Source: Deltaproteobacteria bacterium
GTDB lineage: Bacteria > Myxococcota_A > Polyangia > HGW-17 > SLPX01
Reading direction: 5' to 3'
DNA length: 64,000 bases
NCBI GenBank assembly: GCA_021162935.1
Contig: JAGGXR010000131.1
Location: 514 to 64,513, forward strand
The position numbers and the translations under genes were made by a program. Numbering within the stretch: position 1 is the first letter of the stretch; each line of letters opens with the position of its first letter. Below the pieces are notes generated by a model. That model was not told the DNA's origin. It was given only the letters and a program-made list of their open reading frames with translations, and searched no databases. Shown here piece by piece: positions 1 to 64,000 of the stretch.

Positions 1-639
1 AAATACCAACTGGCTCCCGGCTGGGGCTCTTGCAAAAAAGTCAAAAGCCTTATGAACGGCAGGCTCGTTCAAATATTGTGAAACAGCTTCCCAGATAAAA
101 AAGGTCTTTACCCCCTCTTGATACCCACTTTGTTTCAACAGCTCACCTATCTCTTGCTCAACAAAGTTCATTCTGGTGAGTGTTACATTTTCAGGAATCG
201 TGTTGAGAGTTCTTCTTATCACTCTCTCTTTTGCCGCAATATTAATTGGTTGATCTACCTCCCAAGAGGGGATATGGCGTAAAGCTTCAAAGCGATACAG
301 TCTCGTGTCGAATCCCGCGCCGAGATTTACGACAGCTTCTATCTCTCTGTTTCCAACCGCCTCTAAAAGATGTTCGTCTATATACCGCTTTCGCACAAGA
401 AAACAGCTCCATCCTCCGGAGACAAATTTCTCGGTCAGACCTACTATCCAGTTTCTTAGGACGGAAATCTTCGTTAATTGAATCCAAAAACGATTTACAC
501 CAGAGTAGAGCTTTGGAGCAAGAGTGTCGTTAATAATCCGCTCTTCTCGTGGGAAGTTCTGTTCAATCGCTACAACAAGTGTGGGTTGGTTGCCGGTTTT
601 CCCTGCGCGCTTAGTGTCAACCTTGGTGTGAGATTGCAT
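1..639 (-). CDS. Class I SAM-dependent methyltransferase (LCM-like), 3' end runs off the window; integron-type cassette
   Basis: Not in the ORF track. Hand translation from ATG at 639: MQSHTKVDTKRAGKTG...VRKRYIDEHL...EAVVNLGAGFDTRLYR...WEVDQP...KTFFIWEAVSQYL. LGAGFDTR and EVD are typical of this family. Confidence 0.85.
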   Translation of the reverse strand, partial: MQSHTKVDTKRAGKTGNQPTLVVAIEQNFPREERIINDTLAPKLYSGVNRFWIQLTKISVLRNWIVGLTEKFVSGGWSCFLVRKRYIDEHLLEAVGNREIEAVVNLGAGFDTRLYRFEALRHIPSWEVDQPINIAAKERVIRRTLNTIPENVTLTRMNFVEQEIGELLKQSGYQEGVKTFFIWEAVSQYLNEPAVHKAFDFFARAPAGSQLVF

Positions 640-665
640 AGGTATTTCTTCCTGGGGGTTCTAAT

Positions 666-774
666 GCATAACGGCGCTGCACAACAACAGTCCGTTTGCA
701 AATAGTGCTTATCGCCCGAATTGATATCTTGACAATGGAGATTGGCACCGTTTCACCAGCGTAAAAGTTGGTAA
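666..774 (-). mobile_element. Degenerate attC-like site 1
   Basis: On minus: TTACCAAC just after the GIY-YIG stop, ending CAGCGCCGTTATGC ~27 nt before the methyltransferase ATG. The R' box is good; internal pairing is weak. Confidence 0.4.
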
Positions 775-781
775 CACTATT

Positions 782-1285
782 CTATCCATGGAGGGTTTCC
801 ATGAGTTTCCTGTGCTCCAACTCCATTTCCTCAAACTGCTCCTTCTGATAAAACCACTTCACATCTTTAAGCGTTCCACGTCTCCTATTCATAGCCGGAT
901 TGGACGCATATATTGCAATAGCTTCAAGGACGTCCAGCGCCTGAATAATTCCGCCACCAAACCTGTCTTCGTATGGCCCATTTTTCTCAAGAATCTCGTG
1001 CGAATAAAAACCAAACCAAGTAAAGCGTTCCCAAAGGCAGAACAGATCATCTTGTACTGCGTGATCTTTCAATCGGTCAAAAAGGCCACTAGAGTCACCT
1101 CGGCCGGCTTGCCCAACATAAATGCAGCTTCCGCTGTTATCATATAGAAGGTAAATTCCTGTCTGATCTGCAAAGTTTGCTTCAGTTTTCTCCGCATCTT
1201 CGCTTGTTCCAAGCAGCAACCTTTCTTTTTTTTCATACCAGTTGACGAACTTTCGGTGCCACATATATCCCGCATTTGCTATCAT
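782..1285 (-). CDS. GIY-YIG nuclease family protein (cassette)
   Basis: GIYLLYD...IYVGQAG, RLKDH, conserved Glu (LEAIAI) and NPAMN; AT-rich; flanked by attC-like sites. Confidence 0.8.
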   Translation of the reverse strand: MIANAGYMWHRKFVNWYEKKERLLLGTSEDAEKTEANFADQTGIYLLYDNSGSCIYVGQAGRGDSSGLFDRLKDHAVQDDLFCLWERFTWFGFYSHEILEKNGPYEDRFGGGIIQALDVLEAIAIYASNPAMNRRRGTLKDVKWFYQKEQFEEMELEHRKLMETLHG

Positions 1286-1308
1286 TTGTTTTTCCTTTCG
1301 TCTAGATT

Positions 1309-1384
1309 GCCATAACGACCAAGCTGTGGAGTACGAACGAGGCCGAGCGCAGTTTACGTCCGACTGAGCGCATTGTCATATGGC
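1309..1384 (-). mobile_element. attC-like site 2
   Basis: Minus strand GCCATATGAC-AATGC-GCTCAGTC...CCACAGC-TTGGTC-GTTATGGC shows R''/L''/L'/R' spacing with 5- and 6-nt spacers. The upstream gene's stop lies in the R'' box. Confidence 0.65.
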
Positions 1385-1914
1385 TTGCTCAATTTGCCGC
1401 CATTTCAAGTCAACGAACAGAACACACAGTGGTTTTTCTAGTTGGTCCTTGGATTACCGCCGATGGTTGCTACGAGGGAATTGGCATATCCTATTGATCC
1501 CGGGTCGTAGGAGCCTTTCTTTAAATGGAAAGCCGTATTTATAGCCTTTAGTGTTTTCCCGTTTTTGACACCTTCCCTAGCAGTTTCAAATATTTCTACC
1601 TGTGACATTTCAGACTCCCATACTTCTATGGTAGCGACACTCAGGTTGCGCCCCACACGCATTACAGCATGACGTGCCACACAACAGTTTATGAGATTTT
1701 CTGCGCTATTTTCGCCAGTTTTGTTGAGGTGGTGAACGTTCATATTTCTTTTTGCTACGTGGCCGCAGAATTGGCAGGTGTTCTTATCATGTTCAAGTGC
1801 AACCTTTCTCATCTTATTCCCCTCGTTTTCCGGCGGCCGCTCTGAATACCAAAGGCCAGGGTTTGTGATGCCAGGTCTTAGTTCATGGAGTTCAAGTCTT
1901 GTCGTAATTCTTGT
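1376..1914 (-). pseudogene. HNH endonuclease cassette, frameshifted
   Basis: CQFCG...NVHHL...ENLINCCVARH. The ORF stops at 1438, but another frame continues LEKPLCVLFVDLKWRQIEQAI* to a TGA (1376-1378) inside the attC R'' box. No clean ATG start. Confidence 0.6.
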
Positions 1915-2003
1915 GCCATATAACGGCGGTCCCAATCACCGGCGGACGCGGGGGCGGGCTTGCCCGCCGCAGCGGGAGTCCGCTGCATTCGCTTCTTGGG
2001 GGC
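1915..2003 (-). mobile_element. attC-like site 3
   Basis: Minus: CCCAAG-AAGCG-AATGCAGCGGAC...GGCGGGC-AA-GCCCGCC hairpin...GTTATATGGC; a GC-rich palindrome within AT-rich DNA. A further half site GCATAACAAAAAAATG lies at 2047-2062. Confidence 0.6.
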
Positions 2004-2679
2004 GCGCATCGCCCGTCCACGACAACCGGGATTCGATCCGCACCGCCATTTTTTTGTTATGCGTTTTCTTCAAATTCCATGGCCCAACTATTATTTTTTA
2101 CTGGTCTATCCGCCATTTTATACCTGCATTGGTCAAAATTGATTGGGCACAACTTATTATTCTGCTTAAGGGCAGATCCTCCAGCGATGGCCTTTTTTGC
2201 AAGTAAGATCAGTCAATTTCACCAGCCTAACCGAAGACAGATGATGCTAGTTATTAGATCCGTCGATTCCGTCGATGTCAAGGGGAAAACGGAAAAGCAC
2301 CTCATAACATCACGGTTGCTGTAGTTATCGATATTGTGCATCATCCGGAGGGAGAGTATGGCCAGAGTTCGCAGCCAGATGAAGGGGGTGCTGGCCAGAT
2401 TATACGAGGTTCTTGCGCCAAGTTCTCACGGGACAGGCACTTGGGCCTCGGTCGTCACGGCGAACCTGCTGGTAATGGCCCGACACGTGCTCACGTAGTC
2501 GCACGCATCTGCTCAGCGTGGACTCTCCCAGAAACCACCGGGACGAGGGCCGGGGCATGCGGAAATCCCGTCTACTGCCCGAATCGCGTGATTTCTTCGG
2601 TCGAGCAGGGATCGCGGCGCTGCTATCGCCAATCGGCAGCAGCGGCCGGCCCCGCTCAGGTCGCACAAAACCCCACTTC

Positions 2680-3034
2680 TGGGATGGGAACGAACTGCGA
2701 GCTGTGGAACCACGTCAAGCCAGCCCAGATCCTCGCCCTGGGGCGCAACCATTGGCGGGTAGATAACGACTGCTTCAACTCGCTGGACCTGCAGTGGCGC
2801 GAGGACTCTGGAATCTGGTGCAGAAAGGGCAACGCGGTCTGGGCTCTCGGACTGCTTCGGCTGATGGCCTACAACCTCGTGCACATGCTCCGGCTTTGGT
2901 GCCGCCGCCCGTGGCGCAAGACCCAGGACGGAGACTACGCGAAGCTGCTGATCTGGCGCTCACTCTTCAAGGCGATCATGCTGACCTTCGGGACGGCGCT
3001 CGACAGCCAACTGCCACCCTTGGCGGTCGATTGA
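2680..3034 (+). pseudogene. ISAs1-family transposase C-terminal remnant
   Basis: QILALGRNHWRVDNDCFNSLDLQWRED matches the ISAs1 HWxIEN...LD...ED motif; N-terminus missing. Confidence 0.7.
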
Positions 3035-3209
3035 ACACGGCCCTCACCGACCCAAACGCCAGATAGCCCGTGATCAAGCCGCGACCGGCGGAAGGACCGG
3101 GGTCTCGCTGCGTTTCGGCTCGCTCACGGGACGGTCGCCCGGTGATGCAATCTCCGGGGGGAGGCAGAACCTTTGCCGATGGAGATCACTGATCAGACCT
3201 GATTGCCCC

Positions 3210-3252
3210 TTGACAAATTTGGAACTGTCGAGTATTTGATTCTAATATTCGA
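3210..3252 (+). promoter_or_regulatory. Putative sigma70 promoter with overlapping TetR operator
   Basis: TTGACA at 3210-3215; inverted repeat TCGAGTATT-N7-AATATTCGA (3228-3252, one mismatch) just upstream of the TetR gene. Confidence 0.5.
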
Positions 3253-3273
3253 TTCCTCGAAGAGGAGCTAGAG

Positions 3274-3858
3274 ATGGTCGATTCCAGAACCGAAAAGAGA
3301 AAGCAGCTCGTGCAGGTTGCACAACGCGTCATCCAGAAGCAGGGAATTCGGAAGACGACGTTGGAGGACATTGCTCGGGCTGCGGGGATGGCGACCACTT
3401 CGGTGTACTATTATTTCAAGAACAAAAACAAACTGTTGCGCGCAGTGGTCAGCGCGCTGATCGACAGCACGCTTGCAAATGTCGAGGCCGCAATTTTCGC
3501 CTGCGCAGGCCCTGAGGAGAAGCTCATCGCGAGCTGGAAAGTCATTTTCATGGCGATCACCGACAGTGCGATCTTATTGGATCTGGGGGCCAACTCGAAA
3601 CCCGAGGTAGTCGCTCTTGCAGGGGACCTGATTCGCGACTTCGAGGCCAGGTACAAGAAACTGATCCGCAATATCATCGTGGAAGGAGTCGAGCGAGACT
3701 TGTTTCATGTCGAGGACATCGAACTGACGGTCACCCTTCTTTCCAGTGGGACCATCGGCCTCATCACCACCATTGCCGGTGAAGTCGAATATGAACTCAT
3801 CGGGCAGCATATCGACGAGTTGGGCGAGTTGCTTATGAATGGGCTGAGGCAGCGATGA
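3274..3858 (+). CDS. TetR/AcrR family regulator
   Basis: HTH GIRKTTLEDIARAAGMATTSVYYYFKNK; RBS GAGGAG. Confidence 0.92.
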   Translation: MVDSRTEKRKQLVQVAQRVIQKQGIRKTTLEDIARAAGMATTSVYYYFKNKNKLLRAVVSALIDSTLANVEAAIFACAGPEEKLIASWKVIFMAITDSAILLDLGANSKPEVVALAGDLIRDFEARYKKLIRNIIVEGVERDLFHVEDIELTVTLLSSGTIGLITTIAGEVEYELIGQHIDELGELLMNGLRQR

Positions 3859-4105
3859 CAACAGACTGCAAGCACGATGTTTTTTTTGTCGCAGATTCAA
3901 AGATTGGACTCGAAAGCTCGAATCTTCGATATCGGTTGGCCTTTTTGTATCGGGTTGCCGGGTCTTGCGGCAGGGCGCTCGCTCTCTCCAACCCATCGTT
4001 ACACTTGCATTCGTGCGTGGCGCGGCTTTCGCCAAGGACCTTGCTGCGGGGCTTATGTCTGTTCTGGGCGGCTGTGATGCAAACCAGTGAAGATGGAGGT
4101 GCGGA

Positions 4106-6793
4106 ATGATTCCTTCAGTGTTCTCCGATCCGTTTGTCGTGCTCGTTCTCTTTGCTGTCTTCTCTTTCGTCGGGTGGGTGATCGAGATGGCCTACCGCTC
4201 CGTAGAGCACTGGCGGTTCGTCAATGCGGGCTTCTTGTACGGCCCAGTCGTACCCATCTACGGGTTCGGCGGTCTTGCGGTGGTGTGGCTCGACTATGCT
4301 TTTGGCCCGACAAATCTCCTGGTCAAGATGCTCGCCTTCACGGTTGTCTTGACCGCCCTCGAATACGTGGCTGGATTTCTCTCTGAGAGGATTTTCGGAC
4401 TGAGACTTTGGGATTATTCAAAAAATCGCTTCAATCTACAAGGAAGGGTCTGCCTGCTCTTCTCGATTTTGTGGGGTGTGCTGGCCGTTTTTCATGCGCA
4501 GGTGCTCTTCCCTGCTGTGTTGGGCATGGTGCAACAACTCAGTCCCCAATGGCTGAGGGTCGCGTCGGCGCTCATCCTCGTTGCGTTTGCAGTGGATTTG
4601 GTCTTTTCAGTGGTCGCATTGCGCTCCTTCCGCACGGCGATCGCTTCCTCCAAGGTGCGTATTTCAGCATCGTTGCGTCGGATCGCGGATGCGTTTCCCT
4701 ATGCGAGGCAGAAACTGGTCACCGGCCTCATCAGGAAGAACGGTCAGAGCATCTCTTCGCTCATCAGAATGTATCACGACCGCTGGGTAACCGTCTGGCA
4801 GAGACACCGACCTTTGGACGAGGAGTACGAGTCCATCGTCTCCGACATCCTTCAGAACGACACCTTTCTCCGTCTCAAGTCCTTCCGGCATCACACCTCG
4901 TCGATCTTTGAACACGTGCAAGTGGTCTCCTACATCGCGTACCGGGTCTGCAAGCGGTTGGGTGTCGACTACCGGTCGGCTGCGCGGGGTGGACTGCTGC
5001 ACGATTTTTTCCTGTACGATTGGCACAATCACGACCTTCCCGAGCTTGCAAAGGACAAAAACCACGGCTGGGAGCATCCGAAAATCGCTCTGCGTAACGC
5101 CGCGCGATATTTCTCTCTCAACGCAATCGAGCGAGACATCATCCTTCGGCACATGTGGCCGTTTACGCTGGTTCCCCCGCAGTATGTGGAATCTTATGCG
5201 GTTTGTCTCGTGGACAAGTATGTCACGACCAAGGAGTACCTGTTTCCTCGATGGGCGAGCCGGCACCGCATTGTCAGAGAGAAACGAGGCATTCAGCAAC
5301 TTCAGGCCCTTTCCGATGGCAATCCGGCCCTAGAATCCGAGGCCGTCGATAGAGCGAAAGCCGGGAGTCGAAGTCTGGTCAAGAAGAGACCCCGGGTGAA
5401 GCTGATCACGATTCCGTGGTCGTACGACGTTCCGACGCTGAGTCTGGCCTCTTTGGCCGCGGTAACGCCCAAGGAGATGGAAGTCAGCCTGGTCGATGTG
5501 CTGCGCCAGCGGCTCATTCTCGACGAACCGGTGAATCTGGTGGGCATCAGTGCCTCCACCCCGAGCATCAAAGCTGCATACGAGTTGGCGGATTTCTATC
5601 GTGCTCGCGGTGCCGTCGTCGTCATTGGAGGCCACCATGCCACAGCGATGCCCGAGGAAGCGCTCCAGCATGCCGATGCGGTGGTATGCGGTGAGGGCGA
5701 GACTTCCTGGGCGCGCATCTGCGACCAGTTTCTGACCAATCCTGCGCGAGTGGGTGGCATTTACCGTGACCCGGCGCCAGACCTTTCGGTCCTGCCTCAG
5801 CCCAGGACAGACTTGATGTGCCTGGAGCGGTACAGCCGGTATGCCTATCCCGTGACCGCAACCCGGGGTTGCCCCCATCGCTGCTCGTTCTGCTTTTCTC
5901 GATACATGAGCCCGACCTACCACAAGTTCCCCATCGCCCATGTTCTCGAGCAGGTTCGGCGTCGGCCTCCATTTGTCAGGGGAATGTACTTTGTCGATGA
6001 CAACTTGGTGGGGGACGTAGACTACACACGCGAACTGTTTCGTGCGCTCAAGCATGAGCGGATCCCGTTCGTGATGCAGGCGCGCATTGAGGTTGCCTCA
6101 GACCCCGAAATGTTGCGTCTTGCTCACGAGGCTGGCTGCATTGCGATTTCCACTGGCTACGAGTCGATCAGCCAGATGAGTCTCAATCGGGTGGGCAAAC
6201 AAGCCGATGCGTCAACATACAAGGAGGCCTCACGTGCAATCTTCGAGGCGGGAATGGCGCCGTCGAGCAATTGGGTCCTGGGGTTCGACTGGGATGGACC
6301 CGATTGTTTCGACCAGACCTTGGCCTTCCTGGATGACTCCTGGGTGCTCGACGCAGCCTTCACCACCGAAATCCCGTTTCCAGGCACACCCGCGTTCAAG
6401 AGGTACGAGAGGGAAGGTCGGATTCTGACCTATGACTACGATGAGTACGTGGGCAAGGACCACGTCGTGATCCGTCCCAAGGAGATGATGCCAGAGCAAC
6501 TTCGGGACGGCATTCGTCGATTGGCCAAAGAATTCTACTCGGTTCGACGCATCCGGTCGCGGCTGCGTCGCGTCAAATCGAATCCGTTGATTCTCGATGC
6601 TTTCCCGATATCGCAGCGCAATCGTGTGGCCTTGTTCGTGGGGATGTATCAGGCATACCACTGGCACGAACTCATGATCCCGCCGCTCCGCCGATTCGCA
6701 AACGGCATCAAAAGGACAAATGTGTTGCTGCGCCACCGAGACGCTATCCTGCGCTCCAATTTCGACCAGGCACCGACCGGGACAGACGGCTAG
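4106..6793 (+). CDS. Fusion: CmpB/DUF1113-like membrane domain + HD domain + B12-binding radical SAM
   Basis: N-term FVGWVIE...GFLYGPVVPIYGFG...LWDYSKNRFNLQGRVCL; middle H...GGLLHDFFLYDW...HP...HMWP...D; C-term GGHHAT...GEGE and TRGCPHRCSFC (CxxxCxxC), FVDDN. RBS GGAGG. Confidence 0.85.
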   Translation: MIPSVFSDPFVVLVLFAVFSFVGWVIEMAYRSVEHWRFVNAGFLYGPVVPIYGFGGLAVVWLDYAFGPTNLLVKMLAFTVVLTALEYVAGFLSERIFGLRLWDYSKNRFNLQGRVCLLFSILWGVLAVFHAQVLFPAVLGMVQQLSPQWLRVASALILVAFAVDLVFSVVALRSFRTAIASSKVRISASLRRIADAFPYARQKLVTGLIRKNGQSISSLIRMYHDRWVTVWQRHRPLDEEYESIVSDILQNDTFLRLKSFRHHTSSIFEHVQVVSYIAYRVCKRLGVDYRSAARGGLLHDFFLYDWHNHDLPELAKDKNHGWEHPKIALRNAARYFSLNAIERDIILRHMWPFTLVPPQYVESYAVCLVDKYVTTKEYLFPRWASRHRIVREKRGIQQLQALSDGNPALESEAVDRAKAGSRSLVKKRPRVKLITIPWSYDVPTLSLASLAAVTPKEMEVSLVDVLRQRLILDEPVNLVGISASTPSIKAAYELADFYRARGAVVVIGGHHATAMPEEALQHADAVVCGEGETSWARICDQFLTNPARVGGIYRDPAPDLSVLPQPRTDLMCLERYSRYAYPVTATRGCPHRCSFCFSRYMSPTYHKFPIAHVLEQVRRRPPFVRGMYFVDDNLVGDVDYTRELFRALKHERIPFVMQARIEVASDPEMLRLAHEAGCIAISTGYESISQMSLNRVGKQADASTYKEASRAIFEAGMAPSSNWVLGFDWDGPDCFDQTLAFLDDSWVLDAAFTTEIPFPGTPAFKRYEREGRILTYDYDEYVGKDHVVIRPKEMMPEQLRDGIRRLAKEFYSVRRIRSRLRRVKSNPLILDAFPISQRNRVALFVGMYQAYHWHELMIPPLRRFANGIKRTNVLLRHRDAILRSNFDQAPTGTDG

Positions 6794-6829
6794 AGGGGGG
6801 CCAATCTGTGTTTGTTCATTACTAGACCG

Positions 6830-7215
6830 CCTCGGGTCGGCCAAAAGCTTGTAGCCCCGGAGTCGTCGTCATTTGTTCTGCGCCGTCTCCATCAATTTCC
6901 AGGCCATCGCCAATGTTGTCATTCGATTGCCACAGTTCTTCGTCTTCCTGGCTGTCAGCCGCACCGCGGAAAACATCGATTCAATCGGGTTTGTCGTCCG
7001 GATATGCTGCTAGTGCACCGCCGAGAAATCATAAAATGCCAGCCTCGCGTGTCTCGGCCATCCAAATTCGTGCAGCGCCGTCTTGTGCACCGAGCAGATC
7101 TGTTGCGCCCTCTGTGGCCACTTCTTGCTAACCGCCTTCCAGAAACCCAGCGGCCCGTCGCCGACCGCCCGTGGTAGCCAGCGCCAACCCTGGTGCCGTC
7201 CGAAGCGCCCCAAAT
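6830..7215 (-). pseudogene. IS256-family transposase remnant
   Basis: Hand translation: AVGDGPLGFWKAV...QICSVHKT [deletion] LAFYDFSAVH*QHIRTTNPIESMF...TTLAMAWKLMETAQNK*RRLRG; two Trp-to-stop changes. Confidence 0.85.
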
Positions 7216-7296
7216 ACTCGCCGGCCCGGAAACAGACAGGTGCGTCTCACTCGCTCGGTCTTACCGCAAGCAGCCGGATGCAGAGCACGGTGCGTC

Positions 7297-9672
7297 TCAG
7301 TCGCTCGATCTTACCGGAAGCAGCCCGACGGGCACGTAGAGCACCTTGCCTTTGAGTCGCTGCAGGCTGGCGGGGTCCAGGTCACGGTAGTCGAAGCCCG
7401 TGTGGGTGCGCTGCCTCCAGACTTTCCGAAGAAGGCGCCGGTTGGCCGGATGATTCACGATCCATGTGGCGGCGGAATAGTAGAATCCAGGCACGGTGTA
7501 GAGACGCGGGCAATGGGCGGCCTGCCGCTTGATGTGGGCGAACAGGTTAGACAGGCTCACCCGTCCCGACGAGAGGCCCCGGCCGAACCGAACGGCATTG
7601 GGGATCCTGACAGCGACCCAGACGTAACGACGACGACGCGCAGCGATCCGAGGGGCGAGGCGCACGAGTTCCACGGGGACCGAATGGGTCAACTCGGCCA
7701 CCGGGTAGGCATAGTGGAATCCCAGGACCCGGTCGAACTGCCAGGGCTGGGCCTTGCGCTTGCCCATAGATGGCATCATTTCCAACAGGACCGAGTGGGT
7801 GAACCCGGACCGCGTTTCTTCGAGGTGTTCCGTCTGGAAGTAGAAGTCGGACGCGGTGATCAGGTCGCCTGGCTTGGTCAGCAGATGGGCGAGCCTCCCG
7901 GCACCCTGCTGCGCGTACCAGGTTCTCGCAATGTGCGCCAGGGCAACCCGATGCCGCTCCACGTCCTGCTCCATCTGGAGATACTGGATTCGGATCCGCT
8001 TTGCCTTGGGCCGATCGGACGGATTCAGGTCCTGGGCCTGACCGTGGAGCACGAACCGGATGAGGCCGGCGAAGCGACGTATCCGGTCGAGCCGCGTTTG
8101 CAGGCGCTGGGCGCGGATCCGAAGATGGCACCGGGCACCAGGCCGGGCGCCAGGCCGGGCGCCAGGCCGCGCAGGGACACGGCTCGTTTGCGAACAACGA
8201 GGTTGGCGCGCAAGACGAGGTTGGCGCCCAGGGACACGGCTCGTTTGCGAACAACGAGGTTGGCGCGCAAGACGAGGTTGGCGCGCAAGACGAGGTTGCC
8301 GCCCAGGGTGAGTGGATCGAGCACTGGCATTGGGCCGAGCCGCAGGCGTTGAAAAACGAGTCAGGCGGGCGAGTCGGGCAGCGAGTTGCCGGGCCATGGC
8401 ATCGAGTTGGTAGAGGTTCAGACCGCAGCCATATCCGACAATGCAAGCGGTCAGATGCTCTTGGCGGAAGCGTCGGTACCGGCTCGACGGGAACAGGACA
8501 TGCGCCTGACGAGCGGCAGCGATGAGACGATCGCTATAGCGACGGAGGGCGGCCTCGGATTTTCGGCCTGGCGCCATAATGCTGCCTTGCCATACGGGGT
8601 GCCGGGCGGACGAAGGGGAGACCGCCCATGCAGGCCGGACGCCGAGTTGACGGCCCGCCAGGTCGAGCCTGTCAAGCAGAGCCGCCTTGATGCGCTTTGC
8701 CCACAGAACCGCAAGCTCTCTGGTGGCCGGCGTCCAGCGCCTGCCGTGGCACTGGTGGGTCCGACGCAGAAGCAGGGCCAAGGGGCGCAGTGCCGGGGCG
8801 AGCCAGGGTTTCGGCATACGGCACAGGTACGCGCGAAACCGCCACAGGCCGATGGAGGTGGCAAGCTGGGTCATGGACCTAGACCCCGTCGCGGCAGAGG
8901 TGGCGAGGTGGGGCACGGGCTTAGGATCCATCGTGGCACCGGGAGTCGTGGACGGGACGCCGGGGTGGCGGTCCATGGCTGCCGCGCGGCTCGCCAGAGT
9001 TTCGAGTCGATGGGCGTCGAACAGTTCATCGATCAAGGCATCGGAGACCACGGGCCAAACCGCGGCGAACCTGGTGCCGGTGAGGGTGGGGCCCGAAAAG
9101 TCATTGGTGGCGGCCACGGAGTTGAGGTGCACATCCCAGGCCGCACCGAACAGACCGAGTTCGAAGCTGGCCCCAGGTCCGAGTTCCAGGTCCAACAGGG
9201 CGTCGTGGCCCCTGGCGCAGAGGTTGACCTCCTTGGGCCACAGTTCGTCACCGTTGAACAGGTAGCCGTGCATGACGGCGCGGTCGCGGGCGAACGAGGT
9301 AAACAATTCACCGCGCCGAAACGGGGCAAAGATGGGCCCGACCACGTTGAGCCGACAGGCGCCCGGTGACGATTGGGTGGCTCCGCCGCAGTGCTGCGCC
9401 TCCGAGCAGGCTCCCAGATGCCGAGTCGACGGCCGACAGCCGGACGTTGCAACGAAAGACGCCGGCACGAAAACCAACAGAACGAAGAGCATTTCGACGA
9501 GGGATCGCCGGAGGCGGAACCGCCAGACGAGGCCGAATGGGGCGAAGAAACGCGGGGCGAAGAGACGCGGGGCGAAAACCGCCAATCCCGCTGAAGACGA
9601 TCCAACGGAATCCGCTGATGCCGACAGCGCTGATCGTGACACAGAGGACGAATGGGAATGCACAGCCACCAT
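7297..9672 (-). CDS. Large hypothetical exported/lipoprotein (start uncertain: 9672 or 9492)
   Basis: Long ORF with a hydrophobic stretch plus ATSGC lipobox-like motif, co-directional with the upstream pan genes; internal repeat linker. Confidence 0.55.
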   Translation of the reverse strand: MVAVHSHSSSVSRSALSASADSVGSSSAGLAVFAPRLFAPRFFAPFGLVWRFRLRRSLVEMLFVLLVFVPASFVATSGCRPSTRHLGACSEAQHCGGATQSSPGACRLNVVGPIFAPFRRGELFTSFARDRAVMHGYLFNGDELWPKEVNLCARGHDALLDLELGPGASFELGLFGAAWDVHLNSVAATNDFSGPTLTGTRFAAVWPVVSDALIDELFDAHRLETLASRAAAMDRHPGVPSTTPGATMDPKPVPHLATSAATGSRSMTQLATSIGLWRFRAYLCRMPKPWLAPALRPLALLLRRTHQCHGRRWTPATRELAVLWAKRIKAALLDRLDLAGRQLGVRPAWAVSPSSARHPVWQGSIMAPGRKSEAALRRYSDRLIAAARQAHVLFPSSRYRRFRQEHLTACIVGYGCGLNLYQLDAMARQLAARLARLTRFSTPAARPNASARSTHPGRQPRLARQPRLARQPRCSQTSRVPGRQPRLARQPRCSQTSRVPARPGARPGARPGARCHLRIRAQRLQTRLDRIRRFAGLIRFVLHGQAQDLNPSDRPKAKRIRIQYLQMEQDVERHRVALAHIARTWYAQQGAGRLAHLLTKPGDLITASDFYFQTEHLEETRSGFTHSVLLEMMPSMGKRKAQPWQFDRVLGFHYAYPVAELTHSVPVELVRLAPRIAARRRRYVWVAVRIPNAVRFGRGLSSGRVSLSNLFAHIKRQAAHCPRLYTVPGFYYSAATWIVNHPANRRLLRKVWRQRTHTGFDYRDLDPASLQRLKGKVLYVPVGLLPVRSSD
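8131..8305. repeat. Nested in-frame tandem repeats (12-, 18- and 57-bp units)
   Basis: CCAGGCCGGGCG x~3; CAGGGACACGGCTCGTTTGCGAACAACGAGGTTGGCGCGCAAGACGAGGTTGGCGC x2; GCGCAAGACGAGGTTG repeated. Confidence 0.85.
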
Positions 9673-9683
9673 GGAGAATCGTT

Positions 9684-9956
9684 TCACTCCTCCATGGAAC
9701 CGATGCGCATGTGTGATGCGACGGAATGCTTGTGGCCCTTCTTTTTGTTCGGGGGCCGGTTCATCGGCCTCTTGCGCACGTTCATCTCGTCCGCCTTCTT
9801 CGGTGGCGGCGGAGTCGCCGTGACCACATGAGCGTTGCCGACCTCGGTGGCACATCCGCCCACCGCCAGGGCAAACAGGATGACGAGGACCCACAGGGCC
9901 GCCATCACGTTCATCCAACGTCGCGTGATCCGTTGCCTGGCCGATCGCTTGGTCAT
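9684..9956 (-). CDS. Small basic lipoprotein
   Basis: Signal ALWVLVILFALAVGGC followed by a Pro/Lys-rich tail; AAGGA RBS. Confidence 0.55.
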   Translation of the reverse strand: MTKRSARQRITRRWMNVMAALWVLVILFALAVGGCATEVGNAHVVTATPPPPKKADEMNVRKRPMNRPPNKKKGHKHSVASHMRIGSMEE

Positions 9957-9984
9957 CGTGTCCATCCTTTCATCTCGACCTGTC

Positions 9985-10084
9985 TTATCCAGGTTCATCT
10001 CGCTTCGGTTTGACTCGTGTCGGTTCATCTCATCCAGGTTTGACTCGTGTCGGTTTGTCTCGCTTCTATTTGTCTCGCTTCGGA
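9985..10084. repeat. Degenerate ~15-bp tandem repeat at the panE 3' end
   Basis: Units such as GGTTCATCTCGCTTC, GGTTTGACTCGTGTC (x2), GGTTTGTCTCGCTTC. Confidence 0.7.
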
Positions 10085-11064
10085 TCTTTCTCTATTGTCT
10101 GCTGGTCAAGGGCGCCTCTCGAACCCAGAGCGGACACGAGCAGGGAAATGGCGCGGTTGACCGGCGCCGCCACGCCGAGTCGGTCGGCCAGGTCGGCCAC
10201 GGCGCCGTTCAGTTGGGCCACTTCCGTACGGCGGCCGGCCAGGACGTCCATGAGCATGGAGGAGCGATTCGCCCCGGTACGTCGCGCCAAGTCGATCACT
10301 TCGGCCAGGCTGGTCGATGCGTCCAGGGGCACGCCGTCGGCCTGCGCCACAGCAAGGGCTTCGGCGACGATGGTCTCGATGAGGGCACGAGTCTCGGCGA
10401 TCTCGAGCAGGGTGCCATTTTGGACCCGAAGCAAAGCGGTCAAGGGATTGATGGCCACGTTGCCCAGGAGCTTGCGCCAGATGGCCTCACGGATGGTTGC
10501 GGTGACCTCGACATCCAGACCAGCCTGGCCGAGGAGGGTTGCGAGGCGGGCCAGAGGGTCGAGACGATCCGAGCCTTGGGACGGCCTGTCGTCCAGCATA
10601 CCGAGCCGGATGGGGCCGCTGCCCGCATGGACCACATGTCCGGGTCCTGCCAGGTAGGCCCCCAGGCCCACGGTGCCCAGGATAGTGCGATCCCGGCCCA
10701 CGAGGTCTCGAAGAATCGCGTCGTTTCCCAGACCATTTTGCAGGCTCACAAACAACGACTGCGGACTCGCAATCGAAACGAGGGCGGCGACGGCCGCAGC
10801 GGTATCGTATGCCTTGACGCAGATGAAATAGAAGTCGGCGCCCGAGGCGGACGCTGGGTCGGTCGTGGCCGGTACCGACACGAGGTCCGGACCAGAAAGA
10901 CCGCTGAGTTCGATCCCTTCAGTTTGGATGCGGTCCACCTTCGCTCGATCCACGTCCAGGACCAGAACCGAGACCCCGCTGCGGGCCAACAGACCGGCAA
11001 ACAACGATCCGATGGCGCCGGCTCCCACCACCACGATCGCTGGTCGCGAGGGAGCGGACTCCAT
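10066..11064 (-). CDS. panE: 2-dehydropantoate 2-reductase
   Basis: GAGAIG, CVKAY, LQNGLG, WRKLLGNVAINPLTA, NRSSMLMD...TE. Confidence 0.93.
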   Translation of the reverse strand: MESAPSRPAIVVVGAGAIGSLFAGLLARSGVSVLVLDVDRAKVDRIQTEGIELSGLSGPDLVSVPATTDPASASGADFYFICVKAYDTAAAVAALVSIASPQSLFVSLQNGLGNDAILRDLVGRDRTILGTVGLGAYLAGPGHVVHAGSGPIRLGMLDDRPSQGSDRLDPLARLATLLGQAGLDVEVTATIREAIWRKLLGNVAINPLTALLRVQNGTLLEIAETRALIETIVAEALAVAQADGVPLDASTSLAEVIDLARRTGANRSSMLMDVLAGRRTEVAQLNGAVADLADRLGVAAPVNRAISLLVSALGSRGALDQQTIEKDPKRDK

Positions 11065-11066
11065 GC

Positions 11067-11945
11067 TCAATCCGAATCGCCGTCAACCGACGGGGCCTCG
11101 CCCAAAAGGGTGAGAAGATGATCGAACTCCTCGTCCGCCATCGTGAAGCTGTGATCTTCGAGTGGATATTCCTCGGCGACCACTTCGGACCGGTAGGTCT
11201 GCACGGCCTCGCGGATGACCCCATCCAGGTCGGCGTATCGACGCAGAAACTTCGGGGTGAATGCCGGATTGATGCCGAGCATATCGTGCACCACGAGGAC
11301 CTGGCCGTCACAATCCACGCCCGCGCCGATGCCGATCACGGGGATCTCCAACTTCCTGGCGATCAGGCCGGCCAGCCTGGCAGGAACCAGCTCCAGAACA
11401 AGCATGAACACCCCAGCGTCCTGGAGGGCAATGGCGTCTTCGACCAGGGTGGCGGCCTGGGCCGCCATCTTGCCCTGGACCCGATAGCCGCCCAACAACG
11501 AAGCGGTCTGGGGCGTCAAACCGAGATGGCCGCACACAGGAATGCCCGCCTGGACCACGGAGGCCACCCGCTCCACCATGGCGCCGCCCCCTTCGATCTT
11601 GACGGCGTCGACCCCGACTTCCTTGATGAACCGGCCTGCATTCGCCACCGCATCCTGCTGGGACAGGTTGAAGGACATGAACGGCATGTCGCCAATGACG
11701 AGGCTGTACTGCACGCCACGCATCACCGCCTTGCAGTGATAGAGCATCTCGTCCACGGTCACCGGCCTCGTATCCGAATACCCAAGCACCACGTTCGCAA
11801 CGGAGTCCCCGACCAGGATCACATCGATGCCCTCCTCGTCGAGGAGCTTCGCCGTGGGATAGTCGTAGGCGGTGAGCATGGTGATCTTACGACCCTGCCG
11901 CTTCAACTCCGCCAGGCTATACAATTCGACTTTTTTCCTGCCCAT
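11067..11945 (-). CDS. panB: 3-methyl-2-oxobutanoate hydroxymethyltransferase
   Basis: MLTAYD, LVGDS, GDMPF, VKIEGG, GHLGLTPQ, IGIGAG, DGQVLV. Confidence 0.97.
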   Translation of the reverse strand: MGRKKVELYSLAELKRQGRKITMLTAYDYPTAKLLDEEGIDVILVGDSVANVVLGYSDTRPVTVDEMLYHCKAVMRGVQYSLVIGDMPFMSFNLSQQDAVANAGRFIKEVGVDAVKIEGGGAMVERVASVVQAGIPVCGHLGLTPQTASLLGGYRVQGKMAAQAATLVEDAIALQDAGVFMLVLELVPARLAGLIARKLEIPVIGIGAGVDCDGQVLVVHDMLGINPAFTPKFLRRYADLDGVIREAVQTYRSEVVAEEYPLEDHSFTMADEEFDHLLTLLGEAPSVDGDSD

Positions 11946-12022
11946 GGTTGCCTCCCATCGGACGTCGCTTCAACGCCGATCATCGTCTCTGTCGCCGAGC
12001 CATCGATGCTCGGTCGTCGATC

Positions 12023-12388
12023 CTATTCCGTGTAGCCAGCCCACGCGTTCTCCGACTCCCAGACCCGAACCATGGCCACGGCCACGCCGTCGGGCAGATT
12101 GGCAGCCAGCCGGCCATAGACGAACCGTGCCAGTTCCTCGGCCGAGGGATTTCGTTCCTTGAAGTACGGATGGTCATTGAGGAGCCGATGGTCCAACTCA
12201 CGCAGAACCAAATCGAGCCGCGCCTTGACCTCTTTGAAATCAAGGCTCAGCCCAACCTCGTCGAGGTTCTCGGCTTCGAGTTCCGCCTCGACGTACCAAT
12301 TGTGCCCATGGAGTTCCTCACACTGACCCTGGTATCCACGCAAAAAATGAGCCGCCGAAAAACTCCGCTTCACACACAATCGAAACAC
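12023..12388 (-). CDS. queD: 6-carboxytetrahydropterin synthase
   Basis: FSAAH, CEELHGHN, LDHRLLND, NPSAE, VWE. Confidence 0.93.
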   Translation of the reverse strand: MFRLCVKRSFSAAHFLRGYQGQCEELHGHNWYVEAELEAENLDEVGLSLDFKEVKARLDLVLRELDHRLLNDHPYFKERNPSAEELARFVYGRLAANLPDGVAVAMVRVWESENAWAGYTE

Positions 12389-12421
12389 GGCATGTCCCTT
12401 TCATCCGCTCCGCAAAGAGCG

Positions 12422-13015
12422 TCATTCGCCGGGGCGGACCACGTGGACGGCGGGCAACGCCTCGGCCCGCGCCTGTGCCGTCGTCCGTCCGACGCGTTCG
12501 AACGTGGACTCCACTCCGTCGCAATCCAAGTCTGCAAAGGCTCGGGCCGAAAAGGCTGCTTTGGCGCCCACGCCTGCGGACACGAACTGATACCGAAACC
12601 GATGGGGCCCTTCGATCTCGAACCCGAGGGCCCGCCAGGTGGCCGTGTCCCAATCGGTGCCCTCGCACAAGCCCTTGCCCCCAAACGTGCAACAACCACG
12701 CGTCGGCGTGATCGCGGTCGAAGAGGGAAACCGACGCATCGCCTTGTGATCGGCCTGACCCGCCAGGGCCATCTTGGTCGATTCTTCATAATATGCAACG
12801 GCACCGGCACACATGCGCTGCAGATCCGACAGGACGACCAGACTCCGACTGCGAATCATGTGCCGCCGAATCGCCGGCACGGCCACCGAAGCCAAGAGCG
12901 CCAGGAGACTGACCGTCACCAGCAAGTCCACGAGGGTAAACCCGAAGGCATCCGGCCGCCGCAGTCCTTGGACACTCGATCTCGTGGATTCGCGAAACAT
13001 GGGCCTATTTTGCAT
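12422..13015 (-). CDS. Type IV pilin-like protein
   Basis: G|FTLVDLLVTVSLLALLASVAVP prepilin motif; C-terminal W..LGF...F.Y.F and ADLDCDG typical of myxobacterial pilins. Confidence 0.75.
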   Translation of the reverse strand: MQNRPMFRESTRSSVQGLRRPDAFGFTLVDLLVTVSLLALLASVAVPAIRRHMIRSRSLVVLSDLQRMCAGAVAYYEESTKMALAGQADHKAMRRFPSSTAITPTRGCCTFGGKGLCEGTDWDTATWRALGFEIEGPHRFRYQFVSAGVGAKAAFSARAFADLDCDGVESTFERVGRTTAQARAEALPAVHVVRPGE

Positions 13016-13193
13016 GCAATCCACTCGGGATCAACCTGTTGTTGACGCTTTGTCGCCAGTGATTTCCCAACAGAGGGCCTGTGACCGTCGCCCCCTTGTG
13101 CCACCCGAGCGTATCCCTGTTGATTCTGCTTGCCAAAGGCACGAGCCTCATTAACGTACGGAAAAAGGCGAAAACATCAAAGGAGCGCTTGTA

Positions 13194-15041
13194 ATGCCCA
13201 AGAAACTCGAAGAAAAGGTGGGCCACCTGAGCCCCGAAGAACTCAAGGTCTACAAGTTTCGCCATTCCCTGGCCCACGTCATGGCCGCGGCGGTTCAAAA
13301 AATCTATCCAGGCACCAAGCTCGGCTACGGGCCGCCCATCGAAGACGGCTTCTACTACGACTTCCAGTTTCCAGAGGGCACCAAGCTGGGCAGCGACGAG
13401 TTGGCCGCCATCGAAGACGAGATGCGCCGCCAGATCAAAGAAAACCACGAGTTCCGCCAGTACGAACTGCCCATCGACGAGGCGGCCGCCAAGGTGGCGA
13501 AGTTGGACGAGCCCTTCAAGACAGAACTCATCGCCGACCTCAAGGCCCGCGGCACCGAGACGGTGAGCTTCTTTGAGCATGGTTCCTTTACGGATGTCTG
13601 CGAAGGCCCCCACGTGGAACGCACCATGCACCTGCCCCAGGCGTTCAAGCTGGACCGGGTGGCCGGCGCCTATTGGAAGGGGTCCGAGGATCAGCCCATG
13701 CTGACCCGAATCTACGCCCTGTCCTTTGCCAACCCAAAGGAACTCAAGGCGTTCATCCGAAACAGAGAAGAAGCCCTCAAACGCGACCACCGAAAACTGG
13801 GCGCCGAGCTGGAGATCTTCCACATCAGCGACGAAGTGGGCAAGGGCCTGCCCCTGTGGCTGCCCAATGGAACGGTCATCCGCGACGAACTGGAAAAGCT
13901 CGCCCACGAGTATGAATTCAAGTACGGCTACAAACGCGTGGCGACCCCAGAGATCACCAAAGAAGGGCTCTACTATCGATCCGGCCACCTGCCCTACTAC
14001 AAGGACTCGATGTTCCCGCCCATGACCATCGAGGAACAGGGCCCCGACGGCACCAACATCAAGGAGGTGTTCTACCTCAAGCCCATGAACTGCCCCCACC
14101 ACCACATGATCTACAAGGCGCGCCCCAGGTCGTATCGCGAACTGCCCCTGCGCCTGGCCGAGTACGGCCACGTGTACCGATTCGAAAAGTCCGGGGAACT
14201 GGCCGGCCTGTTGAGGGTGCGCGGCATGTGCATGAACGACGCGCACATCTACGTCCAACCCGAAAAGGCCAAGGAGGAGTTCATCAAGGTGATGCAGCTC
14301 CACCTCGACTACTACAAGCTCCTCGAATTCTCGGGCTGGTACATGCGCCTGAGCCTGTCGGACACGGAATCGTCGGGCAAGTTCCTGCCCAAGCCGGAAC
14401 TGTGGAAACAAGCCGAGCAGCTCTGTATCGAGGCCATGAAGGACATGGACCTCGACTACGAGGCGGTCCGAGGCGAGGCAGCCTTCTACGGCCCCAAGAT
14501 CGACGTCCAGGTGAAAAATGTGGTGGGCCGCGAAGAAACCGCTTCGACAAACCAGGTGGACCCGATGGCCGCCCAGGAGGATCGCTTCGACATGACCTAC
14601 GTGGGGCCGGACGGCGAGCTGCACCGACCTTGGGTCCTGCACCGAGCCCCCCTGGGCACTCACGAACGGTTCATCGCCTTCCTCATCGAGCACTTCGCCG
14701 GCGCGTTCCCCACGTGGCTCGCCCCAGTCCAGGTGCTCATCGTACCCGTGTCGGGCGAACAGGTCGGCTACGCGAACAAGCTCTCCGAGGCACTCTTCGA
14801 CCGATTCGTCCGCGTGGAGGTGGACGACTCCCACGACAGCCTGAACAAGAAGATCCGCAACGGCACGACCCGCAAGATCCCGATTCTGCTCGTGGTGGGA
14901 CGTAAAGAAATCGAGGCCAAAACGGTCACGGTGCGCCGCTATCGCCGCAAACAGCAGCAGACCGTGCCGTTCGACGGTTTCTTGAAGGAACTGGACGAAG
15001 AAATTCGGACCAGGAAGTGGGTCAAGCCGGACCAGATCTAG
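13194..15041 (+). CDS. thrS: Threonine-tRNA ligase (no N-terminal TGS domain)
   Basis: RHSLAH, GPPIEDGFYYD, CEGPH, RDHRKLG, KPMNCP, AFYGPK, LHRA, PTWLAPVQ. Confidence 0.98.
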   Translation: MPKKLEEKVGHLSPEELKVYKFRHSLAHVMAAAVQKIYPGTKLGYGPPIEDGFYYDFQFPEGTKLGSDELAAIEDEMRRQIKENHEFRQYELPIDEAAAKVAKLDEPFKTELIADLKARGTETVSFFEHGSFTDVCEGPHVERTMHLPQAFKLDRVAGAYWKGSEDQPMLTRIYALSFANPKELKAFIRNREEALKRDHRKLGAELEIFHISDEVGKGLPLWLPNGTVIRDELEKLAHEYEFKYGYKRVATPEITKEGLYYRSGHLPYYKDSMFPPMTIEEQGPDGTNIKEVFYLKPMNCPHHHMIYKARPRSYRELPLRLAEYGHVYRFEKSGELAGLLRVRGMCMNDAHIYVQPEKAKEEFIKVMQLHLDYYKLLEFSGWYMRLSLSDTESSGKFLPKPELWKQAEQLCIEAMKDMDLDYEAVRGEAAFYGPKIDVQVKNVVGREETASTNQVDPMAAQEDRFDMTYVGPDGELHRPWVLHRAPLGTHERFIAFLIEHFAGAFPTWLAPVQVLIVPVSGEQVGYANKLSEALFDRFVRVEVDDSHDSLNKKIRNGTTRKIPILLVVGRKEIEAKTVTVRRYRRKQQQTVPFDGFLKELDEEIRTRKWVKPDQI

Positions 15042-15043
15042 GC

Positions 15044-17701
15044 ATGCCGTCTTGCGGTCCCACCCGCCGCGGTCCAGCGACCGAGGCCATTTTCAAGACA
15101 TCCTCCAGGGCGCTCGTCCACAGGCTCCCTCTGTCGTCCGAGCGGGCCGACCGAGCCCCGTTCGTTGCGGAAAGCCCCCGATCCCTTGCCACGCTCGTCC
15201 GTCTCGGCGTCGCAACGGCTGCGACCGTGGCGATGCTTGGCAACGGCTGCGCGACACCTCATGCCCCCCCCCCGCCGAGCCGACGTTCCATCCACCGTCG
15301 CCCGGCACCCGCCCGGCTCGTGGCCCGACCGAGTCGGGTGCAGTTCGTGGCGCAATCCGGCCTCAACCTGCCCTGGATTTCGTACGGACACGACGTGGGC
15401 TGGCCCCGCCGGCCAGGCACGAACCAGCTCTTGGGGTTTCGGTTCTATCCTGGCCAGGTGGCGCGCAGAACCAAGCTTCCCAAGAACATGCACCTCATCC
15501 GCGTTTGGGCCTTCGGCGATGATCGCGCCGGCAACCTGGCCGGCCGAGATCCAGCCGAATTCGCAACCCGATGTCGCCAGGACCTATCGGCTTTGATGGA
15601 TGCCATGCCAGCCGACCAGGCCGTCATCGTGGTCCTGTCCGACTTCATGCTCGCCGACGGCCGGGGCTCGCCTCTGGGGGGCAAAGCGGGCGAACAGGTA
15701 CGCCTCGTTCACGACCCGGACGGGGCCCGCAGAGTGTGGGGCCTGCTGCGACCCTGCCTGGTCCCCATCCAACGTCGATACGGAGACCGCATCATCTGGG
15801 AGGTCATGAACGAGCCCCTCAATGGCCGCTACCTCACGGTGACCGATGCCTCGGCCCGTGCCCTCACGTCCTTTTTGTGGTTCGAAATGAAACACATCCT
15901 GTCCCTGGGTGGCAGGGTCACCCTTGGGGCCCGTAGCATCCAGGCACTGCGGCAGACCTGGGCGCCAGTCATCCGCAGGGCCGCCTCTTTTCTTCGGAGC
16001 CGCTCCCTTGCGCCCGACCATCTCGTGGTCCAATTCCACCACTACCCGGGCCAGGAACTCCACCCAACGTCGTCCCTGCGCACCTTCACGGCTCATCGCC
16101 TCAGGATGCGCCTCGGCCTGGACCCGGACACGCCCATTCTGCTCGGTGAGGCCAGACCCGAATCCGGGTTCACCATGACGGACTATCGCGCCATGGGGCT
16201 GGCCGGCGTCCTGTTCTGGCAGGACAGCCACATGCCCCTGGACCGAAACCAGGTCCGCAGGCTCATCGCGCAGATCGAATCCTCCCCTTCTGCCGAATGG
16301 AGACCCGTGCGGGCGGCCATGCTGCAAACGACGAAGCCCACTGGCTCGACCATGAAAGCGACGCAACGCACCACGGCCACGAAGCCCAGAGGACCAACGA
16401 CATCGAAGGCACCAAAACAGACGGACCCAAAGCCGGCTCCCACGAGCCACCGGGCCACGCGACGAACAACCGGCATCATCCGGCCGCCCCTACACATTGC
16501 CCTGTCCTCCTGCCGGATCGTCCAAGGCCCAGCTTCGACGCGCTGGTGGCGCAGACGTCTCGGGTTTGCCGCCAAGGCCTTCACGAAAATCAACCTGACG
16601 AATGGACGAGCCGTGGTGCAGATGGAGGTGGATGCCCACGCCCCCTCTCCAAGCCATCTATTCTGGCACGAACAACGACGTAACGGCCAGGTGCTCTGCG
16701 ACCTACCGCAGGCACCCATGGACCTGACCCACACCGAGATCGCCATCGCCTTCACCCCACCGGACCAGGCGCGTACCGCCCAAGGCGGGTCGGGGGTCCA
16801 GGTCATCGCAGAAGACAATCGAGGCAGACGACTCCACGGCCCCTGGACCTCCCTGTCGTCCTGGTCGTCGGGAATGGAACGCATTTTCTTCCGGCCGCCA
16901 CGCCACGCCGTGCCTGGAATCGGATTCCGCCAGGAAGGATTCGACCTGACCCACGTGCAATCCGTGGGTCTGCTCTGGGCGCCCTCCACCTTCGCCAAAC
17001 ATCGATACTCGGCCAGGCTCGTGCTCTCCCAGGTGGGTATCCGCCCCCTCTGTGCCGACCGAACCGCTGCCCCAGACGGCAAGACTGGGTCGAGCAGAAG
17101 CTGCCGCGAAGCGGAGCGCGTCGTCTACCGCACCGAGCAGGGACCGGCCGTCCGCATCGTCCGGATCGCAGCGGCCGACTTCCACTGTGCCTTCCACGCA
17201 AGCGACTATCCCTACATGGCCGCGGCCACGGTGGCGCCCACGTCTCGGTCTCGGGTCGATCACGAGCAACTCGTGTCGCGACGGGGCGGCTGCGCGCCCG
17301 ACGCCTGTCTCGTGGACCTACGGCTCGATCCACGACGGCCTTTCATGCAAAAAGGCGCTGTACTCGCAGACCTGACAAAGGACTGCAGCCGCCCGGGAGG
17401 CGGCCTCGTGGACCTGCGGTCCTGTCGGATCCAATTCGACGTGACGGCAGTCGGATCGACCAAGCCGGACGCGCTGTCTGTCCAACCTTTCCTGATCGAC
17501 GGATCGCGACGCACCTGCTACCTGCCCAGCCAGGTCGTTTCTGGATCCCCCATCTCCCTCGGACGCTTCGTGCCAGGCTGCGCCACACGACTGGACCGCA
17601 TCAGCCACGTGGGCCTCGCCTTTTCCCCTCATCACAAGGCCGCCATCCACGGGCAACTCCGCCTCGGAGCCATCCACATCACATGCGCCAAGCAACCCTG
17701 A
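15044..17701 (+). CDS. GH-A clan (GH5-like) glycoside hydrolase lipoprotein with C-terminal beta-sandwich domains (start uncertain)
   Basis: LGNGC lipobox, GLNLPW.SYGHD, IRVWAF, WEVMNEP acid/base, QFHHY, ILLGE nucleophile, VLFW; Thr/Pro/Lys linker. Confidence 0.65.
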   Translation: MPSCGPTRRGPATEAIFKTSSRALVHRLPLSSERADRAPFVAESPRSLATLVRLGVATAATVAMLGNGCATPHAPPPPSRRSIHRRPAPARLVARPSRVQFVAQSGLNLPWISYGHDVGWPRRPGTNQLLGFRFYPGQVARRTKLPKNMHLIRVWAFGDDRAGNLAGRDPAEFATRCRQDLSALMDAMPADQAVIVVLSDFMLADGRGSPLGGKAGEQVRLVHDPDGARRVWGLLRPCLVPIQRRYGDRIIWEVMNEPLNGRYLTVTDASARALTSFLWFEMKHILSLGGRVTLGARSIQALRQTWAPVIRRAASFLRSRSLAPDHLVVQFHHYPGQELHPTSSLRTFTAHRLRMRLGLDPDTPILLGEARPESGFTMTDYRAMGLAGVLFWQDSHMPLDRNQVRRLIAQIESSPSAEWRPVRAAMLQTTKPTGSTMKATQRTTATKPRGPTTSKAPKQTDPKPAPTSHRATRRTTGIIRPPLHIALSSCRIVQGPASTRWWRRRLGFAAKAFTKINLTNGRAVVQMEVDAHAPSPSHLFWHEQRRNGQVLCDLPQAPMDLTHTEIAIAFTPPDQARTAQGGSGVQVIAEDNRGRRLHGPWTSLSSWSSGMERIFFRPPRHAVPGIGFRQEGFDLTHVQSVGLLWAPSTFAKHRYSARLVLSQVGIRPLCADRTAAPDGKTGSSRSCREAERVVYRTEQGPAVRIVRIAAADFHCAFHASDYPYMAAATVAPTSRSRVDHEQLVSRRGGCAPDACLVDLRLDPRRPFMQKGAVLADLTKDCSRPGGGLVDLRSCRIQFDVTAVGSTKPDALSVQPFLIDGSRRTCYLPSQVVSGSPISLGRFVPGCATRLDRISHVGLAFSPHHKAAIHGQLRLGAIHITCAKQP

Positions 17702-17711
17702 AAGGAATCGG

Positions 17712-18473
17712 TCAACGGGACGCATGGGTGCCACTGGGCCGGCCAGCGGAACGGGGCGCATCGGTGCCACTTGCCTGGCCCGCGGAACGAGACACATGGG
17801 TGCCACTGGGCCGGCCTGCGGAACGAGACACATGGGTGCCACTGGGCCGGCCTGCGGAACGGGGCGCCTGGGACGGCCCCTGCCCGCCCGCAGTCCCGGC
17901 CTTGCGCGGAGGCAACGGCGGCAGGGTGGGCTGTACGCGCTCCTTCCAGAATCGCCGGCCAAGGTCATCGGCGACCTGGGCCACCGAGATCCCGCAAAAC
18001 CGGGCCACGGTGGCAGACGAGCACCAGTAGCCAGAGACCACGTACGGGTGTCCCTCCTGCAGGTCGGGAGGCGGCTCGATGCGCACGAGCACCCTGGGCC
18101 CAAGCCGAACGGGCAGGCCTTTAAAGGGCACCGTGTCCCCAAAGATGAAGTAGGGCGGCGGACAGGACTTGTGGTGGATCTGCTGGGTCCGAAGACAGGC
18201 GATGGACTTCTTCAGGTCCGACAGGAGCACCGCAGCAAAAGTAAGCACCTTCTTACGCGCGAGATCTCGACGGAGTTCACCCAGGGTGAGCGCGGTCTTT
18301 GGGATCCGGTCCATCCGGCCCACTTTCATGGGCAAAGGTATCGGCTTGCCCGGTGGGTCCTGGGGACAGGGTTTGGGCTTGTGACGACAACCTGCTGCGA
18401 ACAGCAGGACGCCGCACGTCAAGACGACCCACGACCTGCACAAACGTGGGGCGATGGGCTCACAAGCAAACAT
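17712..18473 (-). CDS. Hypothetical lipoprotein with C-terminal 12-aa repeats
   Basis: VLLFAAGC lipobox; repeats RSAGRPSGTHVS. Confidence 0.55.
   Translation of the reverse strand: MFACEPIAPRLCRSWVVLTCGVLLFAAGCRHKPKPCPQDPPGKPIPLPMKVGRMDRIPKTALTLGELRRDLARKKVLTFAAVLLSDLKKSIACLRTQQIHHKSCPPPYFIFGDTVPFKGLPVRLGPRVLVRIEPPPDLQEGHPYVVSGYWCSSATVARFCGISVAQVADDLGRRFWKERVQPTLPPLPPRKAGTAGGQGPSQAPRSAGRPSGTHVSRSAGRPSGTHVSRSAGQASGTDAPRSAGRPSGTHASR
17715..17870. repeat. 36-bp tandem repeat (~4 copies)
   Basis: GCGGAACGAGACACATGGGTGCCACTGGGCCGGCCT and variants. Confidence 0.85.
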
Positions 18474-18700
18474 GCCGACTCCACCTTCCCAAACGAACCA
18501 AGACGCCCTCATCAACGGACAACAAGGATCGCCGGGGCTCATTGCAACGATTGATCTCCATCGTATGCCGCGATATCATACATCCTGTTCCGGCCGCAAA
18601 TACAAAACCAAACGAAGGGGACTGCAGCCCAAACCAGATCGAAGCCGAAGCTGCGGCCAATCGACGAACTGCAGATGGTCCGACTGGTCGTGAACTTATT

Positions 18701-18840
18701 CTTTACCGATAAGTAAAGCAACGATCACAGTTTTCTCAAAACATGCCTTTTTTTCTCTCATAAAGCCGCTTTTTAAAGAAAATCGCGTTTTTTCCACTTG
18801 CCACCCACACAAATCGTGTTAATTTTTACTCATCAGTAAA
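18701..18840 (+). promoter_or_regulatory. Promoter with two TTTAC-N6-GTAAA palindromes (likely TetR operators)
   Basis: CTTTACCGATAAGTAAAG (18701-18718) and TTTACTCATCAGTAAA (18825-18840); TTGCCA (18798) and TAATTT (18820). Confidence 0.6.
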
Positions 18841-18863
18841 CTTAAAAAGAGGTACAAGAGTTC

Positions 18864-19472
18864 ATGGCGCGACAAAACGAAGAACAGAAACAGGGCACCA
18901 CAGAGGCCATCATGGAGGCGGCTCTGCGCGTGTTCGGCGAGCACGGATACGACGGCGCCTCACTCAAGGACGTGGCGGACCGGGCGGGCGTGACCAAGCC
19001 CACCCTGTATAACTATTACAAGGACAAGGCCCAAATCTACGAACAGATGCTCCTGTTCGTACACCATCGATACATGAATGGCGCTCGGGAGGCCATCGCG
19101 TCCGAAGAAACCGTGCCGAAGAAGATCGAGGCGTTGCTCGAATTCCAGTTCGAGTTCGCCAGGCACTACGTTGCGGTGAGCCGCGCCATCCACAGCACCA
19201 TGTTCCTACCCGACGACGTCAAACCCAAAATCAATCCATTGCTGACCATGGAAGAAAAATTCGGGCTCGTGCACGAATTGGTGCGCCAGGGCATCCAGCA
19301 GGAACTGTTCGAAGGCGAAGCGATGGATATCGCTTTGACCCTGTCGGGGCTGTCCACGTTGGGCATGATCCAGGCATCCCTGCCCAACGTACCGATCCTG
19401 CAACCAGGCCTGGCCGCCCGGCTTTGGTCCGTGGTCTACCGCGGCATTGAAAGGAGACAGGACCATGTTTGA
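18864..19472 (+). CDS. TetR/AcrR family regulator of the RND operon
   Basis: HGYDGASLKDVADRAGVTKPTLYNYYKDK HTH. Confidence 0.93.
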   Translation: MARQNEEQKQGTTEAIMEAALRVFGEHGYDGASLKDVADRAGVTKPTLYNYYKDKAQIYEQMLLFVHHRYMNGAREAIASEETVPKKIEALLEFQFEFARHYVAVSRAIHSTMFLPDDVKPKINPLLTMEEKFGLVHELVRQGIQQELFEGEAMDIALTLSGLSTLGMIQASLPNVPILQPGLAARLWSVVYRGIERRQDHV

Positions 19473-20868
19473 CACGCACCCTGTCAGCATTTCGACGCAT
19501 CACCGAGCCCCGACGCACGACCGCCTCGCCCGATGGGCCGCCTCACGATCCAGTCGCATCGTAGCCCTCGTGCTGGCTGCCAGCCTGTCGGCTGCTCTGG
19601 GGGGCTGTAAAAAAGCCGGCGGCAAAGAAAACAACAAAGCGGAAGTCGTCCCGGTCAAGGTGGAGCCAGCCGTCCGCCGCGCCATTGTGGAGCAGGTCTA
19701 CCTGGCCGGCGAGGTGACGGCCGACGTGGAAGTGAAGGTTTTCAGCCTCATTGCCCAACGCCTCCTGCGGGTCACCTTCGACGAAGGGCAGTTCGTCAAG
19801 AAGGGGAAAATTCTGGCCGAGGTCAAAGCAGGCGCCCTCTACGACGCCGTCCACCAGGCCAAGGCGGGGCTGCGAGCCGCAAAGACGCAACTCAAACTGG
19901 CCAAGATCGAACGGGACCGAACCAAGAAACTCTACAAGAGTGGAGCCTTGCCCATCGCCACACTCCAGCGAGCCGAGGCCCAGTACGACTCGGCCCAGGC
20001 CCAAGTGGCACAGATGCAGGCCATCATGGGACAGAGCTACTCGAACATTTCGAACGTCACCATCCGCGCGCCCGTGTCCGGGCTCATCGGACAGAAGTTC
20101 CTCAACAAGGGTGACACCGCAAGCCCCCAAATGCCCCTGTGCACCATCGTACAAATGGACAGGGTCCGCATCAAGGCAGCGGCCACCGAACTCGATCTCG
20201 TGCGTCTGTCCAAAGGCCAACCGGCCACCGTGACCGTACCCGCCTATCCGAACCGAGCATGGAAGGGCAAGGTGGACTACATCGCACCGGTACTCGATCG
20301 GGCCACGAGAACCGCCACGATCACTATCATCGTGGACAATCCGAAACACGAACTGCGACCGGGCATGTTCGCCGACGTCCAGATCGAGGTGGGGCGCCGC
20401 GAAGGGGTCATCATGGTCAAGGCCCTCGCCGTGGCCCGGTACGTGGCAGCCGACGAAACGGTCCATCACCGAGTGTTCCTCGTCGATGGCGACAAGGTCA
20501 AGGCCCAAGACGTGGTCATTGGAGAACGCCAGGACGATTTTGTGGAAATCCGTAAGGGCCTCGATGCAGGCCAACGAATTGTGGTCCTGGGCGTGTTCCG
20601 ACTCAGAGATGGTTCGCATATCAAGATCATCAAGGACCAGCCGGCACCTCCGGTTGCCGTCCCGACACAGACCTCCGGATCGAGGCCACGCGTCATCCCG
20701 AAAACCGGTCAGGCGGGGGCAACCTCGTCCAAACCCACCGGATCCAAGGCATCCAGGGCTCGATTGGCTGCGCACAAAACAAAAAGAAATCGATCGCACG
20801 CCAGAACGAGGCCATCCCGACGCGAAGTGAACGACCACGAGACACGACGCGCTTCGAAGGGAGACTGA
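19465..20868 (+). CDS. RND efflux periplasmic adaptor (MFP)
   Basis: LGGC lipobox, EGQFVKKG, IRAPVSG, LRPGMFA, GLDAGQRIV; basic C-terminal tail. Confidence 0.92.
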   Translation: MFDTHPVSISTHHRAPTHDRLARWAASRSSRIVALVLAASLSAALGGCKKAGGKENNKAEVVPVKVEPAVRRAIVEQVYLAGEVTADVEVKVFSLIAQRLLRVTFDEGQFVKKGKILAEVKAGALYDAVHQAKAGLRAAKTQLKLAKIERDRTKKLYKSGALPIATLQRAEAQYDSAQAQVAQMQAIMGQSYSNISNVTIRAPVSGLIGQKFLNKGDTASPQMPLCTIVQMDRVRIKAAATELDLVRLSKGQPATVTVPAYPNRAWKGKVDYIAPVLDRATRTATITIIVDNPKHELRPGMFADVQIEVGRREGVIMVKALAVARYVAADETVHHRVFLVDGDKVKAQDVVIGERQDDFVEIRKGLDAGQRIVVLGVFRLRDGSHIKIIKDQPAPPVAVPTQTSGSRPRVIPKTGQAGATSSKPTGSKASRARLAAHKTKRNRSHARTRPSRREVNDHETRRASKGD

Positions 20869-20871
20869 GTC

Positions 20872-23800
20872 ATGAACCTCAGCGAGATGAGCGTTCGCCG
20901 CGCGGTGACCGTGTCCATGATCTACCTTGGGGTCGTCGGATTCGGCATCTTCTCCTATCTGCGCCTGCCCAGAGACCTGTTCCCTGACCTCACCTTCCCC
21001 ACCATCGTGATCATCACCCAGTACAACGGGGCTGGGCCATCCGACGTGGAACAGCTCGTGACCAGGCCCATCGAAAGCGCCGTGGCCTCGGTCGAAGGCG
21101 TCAAAACGGTCAGGTCCACATCCAAGTATGGCGTCTCCGTGGTCCTCCTTGAATTCAACTGGGGCACGGACATGGCCAAGGCCGAAACCGACGTGCGTAA
21201 GAACATCGACCTGTTCGTGCGCAACATGCCGGACGAGGTGGAAAAGCCACTGACCTTTGCATTCGACCCGTCCCTGCAGCCAATCACGTTTTTGATGCTC
21301 AGCGGGCCCGAGGGCCCGGCCGCCGTGCGCCACCTTTCCGAGACCCTCGTGGAGCCGAGACTGGAACGGATCCCCGGAGTGGCGTCCGCGGACACGGCCG
21401 GCGGACTCAAACGCGAAATCCAGGTGGAGCTGAGGCCTGAACGGCTTCGCGCCCTGCGCGTGGATGCCTCGCAGGTGGTCAATGCCATCCGCATGGCGAA
21501 CATGCAGCTTCCAGGAGGGGCCATCCGCCAGGCCGGCCAACTCCTGAGCATCGACACCAAGGGGCGCTACACCTCGGTCCATCAAATCGCCCGCACCATC
21601 GTGGTACGCCGGCCCATGCGGACCATCCGGGTCGAGGACGTGGCCCAGGTCCGAGACTGGCACCAGGACCTCAATCGAGTCATCTCAGTCAACGGCAAAC
21701 CCGCCGTCATGATCCTGGTCCGTAAGCAGTCCGACGCCAACACACTGATCGTGGCAAACAGAATCGTCAAGCAACTCCCAAAAATCATCAAAGTCCTTCC
21801 CAAGGGCTTCAAGATCCAGGTCATGTTCAACCAGGCCACGATCATCAAACGGTCTCTAGGAAACGTCGTCAGGACAGGCTGGCAGTCGTTCCTCATGGCC
21901 GGAATCGTCCTATTCCTCTTCCTGTTCAGCCTCAAGGCGAGCCTCATCGTGGCCGCCGCCATCCCCCTGTCTCTTCTGGTGGCGTTCTCGGCCATGGACG
22001 CGAGCGGCATCAGCCTGAACATGATCTCCACCTCAGGCCTCGCCCTGGGCATCGGCATGCTCGTGGACAACGCCATCGTGGTCCTGGAAAACATCTTCAG
22101 ACATTTCCAGATGGGAGAACCGCCGGCCAATGCGGCAGTCAAGGGCGCCAAGGAAGTCAGCATGGCCATCACGGCCTCCACCATGACCACCCTGGCGGTC
22201 TTCATCCCCGTGCTCTTCGTGCCTGGCATCGCCGGCGCCCTCTTCAAGGACATGGTCCTGACCATCTGTTTCTCCCTGGCGGCCTCGCTCATCGTGGCGT
22301 TGACGCTCATTCCCATGGCGACATCACGGCTGCTCAAGCCAAACCCCAACAAGAAAAAGGGCCCCTTCTTGCGGCTCGCAGACAGAATCAAAGGCTCCTT
22401 CAACGGTTTCCTGAACGCGTATGCCTGGTTCCTGCGATTTTCGTTGCGGTTCCGAAAGACCACCCTGCTGGTGGGCATCGCCTTGTTCGTAGCCTCTATC
22501 TTTATCTTGAAGTCCGTTGGGACCGACTTCCTGGCCAAGGGCGACCAGGGCCGAATCGAACTCCAAGTCACCACGAACTCGTCGAACAACCTGGACCAGA
22601 CCAAAAAACTCCTGGCCCAGGTGGAAAAGGTCGCCATCAAGGCCGTGCCCGAGGCGGAGATGTTTTCCTCCGACGTGGGCACGGGCGAAGGCATCGGGGC
22701 TGTGTTTGGCAGCGGCGAATTCGCCGGGCGAGTCAGGATCAAACTCCCTCCCCTGAGCAAACGCAAACGCAAGCAAGCCACCATCGAAGAAGCCATGCGA
22801 AAGGCCGTCAAGGACATCCCGGGCGTGAAGGTTCGTCCCTTCGTCTTCAACATGACCGGCTCCGAAGGAGACCTCGAAATCCACATCTTCATCCACGATT
22901 TGGTCAAGGGCAGACTGCTCGCAGACCGTGTCCGCACGGTCCTCGAAGACATCCCAGGCGTTCGAGACGTGAAGCACAACCTCGAAGACACCACACCCCA
23001 GATTCAGATCCGGCTCAACCGCGAACGACTCTCGCAGCTCGGCACGAACCCTGGACGAGCCACCGCCACCATCTCCACCTATTACATGGGCACCGTTGCG
23101 TCCTATTACCAGGAAAATGGCGACGACTACAAAATCCTGGTCCGAACGCCGAAACGCTTCCGGGACCACATCGAACGACTCAGGAACCTACCCGTATTCG
23201 TGGGTCAGGGCGTCCCTATGCCCATGGGCAGCATTGCGCATGTCAAGGACACCATGGCTCCGACCCAGATCGAACGTGAGGGCCAAAAGCGTGTGGTCAA
23301 GGTCATCGCCAACGTCTACAACCGCCCGCTGGGGGACGTACTCACAGACGTACAGCATGCCCTCAAGTCCAAAGTACGCTGGCCGAACAACGTGGTCTGG
23401 ACCATTGAAGGGTCCGCAAAGGACATGAAGGAATCCTTCAGCTACTTGGGGCTCGCCTTCATCGCCGCCATTTTCCTGGTGTACATGGTCATGGCTTCCC
23501 AGTTCGAGTCCCTGCTCGAACCCTTCGTCATCTTGCTGTCCATTCCGCTGGCCGTCATCGGCGTGGCCGCGGCTCTGTACCTCACTCACACGCCCATCAC
23601 CATGACTGCTGCCATCGGTATCGTGATGCTGGTGGGCATCGTGGTGAACAACGCCATCGTGCTCATCGACTTCCTCAAGCAACGCTGGAACCGAAAATGG
23701 GACACCCTCATCGACGCAGCCGTCGCCGCGGCAACGATTCGCCTGCGTCCCATCTTGATGACCACGCTCACCACAATCCTCGCCATGCTGCCCATGGCGC

Positions 23801-24012
23801 TCGGCATCGGCGAAGGATCGGAAACCTGGGCCCCCATGGCCCGGACCGTCATCGGCGGCCTCACCACGTCCATGATCCTCACCCTCGTGATCGTACCTGC
23901 CTGGTACGTGCTCATCGCCGGCACCATCGCCCGGCATCGTGAGCGACGCGCCGTCAAAAAGGCCGCCAAGCTCGCCGCCAAAACTGCTGCCACCCAAACC
24001 GAGGAGGCATAG
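20872..24012 (+). CDS. RND efflux permease (AcrB family)
   Basis: 1046 aa; GMLVDNAIVVLEN, GIVVNNAIVL, RLRPILMTT, GGL. Confidence 0.95.
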   Translation: MNLSEMSVRRAVTVSMIYLGVVGFGIFSYLRLPRDLFPDLTFPTIVIITQYNGAGPSDVEQLVTRPIESAVASVEGVKTVRSTSKYGVSVVLLEFNWGTDMAKAETDVRKNIDLFVRNMPDEVEKPLTFAFDPSLQPITFLMLSGPEGPAAVRHLSETLVEPRLERIPGVASADTAGGLKREIQVELRPERLRALRVDASQVVNAIRMANMQLPGGAIRQAGQLLSIDTKGRYTSVHQIARTIVVRRPMRTIRVEDVAQVRDWHQDLNRVISVNGKPAVMILVRKQSDANTLIVANRIVKQLPKIIKVLPKGFKIQVMFNQATIIKRSLGNVVRTGWQSFLMAGIVLFLFLFSLKASLIVAAAIPLSLLVAFSAMDASGISLNMISTSGLALGIGMLVDNAIVVLENIFRHFQMGEPPANAAVKGAKEVSMAITASTMTTLAVFIPVLFVPGIAGALFKDMVLTICFSLAASLIVALTLIPMATSRLLKPNPNKKKGPFLRLADRIKGSFNGFLNAYAWFLRFSLRFRKTTLLVGIALFVASIFILKSVGTDFLAKGDQGRIELQVTTNSSNNLDQTKKLLAQVEKVAIKAVPEAEMFSSDVGTGEGIGAVFGSGEFAGRVRIKLPPLSKRKRKQATIEEAMRKAVKDIPGVKVRPFVFNMTGSEGDLEIHIFIHDLVKGRLLADRVRTVLEDIPGVRDVKHNLEDTTPQIQIRLNRERLSQLGTNPGRATATISTYYMGTVASYYQENGDDYKILVRTPKRFRDHIERLRNLPVFVGQGVPMPMGSIAHVKDTMAPTQIEREGQKRVVKVIANVYNRPLGDVLTDVQHALKSKVRWPNNVVWTIEGSAKDMKESFSYLGLAFIAAIFLVYMVMASQFESLLEPFVILLSIPLAVIGVAAALYLTHTPITMTAAIGIVMLVGIVVNNAIVLIDFLKQRWNRKWDTLIDAAVAAATIRLRPILMTTLTTILAMLPMALGIGEGSETWAPMARTVIGGLTTSMILTLVIVPAWYVLIAGTIARHRERRAVKKAAKLAAKTAATQTEEA

Positions 24013-24124
24013 CTGCCCCTTTTCCGACAGGGCCATGGCCCTCCCCCAGCCAACTCCCTTGCCGACTCCTTGCTGACTGCCATCGCCCGGCAATGGCAGC
24101 AGTTGCACAACCTCACAACCACCC

Positions 24125-24143
24125 CGCAAAAAGCCAGCGACGA
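24125..24143 (+). repeat. 19-bp direct repeat, copy 1
   Basis: CGCAAAAAGCCAGCGACGA, identical to 26631-26649. Confidence 0.85.
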
Positions 24144-24230
24144 GGCCTCGTAACGGATCTTCCCCAGAACAACAGGCGCGATGGCACCGAGTTCGTCGAT
24201 TTGCTCGAAACCGTGGCGTTGGTGGCGTAC

Positions 24231-26480
24231 CTACGGCTGGGTTCTTCGACGCTTCGTCGTCAAGAGGGTCACCAAAAGGAAGACAATCCAGACTGTAGAA
24301 GGTATCTCGCTGGCTGCGGACCTGCAATTGCAGCCGCCGGTGACATTGTCGTCGTTCGCTTCGTGCCCGGCGTCCTGGTTTCCTGGGCCGGCGTCGGCCC
24401 CGCCGTCGTCGGTCGGCGATCCGTCTGCAGAAGAACCTCCATCGGGCGTTACAGAACCGTCTCCGACCTGGATTGAAATGATCTCCGACAGCGTCTCATC
24501 ACCGTCGTCGTCCACAGCGCGAGCCTGGAGACTGTGTGACCCCGTTGCCAAACCCGACAGTTGCCACTCGTATGGAGCGATGTGTTCGATTTGACCGTCC
24601 TGCGTTCCATTCACGAGCAAATAGACGGCAGTGACCTCCCCGTCGGAGTCGCTTGCCAGGACATTGACGTAGATTTCCTGTCCGACTTCGAAGTCGGTAC
24701 CGTTGATCGGGTTTTCGATGCTCACCGCAGGGGATTCGTTGACGGCCTGCGTGGTCCTAAGGAGAAGGACCACGTCGGTCCCCTGCCAAGGCGATGTGAG
24801 ATCCCGCCACGAGCCTTCAGAAAGTTCGTCGCCCGTGCTGGATGTGCCGTCCGTGGGCCGGAACCAGAGCAGTGAGTAAGGGCCCTTGTCGAAGTCGGTG
24901 AGGTTGATTCTGAGTTGCGGTGTCTTGCCGGTATCCACGTCCGCATTCTTTCGGGTTTCCTCTTCGTTGGTTCCGTAGGCGGTGGAGATTCCCGTTCGTT
25001 CCCCTGCTCGAGCGTTCGGCACGTAGACGATGACTTCGTCGGTTCCTCGGCGGGCGCATTGGGGGCGGCTGGGACCGTCGTTGTACTCGGGCCCGGCAGC
25101 ATTGGTTTGCTCCGCCAGAACATCGGCATCCTCGAAGCGGGCAAGGTCGATGTGGTTGTCGGCCAGAAAGCTCCTGATATGTTCGATGTCGTCGAGACCG
25201 ACCATGCCGGAGGTCGAATACGGCACGATGTCGTCCCACCGGCCCGCATAGGTCGCCGATGCGCCGGACAGTAGGTAGGACCACATCAGACGTCGGTAGA
25301 AGTAGCGGGGGTGTGCCGGTGGATGGTAGGTCTCGTAGTAGTCTTCGGTGTTGTAAACGTGCTTGGAAAATTGCCTGTACGAATACCAGTCCAGGAGATC
25401 GCAGGCAATGTCGTAGGCCGTGTAGCCGATGATGTAGGTGCTCCAGTCACCGTTGCAAAATGGATATTCGTAGTCTCTGCGGTGCCCGAAGGCCATGAGA
25501 TGCCCAAAAGGGTCGTTTTCGTGGAAGTAGGGGCCCACGTCCATGGCCAGAAACCAGTTGTCCGGGTCCTGCTGCTCGGAACGGACCATGGTGTCGTTTG
25601 TCACTTCCCAGAAAATGTTCGGGAAAGCGGCGAATCGGGCGATGATGGCGCGCTTGAGACGTTCTCTCTGTTGTGCGTCGTGGCCGGTGCTCCATGTGTC
25701 GTCACCCATGTTGGCGTCGGGAAACAGGATGAGCTGGACATAAACCCCTGGGTGTTTGTCGAGCATCCATTGCAAACGTTCGTCTGTGTGCCGGAAGTTC
25801 GTCAGGGAAACCCTCTCCTTGGGTCCCGACATGCCGCCCTCCCAGTAGAGGTTCCAGTCCCATTCACCCAGGAGCAAGCAGCGCAGCCCGTTGATGCCCA
25901 GGGCTGCGTCCTCCGTGACGTATTGCTGATAGTCGTCACTGATTGCGTCCATTTTGAACAACCGGTAGGCCGTATCGGCGATGTGCACGAAAGTCTCTCC
26001 CCGGTCGGTCATCCAGACATGGGGGTTCGTCTCATGGGCGCGAAGCATCCCGGGAAGGTTGGAAGCCGTGGCAGAAAAGCTGCCGTTGTGCCCGTCGAGG
26101 TCCGTGTTTTCTGAACTCGTCGAATTCCAGTACCACGTGCCGGTTTCAGTCACGTAGATTCGCGCCTTCCACGTGCCGTTGCCGTCATAGAAACAGCGCA
26201 CGGTCACCTCATTTGCGACACCGGAGGGCGGCGTGAACGTGACCGTACAGTCCGTGTCGAATGGATTGTCACTTCCTTCGTTTCCGGAAAGAGAAATCTC
26301 GTGCACGCCGAATCGGACGGCAGTATCGTCGTTGCGGGTGAAGTTCGCCGCCCGAGATGTCGAGGAAAACACAAACAAAGTCACAGAGCCGGTCAGAAGA
26401 AACAGCGCAGCAGCCCCGGGGCTGTGCAAGATAGATATTGACTGCGTTTTGCGTGACGATCGGTGGTGCGCTTTCATCAT
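24231..26480 (-). CDS. Secreted DUF5060/DUF4038 (apiosidase-like) protein with collagen-binding-like and Ig-like domains and MYXO-CTERM anchor
   Basis: NPFD...FYDGNGTWKAR; ADTAY; IARFAAFPNIFWEVTND; WFRPTDG; ASDSDGEV Ig-like domain; GGCNCRS...hydrophobic...KRRR. Confidence 0.75.
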   Translation of the reverse strand: MMKAHHRSSRKTQSISILHSPGAAALFLLTGSVTLFVFSSTSRAANFTRNDDTAVRFGVHEISLSGNEGSDNPFDTDCTVTFTPPSGVANEVTVRCFYDGNGTWKARIYVTETGTWYWNSTSSENTDLDGHNGSFSATASNLPGMLRAHETNPHVWMTDRGETFVHIADTAYRLFKMDAISDDYQQYVTEDAALGINGLRCLLLGEWDWNLYWEGGMSGPKERVSLTNFRHTDERLQWMLDKHPGVYVQLILFPDANMGDDTWSTGHDAQQRERLKRAIIARFAAFPNIFWEVTNDTMVRSEQQDPDNWFLAMDVGPYFHENDPFGHLMAFGHRRDYEYPFCNGDWSTYIIGYTAYDIACDLLDWYSYRQFSKHVYNTEDYYETYHPPAHPRYFYRRLMWSYLLSGASATYAGRWDDIVPYSTSGMVGLDDIEHIRSFLADNHIDLARFEDADVLAEQTNAAGPEYNDGPSRPQCARRGTDEVIVYVPNARAGERTGISTAYGTNEEETRKNADVDTGKTPQLRINLTDFDKGPYSLLWFRPTDGTSSTGDELSEGSWRDLTSPWQGTDVVLLLRTTQAVNESPAVSIENPINGTDFEVGQEIYVNVLASDSDGEVTAVYLLVNGTQDGQIEHIAPYEWQLSGLATGSHSLQARAVDDDGDETLSEIISIQVGDGSVTPDGGSSADGSPTDDGGADAGPGNQDAGHEANDDNVTGGCNCRSAASEIPSTVWIVFLLVTLLTTKRRRTQP

Positions 26481-26630
26481 GCTTTCCTTTCATTGGATGA
26501 GCACGGCTATCTTCGCACGGCACCGCTTGGGCAGGCAAGCCGTGGTTTCTGACCGTCTCGTGAGCCCATCCTATTCATCATACAGGATTGAGAACCATCC
26601 GAAAACGATGTAATGTCGTCGGGTCAATAG

Positions 26631-26649
26631 CGCAAAAAGCCAGCGACGA
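26631..26649 (+). repeat. 19-bp direct repeat, copy 2
   Basis: CGCAAAAAGCCAGCGACGA. Confidence 0.85.
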
Positions 26650-26665
26650 AACGCATTGCGAGCGT

Positions 26666-26683
26666 TGTGTCACATGTGATACA
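26666..26683. promoter_or_regulatory. Imperfect 18-bp palindrome in the divergent promoter region
   Basis: TGTGTCACATGTGATACA. Confidence 0.35.
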
Positions 26684-26728
26684 TTTGAGGGGAATTGAGT
26701 AAGAAGGCAAACCATTGGAGGCGTGGTG

Positions 26729-28615
26729 ATGATGAAAGCCGCGTTTGTCGCCCTCACATCTCGGGGACGATTGGGGATGAGTTTTGTGGTGCTCTTTGTG
26801 CTGTGTGCGCAGGGATGCAGTGGGGGCTCGAAGTCCGGCAACAATGTCTGTGAAGGCGTTACCTGTTCCGGACATGGTGTCTGTGCCGTGGCCGATGGAG
26901 AGGCTGTCTGTGCTTGTGATCCCGGGTACCACCCAGAGGGGTTGTCTTGTATCGAAGACGGCACCAACGGTCCTTGTTTCGAGGTGGACTGTTCGGGGCA
27001 CGGCACCTGTGTCGAATCAGAAGGGACTGCGACTTGTGACTGTGAGGCCGGATTCCACGCTGAGGGGCTGTCTTGTGTCGAAGATGGTACGAGCGTCTGT
27101 GATGGGGTGGACTGCTCGGGACACGGCACCTGTCGGGTCGTGGATGGGGCTGCGCAATGTGACTGCGAGGACGGCTACCATGTGGTCGATGCCGTTTTTT
27201 GCGAGGCGGACGTTCCTGAAAACGAGTATCTCGAGCCAGTAGAGATTCCCAATTTCGATCCAAACGATCCGACCCATTGCATCATTCCAGACGACGTCCC
27301 TTGGTCCGCTGATACGTTGAACAGTGAGATCTGCGAGCATTTCTACGTCAGGCCGGGCACCTATCCCGGCAAGCCCGTCATCACGAGGTCCGGGTCAGAG
27401 GACGCCAGAAGGACGATATCCCCCTATGACGGGTCGACGCTGCATCCCGGAAAGCTGGCAGACGAGGACCGGACAAAGATTGCCCTGCGGTTCGAGGACG
27501 CCAGTTGGTGGGTTGTGAGCAGGATGTCGTCAAACCAGGCGTTGTACATGGAGTGGGGCAACAGGGGGACCATTGAAATCTGGAGAGGGAGCAACAACAT
27601 CATCATCGACTCGATGTATTTCGGGCCGGGTGGCCAGGCCGTGGCCATTCGGAGAAACTGCCACGACAACACAGTGCAGCGCTGTTTCATGGATGGGGTG
27701 AATCCAGCAATGCTCACTTCCGATCTTTCGTTCATCCAGTTGGAGGATTCCATCGAGGAGGGCCAGGTGGCCAGGACGCTCAATACCAAGATTATTTTGA
27801 ACGAGTTTCACAACTTCAAGGCGCTCAGGTTGCAGTGCCATTGGCCCGAACAAATCGGGTACAAGGATTTTTCCGGGACCATCGTGGACTCGAACGTGGT
27901 CTGGTTCGATGGAGATGTTTTGTGTGATGCCGACGGAACACCGAATCCAAACGGAGATTTTGCCTTTGCCGAGACTGGATTCGGGGGGGTAAAATCAGCG
28001 GCCGAAGACCCCAATAACCCTGTCATCTATTCGAACAACGTGTTGATGGGCGCAAGACAACTCTATCCGAACGCACCATCTACCCTGAGTTCTCCTGCTT
28101 CAGGTTTTACTGTCACGTATTTCAATTCGAACAACATCATCTACCGGCGGAATGTCGTCATCGATTGTCCGGGCGGTATCGCGTTGACCTCGAATCACGG
28201 TGGGGTGGAGGTGCGCAACGGGCTGGTGGAGGACAACATTTTCTATGGATGCGGATTCAACCATTATTCTGGTAGCGCGCATAACGCACGATGTACCAGC
28301 ATGCGGATGCAGGCGACCAGTGGTACGATTTTCAGGCACAACGTGGTCAAAGACCCTATCACGAACTGGGCCACGGTGGGATACAATAGGTCGGACTCCT
28401 ATTTTGGTGAGAACACGGTGATCAACATGGATGATCCCATTGTCGACGATGGACCGGACCTTCCCGGCCTTTCGCCGGAAGACACCAATATCTATCTGAG
28501 GTCGAGCGAGGGGGACGCCGAATTTCCATATGATTACGTGGTGCACTATTACAAATACACCAACGCTCCCCAGACCAGTGTCGTTCCCCATGTCCTCAGG
28601 ACTCCTCAGCAATAG
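26729..28615 (+). CDS. Lipoprotein with 3 EGF-like repeats and a right-handed beta-helix-like domain
   Basis: AQGC lipobox; 3x C-x4-CSGHGxC...CxC-x2-G(Y/F)...C; Asn-ladder-like repeats. Confidence 0.75.
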   Translation: MMKAAFVALTSRGRLGMSFVVLFVLCAQGCSGGSKSGNNVCEGVTCSGHGVCAVADGEAVCACDPGYHPEGLSCIEDGTNGPCFEVDCSGHGTCVESEGTATCDCEAGFHAEGLSCVEDGTSVCDGVDCSGHGTCRVVDGAAQCDCEDGYHVVDAVFCEADVPENEYLEPVEIPNFDPNDPTHCIIPDDVPWSADTLNSEICEHFYVRPGTYPGKPVITRSGSEDARRTISPYDGSTLHPGKLADEDRTKIALRFEDASWWVVSRMSSNQALYMEWGNRGTIEIWRGSNNIIIDSMYFGPGGQAVAIRRNCHDNTVQRCFMDGVNPAMLTSDLSFIQLEDSIEEGQVARTLNTKIILNEFHNFKALRLQCHWPEQIGYKDFSGTIVDSNVVWFDGDVLCDADGTPNPNGDFAFAETGFGGVKSAAEDPNNPVIYSNNVLMGARQLYPNAPSTLSSPASGFTVTYFNSNNIIYRRNVVIDCPGGIALTSNHGGVEVRNGLVEDNIFYGCGFNHYSGSAHNARCTSMRMQATSGTIFRHNVVKDPITNWATVGYNRSDSYFGENTVINMDDPIVDDGPDLPGLSPEDTNIYLRSSEGDAEFPYDYVVHYYKYTNAPQTSVVPHVLRTPQQ

Positions 28616-28743
28616 GAGGGATAGTTTGGAAAAGAAATTTCATGCCGGTGGTAAAATGAGATTCTCTCTTTGGACGGGAACTGTGTTGGGATGCTCGTTC
28701 GAGTCATGGGTACCAATGAGGCAAAGTCCGGAAGACGGAAACC

Positions 28744-29523
28744 ATGGGTGAAAGGTGGTGGACGAGATGGGCATTGCTTGTCTTGGCCATTGTCGGGACA
28801 CAGGTGGGCGCGTCTTCTTGTATTGGGGATTTTCCGCCGACCTATCAGGACGTTTGCGGCAAAATAGACTGTTCGGGACACGGCACCTGCGGCATCGTCG
28901 ATGAATCCAAACCGGTCTGTGCCTGTGATCCCGGCTACTATGCTTCGGGTCTCAATTGCATCGAGGACGGAGTCCTGCCCCAATGTGTGGGAATCGACTG
29001 CTCCGGTCACGGCGACTGCAGAGTGGTCGATGGCAAAACAGCCTGCGTTTGTTTCGATGAATATCACCTCGAAGGAGAACACGACTGCGTGGCCGACTAC
29101 GGTCCGAATCTGATCATGGAAAATGATTTCTCGAATGGGACGTATGAACCTTGGTATCCGCATCGAGGAGAAAGCACATTGGAGGTCGTCGACGGGGCGC
29201 TCAGGATCAGCTATGGGACGACGTCCAACCAGTTTGCCGAGTACCAACTGGTGGGATTGGTCGTTGGCGCCAGGTATCGCATCAAACTGCGTGTCATCGC
29301 TGCTGTGACGAATCATATGGCCATCAGAATCAACACTGAGCCAAACGACCATTCTTCGGTCGTCGAAGAATGGGGGTATGGTCTTGGTCCTCGCGAACAC
29401 GAGTTCATTGCAACGGCTCCGACAATGTACCTGGCAATCGGAGATGATGTAGGGTCGGTCGATACGACGTTCATCCTTATCGATGACGTGTTTGTGCAGC
29501 GAAGTTTTGTTCCACAAGAGTGA
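28744..29523 (+). CDS. Lipoprotein with 2 EGF-like repeats and a carbohydrate-binding-like jelly-roll domain
   Basis: ASSC lipobox; CSGHG x2; NLIMENDFSNG..W...LVVGARY...IDDV.V. Confidence 0.7.
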   Translation: MGERWWTRWALLVLAIVGTQVGASSCIGDFPPTYQDVCGKIDCSGHGTCGIVDESKPVCACDPGYYASGLNCIEDGVLPQCVGIDCSGHGDCRVVDGKTACVCFDEYHLEGEHDCVADYGPNLIMENDFSNGTYEPWYPHRGESTLEVVDGALRISYGTTSNQFAEYQLVGLVVGARYRIKLRVIAAVTNHMAIRINTEPNDHSSVVEEWGYGLGPREHEFIATAPTMYLAIGDDVGSVDTTFILIDDVFVQRSFVPQE

Positions 29524-29554
29524 ATTTCGAGCAGGAGAGCAGGAGAGGCGTGCG

Positions 29555-31354
29555 TTGACATACTTGGGCTCGAAAACAAAAAGGACCGTCCAAGCAGGAT
29601 TGGGCTTGTGGTTGCTGTTGGTCCTGACCGGATGCAGGTTGGATTCAAGCAAAGATCCCTGTTCCGATGTCGCCTGTTCCGGACACGGTGTTTGCGCCGT
29701 AACAGGGACCGGTCCGGTCTGTGCTTGTGATCCGGGCTATCATCCCGAAGGGCTGTCTTGTGTCGAGGACGGCATGACGGGTCCTTGTTACGGGGTGGAT
29801 TGTTCGGGGCACGGTACCTGCGTGGGGGCAGAAGGGACCGCAACCTGTGACTGTGAGGATGGCTACCATGCGGAAGGACTGTCCTGTGTTGAAGACGGCA
29901 CGACCGGTCCGTGCTATGGGGTGACCTGTTCGGGCCATGGCACCTGTCACGTGGTGAATGGATCTGCCCAGTGTGAGTGCGAAGCGGGATACTTGACTCA
30001 AGACGATGTGACATGTGTGGAGGATTTCGCAGCAAGCTGTGCAATGCAGTATGTGGAGGAGGTTTCGATTCCTTCCTACGATCCCACCAATCCGGAGCAT
30101 TTTCTCATCCAAACGGATGATGATTGGTCCCACATCAATGATTCCGACAAGATTCATTTCTATGTCGTGCCCAACGACTACACGGCGTTGGGCCGGATTG
30201 AGCTGACCCGGAGCGGAACGGAGGCACGTCGCAGGGCCATTGCATTGTACAATGGAAACGATGACCATCCAGGTGCTTTGCCGCGGGACACGGTCCATCT
30301 GGCAAAGGTGCTCTTCGATGTGGAGTCTTCCTACTGGATCATCGATCGAATGGCTCTGTGGGACCATGACACGGCGTCGAATTACGGTATTTTTGCTTTC
30401 GACGCGGGGGCTGAGCACAACATCGTCAATAGAACCTATACGTCTCACATCGAAAACGCCGTCAACATAAGAAATGGCGCTTACGACAACACCATCCAAA
30501 ACAGCAGATTCGAGGATACGGAGGAATGTGACGCAGTGACGATCCTGTTGGGGGGCATGACGGACACGGAGGCAATCTACATTGTGGATACCAAGATCGT
30601 GAACAATGAGTTCTATAATCAAAATATGGCCATCATGTTCATCAGGTTCATCAATCCTGACTCGGGCTTGAGGCAACCCGTGGATGTGGAGGGTTTGGTC
30701 TGTGCCTGCAACCAAGTGTATCTCGATGACGACACGCAACCCAACACCAGCTCGGGCTTCAATTTTGCGGCTGGGTCCATGAATCCCGATAAGCCCGTGG
30801 TGATCACAAGAAACATGTTGTGGGGGTATACGGGGTTTGGGAACCGCGGAGACACTGCTGTGGTTGGATATTCTAATGTCCGCAACGCCGTCTTTACCCA
30901 AAACGTGATTTTCGATTCTGCCCGATGCATCAGTGCCGGCTCGGCAGGTCCTCCGGACAACGAAGGTGAAGGCGGCCTGCGGACCGGTTTTGCACAGTCG
31001 GAGTTGACGGGAAACCTGTTCTATGGTTGCGGCAAAAATGATTACTATCCCCTCAAGTTGTCTTCCTACCAGACGATCGTCGAAGAAAATGCTCTCATCG
31101 ACTGCAAGATCGGTTATCTGGAGGCCTCTGGAAATGATGCGGAGAGCACATTCCAGAACAATGACATCTGCAACACTCCCGACGATTGGAACGACCTGGG
31201 AGACAACGATTCTGAGTTCGTCTCGACGGTTTTGGACAACAATCATTACGAATCGGCACAGGATGCCGGCTACAGTCAGAGTCTCCTGTTTACCAGGGAC
31301 AGGTTTACGGACCATCCAACAGTGGTATCGTTGCCGCATGCGGTCAGGCCCTAG
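29555..31354 (+). CDS. Lipoprotein with 3 EGF-like repeats and a beta-helix-like domain, paralog of 26729..28615
   Basis: TTG start after AGGAGAGG; LTGC lipobox; shared motifs HFYV.P, TRSG.E.(A/R)RR, HPG.L, DNT.Q, TKI..NEF, FYGCG. Confidence 0.75.
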   Translation: MTYLGSKTKRTVQAGLGLWLLLVLTGCRLDSSKDPCSDVACSGHGVCAVTGTGPVCACDPGYHPEGLSCVEDGMTGPCYGVDCSGHGTCVGAEGTATCDCEDGYHAEGLSCVEDGTTGPCYGVTCSGHGTCHVVNGSAQCECEAGYLTQDDVTCVEDFAASCAMQYVEEVSIPSYDPTNPEHFLIQTDDDWSHINDSDKIHFYVVPNDYTALGRIELTRSGTEARRRAIALYNGNDDHPGALPRDTVHLAKVLFDVESSYWIIDRMALWDHDTASNYGIFAFDAGAEHNIVNRTYTSHIENAVNIRNGAYDNTIQNSRFEDTEECDAVTILLGGMTDTEAIYIVDTKIVNNEFYNQNMAIMFIRFINPDSGLRQPVDVEGLVCACNQVYLDDDTQPNTSSGFNFAAGSMNPDKPVVITRNMLWGYTGFGNRGDTAVVGYSNVRNAVFTQNVIFDSARCISAGSAGPPDNEGEGGLRTGFAQSELTGNLFYGCGKNDYYPLKLSSYQTIVEENALIDCKIGYLEASGNDAESTFQNNDICNTPDDWNDLGDNDSEFVSTVLDNNHYESAQDAGYSQSLLFTRDRFTDHPTVVSLPHAVRP

Positions 31355-31577
31355 GCTGAAGTTCCCCGGCCGGGCAAGTGCTCTGGTCCAGTAAATCTGG
31401 TCTGGAGCGCAATTTTTTGCATTCGCGGTTCTGGCTACACGCGAATGCTCTTGAGCAAGTCGAGCGCCTGACGCTGCTTTTGGTCGGGCGTTGTGTCCAT
31501 ATCGAAGGTCGGCTCGTCAGGCGCCGCGGCACCTGCAGGTGTTTCGGCTCTGCTGAGTAACCGGTGCCTGAAGTGCG

Positions 31578-32726
31578 TTATTGACGTTTGGTGATTTGTT
31601 GGAGGTCAGAGCGGCCAACCCGGCCAGAGCGGCCGGCCCGGCGATGCGAACGATTGCACGTGGCGGTCTGCGGATACCGGGCCACCAGGTCGATCACATA
31701 TGAGGGCAACTTCGAACCCAGATGGGACGCCGTCTTGCGAATCAGGTCGCGGTTGATGGCAAAGGAGTAGCGCCCCCAATGCCGCACGTACCGCGGCTTG
31801 ACCGTACCCGCCACGTCACGAATCATCACGGGTGCAGCACAGAAAAAACGCCGGCCAGCCAAACGCACCCATCTCAGAGCCCCCTTGCCGACCACGCGAT
31901 ATCCGATGCGCCTGCCGGTCAGGTCATAGATGATTTGCCACTTGGTCATGCGCGGCTGACGCACGCTTGCCAAAATCGCGAGCGCCCTGGACACGAGCCC
32001 ATGGGAGCGAGTCTGTCTTCGAACCAATGCTGCCGCGCGGATGAACCGTGCCAGGGAACCGGGCCCTGATGGCATGGCCTGCCGGGAGGTCGCAACGAGA
32101 AACGACCTCATGGCAGTCGATGACGCCTGGTACGTATGGTTCGTCAGGACCGGAAAGGGAAGCGTCGCCCCGTGGTGCACCATCAGCCTCCCGCTCAAAT
32201 ACTCGAAGGTGGCGCAGCGTCCCGTTCGATCGCAGGCAAAGTAATGAACCCTGGCGTACAGGGGAATGACGGCAACCGTCTTGGCGCGCTGGATCATCTC
32301 GGCCACCGTTGCGCAGGTATCCAAGAAATATTGGATCCACTGCAGCTCATTGAGGGCGGCCTGCGAAGGAGCCGGTCGTCCATAATCGGTCCTGTGCAAC
32401 CAGAGGACTTCGATGGCGAGTCCTGCTTCGTTCATGCCCCCAACAGGCAGCTCCCGACCATACTGATTGAACGTGATACTCCCATAACGACTCGTCCAGG
32501 TCGCGACTTTGGTCCCCCTACCAGCGAGCACGAGCGCCTTCTTGGTCACCCTGGCCTTGTTCGTCATGAGGAGACCATCGACCGTGTGCCAATCATAGCT
32601 CTTGGCCATCAGGACATGACCGCCATGGTGCAGCATGAACGCGGTGCAGGCGCGGCTTTGCGACGGCTTGGATAGCACCGCAAGGCCAACGCTCAGGGCA
32701 AAAGCAACAAACATCTGATGCTTCAT
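31578..32726 (-). CDS. Linear amide C-N hydrolase (penicillin V acylase/choloylglycine hydrolase family), secreted
   Basis: Signal peptide then A|CTAF nucleophile; GGMNEAGL, QWIQYFLD, LTN, SLARF. Confidence 0.88.
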   Translation of the reverse strand: MKHQMFVAFALSVGLAVLSKPSQSRACTAFMLHHGGHVLMAKSYDWHTVDGLLMTNKARVTKKALVLAGRGTKVATWTSRYGSITFNQYGRELPVGGMNEAGLAIEVLWLHRTDYGRPAPSQAALNELQWIQYFLDTCATVAEMIQRAKTVAVIPLYARVHYFACDRTGRCATFEYLSGRLMVHHGATLPFPVLTNHTYQASSTAMRSFLVATSRQAMPSGPGSLARFIRAAALVRRQTRSHGLVSRALAILASVRQPRMTKWQIIYDLTGRRIGYRVVGKGALRWVRLAGRRFFCAAPVMIRDVAGTVKPRYVRHWGRYSFAINRDLIRKTASHLGSKLPSYVIDLVARYPQTATCNRSHRRAGRSGRVGRSDLQQITKRQ

Positions 32727-32932
32727 CGAATGACCTCCTGATACCGTAATCTCCTCTCGACCCGTCGTTTTTTGCACGAATCCGCATTTTGGTCACGACC
32801 CGTTTAGCGCACTCGTGACCGTTTTTGGACGTTGACGCGCCCAAAAAAGTCGGCAAACGTCCAATTAAAGCTGACGCTCGGCAGAATCTTGAGGAGGCTT
32901 CGGCCAAGCGAACCGACCACAAATAGGACATC

Positions 32933-34192
32933 ATGGCCCGCATCGCCCTTGTGACCACATCCCTGTCAGCATTCGTCCGAGAACACGGCGCCATACTCGC
33001 CTCCCGTGGTCACGACGTGACAATCTTCGGTCCCGATCGGCAAACCCGACCAGACGATGTCCCTCTCGATTCTTCCTCTAGAATTCAGCCTGATGTGGAA
33101 CCTCATCACCTACAAATTCGGTCCTACCGCCCCCTTTGGCCACGGGGTTGGCCCAGCCTGCTCGACGGCCATGGAGCCCCCGACCAACTGGAACGATTCC
33201 CCTGGCTGTGGACCGAGGTCCCCTCAATCGTCACTGCCATGGCCGCGGCCATGTGGCAGCATGGACGGGCCTTCGACGCGCTGGTGGCCCACTGGCTGCT
33301 CCCAGCAGGCCTGTTGGCGGCAATCAGCCATCCTCACCTTCCTCTGTTGGCCATTGCCCACGGAAGTGACGCCCACCTCCTGGCTGCTCTGCCACGGCCC
33401 CTTCGCCGTGCCATCATGAGCCGCTTACTCCGACCTGGAATCCAGATGGTGGCGACCAGCGACGGTCTCGTGGAGAAGCTGACCATGGGACTAGGCGGAC
33501 GCTTGCATCGAGAAGCCGAGCAACGATGCACGATCCTGCCCATGGGCATCGACGTGGCGGCTATCCAGGCCGAAACGTCCATGGATCGTCGAGAGGCCAG
33601 AAAGCGTTTGGGCCTAACGACCGAAGGGCCCGTGGCCCTCTTCATGGGGCGACTCGTTCCAGTCAAAAACCCTTTGGCGCTCATCGACCTGGCATGCCGC
33701 ATCGAGGATCTCTCGATCCTGATCGCGGGCAGCGGGCCGCTGGAATCCGTGCTGCGCCATGCCGCGACACGACAGGCGGTCTCCGATCGGATCCACGTCC
33801 TCGGCTGGGCCGATCAGAAGCGCAAAGCCCTGGCCCTTCGCGCCTCCGATCTCGCGGTCCTGCCCTCGATCCGTCTCGCCTCGGGAAGAACCGAGTCGAG
33901 TCCCGTGGCCCTTGCCGAGGCCATGGCTGCAGGACTTCCCGTGGTGGCCTCGTCTGTGGGCGGCGTCGCCCAAACGGTCGTCCCAAACGAAACCGGATTC
34001 CTCGTGGAACCGAACCATCCCACCGAACTCGCCCGTGCGGTCCAAAACCTCATCCATGACGATTTGCTGCGTCGATCCATGTCGAACGAAGCGAGACGAG
34101 CGGCCCGAAAACGCGACTGGGCCGTGGTCGTCTCGAAGCACATCCACCTCCTGTCGCAGGCGGCAAACGAACTGGGACAGCAGTGGTCCTAA
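32933..34192 (+). CDS. Glycosyltransferase family 4
   Basis: AHWLLP, HGSD, MGRLVPVK, ESSPVALAEAMAAGLPVV, ETGFLV. Confidence 0.9.
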   Translation: MARIALVTTSLSAFVREHGAILASRGHDVTIFGPDRQTRPDDVPLDSSSRIQPDVEPHHLQIRSYRPLWPRGWPSLLDGHGAPDQLERFPWLWTEVPSIVTAMAAAMWQHGRAFDALVAHWLLPAGLLAAISHPHLPLLAIAHGSDAHLLAALPRPLRRAIMSRLLRPGIQMVATSDGLVEKLTMGLGGRLHREAEQRCTILPMGIDVAAIQAETSMDRREARKRLGLTTEGPVALFMGRLVPVKNPLALIDLACRIEDLSILIAGSGPLESVLRHAATRQAVSDRIHVLGWADQKRKALALRASDLAVLPSIRLASGRTESSPVALAEAMAAGLPVVASSVGGVAQTVVPNETGFLVEPNHPTELARAVQNLIHDDLLRRSMSNEARRAARKRDWAVVVSKHIHLLSQAANELGQQWS

Positions 34193-34206
34193 CGGAAAAC
34201 ACCGTT

Positions 34207-35925
34207 CTACCGGGAGGGAAAACGGCAGGCGACCAAATCCACCTTCGGGTACAGGCTCCTGCCGGAGCTGTTCTTCAAGATGGAGACAAGTAACCTGACC
34301 ATGTCTCGATAGGTCAGACTCCCTCGCACGGCCAGGGAAACGTGATCCACTTTCTTATAGGCCCGCCTCGTACGCTCCAGCCGTTCGCGAAGCCCAGCCA
34401 AATCCGTTGTGGGCCCCAGGTAGGGATCGCTGGACAGGGGCCCCACGTCGGCCCGGACACGCACCTGATCGTGATTCGCCCACAAGACGATGCCTGGACC
34501 GGGCCAACGACCCCAAGAGTGCCATTCGGGACATGAGACGAGCCCCACGGTGAGGCCGCCGAGCTTCCCCTCGCGGTTTCTGACGATGAGACGAACCGAA
34601 GAGATCTGAGCAGCAACGAGCACACCGAGCAGCCTGGTCAACCGATCGGCGGTGGTTCGACCATCGATATAGACGCCAAAGGACGTCGCTGAGTTCGTGC
34701 CGACAAGGCGAGACCAACCACTGCGGGCCCAGTCCAACACCGTGGGCAATGAATCGGCCACCGGCTCGGACAGCAATCTCCCGGGAAAACTATACCCTTC
34801 CACCTGGCCCAAAATTTCGGTGCGCTTCGCTCTCACCCGCAGCACCGGCTGGATCCCCACCGATGCGTCGGTGGGCCCAATCGACAGACACAGGGGCGCC
34901 CAAGGCGGCTCTTCGGCAGCGGAACAAAACGGCAGCCTCCGATACCCGACCTGGCCAGGAGCCAACTCTGGAATGGGCAGCGGCACCATGAGCTTCTCGA
35001 CACCCTGCAGGATCTTATGGACATCCGGCCTGATGGCTACCGCAAGTGGATGCGTTTCGGTGGCCAACGAAGACAGCACCCTGTCGATGAAGAGCAGATT
35101 TCGCCCCGCCGTCTGACTTTCCTGGGAGAGGTACTCGGTTTGGGACCGAACGGTGCACCCGAGGTGCTCGAGTGGGCAGTGGAGTGCAATGAGTCGCTTG
35201 CGAAGGGAGGGAGCAACCGAAACGAGTTGCCGCCTCATCTCCCGACAGGCCAAGGTGCAGCCAGGCACGAATCGGCCCTCGCCCTTGTCTTCCATCGGGC
35301 AGTCGAATCCGACCAATCGGCCCAACATGCGCCACATCCTCCGAGGCACTGTGGCCACGATGAACGGAAGGGCGGCGCGCACGGCGCCGGCCACCATGAC
35401 CTGTGCCTCCACCGAAAGGGGCTGACCATCCGTCGCCAATTCCCCGACTCCACGCAGAAAGGCAGCATCCCATTGGGCCGACCGATCGAGTTGGAGTGCG
35501 ATCAACCTGCGGGCCTGGCCGGCACGCCACCGGATCTCGCCGTCTGACGAAGCACTCGTCATGGGCGCTATCAGACCGCCCAGGGACTCCAGGAGTCGAA
35601 CGCCGCAGGCCGGATCGTCCATGTCCAAACAGCTCAACCCGAGATGCCGAGCCAACGCAGCCAGGGAGGTGGCATCCTTCCGAAAAGCGGCGAGCAGATA
35701 CCAATCAAGAGTGGCTCTGGCGCATTCCCACCGCACGTGCACATCCATGCTGGCCATTCGGCGGACAGGACAGTGCTTGGTCATTGCGGCCGCGCTGTGC
35801 CCCGAAAAATCATAGGGGGCCAAACTCCGACGAATCGAGGACGCGTCGACCGAACGCCTGCCCGATCGGCACCCCGGCCAGATCGAAGCCTGTATCAGCA
35901 AGAATGTCACAAGCCACTTCACCAT
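34207..35925 (-). CDS. Hypothetical lipoprotein with two C-terminal ExbD/TolR-like periplasmic modules
   Basis: WPGC lipobox; VYIDGRTTADRLTRLLGVLVAAQISSVRL and VSLAVRGSLTYRDMVRLL...LYPKVDL. Confidence 0.6.
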   Translation of the reverse strand: MVKWLVTFLLIQASIWPGCRSGRRSVDASSIRRSLAPYDFSGHSAAAMTKHCPVRRMASMDVHVRWECARATLDWYLLAAFRKDATSLAALARHLGLSCLDMDDPACGVRLLESLGGLIAPMTSASSDGEIRWRAGQARRLIALQLDRSAQWDAAFLRGVGELATDGQPLSVEAQVMVAGAVRAALPFIVATVPRRMWRMLGRLVGFDCPMEDKGEGRFVPGCTLACREMRRQLVSVAPSLRKRLIALHCPLEHLGCTVRSQTEYLSQESQTAGRNLLFIDRVLSSLATETHPLAVAIRPDVHKILQGVEKLMVPLPIPELAPGQVGYRRLPFCSAAEEPPWAPLCLSIGPTDASVGIQPVLRVRAKRTEILGQVEGYSFPGRLLSEPVADSLPTVLDWARSGWSRLVGTNSATSFGVYIDGRTTADRLTRLLGVLVAAQISSVRLIVRNREGKLGGLTVGLVSCPEWHSWGRWPGPGIVLWANHDQVRVRADVGPLSSDPYLGPTTDLAGLRERLERTRRAYKKVDHVSLAVRGSLTYRDMVRLLVSILKNSSGRSLYPKVDLVACRFPSR

Positions 35926-35998
35926 GACCGAGAACGCTAGCAGGGAAGCGAGCCAAGGACAAGAGCCCGGGCCGACCCCCCCATGATCAGGGAGAAAT

Positions 35999-36045
35999 GA
36001 AAAAACGAAGCAATGAATCAGGCGGGGGAGAAAAAACGAAGCAAT
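35999..36045. repeat. 16-bp direct repeat just downstream of the repeat-lipoprotein gene
   Basis: GAAAAAACGAAGCAAT at 35999-36014 and 36030-36045. Confidence 0.7.
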
Positions 36046-36055
36046 CCGCTAGCCA

Positions 36056-37267
36056 CTAGCGATGCCTCCGCACGCAGCGTCGTCCACGCCGCACATACCC
36101 TCTCGGGCAACGACCGGCTCGATGCACCACCACGCAACGACCGTGCACGAGTCGCCGTCCGGCAGGACAACGTCGTACGGCATGCTTGACACGAAGCGGG
36201 ACACAGCGATTACCGACCCGCTTCGTGTTGGCGGGGCAGGCGTGCCTGACCGGCACACAGCGGTTGCCGACCCGCTTGGTCCTCGGAGGACAGGCCCGAC
36301 GGACGCGAACACAACGACCGGCGACGCGATGCGTCCCAGCAGGGCAACGACGCGCCACGTTCCGCACGCAGGCCCGACCCACTCGGTGCGTCCCAGCAGG
36401 GCAACGACGCGCCACGTTCCGCACGCAGGCCCGACCCACTCGGTGCGTCCCAAGAGGACAGCGACGGGCCACGTTCCGCACGCAGGCGCGACCCACTCGA
36501 TGCGTCCCAACAGGACAGCGACGGGCCACGTTCCGCACGCAGGCGCGACCCACTCGATGCGTCCCAAGAGGACAGCGACGGGCCACGCTTCCCATGACCC
36601 GCCCGGACACTCCGTGGCAGGACCAACGACCGGACACCCAGCGCCAACCGTGACCGGTGCGAGACCAACGACCAACCGTCCAACCGCAGCCCACGCGACC
36701 CGTCGGATACCGCTTGCAGCCGCCTGCCAGCCACACGTACCGGCGACCATTCCACTGCCACCGACCCGTTTTCCAGTAGGAACCGCCAGGACAGGATCGA
36801 CGCACCTCGACCCGCGGCCGAGGGGGAGTCATGGACACGACGATACCAGGCGTTCCGACGGCGACGGTCGTGGCCGGTACAGGGCGACGCACCACGACGA
36901 CAGGCCGCCGCACGTTGCAACGCCATCGGCCCGAGGTCCAGCGCCAACCGTGACCAGTGCGCGTCCAACGACCAGCCACCCAGCCGCAGCCCACGCGACC
37001 CGTCGGATACCGCTTGCAGCCGCCGCGAAGCCAGACATACCGGCGACCGTTCCATTGCCATCGACCCGTTTTCCAATACGAGCCACCGGGGCAGGCTCGA
37101 CGCACCTCGACCCGCGCTGCCGGAGGTCGCATCCGCACGACCAGAGGAGTCGCTCGAATGCTCAGATGAGCAGGACGCGCGGAGACCGTGCATCCTGATA
37201 AAACGGAGAATCCGCTCATCAGCAGGGCTGCAAGCCCCGCGAATATCAACCTGGAGACTAATTTCAT
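36056..37267 (-). CDS. Arg/Cys-rich lipoprotein with 2 WxxGxW modules and ~9 CPxG-type repeats
   Basis: LSGC lipobox; CPGGSYWKTGRWQWNGRRYVWL x2; CPxGTHRVGRACVRNVARR x4 plus variants. Confidence 0.75.
   Translation of the reverse strand: MKLVSRLIFAGLAALLMSGFSVLSGCTVSARPAHLSIRATPLVVRMRPPAARVEVRRACPGGSYWKTGRWQWNGRRYVWLRGGCKRYPTGRVGCGWVAGRWTRTGHGWRWTSGRWRCNVRRPVVVVRRPVPATTVAVGTPGIVVSMTPPRPRVEVRRSCPGGSYWKTGRWQWNGRRYVWLAGGCKRYPTGRVGCGWTVGRWSRTGHGWRWVSGRWSCHGVSGRVMGSVARRCPLGTHRVGRACVRNVARRCPVGTHRVGRACVRNVARRCPLGTHRVGRACVRNVARRCPAGTHRVGRACVRNVARRCPAGTHRVAGRCVRVRRACPPRTKRVGNRCVPVRHACPANTKRVGNRCVPLRVKHAVRRCPAGRRLVHGRCVVVHRAGRCPRGYVRRGRRCVRRHR
36327..36590. repeat. 57-bp coding tandem repeat (~4.5 copies)
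   Basis: Period 57, e.g. TCCGCACGCAGGC at 36361 and 36418. Confidence 0.9.
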
Positions 37268-37339
37268 CGTCCATCCTTCCTTTCTTGTGTTTGCGCTGCC
37301 GCTCATCAATGGAACGGATTTCTCGTCCGTACCAGTTTT

Positions 37340-37717
37340 CTAGCGACGGCACCTCCAACGTCCCGGATACCAGCGCCAACCGCCTCCCGAGGCGACCCAA
37401 CGACCGCGAACCCAGAAACAACCGCGATACCGAGTCGGATACCTTTTGCAGCCACCGCGAAGCCAGACATACCTGCGACCGTTCCATTGCCATCGACCCG
37501 TTTTCCAATACGAGCCACCGGGACAGGCTCGACGCACCTCGACCCGCGCTGCCGGAGGTCGCACTCGAACATGGACCCTCGGCACACGAACCCTGACCAC
37601 CGGAGCCCGCACGCGCAACCTCGGCCCTCTCACCCGAACGGCACAACCCGCCACGCTCAAAGACAGCAGCAGGAGTCCTGCCAAAGCAAGGAGCACAATC
37701 CCTTTCTTCGTTTTCAT
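37340..37717 (-). CDS. Small WxxGxW (YXWGXW)-repeat lipoprotein, paralog of the downstream gene
   Basis: VAGC lipobox; PPAARVEV, WKTGRWQW, WVRGRW, WYPGRW. Confidence 0.8.
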   Translation of the reverse strand: MKTKKGIVLLALAGLLLLSLSVAGCAVRVRGPRLRVRAPVVRVRVPRVHVRVRPPAARVEVRRACPGGSYWKTGRWQWNGRRYVWLRGGCKRYPTRYRGCFWVRGRWVASGGGWRWYPGRWRCRR

Positions 37718-37936
37718 GGTCACTCACCCCTTCTGTTGAGAGTTGTTCCACGCCAGTCGCCCATCAGGCATCTTTTCTGGCCTTCAGAATATATACGCTA
37801 GAGTCGCTTCCTTCTTCAACTAAAAGTTATTCACAAAAAAAAAGAGCCAGAGCCCCAGGTAATTGGACCACAAACAGGACACTTGCCCTTTTCTGCGATC
37901 TGAGCAAATCTCGGGAAAATAAGAAGTACGTATCTC

Positions 37937-39934
37937 ATGCCGAACAAATCCGACATACAGCCCGCCTTGCCCGAAAGCCCGGTACCGGACAAGTACAACC
38001 TCAAACGCATCGTGACCAGAGATGGACACTCTGTGCTCTACGAAGCGGTCAATCGAGGCACGAAACGGACCGTCCTGTTGCGCACTTGGCAGGATCATCC
38101 TTCACAAGACGCAAACAACCTGGCTCAATTGGTGCGCGCGGTAGTCGCGGCCAAAAGTGAACACCTCGTTCAGATCCTCGACATGGAACTACCGTCTGAT
38201 CCCGACGCAGCCCCGGTGCTCGTGTTGGAACGGGTCAAGGGAGATCCCCTGGCTGACCAAATCAAAAAAGAGCCCCTGCCCGTGGGACGCGCCTGTCGAG
38301 TCACCTTCGAACTCGCCGAGGTCTGCCGACTATGCCACGATTGGGGCATCATTCCTCTAGGTCCCACGGTTGAAACAGTGTTCCTCGCCAACTTTTCCGG
38401 CCGCAGGCACTTTCTCAAAGTCCTGGCCCCAAATGGCATGGCTCGATCGCCTGACGAGGATGCGCGCAGCGAAGACGCCGTGGCCTGTGCCAACATCCTT
38501 TGGAAAAGTCTGACCGGTGACGAACCAGCCCAAGATCTCACGCTGGAACAGGCGGCCGAAGGTCTCCAACACATCGAAGGAATCCAGGGTCAGGCCCTAT
38601 TCGCCCTCGCCGACGTGATATCGAAAGGCCTCGCTGGAACATGGAGCGTGACGGACCTGGCCGAAGGCCTCCAGGCAACCGGCCTCATCGAGGCGCCTTC
38701 GGTCGAAGAAAGCATCTCATTCGAATCCCTACCGGAACGACTGGCCGCGCATGCTCAGGCCACCGCACCCGAAATTGCAAAGCAACCGAAGGACGAAGGC
38801 GTCCTTCCGGCGCACGCCAAGCATCCAGGAAAGCTGGCCGTCCGACTCACCGCCGCAGCGTTCCTCGGATTTGCCCTGGGCGTTGCCACCACGATGGCCG
38901 CCCAACGCATCTGGATGAGCCGAGGGGCACGCTCGCAACCTCCCAAAGCAGCCGTCTCAAAAACAACGGCACCGGTGACTTCGAATCCACAACAGCGACC
39001 GGCAAAGCACGTGGTCGTGCCCTCCCATGCCTTGAAATTCGCCATCGGGTACTACAGCCCAAGCGCACTGGTCCGCAAGGAAATGGTCCACCTAACGAAA
39101 TATCTCAGCCAAAAACTCCACCGACCGGTGGTCATCGTGGAAGCCTCTGCCAGCCGAGTTGCACAGGGCCTCGAAGAAGGGACGCTACAAATAGCCGTTT
39201 TTTCACCGTACCTCTATGTCCTGAATCGAGCAAAACATCCGGATATTCGTTTGATTGCGAGCCACCTGGCCGATGGCTCCCTGTCGTACGAAGGCTACCT
39301 GGTCGTCCGGGACGAAAGTCCTATCCGCACACTTGAACAGACCAAGGGCAAACGCATCTGCTTCGTGTCACCACGATCCACCTCAGGGTACCTGTTTCCG
39401 GCGGCCCTGCTCATGACCCATGGCATCATTCCCCACAAAGACTTCTCCATGGTCCGCTACTCGGGCAGCCATCGGGCCGTGATCGACGACCTCATGGCCC
39501 ATCGGTGCGACGTGGGAGCCGTGGGATCGCCCGGATACTACAACGCCATCAAGCGTGCGCATTTCACCCTGCGCATCGTCGCGGTGACCGATCGAATTCC
39601 CGGCGACGCCTACTGCATCAGTCCAAAACTGTCGTCCTCCCTGGCAAGCGCCATCAAGCAGGCCTTCATCCAGTTTTCCCCTCGGAAGGACCTCCACCGC
39701 AAGTACCTTCCCGGGCTCCATCGCATTACAGGATTTCGGATCGTCACCGACGCTCACTATGACCCCATCAGGAAGGTGCAGCGCATCGTATACAAAAACC
39801 TCCCCGGCCAGGAAGGAACCCAGGTCCCTTCGACGACAACCAAACCTCGCCCCCACCACAACGACCGACCGAGAGGCGCCCGTCATGGTCGACGGATCCG
39901 CAGGCCTACGCCACGACGTCACGCGCACGACTGA
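37937..39934 (+). CDS. Pseudokinase + TM + PhnD-like (phosphate/phosphonate) substrate-binding domain
   Basis: Degenerate kinase N-term (SVLYEA, HLVQILD, LVLERVKGDPL); TM; SPRSTSGYLFP, YSGSH, DVGAV, IPGDAY. Confidence 0.75.
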   Translation: MPNKSDIQPALPESPVPDKYNLKRIVTRDGHSVLYEAVNRGTKRTVLLRTWQDHPSQDANNLAQLVRAVVAAKSEHLVQILDMELPSDPDAAPVLVLERVKGDPLADQIKKEPLPVGRACRVTFELAEVCRLCHDWGIIPLGPTVETVFLANFSGRRHFLKVLAPNGMARSPDEDARSEDAVACANILWKSLTGDEPAQDLTLEQAAEGLQHIEGIQGQALFALADVISKGLAGTWSVTDLAEGLQATGLIEAPSVEESISFESLPERLAAHAQATAPEIAKQPKDEGVLPAHAKHPGKLAVRLTAAAFLGFALGVATTMAAQRIWMSRGARSQPPKAAVSKTTAPVTSNPQQRPAKHVVVPSHALKFAIGYYSPSALVRKEMVHLTKYLSQKLHRPVVIVEASASRVAQGLEEGTLQIAVFSPYLYVLNRAKHPDIRLIASHLADGSLSYEGYLVVRDESPIRTLEQTKGKRICFVSPRSTSGYLFPAALLMTHGIIPHKDFSMVRYSGSHRAVIDDLMAHRCDVGAVGSPGYYNAIKRAHFTLRIVAVTDRIPGDAYCISPKLSSSLASAIKQAFIQFSPRKDLHRKYLPGLHRITGFRIVTDAHYDPIRKVQRIVYKNLPGQEGTQVPSTTTKPRPHHNDRPRGARHGRRIRRPTPRRHAHD

Positions 39935-39955
39935 CCATTCCCCCCGACGAATCGC

Positions 39956-41173
39956 TCAGACCCCGTCCACTGCGAACTGCTGCTCGATTTCGTGGTAATA
40001 GTTGATGATCTGGCGCACGTACTGCCGTTTTTGCAAGTAGGTGCCAGGATAGAAACTCCGCTTGAATCCGTAAATGATGCTGTTCTTCACGTCCTTGGAC
40101 GACAGCCCCAAAGAGTCGATGGCCTTCCGCAATTCGCCTGTCACCGTCGTGTTCGAGATGGTGCGGTTGTCCGTACAAAACGTGGTGGAAAGACGCGCTC
40201 CAGCCATCTTTGAATAGCTGTGCTGGGACAGGTCGGTCAAATCGGGATGCGTCTGGAGATTCGATGTGAGACAGATCTCCAGGGTGATGCGACGATCCGC
40301 AATGAACTGCGCAAGATCCGCCACGAATCCTTCTCGATCCTCGATCGCCGGATCCTGGATCATGTCCGGGTCGAACAGGTGCGTTCCATGCCCGATCCGG
40401 TCTGCGTACAGGTCTGTAATGGCCTGAAAGATACTTTCAGGCCCAAACGCCTCACCGGCATGCACGGTTTTCTTCAGGAAGTGTTTGTGCGCGTATGCAA
40501 AGGCCTCTCGATGGTCCACCGCCGGATATCCGGCCTCCTGGCCGGCGAGATCGAACCCGACGATGGGTAAATGGCTCTCGTCACGAACCTGCACCGCTGC
40601 CCGCGCCAACTCGAGGGATGCCAAGGCGTAGACCGCCTTGGAATCGGAATGTTTGTGTACTTCGAGCATCTGGTCGTAGTACTCCGAAGCCCCCTTGGGA
40701 AACATGCGCAGAGCACAAACCAAGATCCCGTACGCAAAGGGAGGTTCCGCTCCGCTCCGAACCACTTCCTTGGCATTGAACTCATCACGAGCTCGAGACA
40801 GACCGTTGTTCACGGCTTTGAGCACATGTTCGCAGGAGAGGTGCTGATGCACGTGGAGTTGCGGCGCAAACCGGACCTCCATGTACCGCACTCCTTCGTC
40901 CTGGTTGTCCCGAGCCAACTCGTATGCAACCCGAGACAGGGCGGATTCGGTCTGGAGCACGGCCGTCATGTACTTGAACCCGACGAGATACTCGCCCAGA
41001 TCCTTGTAACTGTCCTTGAACACCTTCTCCCGAAGCCCGGACTCCGTACCCGCCGGGAGGTCCACGTGGTATTCGTGGGCCAACTCCAACAAGGTGGCCA
41101 CCCTGATGGAACCATCCAAATGAAGGTGCAGATCGGTCTTTGGAAGATGAAGCAAAAATTCGTCTGTAATCAC
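39956..41173 (-). CDS. Adenosine deaminase family protein
   Basis: PKTDLHLHLDGS, YMEVRFAP, GFDLAG.E, HAGE, RIGHG, EICLTSN, TDN. Confidence 0.9.
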   Translation of the reverse strand: MITDEFLLHLPKTDLHLHLDGSIRVATLLELAHEYHVDLPAGTESGLREKVFKDSYKDLGEYLVGFKYMTAVLQTESALSRVAYELARDNQDEGVRYMEVRFAPQLHVHQHLSCEHVLKAVNNGLSRARDEFNAKEVVRSGAEPPFAYGILVCALRMFPKGASEYYDQMLEVHKHSDSKAVYALASLELARAAVQVRDESHLPIVGFDLAGQEAGYPAVDHREAFAYAHKHFLKKTVHAGEAFGPESIFQAITDLYADRIGHGTHLFDPDMIQDPAIEDREGFVADLAQFIADRRITLEICLTSNLQTHPDLTDLSQHSYSKMAGARLSTTFCTDNRTISNTTVTGELRKAIDSLGLSSKDVKNSIIYGFKRSFYPGTYLQKRQYVRQIINYYHEIEQQFAVDGV

Positions 41174-42189
41174 TACTGTACTCCTTGGTCAGAAAGGGCC
41201 AAACCCGCATCTGAAGCTGGCCGCCCCTCCTTGCTCACGACGCCACCAAGAACTCCCACCGAAAGCCCCTGCTGACGCACTAATTTCACCGTTTGGTTCT
41301 GCTCGGCCAGTTGCAGCGAATCCCGATCGAACCCGATCACCACACTTCCCCCCACCAGTTTCAAATTGCGCCGCTCACAGAGACTCGTCCGAGCCTTTGG
41401 ATGACCAAAGGTCACCAACAGCCGCCCCTTGCTGACGGATCCGGCAAAGCCCCAGCGGGCCATCCGCACGATTTCGAGACGCTGATTGCATCGATACCGC
41501 TGCTGATCGTTCGAAATACGGATATCCATGCGATCGCGGACACCCCGAACTTTGTCCCCCTTCTGGAGGATCCGCCATCGCTCCTGGACACGCACCGTGT
41601 CTCCGTTGGCCAGTGTCTTGTCCGACAGGCCGTACCAAAGACCCGTCAAATTCCGCCGGTGCAGCACCTCGTGTCCGCTACTCCAGGACAGAACGAGGCG
41701 TCCACCGACCATCTTGCCCTTGTAGCGATCCAACCGCCGCTGGCCGCTGTCACACGGGGACGGAACGACCTTGACAGACTGCTCCACCACGACGAGATGT
41801 CCTTCGTGGACGGTCCCGGACACCTGATACACTGCCTCCTGCCGGTAGGACACCAGACCGTTGCACTTGAACACCTTCCTGCCGGAAGCAATCACGGTCA
41901 CCTGACGACGATACCGCCCCGTCACCTTGCTTCCATCGACAGTGAGCAGCCAGGCCTCTTCTTCGTAACGATGGTCGCCGTCCTTGGTCCGAAACGAAGC
42001 GTCCCAATCCCATACTCCCTTGACGGATGAGGGTACGGACTCGACGGCAACGTCAGCCGCCGAAGCAGCCGGGCGGACGGGCCCACCTGGCCGACATGCT
42101 GCAACCAACACAACGCAGACCGCCAACACCCACCACGCAAAGGGCCTCGCATTGAACCAGGACCCTGTCTGCATACGCAAATGCTTCAC
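41173..42189 (-). CDS. Hypothetical lipoprotein with two internally duplicated beta-barrel-like domains (start uncertain)
   Basis: VAAC lipobox; G.W...GD....E.W.....G.KV.G...(F/Y).CN occurs twice. Confidence 0.65.
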   Translation of the reverse strand: MKHLRMQTGSWFNARPFAWWVLAVCVVLVAACRPGGPVRPAASAADVAVESVPSSVKGVWDWDASFRTKDGDHRYEEEAWLLTVDGSKVTGRYRRQVTVIASGRKVFKCNGLVSYRQEAVYQVSGTVHEGHLVVVEQSVKVVPSPCDSGQRRLDRYKGKMVGGRLVLSWSSGHEVLHRRNLTGLWYGLSDKTLANGDTVRVQERWRILQKGDKVRGVRDRMDIRISNDQQRYRCNQRLEIVRMARWGFAGSVSKGRLLVTFGHPKARTSLCERRNLKLVGGSVVIGFDRDSLQLAEQNQTVKLVRQQGLSVGVLGGVVSKEGRPASDAGLALSDQGVQ

Positions 42190-42265
42190 CACGCTCCTCC
42201 CGAGCAGCAGGCGCCGCCCCAACCGTCCACATCCCATGTGTCCATTCGGTGGAGTGCCCATCGAA

Positions 42266-44407
42266 TCACAGTTCATCATCCGAAGAACTCGACTTGGCCT
42301 TGCCATAGTTCTTCAGGAACCAACTCGCTTTCTTGTGCCACCGACTACTCGACGGCACCATCCTGAGCACCTGACGCCAATAGGACTTGGCTCTTCCCAA
42401 ATTCGAATCCCGAAGGATGTACCCCTTGTTGAAAATCCCCTGCGCTTTGGCGTCGAGTTGGCTCACGATCCGCTTCAAAGCTGCACTGTCGCCACCAGCT
42501 CTGCGGGCAATCCGGACCGCCTTGTAGGCCACCGAATACCGGCCACTCGAAAACGCACTGCCTGCCGCTGCTCTGGCCACCTTGCCCAACTTGGCCCGCA
42601 ACGTCCCACCAAAGGCGCCACGACTGATGGATCGATCGAGGGAAAGTGCGCGTTGATAGGCGTACATGGCGGAAATACTGTTCGTGTGCTGAGCCACCTC
42701 GGCTCGCTTCCAGGTCAGGCCGAATTGTTTGACCTTTTTCGCCTTGGCCAGGGTCTTGCGGGCCCTGGCCCCCCGTTGACCGGCAGCCACCCTTCTTAGC
42801 TCTGCGGCGGCGGCACTCCAATTCTTCGCTTTGTAGAAAGCCATGAATTGCTTGTACGAGCCTCCCATCGACGTTGAGTTCCCGCCGCTCCGCCGGCCCC
42901 TGGGCCGCTTGGTCGCGTGTCCAGAATCGGACCCACCGGAATTGCTGTCTGTCTGGGTCGCAACGCCACCATCCTGAATAGGTTTTGGAGTCCCACCTTG
43001 GCTCGATGGTTGCTGGGTTGCAACCTCAGGAGGCGGTTCAGGCCCACCGAACTCGTGCCACAGCACCAGAGCAGGCCGATATCCGGGACTCAACTTGAGG
43101 GCCAGTTTGATCTTCTTCATCACGAGGGGAACCAGCTTCTTGTCCTTGTCGGCCCCCAAGGCCTTCGCTTCAGCAAGGAGCGCATCCGCCCGCTTTTCCC
43201 GCGCCTTCTTGACGATCTTCTGAGCCGCCAAAAAATAATCGGTTTGCTTCCCGACCAACAGTGCCAAAGTTTCCGCACCAGGATAGTTGCCTTTGCCCAA
43301 CTCGACCGCAGCCCTGGCCAGATTGCTCTTTGCCTCGCGGTTCGAGCGAATCTGTTTGAGCCTGGTCTGGACGAATTGATTCTTGGAATCTTTGGCCGCG
43401 AGAAGCAAAAAGATCTTTTCAGCCTGGTCCCAGGCCTGCTTCTTCACGAGCTGCTTGCCCTTTTCGTAAAGCTGCTCCTGGGTCGGCCCTGCAGTGACAT
43501 GCACCACCTTCTTCTTCGTCTTCTTCCCGCGCAGCTTCCCAATCATCGCCATGGTGAGCAGCGCCAAAATGAGAGCCAAACCTCCAAATACCAGCACCTT
43601 CTTCAAGGTCGTATCCGTCAGACGCCCCACGGCGCCCATCAGTCCACCGGGCCCGGCAGCCACCGAACCGGTCTCTATACCCACAGAGGCCATGGGTGCC
43701 ATGGCCCCCGACAGGGGGCCCACCCGCTCCGTGGGAGGAATACTGGGGAAGCCCGAACCCTGAGCGCTGGGGCGAGCAGCGGGCGCTGGTCGTCGCGCCG
43801 GGGCTGGTCGAGCAGCGGGCGCTGGTCGTCGCGCCGGGGCTGGTCGAACAGCGGGCGCCGGTCGTGGCGCCGGGGCGACACGGGCCGCAGGGCCTGGTCG
43901 AGCCGCGGAAATGGCTCGTGGTCGCGGGGCCGGTCGAGGCGCTGGTTCAGGGGAAACCGGCAGGCCATCGAACGGTTCCGTTGGCCTGGTATCACTGCCG
44001 CCTCGGGCCAGATCCCCTCCTGCGGCCGGCCAACGAAAAACGAGCCGTGTCTTGCCGGCCTGAATGAGATCACCGTCCAGGAGTTGATGGGTCTGAACCC
44101 GTACCCCGTTCACCTTGGTTCCGTTGCCGCTGCCCTGGTCGATGAGCTGGTACCCCTGACCATCGAATTCGATGGCCAGGTGCCTCCGACTCACCGCCAA
44201 ATCGGCCAGAACGAAGTCACACTGGGCCCCCCGACCGATCATGACGGCAGACTCCGGCAGATCGAACGTACGGCCCTGGTCATTGCCCTCGACCACGTCG
44301 AGAACGGGTGGATCGCTCACAGGACCACCCAATGGCATGGATTCCAACGTGTCACGGGGCGGCGGTGGCGGCATGGCTCCATATTGATTTGTACGTTTCG
44401 CAGACAT
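42266..44407 (-). CDS. FHA-domain membrane protein with periplasmic TPR-like helices
   Basis: IGR, VSRRH, SGNGT.VNG FHA motifs; Pro/Ala linker; TM; helical C-terminus. Confidence 0.85.
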   Translation of the reverse strand: MSAKRTNQYGAMPPPPPRDTLESMPLGGPVSDPPVLDVVEGNDQGRTFDLPESAVMIGRGAQCDFVLADLAVSRRHLAIEFDGQGYQLIDQGSGNGTKVNGVRVQTHQLLDGDLIQAGKTRLVFRWPAAGGDLARGGSDTRPTEPFDGLPVSPEPAPRPAPRPRAISAARPGPAARVAPAPRPAPAVRPAPARRPAPAARPAPARRPAPAARPSAQGSGFPSIPPTERVGPLSGAMAPMASVGIETGSVAAGPGGLMGAVGRLTDTTLKKVLVFGGLALILALLTMAMIGKLRGKKTKKKVVHVTAGPTQEQLYEKGKQLVKKQAWDQAEKIFLLLAAKDSKNQFVQTRLKQIRSNREAKSNLARAAVELGKGNYPGAETLALLVGKQTDYFLAAQKIVKKAREKRADALLAEAKALGADKDKKLVPLVMKKIKLALKLSPGYRPALVLWHEFGGPEPPPEVATQQPSSQGGTPKPIQDGGVATQTDSNSGGSDSGHATKRPRGRRSGGNSTSMGGSYKQFMAFYKAKNWSAAAAELRRVAAGQRGARARKTLAKAKKVKQFGLTWKRAEVAQHTNSISAMYAYQRALSLDRSISRGAFGGTLRAKLGKVARAAAGSAFSSGRYSVAYKAVRIARRAGGDSAALKRIVSQLDAKAQGIFNKGYILRDSNLGRAKSYWRQVLRMVPSSSRWHKKASWFLKNYGKAKSSSSDDEL
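43773..43880. repeat. 36-bp (2x18) coding repeat, PAPARRPAPAAR linker
   Basis: CGAGCAGCGGGCGCTGGTCGTCGCGCCGGGGCTGGT x~3. Confidence 0.8.
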
Positions 44408-44492
44408 CGAATGGATTGTACGGTATTATGCTTCTGTCGGCAAGATCCTAAGATGATCCGGACAGACAACCGGCGATGGAAAAAAAGGAAAG

Positions 44493-46307
44493 ATGGAACA
44501 GCGGCGAGTCGGCAAGTACCTGCTGAAGCGAGAGTTGGGAAAAGGGGGCATGGCATCGGTGTACCTTGCCACCGATACGGAGCTGGACCGACTCGTGGCA
44601 ATCAAACTCCTCCATCCCTTGATCGCGGACCGGCCCGAGGGAAAAAAGCGGTTCCACCGCGAAGCACGGGCCGCTGCCCGGCTCAAACACCCGAACGTGA
44701 TCGAGGTCTACGATTATTCCGCCGGACGCGACGACGAACCTCCGTATCTGGTGTATGAGTACGTAAACGGGCCGAATCTGGCGGCGTTTATCAGAAATCA
44801 CGCACCTCCTTGGCCAGAAATCGTCGCCGCAGCCGGCGTGGCCCTGGCCCATGGTCTGGGCGCCGCCCACAAAGAGGGCATCATCCACAGGGATGTCAAA
44901 CCAGAAAACGTGCTCGTGGATCGATCGGGGCGTCTCGTGGTGACCGACTTCGGAATCGCACGGCTCATGGGCGACAAGACCATGACCGCCACCGGAGCGG
45001 TCATGGGGTCGCCGGCCTATATGTCTCCCGAGCAGGCTCGCGGCGAGCGCCTCGATCAACGCAGCGACCTATTCTCCTTGGGGGGCCTCCTTTACCATAT
45101 GGCAACGGGTAGACCGCCCTTTGCTGGCAAGACACCCGTCGCGGTCATGTCCGCCGTCCTCCAAGGCACCTACACCCCGCCTATCCAGGCGCGAGGAGAC
45201 TTGGGGCCGGACCTGGACCGGGTCCTTCAACGTTGCCTCGCCCAGGACCCCGACCAACGATATCAAACCGCAGATGACCTGGCAAACGACCTGGAACACA
45301 TCGCCCGCCTGGGAGGCCTGACCGACCAGGACCAGGAGTTGGCAGCCTATCTTCGCGCCCCGGAAACGAGGCAGGAAGAACTCAGGGCCCCGATCATCGA
45401 TGCCTGTGTCGCCCGCGCCCAGGCGGCCAAACAGCCGGCCAAAGTTTTGGCCCTGGCAGACCGGATTCTCGCCGTGGATCCTCAAAACACCGCGGCCCAA
45501 CGACTCGTCGATCGGCTCACGGCGCGAAAACGCTGGCATGTGGCAGCCGCAGGCCTGGCCGTGAGTCTGGCCGTGGCCATGGCCACCTGGGCCGGAATGA
45601 TCCTGATGGCAAGGCACCGTCCATCCGACACGACCATGACGGTCGCCCAGGTTGCAGCGGACGCCCAAACCGACGCTTCGGAAACTGATGCCACCGCGTC
45701 ACCACAGCAAGACGCAGAAACCATCGGACAGGATGCCCGCCCAGCCCCGACGCCGCCAACGAAGCACCACGGATCCAGAAAACACAACCGCCAGCCCACG
45801 GCTTCACCGAAGGTGGATGCCTCGGTTCCACGGACGGTACCCCGCCCGACACCAAGACCGGATGCCGCCACGCCACCTCCACAGCGTCCAGGAGCCATCG
45901 TCCTGGCCATCAAGCCTTGGTGCCAGGCCTCCATCGACGGCAGGTCGGTGGGACGATCCCCCAGTGGTCGTGCCATCCCTGTTCCAGCGGGCCGGCATCA
46001 CGTGACCTGCCGCCAAGGGACAAACGGACCCAGCTTCTCTCGATGGGTACAGATCCGGGCCGGCCAATCCGTCCACGTACGCGGGTCGGTCCTCGGTCCC
46101 TGCCAAGTTACGGTCCCAAAATCCAGCGCTTCGACGACCTGGACCATCGACGGTCTGTTCCACCGACCTGGCAGATATCGGATTCCAGCAGGACGACACA
46201 AGGTGGTGCTGCTCGACAAGGGAGTCCCGGTCCGTACGAATTGGATCCTATTTCCACCAGGAGGCCGCTGCACCCTGAAAAGGGGATCTCCTCTGTCCTG
46301 CCGATAG
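44493..46307 (+). CDS. Ser/Thr protein kinase with TM and PEGA-like domains
   Basis: GKGGMASVY, VAIK, HRDVKPEN, DFG, YMSPE; C-term PWCQASIDGRSVGRSP...AGRH. Confidence 0.93.
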   Translation: MEQRRVGKYLLKRELGKGGMASVYLATDTELDRLVAIKLLHPLIADRPEGKKRFHREARAAARLKHPNVIEVYDYSAGRDDEPPYLVYEYVNGPNLAAFIRNHAPPWPEIVAAAGVALAHGLGAAHKEGIIHRDVKPENVLVDRSGRLVVTDFGIARLMGDKTMTATGAVMGSPAYMSPEQARGERLDQRSDLFSLGGLLYHMATGRPPFAGKTPVAVMSAVLQGTYTPPIQARGDLGPDLDRVLQRCLAQDPDQRYQTADDLANDLEHIARLGGLTDQDQELAAYLRAPETRQEELRAPIIDACVARAQAAKQPAKVLALADRILAVDPQNTAAQRLVDRLTARKRWHVAAAGLAVSLAVAMATWAGMILMARHRPSDTTMTVAQVAADAQTDASETDATASPQQDAETIGQDARPAPTPPTKHHGSRKHNRQPTASPKVDASVPRTVPRPTPRPDAATPPPQRPGAIVLAIKPWCQASIDGRSVGRSPSGRAIPVPAGRHHVTCRQGTNGPSFSRWVQIRAGQSVHVRGSVLGPCQVTVPKSSASTTWTIDGLFHRPGRYRIPAGRHKVVLLDKGVPVRTNWILFPPGGRCTLKRGSPLSCR

Positions 46308-46619
46308 TGGCACGCCCCGTCGACTCACGCCCACACGAATCGGTACGGCGTCCAAAACCACGACATGGATGTCACAAACCAACCCGTTCCACTGGCTGTA
46401 CCATCGGGGCCGCCAACGACGCCAAGCCACTGCGTCGCACCGTCGGGTCGGAAGCAAATACAGCAAGGCGATGCCGCCCACTCCCATCTCATGGTCGAAG
46501 AGTTGCACCAGTCGCCCCCTTCTACTGCGTCCGCAACCATCGAGGAGCTTGCGTTCCCAGCGGATGTGGATGTACCATGGAGCCACAGGGATCACCGACG
46601 CCCTCGCGGTTGGAGGGCC

Positions 46620-46635
46620 GGGCACGGGGATTGCA
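46620..46635 (+). promoter_or_regulatory. Putative sigma54 -24/-12 promoter
   Basis: GGGCACGGGGATTGCA (GG-N10-GC) 16 nt upstream of the ATG at 46652; it implies a very short leader. Confidence 0.4.
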
Positions 46636-46651
46636 GGCCTTTAGGAATATC

Positions 46652-47767
46652 ATGAGGAAACAGACGCTCATACTTGGTTGCGCCGTCGCGTTCGTCCTGT
46701 CGTCCTGCCTGTTTGTGGGCAAAATCGAACCGGTCGACAAGCGACCTGCGGCCGTCATCAAGATCCAAACAGAGGACAAGGTCCATGTGGGCGACATGGT
46801 CGTCCTGGACGGGCAGGACAGTTCAGACCCGGACGGCACCGTGGCGTCGTACTCCTGGACCATGGAATACGACGTGACCCAGCAAACCCCCTACAAGACC
46901 TGTCCTGGGTGGGGGTCCTGCGACAACGGGCACGACCAGACCTGCTGTTTCATCCCGACGGCCCGAACCGTGTTCACGATCCGCCTCAAGGTCCAGGACC
47001 AACGAGGCCTGTCGAGTCCATGGGACGAGCGGGTCGTGACCGTGCTGAACCGCCCGCCGAATTCGGTCCTCTCCCTTGAGACCAAAACCAATTTGGAAAA
47101 TCACTTCGTGGTGGGCCAACAGATTTGGCTCCATGGCCTGTCCAGCTCGGACCCGGATGGAGACGACACCCTATTCTACCATTGGCAGACGATCAGCCGC
47201 CCTCCTGGTTCGTCCACGCTGGCGTACCAGTTCCAACCGTCCGACGTGGACTACCACCCCACCAACGACCCGACGCTGGCGAAACGCTGCCTGATGGTCC
47301 CGGACTATCCGGGCAGCTATGAAGTCGCCCTGGGCGTCAGCGACGGAGACGACGACGCCACGGACACGAAACACATCGAAGTGCAAGAGGACGCCCCGCC
47401 CTGCATCACAGCCACTTCGCCGGACGCATCCGCGAGCAGGCTCATCTTCGACGTAGGACAGCCAAGGCGACTGGAGGTCCTCTTGGTGGATGACGATCTG
47501 GATGGCTATCCACCGGGAGGGCAACTGTCTTTCTCATGGAGCATCCAACCGGACCCGAACCAGCCGTTCTTCCCCGTGTCCGGACTGGACGAACCAGCAT
47601 TGAACCTGGACCCCAACGACTACACGTCCGGCCAACAGGTCCGAATCCGAGTCACGGTCCGCGATCGCATCGATCGGGACCTGTCGTCTTGTTCCCAACA
47701 GTCCGACCAATGCAACCTGGTTGCAGACTGTGCGCAATGGGTGACATGGAACATTGAATTTCGATAG
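46652..47767 (+). CDS. PKD/Ig-like domain lipoprotein
   Basis: LSSC lipobox; LDGQDSSDPDG...YSW; SSDPDGDD.L.Y.W; G.Y.V.L.VSDG. Confidence 0.75.
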   Translation: MRKQTLILGCAVAFVLSSCLFVGKIEPVDKRPAAVIKIQTEDKVHVGDMVVLDGQDSSDPDGTVASYSWTMEYDVTQQTPYKTCPGWGSCDNGHDQTCCFIPTARTVFTIRLKVQDQRGLSSPWDERVVTVLNRPPNSVLSLETKTNLENHFVVGQQIWLHGLSSSDPDGDDTLFYHWQTISRPPGSSTLAYQFQPSDVDYHPTNDPTLAKRCLMVPDYPGSYEVALGVSDGDDDATDTKHIEVQEDAPPCITATSPDASASRLIFDVGQPRRLEVLLVDDDLDGYPPGGQLSFSWSIQPDPNQPFFPVSGLDEPALNLDPNDYTSGQQVRIRVTVRDRIDRDLSSCSQQSDQCNLVADCAQWVTWNIEFR

Positions 47768-49600
47768 GTGACCACCATGAAACGAACCATCTTATTTGGG
47801 ATTTCAAGCATGCTCACAATGGCCTTCGTCGCCTCGGGGTGTTTGGGGGACGATGCCGGCTGGATCAACAACAACACCGACGCCGGGCCCAACATGGACG
47901 CCGGCATCTGCACGGTCGGTTTGCACCTCACCCATCCCGACCAACCGGTCGCAGGCGACCTCATCACCATTGACCTGGAAACGGCGCAGACGGTCCTGTC
48001 CGTCCATTGGACCGTCACGGCGCCCGACGGCAGCCAGATCAATCCAAACCTGCGAAACCAGGACCTAACCGCTGAATTCTCCTCGACCGTAGCCGGCACC
48101 TACAGAATCAAAGCAGACGTCCAGTTGGTTTCCAACTCCTGCTCCGGCGAAAAGATGGTTGTAGTACGAGCCCGCGATGCCCGTTCGCAGACCATCTCCT
48201 TCCTGCTGACTCCAAGTGATCTCGCCACCACACCACGCCAACAATGGCCGTACTTGGTCTGGGGGGGGACCCCCGACGACTCTCTGTCCATTCCTTTGAA
48301 GAAGGGACGAAAGGTGCTGCTCGCCGTGCAGGGTCCGGACCAGAACGACCTGGCCGCCTACCTCCGCCTGACGCCCATCGACACCACGGCCATGATGGTC
48401 GAGGGGCATTACGACCCCCGATCCGGGCCTTTGACCTTTTTCCTCAACGAAACGGCCACCTACGATGTCCTCATCGTACCAGACAGTGCCACCGTGGCAC
48501 CCGCTGTGATCAAAGCACAATCAGCAGCATCCATGGCCACAGCCACGGCCACAAAATGGCCCATGACGCCAGGTGAACCGCTCACCGGTACGGTGACCGA
48601 TTCCATGGGCCAAGGCATCTACGAGGCACAGGTCCTGCTGCGCTGCAACGACATTCCCTCGGGACTGGGCACCACGGCCCTGCTGACTGGAAGTTTCGCC
48701 ATGTACGCCAGACCAGGGACATGTACGCTCCACGTCCAGCCGCCCAAAGACAGCTACCTACCAGCCATCGATCTGGCCTCGGACAACCTGACCGTGGAAA
48801 CGGGGCACAGCCTGGACCTGACGATCGCCTATGGAGAGATCCCTGTCTCGACCTGGTCGGGCAGAGTCGTGGACGAAAACGGCACCCCGATCCCACAGGC
48901 CCGCGTCATCCTGGAAAGCGCTGCGCTCGACCACACGGCGCAGGTCGAGATCCGTTCGGACGACGCCCTCGTGGAGACGGCCTCGGCAACGGGAATCGCT
49001 AGGCTGACGCTCGTCACCGACGATCTGGGACGATGGCCCGACCAAACCCTGCCCGCCGGCATGTACCACGTCATCGTCGAGCCGAACACGCCAGCCCACA
49101 CCAAGATCACCGACCTGGATCTGACCTCGGACGCAACGGACCAGACCATATCGCTGGGCACCCCCGTGCTCGCATCGGGGGTGGTGTTGGTCCCATCGAA
49201 GGACGGACCCACCCCAGCCAAGGACGTGGAAGTACGAGCAACCACAGATGTGGGTACCGGCAGCACGGCCACCACGACCACGGATGCGGCCGGCCACTTC
49301 TCCATCCCACTCATCGCCGGAGCCTCGTACCAGATCGTGTTCATCCCGAAACCAACGGACGGCACATGGGCGACGAGAACCATCCAAGTGACGACCAACC
49401 TGTCGGGCTCCATGACGATCGACGACGTCACACTACCCAAAGGGCTGAGGCTGTCGGGAACAGTCGAGGGGGATAATGCGGGCAACCTGCTCATCCAGGT
49501 CTACCGACCTTCGACGTACCAAGGCCCCCTGTATGAAACCGTGGCCCAGCCGGACGGCACCTTCGCCGTCATCGTGCCGGACCCGGGCACCAACCAATAG
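47768..49600 (+). CDS. Lipoprotein with carboxypeptidase-regulatory-like (beta-sandwich) repeats
   Basis: ASGC lipobox; GTVTD..G..I..A.V; GRVVDENGTPIPQARV; TTTDAAGHF. Confidence 0.75.
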   Translation: MTTMKRTILFGISSMLTMAFVASGCLGDDAGWINNNTDAGPNMDAGICTVGLHLTHPDQPVAGDLITIDLETAQTVLSVHWTVTAPDGSQINPNLRNQDLTAEFSSTVAGTYRIKADVQLVSNSCSGEKMVVVRARDARSQTISFLLTPSDLATTPRQQWPYLVWGGTPDDSLSIPLKKGRKVLLAVQGPDQNDLAAYLRLTPIDTTAMMVEGHYDPRSGPLTFFLNETATYDVLIVPDSATVAPAVIKAQSAASMATATATKWPMTPGEPLTGTVTDSMGQGIYEAQVLLRCNDIPSGLGTTALLTGSFAMYARPGTCTLHVQPPKDSYLPAIDLASDNLTVETGHSLDLTIAYGEIPVSTWSGRVVDENGTPIPQARVILESAALDHTAQVEIRSDDALVETASATGIARLTLVTDDLGRWPDQTLPAGMYHVIVEPNTPAHTKITDLDLTSDATDQTISLGTPVLASGVVLVPSKDGPTPAKDVEVRATTDVGTGSTATTTTDAAGHFSIPLIAGASYQIVFIPKPTDGTWATRTIQVTTNLSGSMTIDDVTLPKGLRLSGTVEGDNAGNLLIQVYRPSTYQGPLYETVAQPDGTFAVIVPDPGTNQ

Positions 49601-49623
49601 AAGCATCGGAATTGGGACCAGTG

Positions 49624-50565
49624 ATGACAAACACGATTCTCGCATTCACCCTCTCCTGCATCATCGCCCTCACGCAGCCTGCAGCGCCCCCCAACGCACA
49701 GTCCCCGCAGGAAACTGCCGGGTCGTCTTCGCCGGCGCCAGCCAAAGCCAAGCCGCCGGGCCCCTCTGCTGCAGGATCCCCGCGGCAAACCCCACAGGAC
49801 ACCACACACACCGAGCCGGCCCGCCGATGCAACGGCAGCAGCTCGGCACGGCTGCAATGCGCCCAGGAATCTTTCCAATATGGTCGCTATCAGGAAGTGG
49901 TCCAGGCCCTGCGAGACCCCATCGAGCAGGGACGATTCGCCGGTCAGGCCGATCTCAAGGAGGCCATGCGGATCTACGGCATCAGCCTCTTCCTCGTCGG
50001 GCGAAAACAGGCCGCACTGCTCGTCTTCACCAGATTGAGTGAACTCGCCCCGACTCTGCGCATGGACCCGCGGCTCGTGCCCCCCGAGGTCGTTCAGGCC
50101 TATCGGTCGGTCCGACGGAAACGACTCGCCAGACGGCTCCACCACCTCCCCAAGGCAAACACTGGATCGATGGTCCTCAACTTTCTACCCCCAGCCGGCC
50201 AATTCCAGAACCACCAATACGTCAAGGCATCCCTGATCCTGACGGCTGAGGTCTGCCTGGCGGCGGCCAATGCAACGAGTTGGTCGATCCTACGATCCCC
50301 AAAGTACCGACACGACGGAAGCTATGTGGTCCAGGACGCCGAGGGGAACATCATCGAAGATCACCGCACCCTCGCCAAAAGCATGCTCGTCGTCAACTAC
50401 GTAAGCTTTGCGCTGCTCATCGGCACCATCATCTACGGCATCGTCGATGGATGGGTGGTCCTCAGTCACAGACGCAAGGCCATGAAGAAACGGCGCCAAT
50501 TTCTTCAACAACAACTCAGGGCCTCACCCTCGTCGTCGAGCGGCACGTTCGCCATGGACTTCTGA
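49624..50565 (+). CDS. Exported TPR-like protein with C-terminal membrane segments
   Basis: Signal, Pro-rich linker, F.YG.Y...LF.VG...A...F...MDP...PP, then P.AGQFQN...K and GIVD motifs. Confidence 0.65.
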   Translation: MTNTILAFTLSCIIALTQPAAPPNAQSPQETAGSSSPAPAKAKPPGPSAAGSPRQTPQDTTHTEPARRCNGSSSARLQCAQESFQYGRYQEVVQALRDPIEQGRFAGQADLKEAMRIYGISLFLVGRKQAALLVFTRLSELAPTLRMDPRLVPPEVVQAYRSVRRKRLARRLHHLPKANTGSMVLNFLPPAGQFQNHQYVKASLILTAEVCLAAANATSWSILRSPKYRHDGSYVVQDAEGNIIEDHRTLAKSMLVVNYVSFALLIGTIIYGIVDGWVVLSHRRKAMKKRRQFLQQQLRASPSSSSGTFAMDF

Positions 50566-50566
50566 C

Positions 50567-50616
50567 CTGAGGAGGCTGTTCAAAATAAGGTTGCCCATTT
50601 TGAACAGCCTCCTCAG
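50567..50616. terminator. 20-bp perfect stem-loop between convergent genes (terminator or REP/MITE-like)
   Basis: CTGAGGAGGCTGTTCAAAAT-N10-ATTTTGAACAGCCTCCTCAG. Confidence 0.7.
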
Positions 50617-50672
50617 CCCGTAGCCGACCAAAAATTGAAGAGGCCCCACAAACGACGACAACGGACGACGGA

Positions 50673-51191
50673 TCAATCACACAGACGTACACCCCGATAG
50701 AGCGTCACCATGGCCTGGATTCCAGGCTCCTGCACCTGGGAGAGGATCTCCTCGGTCAGCCCATAAACCATGGTCTCCTCGTCGAGACGATCCTGCTTGC
50801 TCGTCACGAAGAGCCTGTCGAACTGCTCGAAACGAACCACGTGGATCAACTCATGGGTCATGACGTACAGGAGAAGGTCGTCCAGACCGAACTCTTTGCT
50901 CACCAAGGCATCCAGAATCTGTTGGTCCTGGAGGCAGATACGATAATACTGTTGGGGACGACGCTTCTGCAGAGGCCCTGGCTCGACGCGCCGATACCGC
51001 ACGAGATGGGCGAAGACCCCTTGGACTCGCTCGCGATTGGACAGATGCCTCGCCGTGACGACTTCATAGAGATACCGATCCGGGCCGAATCGCCCCAGCC
51101 TAAAAAAATCTCCGGTCAGCTCCTCGGCACGGTCGGTCGCCGACTCCACAAGGCTGAGCTGCCCAGGAGAAAAGAACCGTCTCCTGGTCAT
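50673..51191 (-). CDS. Conserved hypothetical protein with HExxH motif
   Basis: ATG overlaps the mtnA stop; Y.ICLQD, YVMTHELIHVVRF...EE. Confidence 0.7.
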   Translation of the reverse strand: MTRRRFFSPGQLSLVESATDRAEELTGDFFRLGRFGPDRYLYEVVTARHLSNRERVQGVFAHLVRYRRVEPGPLQKRRPQQYYRICLQDQQILDALVSKEFGLDDLLLYVMTHELIHVVRFEQFDRLFVTSKQDRLDEETMVYGLTEEILSQVQEPGIQAMVTLYRGVRLCD

Positions 51192-52228
51192 CGGGGCTTC
51201 CGTAAACGACGGAATCCTTCCTGGAACGGAGCCCGAATCACCCCTCGCTCCGTGACGATAGCGGAAAGGTACCGAGCCGGCGTCACATCGAAAGCCGGAT
51301 TGTAGACATCGACCTCCTCCGGAGCAATGCGGCCGCCACCACAAAAGGTCACCTCCTCACGGCTCCGTTCCTCGATAACGATTCCACTGCCGTCCAGAAG
51401 GGACAGGTCCACGGTGGACATGGGGGCTGCCACGTAGAAGGGGACGTCGTTCTCCTTGGCGAGCACCGCCAAGTTATAGGTCCCGATCTTGTTGGCCGTG
51501 TCACCGTTGGCAGCGATCCGATCCGCTCCCACCACCACGAGGCTTACCCGCCCCGAGGCCAGCACCGAACCTGCCGCCGTATCGGAAATGAGGGTCACGG
51601 GGATACCGTCCCGAACCAGCTCCCACGCCGTCAGGCGCGCACCTTGCTGTCTGGGGCGCGTCTCACATGCGTATACCCTATCCAGCTTCCCCTGCGCCCA
51701 GGCGGACCGGACCACCCCCAAGGCCGTGCCGTACCCGGCGGTCGCCAGGGCCCCGGCGTTGCAATGAGTCATGATCACTGCATGCTCGGGAATCAACTCG
51801 GCCCCCGCGTCTCCCATGGCGCGACAGGATGCCAAATCCTCTTCCAGAATAGTCTGCGCCTCACGGGCCAAGACCACTCGCAGGGCGTCTGGGTCGGGAT
51901 ACTGATCCGACAGGGCCTTCATCCGATCCACGGCCCAAAACAAATTGACGGCCGTGGGACGAGTCGCCGCCAACTCCTTGGCTGCTCGACCCAGGACATC
52001 CTTGGGGGCGTCATCGAACCCGTCCTCGCGTCCGGCCAAAACCATGCCGTAGGCGGCCGCACAGCCAATCGCCGGGGCGCCCCGAACCGTCATGTTCGAA
52101 ATCGCGGAACAGACATCCTGGACGTTCCTGCAGACCACGTCTCGTTCCTCGCCAGGAAGCGTGCGTTGGTCGATCAACACGAGCACGTTACCTTCCCATC
52201 GAACCGGTCTGATCTCCGTCGAACCCAT
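51188..52228 (-). CDS. mtnA: S-methyl-5-thioribose-1-phosphate isomerase
   Basis: DQR.LP, VRGAPAIG, RPTAVNL, THCNAGALAT, ETRP..QGARLT, GADRI, ANKIG, NPAFDVTP. Confidence 0.97.
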   Translation of the reverse strand: MGSTEIRPVRWEGNVLVLIDQRTLPGEERDVVCRNVQDVCSAISNMTVRGAPAIGCAAAYGMVLAGREDGFDDAPKDVLGRAAKELAATRPTAVNLFWAVDRMKALSDQYPDPDALRVVLAREAQTILEEDLASCRAMGDAGAELIPEHAVIMTHCNAGALATAGYGTALGVVRSAWAQGKLDRVYACETRPRQQGARLTAWELVRDGIPVTLISDTAAGSVLASGRVSLVVVGADRIAANGDTANKIGTYNLAVLAKENDVPFYVAAPMSTVDLSLLDGSGIVIEERSREEVTFCGGGRIAPEEVDVYNPAFDVTPARYLSAIVTERGVIRAPFQEGFRRLRKPR

Positions 52229-52325
52229 TGCCCGCCATCATCTCCCAGCCCACCAGGATTCGAATCCCTGCTCGGGTAGGCATTGCTGTACAGAATCTTG
52301 AATCACTGCCCCAAATGTTGGGGAG

Positions 52326-53774
52326 TCATCCTTCCAGAACCCGCTTGAGCACCTTACTCACGAGCTTCGGATCCTGATTCCGGTCCTGCTTCATGACCTG
52401 ACCCACGAAGAAACCAAAGAGCCGCTTGTTCCCGTCCCGGTACCTGGCCGTCTCGTCCGGGTGAGCGTCCACCACCTGCCGACAAACGGCCTCGACCACG
52501 GACTCGTCCCGCTCTGGAGGTCGAATACCCAGCTCCTCGCGCACCTCGTCCACCGTGCGCCCGGTCTGGTACATCCGTTCCCCCACCACCTTGGCGTTCC
52601 TCCCCGTCAGTTCGCCGGACGCCATCCTCGCCAAAAGATCCGCCAAGACTTTCGGACTCATGGGCTGCTCGTCGATGCTCCGCCCATCCTCCTTGAGAAG
52701 CCGCAGTAACTCGGTCTGGATCCAATTCGCCGCCTTCTTGGGATCGCCTCCAAGGCGCACAACCTCTTCGAAATACTCGGCGAGATTCCACTCGTCGGTC
52801 AGCACCCCGGCGTCGTAGTCGGTTAGGCCGTACTGGTCCACGAAGCGCTGCCGCCGATCCAACGGCAACTCTTCGAGATGCGCCGCCACCTCGTCGATCC
52901 AGGGTCGAGGAACCTCGAGTACAGGCAGGTCCGGCTCGGGGAAGTACCGATAGTCGTGCGCCTCCTCCTTGGTCCGAATCACCCTGGTCTGCCCGGCAGC
53001 CGCATCCCACAACAACGTGGACTGGACCACCTCGCCGCCTTGCTCGATCAGGGCCACATGGCGCTCGATCTCGTAATGCAGGGCCAACTTGACCGCCTTG
53101 AACGAATTGAGGTTTTTCAGTTCCGTCTTCGTGCCGAGCTTCTCCTGACCCCGAGGCCGAATCGAAACGTTCGCGTCACAGCGCAAAGACCCCTCTTCCA
53201 TGTTTCCGTCGCAGATTCCAAGATACCGCACGAGTTGACGCAGCGCTCTTAGATACGCGACCGCCTGCTCTGGACTTCGAAAATCCGGTTCCGACACGAT
53301 CTCGGCAAGGGCAACGCCTGCCCGATTGTAGTCCACCAGAGACTCGTCCACGCCTTCTCGATGGAAGTTCTTCCCCGAATCCTCTTCGAGATGGATCCGC
53401 GTCAGGGCGATCTCGCTCCTGCGGTCTTCATGCCAGATTTCCACGCGTCCGCCCGTGGCCAGGGGTTGCTCGTACTGCGAGATCTGGTATCCCTTGGGGA
53501 GGTCGGGATAGAAATAATGCTTCCTGGCAAACCGACTCATCTCGTGAATCGTGCTGTGGGTGGCCAGGGCGATCTTGATCCCATATTCGACCGCCTTTCG
53601 GTTCACGACGGGCAGGGCCCCTGGCAGTGCCAGGACCACTGGATCGGTCAACGTATTCGGTTCCTGGCCGAAGGCAGCCCTCGACCGGCTGAACATCTTC
53701 GTATCCGTCTTGAGCTGGACGTGCACCTCCAGCCCAATGACCGACTCGTACTTGGCAAGGAGTTCGTCGTTCAT
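52326..53774 (-). CDS. gatB: Asp/Glu-tRNA amidotransferase subunit B
   Basis: IGLEVH, RKHYFYPDLPKGYQISQ, HLEED, GSLRCDAN, DYRYFPEPDL. Confidence 0.98.
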   Translation of the reverse strand: MNDELLAKYESVIGLEVHVQLKTDTKMFSRSRAAFGQEPNTLTDPVVLALPGALPVVNRKAVEYGIKIALATHSTIHEMSRFARKHYFYPDLPKGYQISQYEQPLATGGRVEIWHEDRRSEIALTRIHLEEDSGKNFHREGVDESLVDYNRAGVALAEIVSEPDFRSPEQAVAYLRALRQLVRYLGICDGNMEEGSLRCDANVSIRPRGQEKLGTKTELKNLNSFKAVKLALHYEIERHVALIEQGGEVVQSTLLWDAAAGQTRVIRTKEEAHDYRYFPEPDLPVLEVPRPWIDEVAAHLEELPLDRRQRFVDQYGLTDYDAGVLTDEWNLAEYFEEVVRLGGDPKKAANWIQTELLRLLKEDGRSIDEQPMSPKVLADLLARMASGELTGRNAKVVGERMYQTGRTVDEVREELGIRPPERDESVVEAVCRQVVDAHPDETARYRDGNKRLFGFFVGQVMKQDRNQDPKLVSKVLKRVLEG

Positions 53775-55261
53775 CACTCTGCCTCCTGCGCCTGGGCCAC
53801 CTCGGGCCACCTTCGATGCCAATCGGTCAGTCGCTGGTAGCCAGCCGCTACCCGGAAAAGTCGCTCCTCCCCGAGCGCGGGCGCAAGCACCTGCATCCCG
53901 ATGGGAAGCCCCTGGCCGTCCATGCCACAGGGAATCGACATACCGGTCAACCCGGCGAGATTACAAGAAATCGTGTACATATCCGCCAGATACATCTGGA
54001 GGGGATCCGACATACGAGAGCCCAATTTGAACGCCGTCACCGGGGAGGTCGGGGTGACCATGACGTCGCAATCCTCGAAGGCCTTCCGAAAATCATCGGC
54101 GATCAGGGTACGCACCTTTTGAGCGCGACCGTAGTAGGCATCGTAGTACCCGGCACTCAGCACGTAGGTCCCCAGCATGATCCGCCTCTTCACCTCGGAA
54201 CCGAATCCCTCGGCGCGGCTGCGACAGTACATGTCCATAAGGTCGCTTGCATCTCGGGCCCGATACCCGTACCGGACCCCGTCATAGCGAGCCAGGTTCG
54301 AACTGGCCTCGGCGGGACTGATGATGTAGTAGGCCGCAATGGCGTACTCCGTATGGGGCAAAGAAACCTCCTTGATGGTCGCTCCATTGGCCGCAAGCGT
54401 CTCGATGCCCCGACGCACCGCTGCCTCAACCTGGGGGTCTAGTCCCTCCCGGAAATACTCCTTGGGAATCCCGACACACATACCCTTGAACCCGGTCCGA
54501 CAGGCCTCCTGATATCGGCCCACCGGTTCATCGAGCGACGTGCTGTCGGCAGGATCCCGACCAGCAATCGCTTCGAGCACCAGGGCACAGTCTTCGGCCG
54601 ACCGCCCCATGGGACCGCCCTGATCCAGACTGGAGGCAAAAGCAATCATCCCATACCGACTCACCCTGCCGTACGTGGGCCGCAACCCAGTGACCCCACA
54701 GAGGGCGGCAGGCTGCCGGATCGATCCTCCCGTATCCGTCCCCATGGCAACGCCGCAGAGACCTGCAGCAACGGCCGCGGCACTGCCCCCCGAGGACCCA
54801 CCCGGAACACGATCCAGGTCCCACGGATTGCGACATATCCGATAGGCGCTGTGTTCGGTGGACGACCCCATGGCGAACTCGTCCATATTTGCCTTACCCA
54901 AAATCACAGCACCTGCGGCCTTGAGTCGTTCGGAAACCGTGCTCTCGTACGGGGGAACGAAGCCTTCGAGGATCTTGGATCCACAGGTGGTCTCCACACC
55001 CTTGGTCACGAAGATGTCCTTGAGCGCGATGCAGGCACCGGCCAAAGGTCCGGGGTCTCGCCCTGCCCGAACCTGCTCATCCACCATCCTGGCCTGGGCC
55101 ATCGCCCCCTCACGGTCCAGGCGCAGATAGGACCCGATTCGGTCGTCCACAGCCTCGATCCGCTCGAAATAGGCGGACGCGACGTCCTCGGCGGATACCG
55201 CTTTTGTACGCACATGCTCAACCTGGGACGCCAATCCCAGTTGCCAGATATCCATTGCCAC
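53774..55261 (-). CDS. gatA: Asp/Glu-tRNA amidotransferase subunit A
   Basis: [44 protein letters not shown]. Confidence 0.98.
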
Positions 55262-55277
55262 GTCTCCTTTCGAACGC

Positions 55278-55595
55278 CTAGGTCAGGCCGGCGCCAGAAT
55301 CGTCGATGAACTTGGGGACCCGCACCAGGCCGTCGAGGGTATCAGGGGCATTGGCGACAACGGCCTGCCTGGGCAGCGATGCCGCCGGCTCATCGTCTGC
55401 CAAGGGGCAGATCACCGGCACGGCATGGGTGGTGGGCGCCACTCCCTCCACGTCCAATTCTTGGAGTTTCTGCACGTGCTCCAGAATGGCATCCAGTTCT
55501 CGCGCCATGGCAGCAATCTCGTCCTGCCCAAACTTCAAATGCGCGAGTTGGGCCACGTGCTCCACTTCCTCAATCGATATCCTCATCGAAGCCAC
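55278..55595 (-). CDS. gatC: Asp/Glu-tRNA amidotransferase subunit C
   Basis: [22 protein letters not shown]...VPK; upstream of gatA. Confidence 0.93.
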
Positions 55596-55610
55596 ACTCC
55601 TATCTCGGTC

Positions 55611-55637
55611 GGCTGTTCAAAATAAGGTTGCCATTTT
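55611..55637 (+). repeat. Second, partial copy of the 50574 palindromic element
   Basis: GGCTGTTCAAAATAAGGTTGCCATTTT versus GGCTGTTCAAAATAAGGTTGCCCATTTT. Confidence 0.75.
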
Positions 55638-55771
55638 GGGGCGCCAAGGCGCCCGGCTGGCACGAAGAGACGAGGGTGGGTAGTGGTACGCAACCGAGGA
55701 GCGACAAAACAAGTCGAGATGGATTGCGGTTCCAGTTGATACATCCATGCTGCACAGCCGATTCAGTCGCA

Positions 55772-57415
55772 CTACTTGTCCCTCACGCCACGATCCCACC
55801 AAAATACCTCGTCCATTGGCCTTGCCGCCGCCTGTCGGCGCACCCCACGAGTGGAGTTTGCCGCCAGATGGCGCAGACTCAAATAGATACTTTCGACGTC
55901 CCCGTCCTTTCCAACGGCCTTGGCGACCTCGATGGCCGTCATGCGGTTCGGTTGCTGATCGACCAAGACCTCGAGCGCCCGTCGTTGCTGCTCCAAAAAT
56001 CGACCGGCGCTCTTCTTGCTGGCCTCCACCCCTGGCTGGTTGTACGCATTGATGTCCACCATGGAGGCATAGAGCCCAACAGCCCGCTCGTGCAGGGCCA
56101 CCAACTCCCCAAGAGTCGTCGCATCCAGACGCTCCAGCCAAATACTGTAGTTCGGCCGCCCCTTCCCCGACAGAGCTTCTCTGGTCCCCATGAGCAAAGC
56201 CAACAGACAATCACCCGAAGAAACGTCGGGCCGCACCTCGAGTTCCGTATCGAAGGCGCCGCCGCTTCCCCACGTGGCACCATAGAGGTCCCGCATGACG
56301 TGGAGGAACTCCACGAAAAATCCCCCCGGGCCCTCGCTGAGGTGCTGCAGAATTGAATGCTGATCCGTAGAACCTTTGTTTCCGTACACGGTAAAGCCCG
56401 AATGCACGGGCTTGCCCTGACGATCCACGGCCTTACCCAGAGACTCCATGATGAGCTGCTGCAGATACCGCGACCACGGTTCGAGGCGATCCTTGTAAGG
56501 TTCTACCACGAGCTGCGAGAGCCCATTCTCCACCACGGTGTGGTACCAAAGGGCTGCAATCATGGCGGCTGGATTGTCCCGAAGGGTCCTGCTGCGCGTA
56601 GCCTGGTCCATGCGTGCGGCACCATGGACCAGGGCATCCACGTCCATGCCCATCAGACCAGCGGGCAAAAGGCCAACCGCCGAAAACAGGGACATCCGCC
56701 CGCCGACCCACTCCCAAATGGGAAATGTGGCCAACCAGCCTTCATGCTCGGCGCGCTGCGCGAGTTCAGAGCCTGGCAGGGTGACCACCACGGCCTGTTT
56801 GGCGAAATCGAGGCCCACCCGCTTCATCGCGGACTTGGTTTCCTCCATGGCGGTCATGGTCTCGAGCGTGCGCCCGGACTTGGACATGACCAAACAAAGG
56901 GTCCGATCCAGTTCGTGATGCAAACGGCGATACAAACGGTAGAACCCATCGGGGTCTGTATTGTCCATCCAGAACAAATGCATCTTGTCCTGGGGACCGG
57001 ACAGGGCGGAGGCGAGCAGTTGCGGCCCCAAGATCGAACCGCCGATCCCCATCACGAGGACGTTACGAAAGGGCTTGCCCGTCTGGCCTCGAATGCTGCC
57101 GAAGTGCACCTGCCCCACGAAATCCTTCACCGCTTTCTGCGCCGCCACGATGGCATCGCGGATGTCTTCGGTGGGAGCCAAATCCGGTGCACGCAGCCAA
57201 TAATGCCCCACCATGCGTCCTTCATCGGGATTGGCCACGGCGCCCTTTTCGAGCGCTTCCATCTCGTCCAATGCAGTCCCGAGGCGATCGGCCACGATCT
57301 CGACGAAATCCGACGCCAATTGCATCCTGCTCACATCGAGGGTAAATTCAAGGTGGGATCCCGTCCAATAAAACGTATTGAGCAGACTCCAGTGGTCCTG
57401 GTTTTTCTTCGGCAT
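55772..57415 (-). CDS. pgi: Glucose-6-phosphate isomerase
   Basis: ANPDEGRMVGHYWLR, GIGGS.LG, SKSG.T.ET, VGGR.S, QQLIMESLGK, GSTDQH, YNQPGVE..K. Confidence 0.95.
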   Translation of the reverse strand: MPKKNQDHWSLLNTFYWTGSHLEFTLDVSRMQLASDFVEIVADRLGTALDEMEALEKGAVANPDEGRMVGHYWLRAPDLAPTEDIRDAIVAAQKAVKDFVGQVHFGSIRGQTGKPFRNVLVMGIGGSILGPQLLASALSGPQDKMHLFWMDNTDPDGFYRLYRRLHHELDRTLCLVMSKSGRTLETMTAMEETKSAMKRVGLDFAKQAVVVTLPGSELAQRAEHEGWLATFPIWEWVGGRMSLFSAVGLLPAGLMGMDVDALVHGAARMDQATRSRTLRDNPAAMIAALWYHTVVENGLSQLVVEPYKDRLEPWSRYLQQLIMESLGKAVDRQGKPVHSGFTVYGNKGSTDQHSILQHLSEGPGGFFVEFLHVMRDLYGATWGSGGAFDTELEVRPDVSSGDCLLALLMGTREALSGKGRPNYSIWLERLDATTLGELVALHERAVGLYASMVDINAYNQPGVEASKKSAGRFLEQQRRALEVLVDQQPNRMTAIEVAKAVGKDGDVESIYLSLRHLAANSTRGVRRQAAARPMDEVFWWDRGVRDK

Positions 57416-57562
57416 ATATATCTCCTTCTTTTTGATTCTTTCCGCCCCCCAACAATCGAGAGGTGAGCCCCACCCACCTCTTTATGCGATCCCGGCCGAA
57501 CGGGGTGGAAGGCTCGACAGACCACTTGTACGACCGAACGATTCCAACACCCGTCCGTCGTG

Positions 57563-58081
57563 CTACCGATCGATGCCGTGTTTGTGCCGAATTTGTTCCA
57601 TGACCTTCTTGTACTCCACGTCCCAAGCCACCGAGCCTTCTTCCAAATTCTGGATACGCTCGCGCACTTCTCGATCGAGTTCCTCGTCCAGCATCATGTG
57701 TTTCCGAAAGATCTCCTTCATCTTCTTTCGCATCACGTGGTCGTCCGCATAGATCTCGTCGACGAACTTGGACTGATGCATGAAAAAATCCAGAATCTGG
57801 TTACACATCCACGAAATGCCATCCTCCCGCATGGCAAACCCTTCTTCTTCGGCGACCCCTCTCTTGATCTTGCCGAACTGCGCATAGGGCAGCCCCCGCT
57901 TCTCCATGATGTCCTTTGCCTTCTCGGCAATCTGCCGCTCCCTCTTGAGGTACTCGTTCAAAATGGCGGCCACATCCAGTTCGACCTCAGCGGGATTCGA
58001 AGTGTCGATGTCGTGGTCATCGACGAGATTTTTGACGATTTCCGCCGAGATGACGGACACCTTTCCAGCATACAGTTTCAT
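57563..58081 (-). CDS. DUF507 family protein
   Basis: MKLY..K, EI.ADD..., LD.EVR.RI.NL.EGS..W..EY.K. Confidence 0.75.
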   Translation of the reverse strand: MKLYAGKVSVISAEIVKNLVDDHDIDTSNPAEVELDVAAILNEYLKRERQIAEKAKDIMEKRGLPYAQFGKIKRGVAEEEGFAMREDGISWMCNQILDFFMHQSKFVDEIYADDHVMRKKMKEIFRKHMMLDEELDREVRERIQNLEEGSVAWDVEYKKVMEQIRHKHGIDR

Positions 58082-58172
58082 CCTGCCATTCCTTTTCAAT
58101 CAGGCGACCCGCCCGTCCGTTCCGAGGTATCGGCCGAGCCGACGGGCATCATTCGAGCCACGAACAGACGGG

Positions 58173-58202
58173 AGTATAGAAATGCTTTGGCACGACTGTC
58201 AA
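58173..58202 (-). promoter_or_regulatory. sigma70 promoter for DUF507 (and possibly pgi)
   Basis: Minus strand TTGACA-N18-TATACT. Confidence 0.65.
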
Positions 58203-58288
58203 GACAACCCGAAGCCCCAAAAACAATAGTTTGTTCTTGGAGCCATGGTGGCTATACTTTTCGTACTTGTATTGGGAGCCTCACGAAC

Positions 58289-59677
58289 ATGTCCGAGTCG
58301 GCACCACCACAATCGCCACGGGTCCTCGTCGTCGATGACGAAAAGAACATTCGTCGAACCTTGAAGATGGTCCTGGAAGCTGAAGGCTACGACGTGTGGA
58401 CCGCCGAATCGGCAGAGCAGGCCCTGACCCAGATCGAGGCAGACCGACCGGACTGCGTGGTGATGGACGTGAAACTCCCCAAGATGGACGGAGTGGCCGC
58501 ACTCGCCAAGATCCGCGAACAATGGAATGAAGACGTGGTCCCCATTATCATGATCTCGGGCCATGCCTCGATGTCCGACGCCGTCCGCGCCACGAAACTC
58601 GGCGCCTTCGACTTCTTCGAAAAACCCCTCGACCGAAACCGCATCCTCGTGTCTATCCGCAACGCGGTTCAACACGTTCAGATGGCGCAGGAGGTCCAGG
58701 AACTCCGCAGCAGCCTTGGTGAACGATTCGAACTCGTCGGCCAAAGCCCTCCCATGTTGCAACTGTTCCGAACCATCGAAAAGGTCGCCCCGACCAAAGG
58801 TCGCGTCCTGATCACGGGCGAAAGCGGTACCGGCAAGGAACTCGTTGCACGTGCCATACATCGGAACAGCGATCTCGCCGACCGACCATTCGTCAAGGTC
58901 AACTGTGCGGCCATCTCACCCGAATTGATCGAAAGCGAGCTGTTCGGCCATGAACGCGGGGCGTTCACCGGGGCGGTGGCGCGTCGACGCGGCCTGTTCG
59001 AGGTGGCGAACGGAGGAACCATTTTCCTCGATGAAGTAGGAGACATGAGCCTGTCCGCCCAGGCCAAGGTCCTTCGCGTCCTTCAAACGGGTGAATTCGT
59101 GCGGGTGGGCGGCGAGCGGGTCGTGCGGGTCGATGTCCGGGTCTTGGCCGCCACGAACAAGGATCTCCAAGAAGCGATTCAGGCAAACCTTTTTCGCGAG
59201 GACCTCTACTTCCGACTGAACGTGATCCCAATCCGGACACCAGCCCTCAGGGAACACCGAACCGACATCCCTCTGCTCGTGATCCGATTCGTCGAGGAAT
59301 TCTGCCGTCAAAATGGATTCCGAACCAAGACGGTCGAGCCGAAAGCCATGGACGGCCTGACCGCCTATCCATGGCCGGGCAACGTCCGAGAATTGAAAAA
59401 CGTCATCGAGCGCGTCGTGATTCTAAGCGACGAAACCATCACAGTCGACGATCTGCCGGATTTCCTGGCCGATCGAACCATAGGCCGCGTCAATCTGGAC
59501 CACTATACGGACAGGACGCTACGGGAGTTCCGCGAGGAAATGGAGCGGGCCTTCGTCCTACTGAAATTAAACGAATTCGAGTGGAACATCTCACGGACAG
59601 CCACGGCCCTGGGCGTGGAGCGTACGAACCTCCACAAAAAGATCAAAGCCCTCGGTCTCAAACGGAATCAGCAATAA
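58289..59677 (+). CDS. sigma54-dependent response regulator (NtrC/NtrX-like)
   Basis: Receiver VVDD...D...SG...KP; GESGTGKE, GAFTGA, LDE, WPGNVRELKN, Fis HTH. Confidence 0.95.
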   Translation: MSESAPPQSPRVLVVDDEKNIRRTLKMVLEAEGYDVWTAESAEQALTQIEADRPDCVVMDVKLPKMDGVAALAKIREQWNEDVVPIIMISGHASMSDAVRATKLGAFDFFEKPLDRNRILVSIRNAVQHVQMAQEVQELRSSLGERFELVGQSPPMLQLFRTIEKVAPTKGRVLITGESGTGKELVARAIHRNSDLADRPFVKVNCAAISPELIESELFGHERGAFTGAVARRRGLFEVANGGTIFLDEVGDMSLSAQAKVLRVLQTGEFVRVGGERVVRVDVRVLAATNKDLQEAIQANLFREDLYFRLNVIPIRTPALREHRTDIPLLVIRFVEEFCRQNGFRTKTVEPKAMDGLTAYPWPGNVRELKNVIERVVILSDETITVDDLPDFLADRTIGRVNLDHYTDRTLREFREEMERAFVLLKLNEFEWNISRTATALGVERTNLHKKIKALGLKRNQQ

Positions 59678-59727
59678 CGGGTCGAGGGATTCCAACGCGA
59701 TCCCCCCCAAAAAAAACGAGGAGCCCG

Positions 59728-61044
59728 ATGAAAGTCACCATCGCCGACCTGAAACAGGCCATCACAAAAACTGCGCCGACCGACCCCGCCACGGCTCTCA
59801 AACTCGGATGGCGACTCGTCGATGCCGTGCCCCATGACATCGAAGGCCGTCTGTGGATCGCCGACCTCCTGGTCCAGCTGGGAGCCCCCCAGGCAGCGGG
59901 CCCCGTCTATGAGGCAATCGCCCAATATGGTATCCGGGGCGGCCACCCACTCGTCAGCCTCGTGGCAGCCAAGGTACTCGAAGACAGCGACCGAGATGTT
60001 TCCGACTTCTATCGCACCATCGCACGCTTCTACGGAGCTGGCTCCTCCAAGGTGTCCGCCCATGGACAACGCACGTCTCCCGAACATCCCGACACCCTGG
60101 TCCAGGCTCCTGATCTCGAAACCGAAATTTCTCTGCCCTCGTTGATCGCCGGGGCTGCCCGCGCTGCCGCGAATCTGGATGGGATCGAGGACTACCCAGA
60201 AACTCTGCTCAAAATCCCGTTGCTCTCCGAGTTGCCCGAACCGAGCTTCGTCAAAGTCTGTGAGACTATCCGCTGCATCCGCCTACCCGCCGGCTCCATG
60301 GTGATCAGGGAAGGGGAAATGGGCAGGTCCTTCTTCTGGCTCGCCCGGGGATCCGTGTCCGTATACAAGACCGACATGCGGGGGCGCCAGACCGAACTCG
60401 CCCAACTCGGCGAGGGTGCTTTGTTCGGCGAGATGGCCCTCATCCAGGCCGCGCCGCGATCGGCATCCGTCCAGACACGAAGCGATGCCGACCTGCTCGA
60501 AGTGGACAGCGCCGCCCTGTCCACCATGGCCGAACACCTCGACGCCGTTGCGCTGGCTCTGGACCGGTTCGCCCGGGAACGGCTCCTGAACAACCTCCTG
60601 GCAACCTCGGCTCTGTTCGTGCCCTTCAGCCGCAAACAGCGCATGGACCTCCTGCGCCGGTTCACCGGCCACGAAGTCGCCCCTGGCACCATCATCATCA
60701 ATGAAGGAGACGAGGGCCGCGGCCTTTATGTCGTACTGTCTGGTGAGGTTGAAATCACCAAGGAACAGGAAGGGGAACAGGTTCCCCTTGCCACCCTCAA
60801 GGCAGGAGACATCTTCGGAGAAATCGCACTCCTCAAGGGCTTTCCCGCAACGGCCACGGTCACGGCCACACGTCGCTCCACGATCCTTTTCTTGGACCGC
60901 ACCTATTTCAAACGACTCGTGAATGCCCTGCCGGAAATCCGAGCCATGTTCGAAAACATGACCGAAGAGCGCCTGCGCGACACCCAGATGGTCCTTGCCG
61001 ATGACATGATCATCGAAGCCAGTGACGACCTGGTGCTCATCTGA
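59728..61044 (+). CDS. Protein with two cyclic-nucleotide-binding domains
   Basis: IREGE.G...FGEMAL....RSASV and INEGDEG...FGEIAL....ATATV; TPR-like N-terminus; RBS GAGGAG. Confidence 0.88.
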   Translation: MKVTIADLKQAITKTAPTDPATALKLGWRLVDAVPHDIEGRLWIADLLVQLGAPQAAGPVYEAIAQYGIRGGHPLVSLVAAKVLEDSDRDVSDFYRTIARFYGAGSSKVSAHGQRTSPEHPDTLVQAPDLETEISLPSLIAGAARAAANLDGIEDYPETLLKIPLLSELPEPSFVKVCETIRCIRLPAGSMVIREGEMGRSFFWLARGSVSVYKTDMRGRQTELAQLGEGALFGEMALIQAAPRSASVQTRSDADLLEVDSAALSTMAEHLDAVALALDRFARERLLNNLLATSALFVPFSRKQRMDLLRRFTGHEVAPGTIIINEGDEGRGLYVVLSGEVEITKEQEGEQVPLATLKAGDIFGEIALLKGFPATATVTATRRSTILFLDRTYFKRLVNALPEIRAMFENMTEERLRDTQMVLADDMIIEASDDLVLI

Positions 61045-61137
61045 AAAGACCACGCCAAGAAGCCCCATCGAATCTGCGATATCTCCAATCGGTGGCCAAG
61101 GCCACCCAAGAGACAATCACATTGAAAACTCGTGGCC

Positions 61138-61171
61138 AAAAATAACGAAGGTCCCGGCTACCGGGACCTTC
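61138..61171 (-). terminator. Rho-independent terminator on the minus strand
   Basis: GAAGGTCCCGG-TAG-CCGGGACCTTC followed by GTTATTTTT on minus. Confidence 0.75.
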
Positions 61172-61564
61172 ACCAACACCTCGAATCACTGGAAGCTAGG
61201 CCTACCGCAACAAAAGCAAATTCCATCTACTCCTAACGAAACGAAACCGCAACGAGAAAGAAAACGAAAAATAAGGCTAACGAAACTCATGCTACCAAAC
61301 AAAGGTTCAATCGCACAAAAAAAACAAAAACGCTCAGGATACGAAACGGTAACTGCCAACCCCGGCTCCGGGCCGGAGATCCTATGCAAAGCATGCCCCG
61401 GGCGGCCGAAACCGGGCCGGGGCGTATCGTTAAACAGCGAGAACCAGCCCGCTGTCAGGGAGGAGGAGGAGGTCGTGGGTCGCCGAAATCTTGGAGCCAG
61501 GCCGTCTCAATCGAACGTAGTCGCAACGTATGGTCATATCGAAATACCCTCAAACCTCCTACTC
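61140..61564 (-). ncRNA. Candidate sigma54-dependent structured RNA (may encode a 35-aa peptide)
   Basis: Bounded by a -24/-12 promoter and a terminator; three GC hairpins, a CCUCCUCCUCCUCCC tract, and a U-rich segment with repeated UUCGU. Confidence 0.45.
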
Positions 61565-61574
61565 TCTGCTGTAA

Positions 61575-61590
61575 TGCAACCCCAATGCCA
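61575..61590 (-). promoter_or_regulatory. sigma54 -24/-12 promoter
   Basis: Minus strand TGGCATTGGGGTTGCA, a close match to TGGCAC-N5-TTGCA. Confidence 0.65.
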
Positions 61591-61774
61591 TCTTTCCATT
61601 CCACCTGTAACCATCGAAAATCACGAGAGATCCTCGAAAAACAGAGCTGTCTTGGCCACGAATCCAGTTGAAAAACCATGACATCCATGTCATCGTGTAT
61701 CAGCAATTTGAAAATGTTTTCACCTGTGCGGCGCGACCGAACCCCTCGGCGCAAACCAAGGATCCTTGAAAACC

Positions 61775-63328
61775 ATGGCTGGAATCACCCTTGTCATCAA
61801 TGTGGACGGACCTCAACGGCGGGTTGCGGTCGTGGAAAACAGCAACCTCCTGGAACTCTACATCGAAAGCCCGGAGGAACGCGGGATCGTGGGCCACATC
61901 TACAAGGGTCGCGTCGTCCGCGTCCTGCCTGGAATGCAGGCCGCCTTCGTGGACATCGGCCTGGATCGAACTGCTTTTTTGTATGTCGCCGACATCTGGT
62001 CGCCGGACATCACCCCTTTTCTGGACGACCCGGATTGCAGTGGCGAAGGACCATTACAAGAGGACCAAGCCGCTGCAAAACCCAGCATCGAGGATCTGGT
62101 CACAGAAGGCCAGGAGCTCGTGGTCCAGGTAGCCAAGGAACCGCTCGGAACCAAAGGCGCCCGGGTCACGACCCACGTCACGCTGCCGGGCAGACACGTG
62201 GTGTTCATGCCCACGGTCACCCACGTCGGCGTGTCGCGGCGCATCACCGACGAACAGGAACGCCGTCGCCTCAAGGACGTGGTAGAAGCGTTGAGGCGGG
62301 ACGAAAGCACTGGGTACATCATCCGTACCGTGGCCGAAGAACAGAGTTCCGCCAAACTCGCCGCAGACATGAATTTCTTAACGAGGCTGTGGGAGCAAAT
62401 CCAACACAAGTCCCAAAAAACCCCGGCACCGGCCAAACTCCATGCAGATCTGGATCTCGTGCTGCGATCCATCCGAGATCTCCTTGGAAACGATCTCGAT
62501 CGATGCGTGGTGGACAGCCTGGCCGAATACGATCGCATCAAAGATTTCGTCAGCACCTTCATGCCTCGATTCACCAACAACATCGACGTCTATGAAGGAA
62601 ACGAACCCATCTTCGATGTCTATGGATTGGAAACCCAACTCAATCGCGCCCTCGAACGCCGCGTCTGGCTCAAGAGCGGTGGATACCTGGTGATCGATCA
62701 GACCGAGGCTCTGACCGCCATCGACGTGAACACCGGTCGATTCGTGGGCAGGAGAAACCTCGAAGAGACCATCACGCAAACCAACCTGGAAGCCTGTCAC
62801 GAAATCGCCGTGCAGGTGCGACTCCGCAACATCGGCGGGATTATCGTGATCGACTTCATCGACATGATGAAGGATGCCAATCGCCAGAAAGTTTGGAAAA
62901 CCCTCGAAGAAGCCCTGGCCTCGGACCGCGTCCGCTGCCACATCAGCAAGATTTCCAACCTCGGCCTGGTGGAAATGACCAGAAAACGGACGAGGGAGAG
63001 TCTCATCCACAGCCTGACCGAACCCTGTCCATACTGCGAAGGACGAGGCTTCCTCAAATCTGCGGATACGATCTGCAACGAAATCCTTCGCGGCGTCCGA
63101 AAGGAAAGCACATACGAATCTGGCAACACCATCATGGTGGAATGCCACCCGGATGTGGCAGAAATCCTGACTCAAATCTACCACCAGGAGGCGGACGAGC
63201 TGGAAAAACGACTCGGAAAGGAAATCATCGTTCGCCCCGACCCGCGCCGACACCGAGAGGAATTCGAAATCCGTGGCACGGATCACCATGGAGGCCCATC
63301 TCCGCAACAGGGAAACTCGACACCATGA
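61775..63328 (+). CDS. rng: Rne/Rng family ribonuclease (RNase G-like)
   Basis: IYKGRV..VLPGMQAAFVDIG, QVAKEP.GTKGA, IDVNTG, RNIGGIIVIDFIDM, GLVEMTRKR, CPYCEG.G. Confidence 0.93.
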   Translation: MAGITLVINVDGPQRRVAVVENSNLLELYIESPEERGIVGHIYKGRVVRVLPGMQAAFVDIGLDRTAFLYVADIWSPDITPFLDDPDCSGEGPLQEDQAAAKPSIEDLVTEGQELVVQVAKEPLGTKGARVTTHVTLPGRHVVFMPTVTHVGVSRRITDEQERRRLKDVVEALRRDESTGYIIRTVAEEQSSAKLAADMNFLTRLWEQIQHKSQKTPAPAKLHADLDLVLRSIRDLLGNDLDRCVVDSLAEYDRIKDFVSTFMPRFTNNIDVYEGNEPIFDVYGLETQLNRALERRVWLKSGGYLVIDQTEALTAIDVNTGRFVGRRNLEETITQTNLEACHEIAVQVRLRNIGGIIVIDFIDMMKDANRQKVWKTLEEALASDRVRCHISKISNLGLVEMTRKRTRESLIHSLTEPCPYCEGRGFLKSADTICNEILRGVRKESTYESGNTIMVECHPDVAEILTQIYHQEADELEKRLGKEIIVRPDPRRHREEFEIRGTDHHGGPSPQQGNSTP

Positions 63329-63732
63329 GCCTGCTCGGACGCATTGGAAGACTCGCCAGGGCCAACACCAGGGCGCTGGCGGACAAGCTGACCAGCTTAC
63401 GGGACCAGGATCGTCGTGAGGCGGAACAGGAACTGGACGTGGAACTGAACGACGACCCGAATATCGACCAGGAAGATCAGCCGTCCCCCCCTCGTGCCGA
63501 AAACCAAGATCGCGATCTGGCGCTGTGCTACAAGCGGCTGGAACTCCCACAGGACGCCGACATCAAGACGGTCCGCCGCGCCTACAGGCGCCTCATGCGC
63601 CGATACCACCCGGACCTGTTCATCGACGATCCACAACGTCGCGAGACAGCATCGACCGTCACCCGTATCCTGACCGACGCCTACGACCACTTGGTCAAGG
63701 CCTTGGACCAAAAAAACGACGCCCGACCATGA
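63325..63732 (+). CDS. J-domain (DnaJ-like) protein
   Basis: Y..LEL..DA....VRRAYRRLMRRYHPD...AY..L; ATG overlaps the rng stop. Confidence 0.85.
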   Translation: MSLLGRIGRLARANTRALADKLTSLRDQDRREAEQELDVELNDDPNIDQEDQPSPPRAENQDRDLALCYKRLELPQDADIKTVRRAYRRLMRRYHPDLFIDDPQRRETASTVTRILTDAYDHLVKALDQKNDARP

Positions 63733-64000
63733 CCTCCTCCTCCCACCAGTCTGAGACGACTCCCTCACTGGTCTTCATTGCCCTGGGAGCGAACCTGGGC
63801 AGGCGCCGACTGTGCCTGCGCCGTGGCCTGGATGCCATCGCTGGCCTGCCACAGACGCGGGTGATACGTCGCTCCAGCATCTACGAAACCGAGCCCGAAG
63901 GGGCCTCGTCCAACCCGTTCCTGAACATGGTGGCTGAAATCGAAACGACCCTTCCGCCCCTGGAACTCCTGCACGCCCTGCTGGAAATCGAAGCCAAACT
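63729..64000 (+). CDS. folK: 2-amino-4-hydroxy-6-hydroxymethyldihydropteridine diphosphokinase, truncated by window edge
   Basis: Not in the ORF track. Hand translation: VFIALGANLG...SSIYETEP...FLNMVAEIETTLPPLELLHALLEIE. Confidence 0.92.
   Translation, partial: MTSSSHQSETTPSLVFIALGANLGRRRLCLRRGLDAIAGLPQTRVIRRSSIYETEPEGASSNPFLNMVAEIETTLPPLELLHALLEIEAK

Follow-up and report, generated by a model that had tools for sequence, protein, structure and literature searches.

The window (the whole 64,000-nucleotide stretch of DNA that we analysed) contains a gap between positions 61044 and 61775, on the minus strand of which we located a promoter, a closing stem, three GC hairpins, a U-rich stretch and a terminator. 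Promoter geometry at one end and the terminator at the other delimit a predicted sRNA of ~427 nt (61138-61564, minus strand). This sRNA gene is convergent with a gene whose product contains two cNMP-binding domains (Pfam; 59728-61044, plus strand; hereafter the cNMP gene) and divergent from rng, which encodes a member of the RNase E/G family (Pfam; 61775-63328, plus strand). Beyond the cNMP gene lies a candidate activator gene (58289-59677, plus strand) that combines a response-regulator receiver, a sigma-54 AAA+ and an HTH_8 domain (Pfam); its start codon puts the true beginning at 58289 and not at 57560. A first-pass annotation of the window had listed these minus-strand elements except for the closing stem, and all that it listed are present where it put them; it and had described rng as divergent, as it is. 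By contrast, it had placed the activator two genes away, a distance that is wrong: only one gene stands between, so that the activator is one gene away. Among the sequencing runs that contain the stretch, no RNA run is listed; contigs from four DNA runs gave fragments identical to the window, apart from one single-base variant and one case in which a 1-nt deletion shortens the loop of the terminator.

The promoter, TGGCATTGGGGTTGCA (61575-61590, minus strand), is of the sigma-54 (-24/-12) type, and because the GC of its -12 element occupies 61577-61576, the predicted start at ~61564 is reasonable. By itself, this match is at chance level within the window: TGGCAC-N5-TTGCW with at most one mismatch occurs three times where 2.27 occurrences are expected, and three are attained in 37 of 100 shuffles. 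The whole 429-nt transcript likewise folds no better than shuffled sequence (z -0.23; -0.10 for a relative), so that the earlier description of the transcript as structured holds for its individual helices, detailed below, and fails for the transcript as a whole. Because promoter and overall fold are both at the level of chance, it is comparison among genomes, and not the window sequence alone, that decides.

A cassette conserved between rng and the cNMP gene

The interval between rng and the cNMP gene carries the same cassette in seven genomes, all of them uncultured, Myxococcales-labelled MAGs that belong to two families of one order: f1, with the window and G001, and its sister family f3, with G004, G006, G008, G010 and G012. 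In the direction of the RNA, the cassette reads TGACA-N4-TGTCA, ~90 nt, TGGCAY-N5-TTGCA, GGAGGYU...RRCCUCC, GCUUCC...GAGGUGUUGG and terminator; GGAGGYUG.AGGG, ACGU and CCC..RRCCUCC also align across loci. The promoter core TGGCAY-N5-TTGCA is invariant at all seven syntenic loci, 148-205 nt from rng and directed away from it, and is found at none of the 14 rng loci of f4 and f2, the remaining two families of the order. Upstream of it, the palindrome TGACATGGATGTCA (61679-61692) is conserved in position: TGACA-N4-TGTCA stands 88-100 nt upstream of the promoter at six of the seven loci, the seventh having CGACA (one mismatch), and only five exact copies exist across the 5.1-Mb genome. In the window, 88 nt separate the palindrome from the -24 element downstream of it, and on its other side the rng start codon follows after 83 nt. 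Between palindrome and promoter, a block of conserved alignment columns, GATTTTCGATGG (61611-61622, minus strand; GATTTCAAG in the sister family), may form an IHF-like bending site. The RNA that follows measures 260-456 nt over the loci, with ~427 nt in the window and 260-272 nt among the f3 versions; those of the window and G001 are alignable from end to end with 77% column identity.

The 5' domain of the RNA is enclosed by a closing stem of 7+3 bp. Its outer helix, P1, pairs GGAGGUU (61553-61559, minus strand) with GACCUCC (61468-61474), and its inner helix, P1', pairs GGG (61547-61549) with CCC (61477-61479), so that the two 3' strands together span 61468-61479. On an alignment of all seven sequences (A5), the 10 pairs are formed in 69 of 69 cells and include two compensatory double changes; P1' of G001 shows a compensatory change, reading CGG:CCG where the window has GGG:CCC; 8 of 500 shuffles pair equally well, and slid controls reach 40-69% paired with no compensatory change. 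This covariation is drawn from seven related sequences and comprises few events. The loop of P1 contains two ACGUU motifs (61514-61529, minus strand), the ACGU of which is invariant in 7/7 sequences (A5 columns A34, C35, G36 and T37). Immediately outside the P1 pairing, the RNA continues into UCCUCCUCCC (61458-61467, minus strand), a tail with an anti-Shine-Dalgarno-like run that is specific to f1 and was not found in the sister family in the locus alignment; within f1, GACCTCCTCCTCCTCCCTGACAGCGGGCT is 100% identical between the window and G001.

Three hairpins follow. P2, ACAGCGGG...CUCGCUGU (61434-61455, minus strand), has a counterpart after P1 in all seven sequences, and three of its six pairs show double changes in the sister family. 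The GC-rich P3 (61395-61423, minus strand) is kept in G001, where the inner stem changes from GGCC/GGCC to GGUC/GACC, and P4 (61360-61378, minus strand), which pairs CUCCGGC with GCCGGGG, is matched at the same site in G001 by CCUCGC...GCGGGG. In line with these observations, RNAalifold applied to the four complete f3 sequences predicted P1, P1', P2, a 3' hairpin and the terminator, with double changes in 6 of 36 pairs. When a 5'-domain model was derived from f3 sequences only and run with filters off, it found nothing at 61468-61562 up to E 10, its best match in the window lying elsewhere (18 bits); matches of the combined model R1 arise by construction. Because the sister-family model misses the window RNA, it is synteny and short motifs that argue for homology in the 5' half.

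The 3' end is recognizable from the sister family directly. It consists of GCUUCC (61191-61196), 8 nt, and GAGGUGUUGG (61173-61182), a conserved motif that occupies 61173-61196 on the minus strand; GAGGTGTTGG is invariant in all six complete sequences, immediately 5' of the terminator. A 3'-domain model made only from f3 has its sole match in the 64 kb at 61139-61202 on the minus strand (43 bits, E 1.2e-8) and also finds G001 (21.1 bits, E 0.0022). The intrinsic terminator, GAAGGTCCCGG-TAG-CCGGGACCTTC (61147-61171, minus strand), forms an 11-bp GC-rich stem (15 pairs in our terminator score with G-T allowed, 8 of them G-C) and runs into a U run down to ~61138. Terminators are present in 6/6 sequences; each has a stem of 9-12 bp and then a U run, and several positions of the stem show double changes.

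These 3' features bear on whether the RNA itself matters. Its locus could instead work in cis, with activator binding and divergent sigma-54 transcription modulating the rng promoter across a shared 185-nt control region and the RNA as a by-product, or with the hairpin serving as the 3' end of the cNMP mRNA. The close spacing of the palindrome to the rng start codon fits such an arrangement, as do the gene order rng / RNA / cNMP gene, which is maintained wherever the contig reaches far enough, and the position of the terminator ~100 nt past the stop codon of the cNMP gene. Yet constraint extends far from the promoter, to the invariant GAGGUGUUGG and to P1 and P2, which covary, and the hairpin read on the plus strand is not followed by a U run. 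We consider action solely in cis improbable and favor a stand-alone sRNA gene.

An sRNA gene is also what the coding analysis points to. A 35-codon ORF (61430-61537, minus strand) does exist in the gap, with AGGAGG 17 nt 5' of its ATG, and could in principle, like a plus-strand ORF, make the transcript a small-protein mRNA. However, its start codon is missing in G001, and frame-breaking indels fall within it; the indels between the two f1 sequences measure 10, 1, 2, 23 and 5 nt and are not multiples of three. No ORF in the gap matches Pfam, and the opposite strand of the G001 locus has no ORF of at least 80 aa. Across the class, six of seven unrelated matches to a sigma-54 promoter followed by GGAGG have an ATG and a long frame within 10 nt, unlike the RNA locus, which has neither within that distance; considered as homologs of the RNA, the seven extra class-wide matches proved to be ordinary mRNA promoters or nothing.

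Database searches returned no relative beyond this order. Against Rfam 15, the RNA locus matched no family up to E 10 and five relatives matched none up to E 1, with best scores of 12.9-24.3 bits, all far under the gathering scores, which upholds the view of the first-pass annotation that the RNA is undescribed. A BLAST search of 61 relatives with the gap as query recovered G001 only (two further matches of 21 and 34 nt, E ~0.005, are chance), and exact-pattern scans returned only G001's record from the genome collection and two unrelated contigs, one low-complexity and one coding, with no new homologs, from the metagenome collection. Since no Rfam family matches, no Pxr model matched either, if Rfam holds one. 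A divergent copy of Pxr nevertheless deserves mention. Pxr is likewise sigma-54-driven and near an activator gene in myxobacteria (PMC5568312), and is described as a 108-nt RNA of Myxococcus xanthus and relatives with three stem-loops, encoded directly downstream of nla19/pxrR (PMC5568312, PMC10217877). By this description, the two RNAs share a non-coding nature, a predicted sigma-54 promoter with an enhancer site, several stem-loops, a nearby NtrC-type response-regulator gene and a myxobacteria-labelled lineage. They also differ: no Rfam or other sequence match was found, and the new RNA has 427 nt (260-272 nt in f3), is flanked by rng and a cNMP-binding gene, and is convergent with the activator operon, with one gene between RNA and activator in f1 and no activator nearby in f3. 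Thus, the earlier comparison to Pxr as an analogy without homology stands, and both a Pxr copy and a small-protein mRNA are highly improbable.

The upstream palindrome and its candidate activator

The conserved position of the palindrome makes it likely that TGACATGGATGTCA is the binding site (UAS) of a sigma-54 activator. The genome contains rpoN (217 bits) and the activator gene, and with a conserved promoter, a predicted UAS and a short non-coding unit that ends in a terminator, the locus has the sequence features of the sigma-54 sRNA class. Among the 23 genomes of the order, the combination of palindrome and promoter occurs at nine places in six genomes, all of f1 or f3, against none for a reversed-pattern control. 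Besides the RNA, the genes downstream of it include lipoprotein genes and a small outer-membrane-like gene. In G001, the outer-membrane-like gene with this combination is divergent from, and adjoins, the activator gene, so that the G001 activator ortholog (69% identity) sits beside a second palindrome-plus-promoter unit; orthologs of this outer-membrane-like gene, again with palindrome and promoter, are present in G000 and G002. An exact palindrome with a sigma-54-like site on contig C104 falls inside a signal-peptide coding sequence, and we took it as chance.

The response regulator encoded at 58289-59677 may tentatively be assigned as the regulator of the RNA, a weak assignment. An ortholog (54-63% identity) is present in 23/23 genomes of the order, including 15 without the RNA, and its phylogenetic profile is therefore non-discriminating; in the sister family, the activator gene is not adjacent to the RNA.

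A repeat region gained in one family

The window RNA has a U-rich region (~61198-61358, minus strand; 47% U) that is inserted when compared with the sister-family versions and contains repeated (U/A)YGUU, mostly UUCGUU. TTCGTT occurs at 61235, 61240, 61263 and 61279, and the RNA also contains three copies of GUUGC. The four copies of UUCGUU compare with 0.59 expected from dinucleotide shuffles (reached in 2 of 1000), and the f1 relative has five against 0.34 (reached in 0 of 1000). The region aligns poorly between the window and G001, yet the motif is kept in both: each RNA has 9-11 copies of WYGUU, mostly UCGUU, at a spacing of 11-16 nt. By contrast, the repeat region is missing from the five f3 RNAs, which contain only 1-4 loose WYGUU matches. 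No TTCGTT cluster in the genome is denser than that of the 200-nt stretch in the window, which shares the top rank. The only mRNA leader in the genome with tandem copies of the motif belongs to a subtilase gene on contig C72 and contains a tandem 18-mer with UUUUCGUUAC; its repeats are not kept in the orthologs of G001, G010 and G004.

Such an array suggests a protein or RNase decoy, in which the many (U/A)CGUU copies would titrate an RNA-binding protein or nuclease from mRNAs, like CrcZ with Hfq/Crc. The enrichment of UUCGUU in both f1 RNAs despite their poor alignment, its density in the window and the identity of the repeat core, ACGU/ACGUU, with the invariant loop motif of the family all fit this idea. 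Because no Hfq was detected in the genome above the cut-off and the best CsrA match (22.9 bits, within an 884-aa frame) also stayed below it, another partner is conceivable. Against a decoy speak the loss of the C72 repeats in orthologs, the possibility that tandem amplification of a U-rich unit is neutral, the lack of a candidate binding protein and the sister family: the repeats, nearly absent from its ~265-nt versions, are a lineage-specific addition, and because they are confined to f1 they cannot be the core function of the family. For the sponge proposed by the first-pass annotation, the motif is enriched in both f1 RNAs and is not repeated in f3; we judge it unlikely as the explanation of the RNA. 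The other mechanism suggested there, processing by RNase E/G, is a tentative idea that takes its basis from the adjacency of rng. More specifically, f1 might have rebuilt an ancestral ~265-nt sRNA into a ~430-nt multi-site decoy by amplifying ACGU/ACGUU to 9-11 copies and adding the exposed anti-Shine-Dalgarno run CCUCCUCCUCCC, so as to sequester a nuclease or RNA-binding protein, for which the RNase G of the neighboring rng is a possible candidate. We hold this scenario to be doubtful; if true, sigma-54 would control a new pair of sponge and partner, in an organism in which neither Hfq nor CsrA is detectable.

A predicted sigma-54-dependent sRNA and its relation to known systems

GlmY/GlmZ and Qrr of gamma-proteobacteria are sRNAs transcribed from -24/-12 promoters with activator sites upstream, under a response regulator of a two-component system dedicated to them, and they depend on Hfq or RapZ; by the Rfam search, they have no sequence or structure likeness to the new RNA. 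CrcZ/CrcY of Pseudomonas resemble it as long sRNAs that map beside an activator gene and repeat a short unpaired motif several times, and RNase processing is under discussion for both (PMC5113210). CrcZ is induced by CbrB, whose gene adjoins, and its motif is AAnAAnAA with Hfq/Crc as partner (PMC5113210), unlike the new RNA, in which the motif is UUCGUU, Hfq was not found and the repeats are limited to one of two families. Dv_sRNA2 of Desulfovibrio vulgaris is reported as a mapped target of the sigma-54-type response regulator DVU0679, beside the gene of which it lies, with support from DAP-chip, gel-shift and tiling-array data (PMC3333781), whereas the new RNA is predicted from sequence; Dv_sRNA2 also differs in phylum and in binding motif.

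Taken together, promoter, palindrome, closing stem, 3' motif and terminator at seven syntenic loci, compensatory changes and the lack of a conserved ORF support the claim, first made from the window alone, of a sigma-54-driven non-coding regulatory RNA of ~425 nt. Our preferred reading, to which we give a probability of roughly 0.7, is that 61138-61564 (minus strand) is a stand-alone, sigma-54/activator-dependent gene for a trans-acting sRNA that belongs to a small envelope-related regulon. An NtrC-type activator, with the response regulator of 58289-59677 as the likeliest candidate, would bind the palindrome TGACATGGATGTCA ~90 nt upstream and open the -24/-12 promoter for sigma-54 RNA polymerase. 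The RNA would start a few bases 5' of the closing stem (GGAGGUU:GACCUCC with GGG:CCC), present the invariant ACGU in its loop, and continue through hairpins and the presumably single-stranded, invariant GCUUCC...GAGGUGUUGG to a Rho-independent terminator. Its action would be expected in trans, with mRNAs as targets of its conserved unpaired segments; when the genome was searched for such targets, the complement of GAGGUGUUGG occurred 25 times against ~12 by rough estimate, mostly within coding sequences and with no pattern. The same palindrome and promoter precede outer-membrane-like and lipoprotein genes, and a small envelope-related sigma-54 regulon with the RNA as its riboregulatory arm is therefore most likely.

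Judged from its sequence, the RNA family is new and the kind of bacterial regulator to which it belongs is already familiar; no concept is changed by it, and the source organism is uncultured. To our knowledge, only a handful of sRNAs depend on sigma-54 (Qrr, GlmY/Z, CrcZ/Y, Pxr and Dv_sRNA2), and each has proved to be the principal output of a signal-transduction pathway; almost nothing is known about riboregulation in uncultured, vent-associated, Myxococcales-labelled bacteria. To these, the finding adds a well-delimited sRNA family that has a promoter and a defined enhancer site, in which covariation supports the helices and a segment of 10 nt, GAGGUGUUGG, is invariant. Its ~265-nt and ~430-nt versions provide a natural before-and-after pair for the gain of a repeat module in an sRNA, and the outer-membrane-like and lipoprotein genes that appear to be co-regulated with it offer a testable idea of its physiological role.

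A minus-strand cassette between rng and a cNMP-binding gene

The 730-bp gap at 61045-61774 is flanked by rng (plus strand, start 61775) and by a gene with two cNMP-binding domains (59728-61044, plus strand, with 59728 as its probable start). Upstream of the latter lies a gene for a response-regulator-type sigma-54 activator (Response_reg, Sigma54_activat and HTH_8 domains). We place its ATG at 58289; a start at 57560, giving a 705-aa frame, was rejected as over-extended; that frame overlaps a DUF507 gene (57563-58084, minus strand, 124 bits). At 58173-58202 of the same strand, the DUF507 gene has a sigma-70 promoter that is nearly perfect (TTGACA-N18-TATACT).

On the minus strand of the gap, the first-pass annotation had predicted an RNA (61138-61564, hereafter the sRNA), and every element it named is present: a sigma-54 promoter, TGGCATTGGGGTTGCA, at 61575-61590; hairpins at 61434-61455, 61395-61423 and 61360-61378; a stretch of 47% U with repeated UUCGUU; and, as terminator, an 11-bp GC-rich stem at 61147-61171 followed by a U run. 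Taken alone, the window sequence hardly lifts these elements above chance, and only the UUCGUU repeats stand out. With one mismatch allowed, three sites in the window match the sigma-54 consensus, where 2.27 would be expected (the others, TGGCTCGATGGTTGCT and GGGCACGGGGATTGCA, lie at 42999-43014 and 46620-46635 on the plus strand). The fold of the 429-nt transcript is no more stable than those of dinucleotide shuffles (z -0.23; -0.10 for the version of a relative). UUCGUU occurs four times against 0.59 expected, a count reached by 2 of 1000 shuffles, and five times against 0.34 in the relative's sRNA, reached by none of 1000. Rfam gave five matches to the region at E 4.6-9.9, all far under gathering scores, and no family. 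Elsewhere in the genome, an imperfect, microsatellite-like (TTCG/TTCGTCGA)n tract in an intergenic region of contig C35 (~25489-25560) is among the three densest TTCGTT clusters.

Conservation across the order

Searching the gap against 61 relatives by BLAST returned one real match, G001, which belongs to the same family (f1) and a different genus. Its gene order matches that of the window (rng, gap, cNMP-binding gene, activator gene, then DUF507 and PGI genes), and an alignment that spans both gaps completely has 77% column identity. G001 retains the promoter in the form TGGCATTGGCCTTGCA and shares an unaltered 29-nt block, GACCTCCTCCTCCTCCCTGACAGCGGGCT, with the window; paired changes separate the P3 and terminator stems of the two sequences. 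The U-rich part is scarcely alignable, yet the UUCGUU motif is common to both. Contigs from two other vent-metagenome runs are identical to the window from 61378 upward and unlike it below, which may reflect a forked assembly, or variation between strains, where the U-rich region starts.

Orthologs of rng were next collected across the order, 21 of whose 23 genomes yielded one, and their upstream regions were scanned. TGGCAY-N5-TTGCA is present there in 7/7 loci of f1 (window, G001) and its sister family f3 (G004, G006, G008, G010, G012), 148-205 nt from rng and directed away from it, and in 0/14 loci of the order's other families, f4 and f2. A convergent cNMP-binding gene lies downstream of the sRNA in all five loci with a long enough contig; within 1.5 kb of rng, none was found in f4 or f2.

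The aligned f1 and f3 loci form one common cassette, running from palindrome through terminator. The palindrome, TGACA-N4-TGTCA, lies ~90-100 nt upstream of the promoter and is exact in six of seven loci (CGACA in G006, an f3 genome). Starting 13-16 nt past the promoter, GGAGGYUG.AGGG is followed by a loop with an invariant ACGU, by CCC..RRCCUCC, a hairpin and a variable A/U-rich middle. The 3' part consists of GCUUCC, 6-8 nt and GAGGUGUUGG, invariant in 6/6 complete sequences, and the cassette ends in a GC-rich terminator with a U run. The RNA measures 260-272 nt in f3, 426 nt in the window and 456 nt in G001; f1 owes its extra length to a CCUCCUCCUCCC tail, to P3/P4 and to the region of U-rich repeats. 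A decoy that titrates by repeated (U/A)CGUU would account for the amplification of this motif specific to f1 but leaves the family core without explanation, and we keep it as an unlikely rival. Processing by the neighboring RNase G is conjectural.

A combined 5'-domain model from f1 and f3 sequences found only the seven known loci in the order's 23 genomes (E 4e-18 to 1.5e-10; next best E at least 0.1) and, in a class-wide sample of 151 genomes, matched six, all f1 or f3, and none of the other 145; these matches are the model's own training sequences. A 3'-domain model built from f3 only has its sole match in the 64-kb window at 61139-61202 on the minus strand (43 bits, E 1.2e-8), and its sole match in the G001 locus is the copy there (21.1 bits, E 0.0022). 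Homology of the 3' halves between f1 and f3 is thus shown independently. The corresponding f3-only 5'-domain model, with filters off, gave nothing at 61468-61562 up to E 10 (its best window match, 18 bits, lies elsewhere), so synteny, the promoter, the palindrome and short motifs are the grounds for the putative homology of the 5' halves. We judge the predicted sRNA to be a real, conserved family.

RNA structure and coding potential

In the seven-sequence alignment of the 5' domain, the ten pairs of P1 (GGAGGYU:RRCCUCC) and P1' (GGG:CCC) are formed in 69/69 cells, with two double changes (U:A to C:G in G006, G:C to C:G in G001). When the partner strand was shifted by 1-3 columns, pairing fell to 40-69% with no double change, and 8 of 500 column shuffles equaled the observed pairing. 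A hairpin follows P1 in 7/7 sequences, and the terminator stems, 9-12 bp in 6/6 sequences, carry paired changes at several positions. On the four complete f3 sequences, RNAalifold returned P1, P1', P2, a small GCUUCC-GAGGUG hairpin between the two motifs and the terminator, with double changes at 6 of 36 pairs. The GCUUCC/GAGGUG pairing is invariant in all sequences and gives no covariation signal either way. Overall the covariation is modest and comes from a small set of related sequences. We also noticed that three conserved segments, 61553-61559 (5' GGAGGU), 61468-61474 (ACCUCC) and 61173-61182 (3' GAGGUG), are mutually complementary or alike. On the two f1 sequences RNAalifold pairs ACCUC with the 3' GAGGU and not with the 5' strand, so a different long-range fold is possible, as is mimicry of a Shine-Dalgarno duplex.

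A 35-codon ORF in the window was rejected as a gene, having no start codon in G001; the two gaps differ by indels of 10, 1, 2, 23 and 5 nt, and neither strand of the G001 gap holds an ORF of at least 80 aa. Across 401 genomes of the class, a sigma-54 promoter followed by GGAGGYT occurs in 14, namely the seven carriers and seven others (reversed control, two matches). Six of the seven non-carrier matches have an ATG at most 10 nt after GGAGG and a frame of at least 128 aa, with one of these frames cut by the contig end. The remaining match lacks both a start codon and the motifs of the sRNA family. In the seven carriers no start codon follows GGAGG, which is the 5' strand of P1. As judged from these sequences, the sRNA locus is not an mRNA. 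The conserved cassette in seven syntenic loci, the paired changes and the lack of a kept ORF uphold the original reading of a non-coding regulatory RNA, and we put the probability of a real sigma-54-dependent non-coding RNA gene at roughly 0.7-0.8.

A candidate envelope-related regulon

The exact palindrome has only five copies in the 5.1-Mb genome. Palindromes with at most one mismatch that precede a sigma-54-like site by 50-160 nt occur at nine places, against ~1.5 expected by a rough calculation. Three look convincing by their 89-102 nt spacing and extended likeness: the sRNA; a unit on contig C114, TGACATGGATGTCC, before a Big_5 lipoprotein gene; and one on C90 before a gene whose secreted product has a beta-barrel-like C terminus and belongs to no Pfam family. 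In G001, the ortholog of the C90 protein (43% identity) is encoded divergently from, and adjoining, the activator gene, with GGACATTGATGTCATGG and TGGCACCAGCCTTGCT 90 nt apart. This secreted 224-aa product (3028-3851 of L075, a stretch of G001 contig C23), which ends in an aromatic residue and likewise falls into no Pfam family, appears to resemble a small beta-barrel outer-membrane protein; its promoter is kept in the orthologs of the window's genome (C90) and of G002, another relative. A stricter palindrome-plus-promoter pattern over the order hit nine places in 6/23 genomes, all f1 or f3 (reversed control, 0): five sRNA loci, the G001 outer-membrane-like gene, its counterpart in G002, and one lipoprotein gene each in G002 and G010 (f3). 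Palindrome units at an outer-membrane-like gene beside the activator gene and at lipoprotein genes would thus tie the palindrome to the neighboring activator in f1, and suggest a small envelope-related regulon. Two findings count against a one-to-one link: the activator ortholog, present in 23/23 genomes (54-69% identity; paralogs at most 52%), also occurs in 15 f4 and f2 genomes, where the sRNA was not found, and in f3 it is not near the sRNA. The genome contains rpoN; at 97% completeness, a search of it found no Hfq and, for CsrA, only a score below cut-off.

On contig C72 (~2460-2900, minus strand), the leader of a gene for a secreted Peptidase_S8/PKD protein contains an 18-mer, GGTGGTTTTCGTTACCTG, repeated four times in tandem. 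These copies come after a sigma-54-like site, TGGCCCGTGGATTGCT, which itself comes after three direct TGACA repeats. The 18-mer shares a UUCGUU core with the sRNA; its repeats are absent from the ortholog leaders of G001, G010 and G004, where sigma-54-like sites are present.

GlmY/Z and Qrr are sigma-54-dependent sRNAs located near activator genes, an arrangement that the sRNA resembles. The same holds for Pxr (PMC5568312, PMC10217877), CrcZ (PMC5113210) and Dv_sRNA2 with DVU0679 (PMC3333781). By sequence (Rfam searches), size and context the sRNA belongs to none of them. Among the matches listed for sigma-54 small RNAs in myxobacteria, the relevant papers concern Pxr; the family has apparently not been described before.

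In the mechanism that we propose, binding of an NtrC-type response regulator to the palindrome would activate the sigma-54 promoter of the sRNA. The sRNA would act in trans via its conserved unpaired parts, namely the loop with ACGU and the GCUUCC...GAGGUGUUGG segment, to which f1 adds the CCUCC run. That this action is by base-pairing is a tentative proposal. The sRNA would then supply the riboregulatory output of a small regulon related to the envelope.
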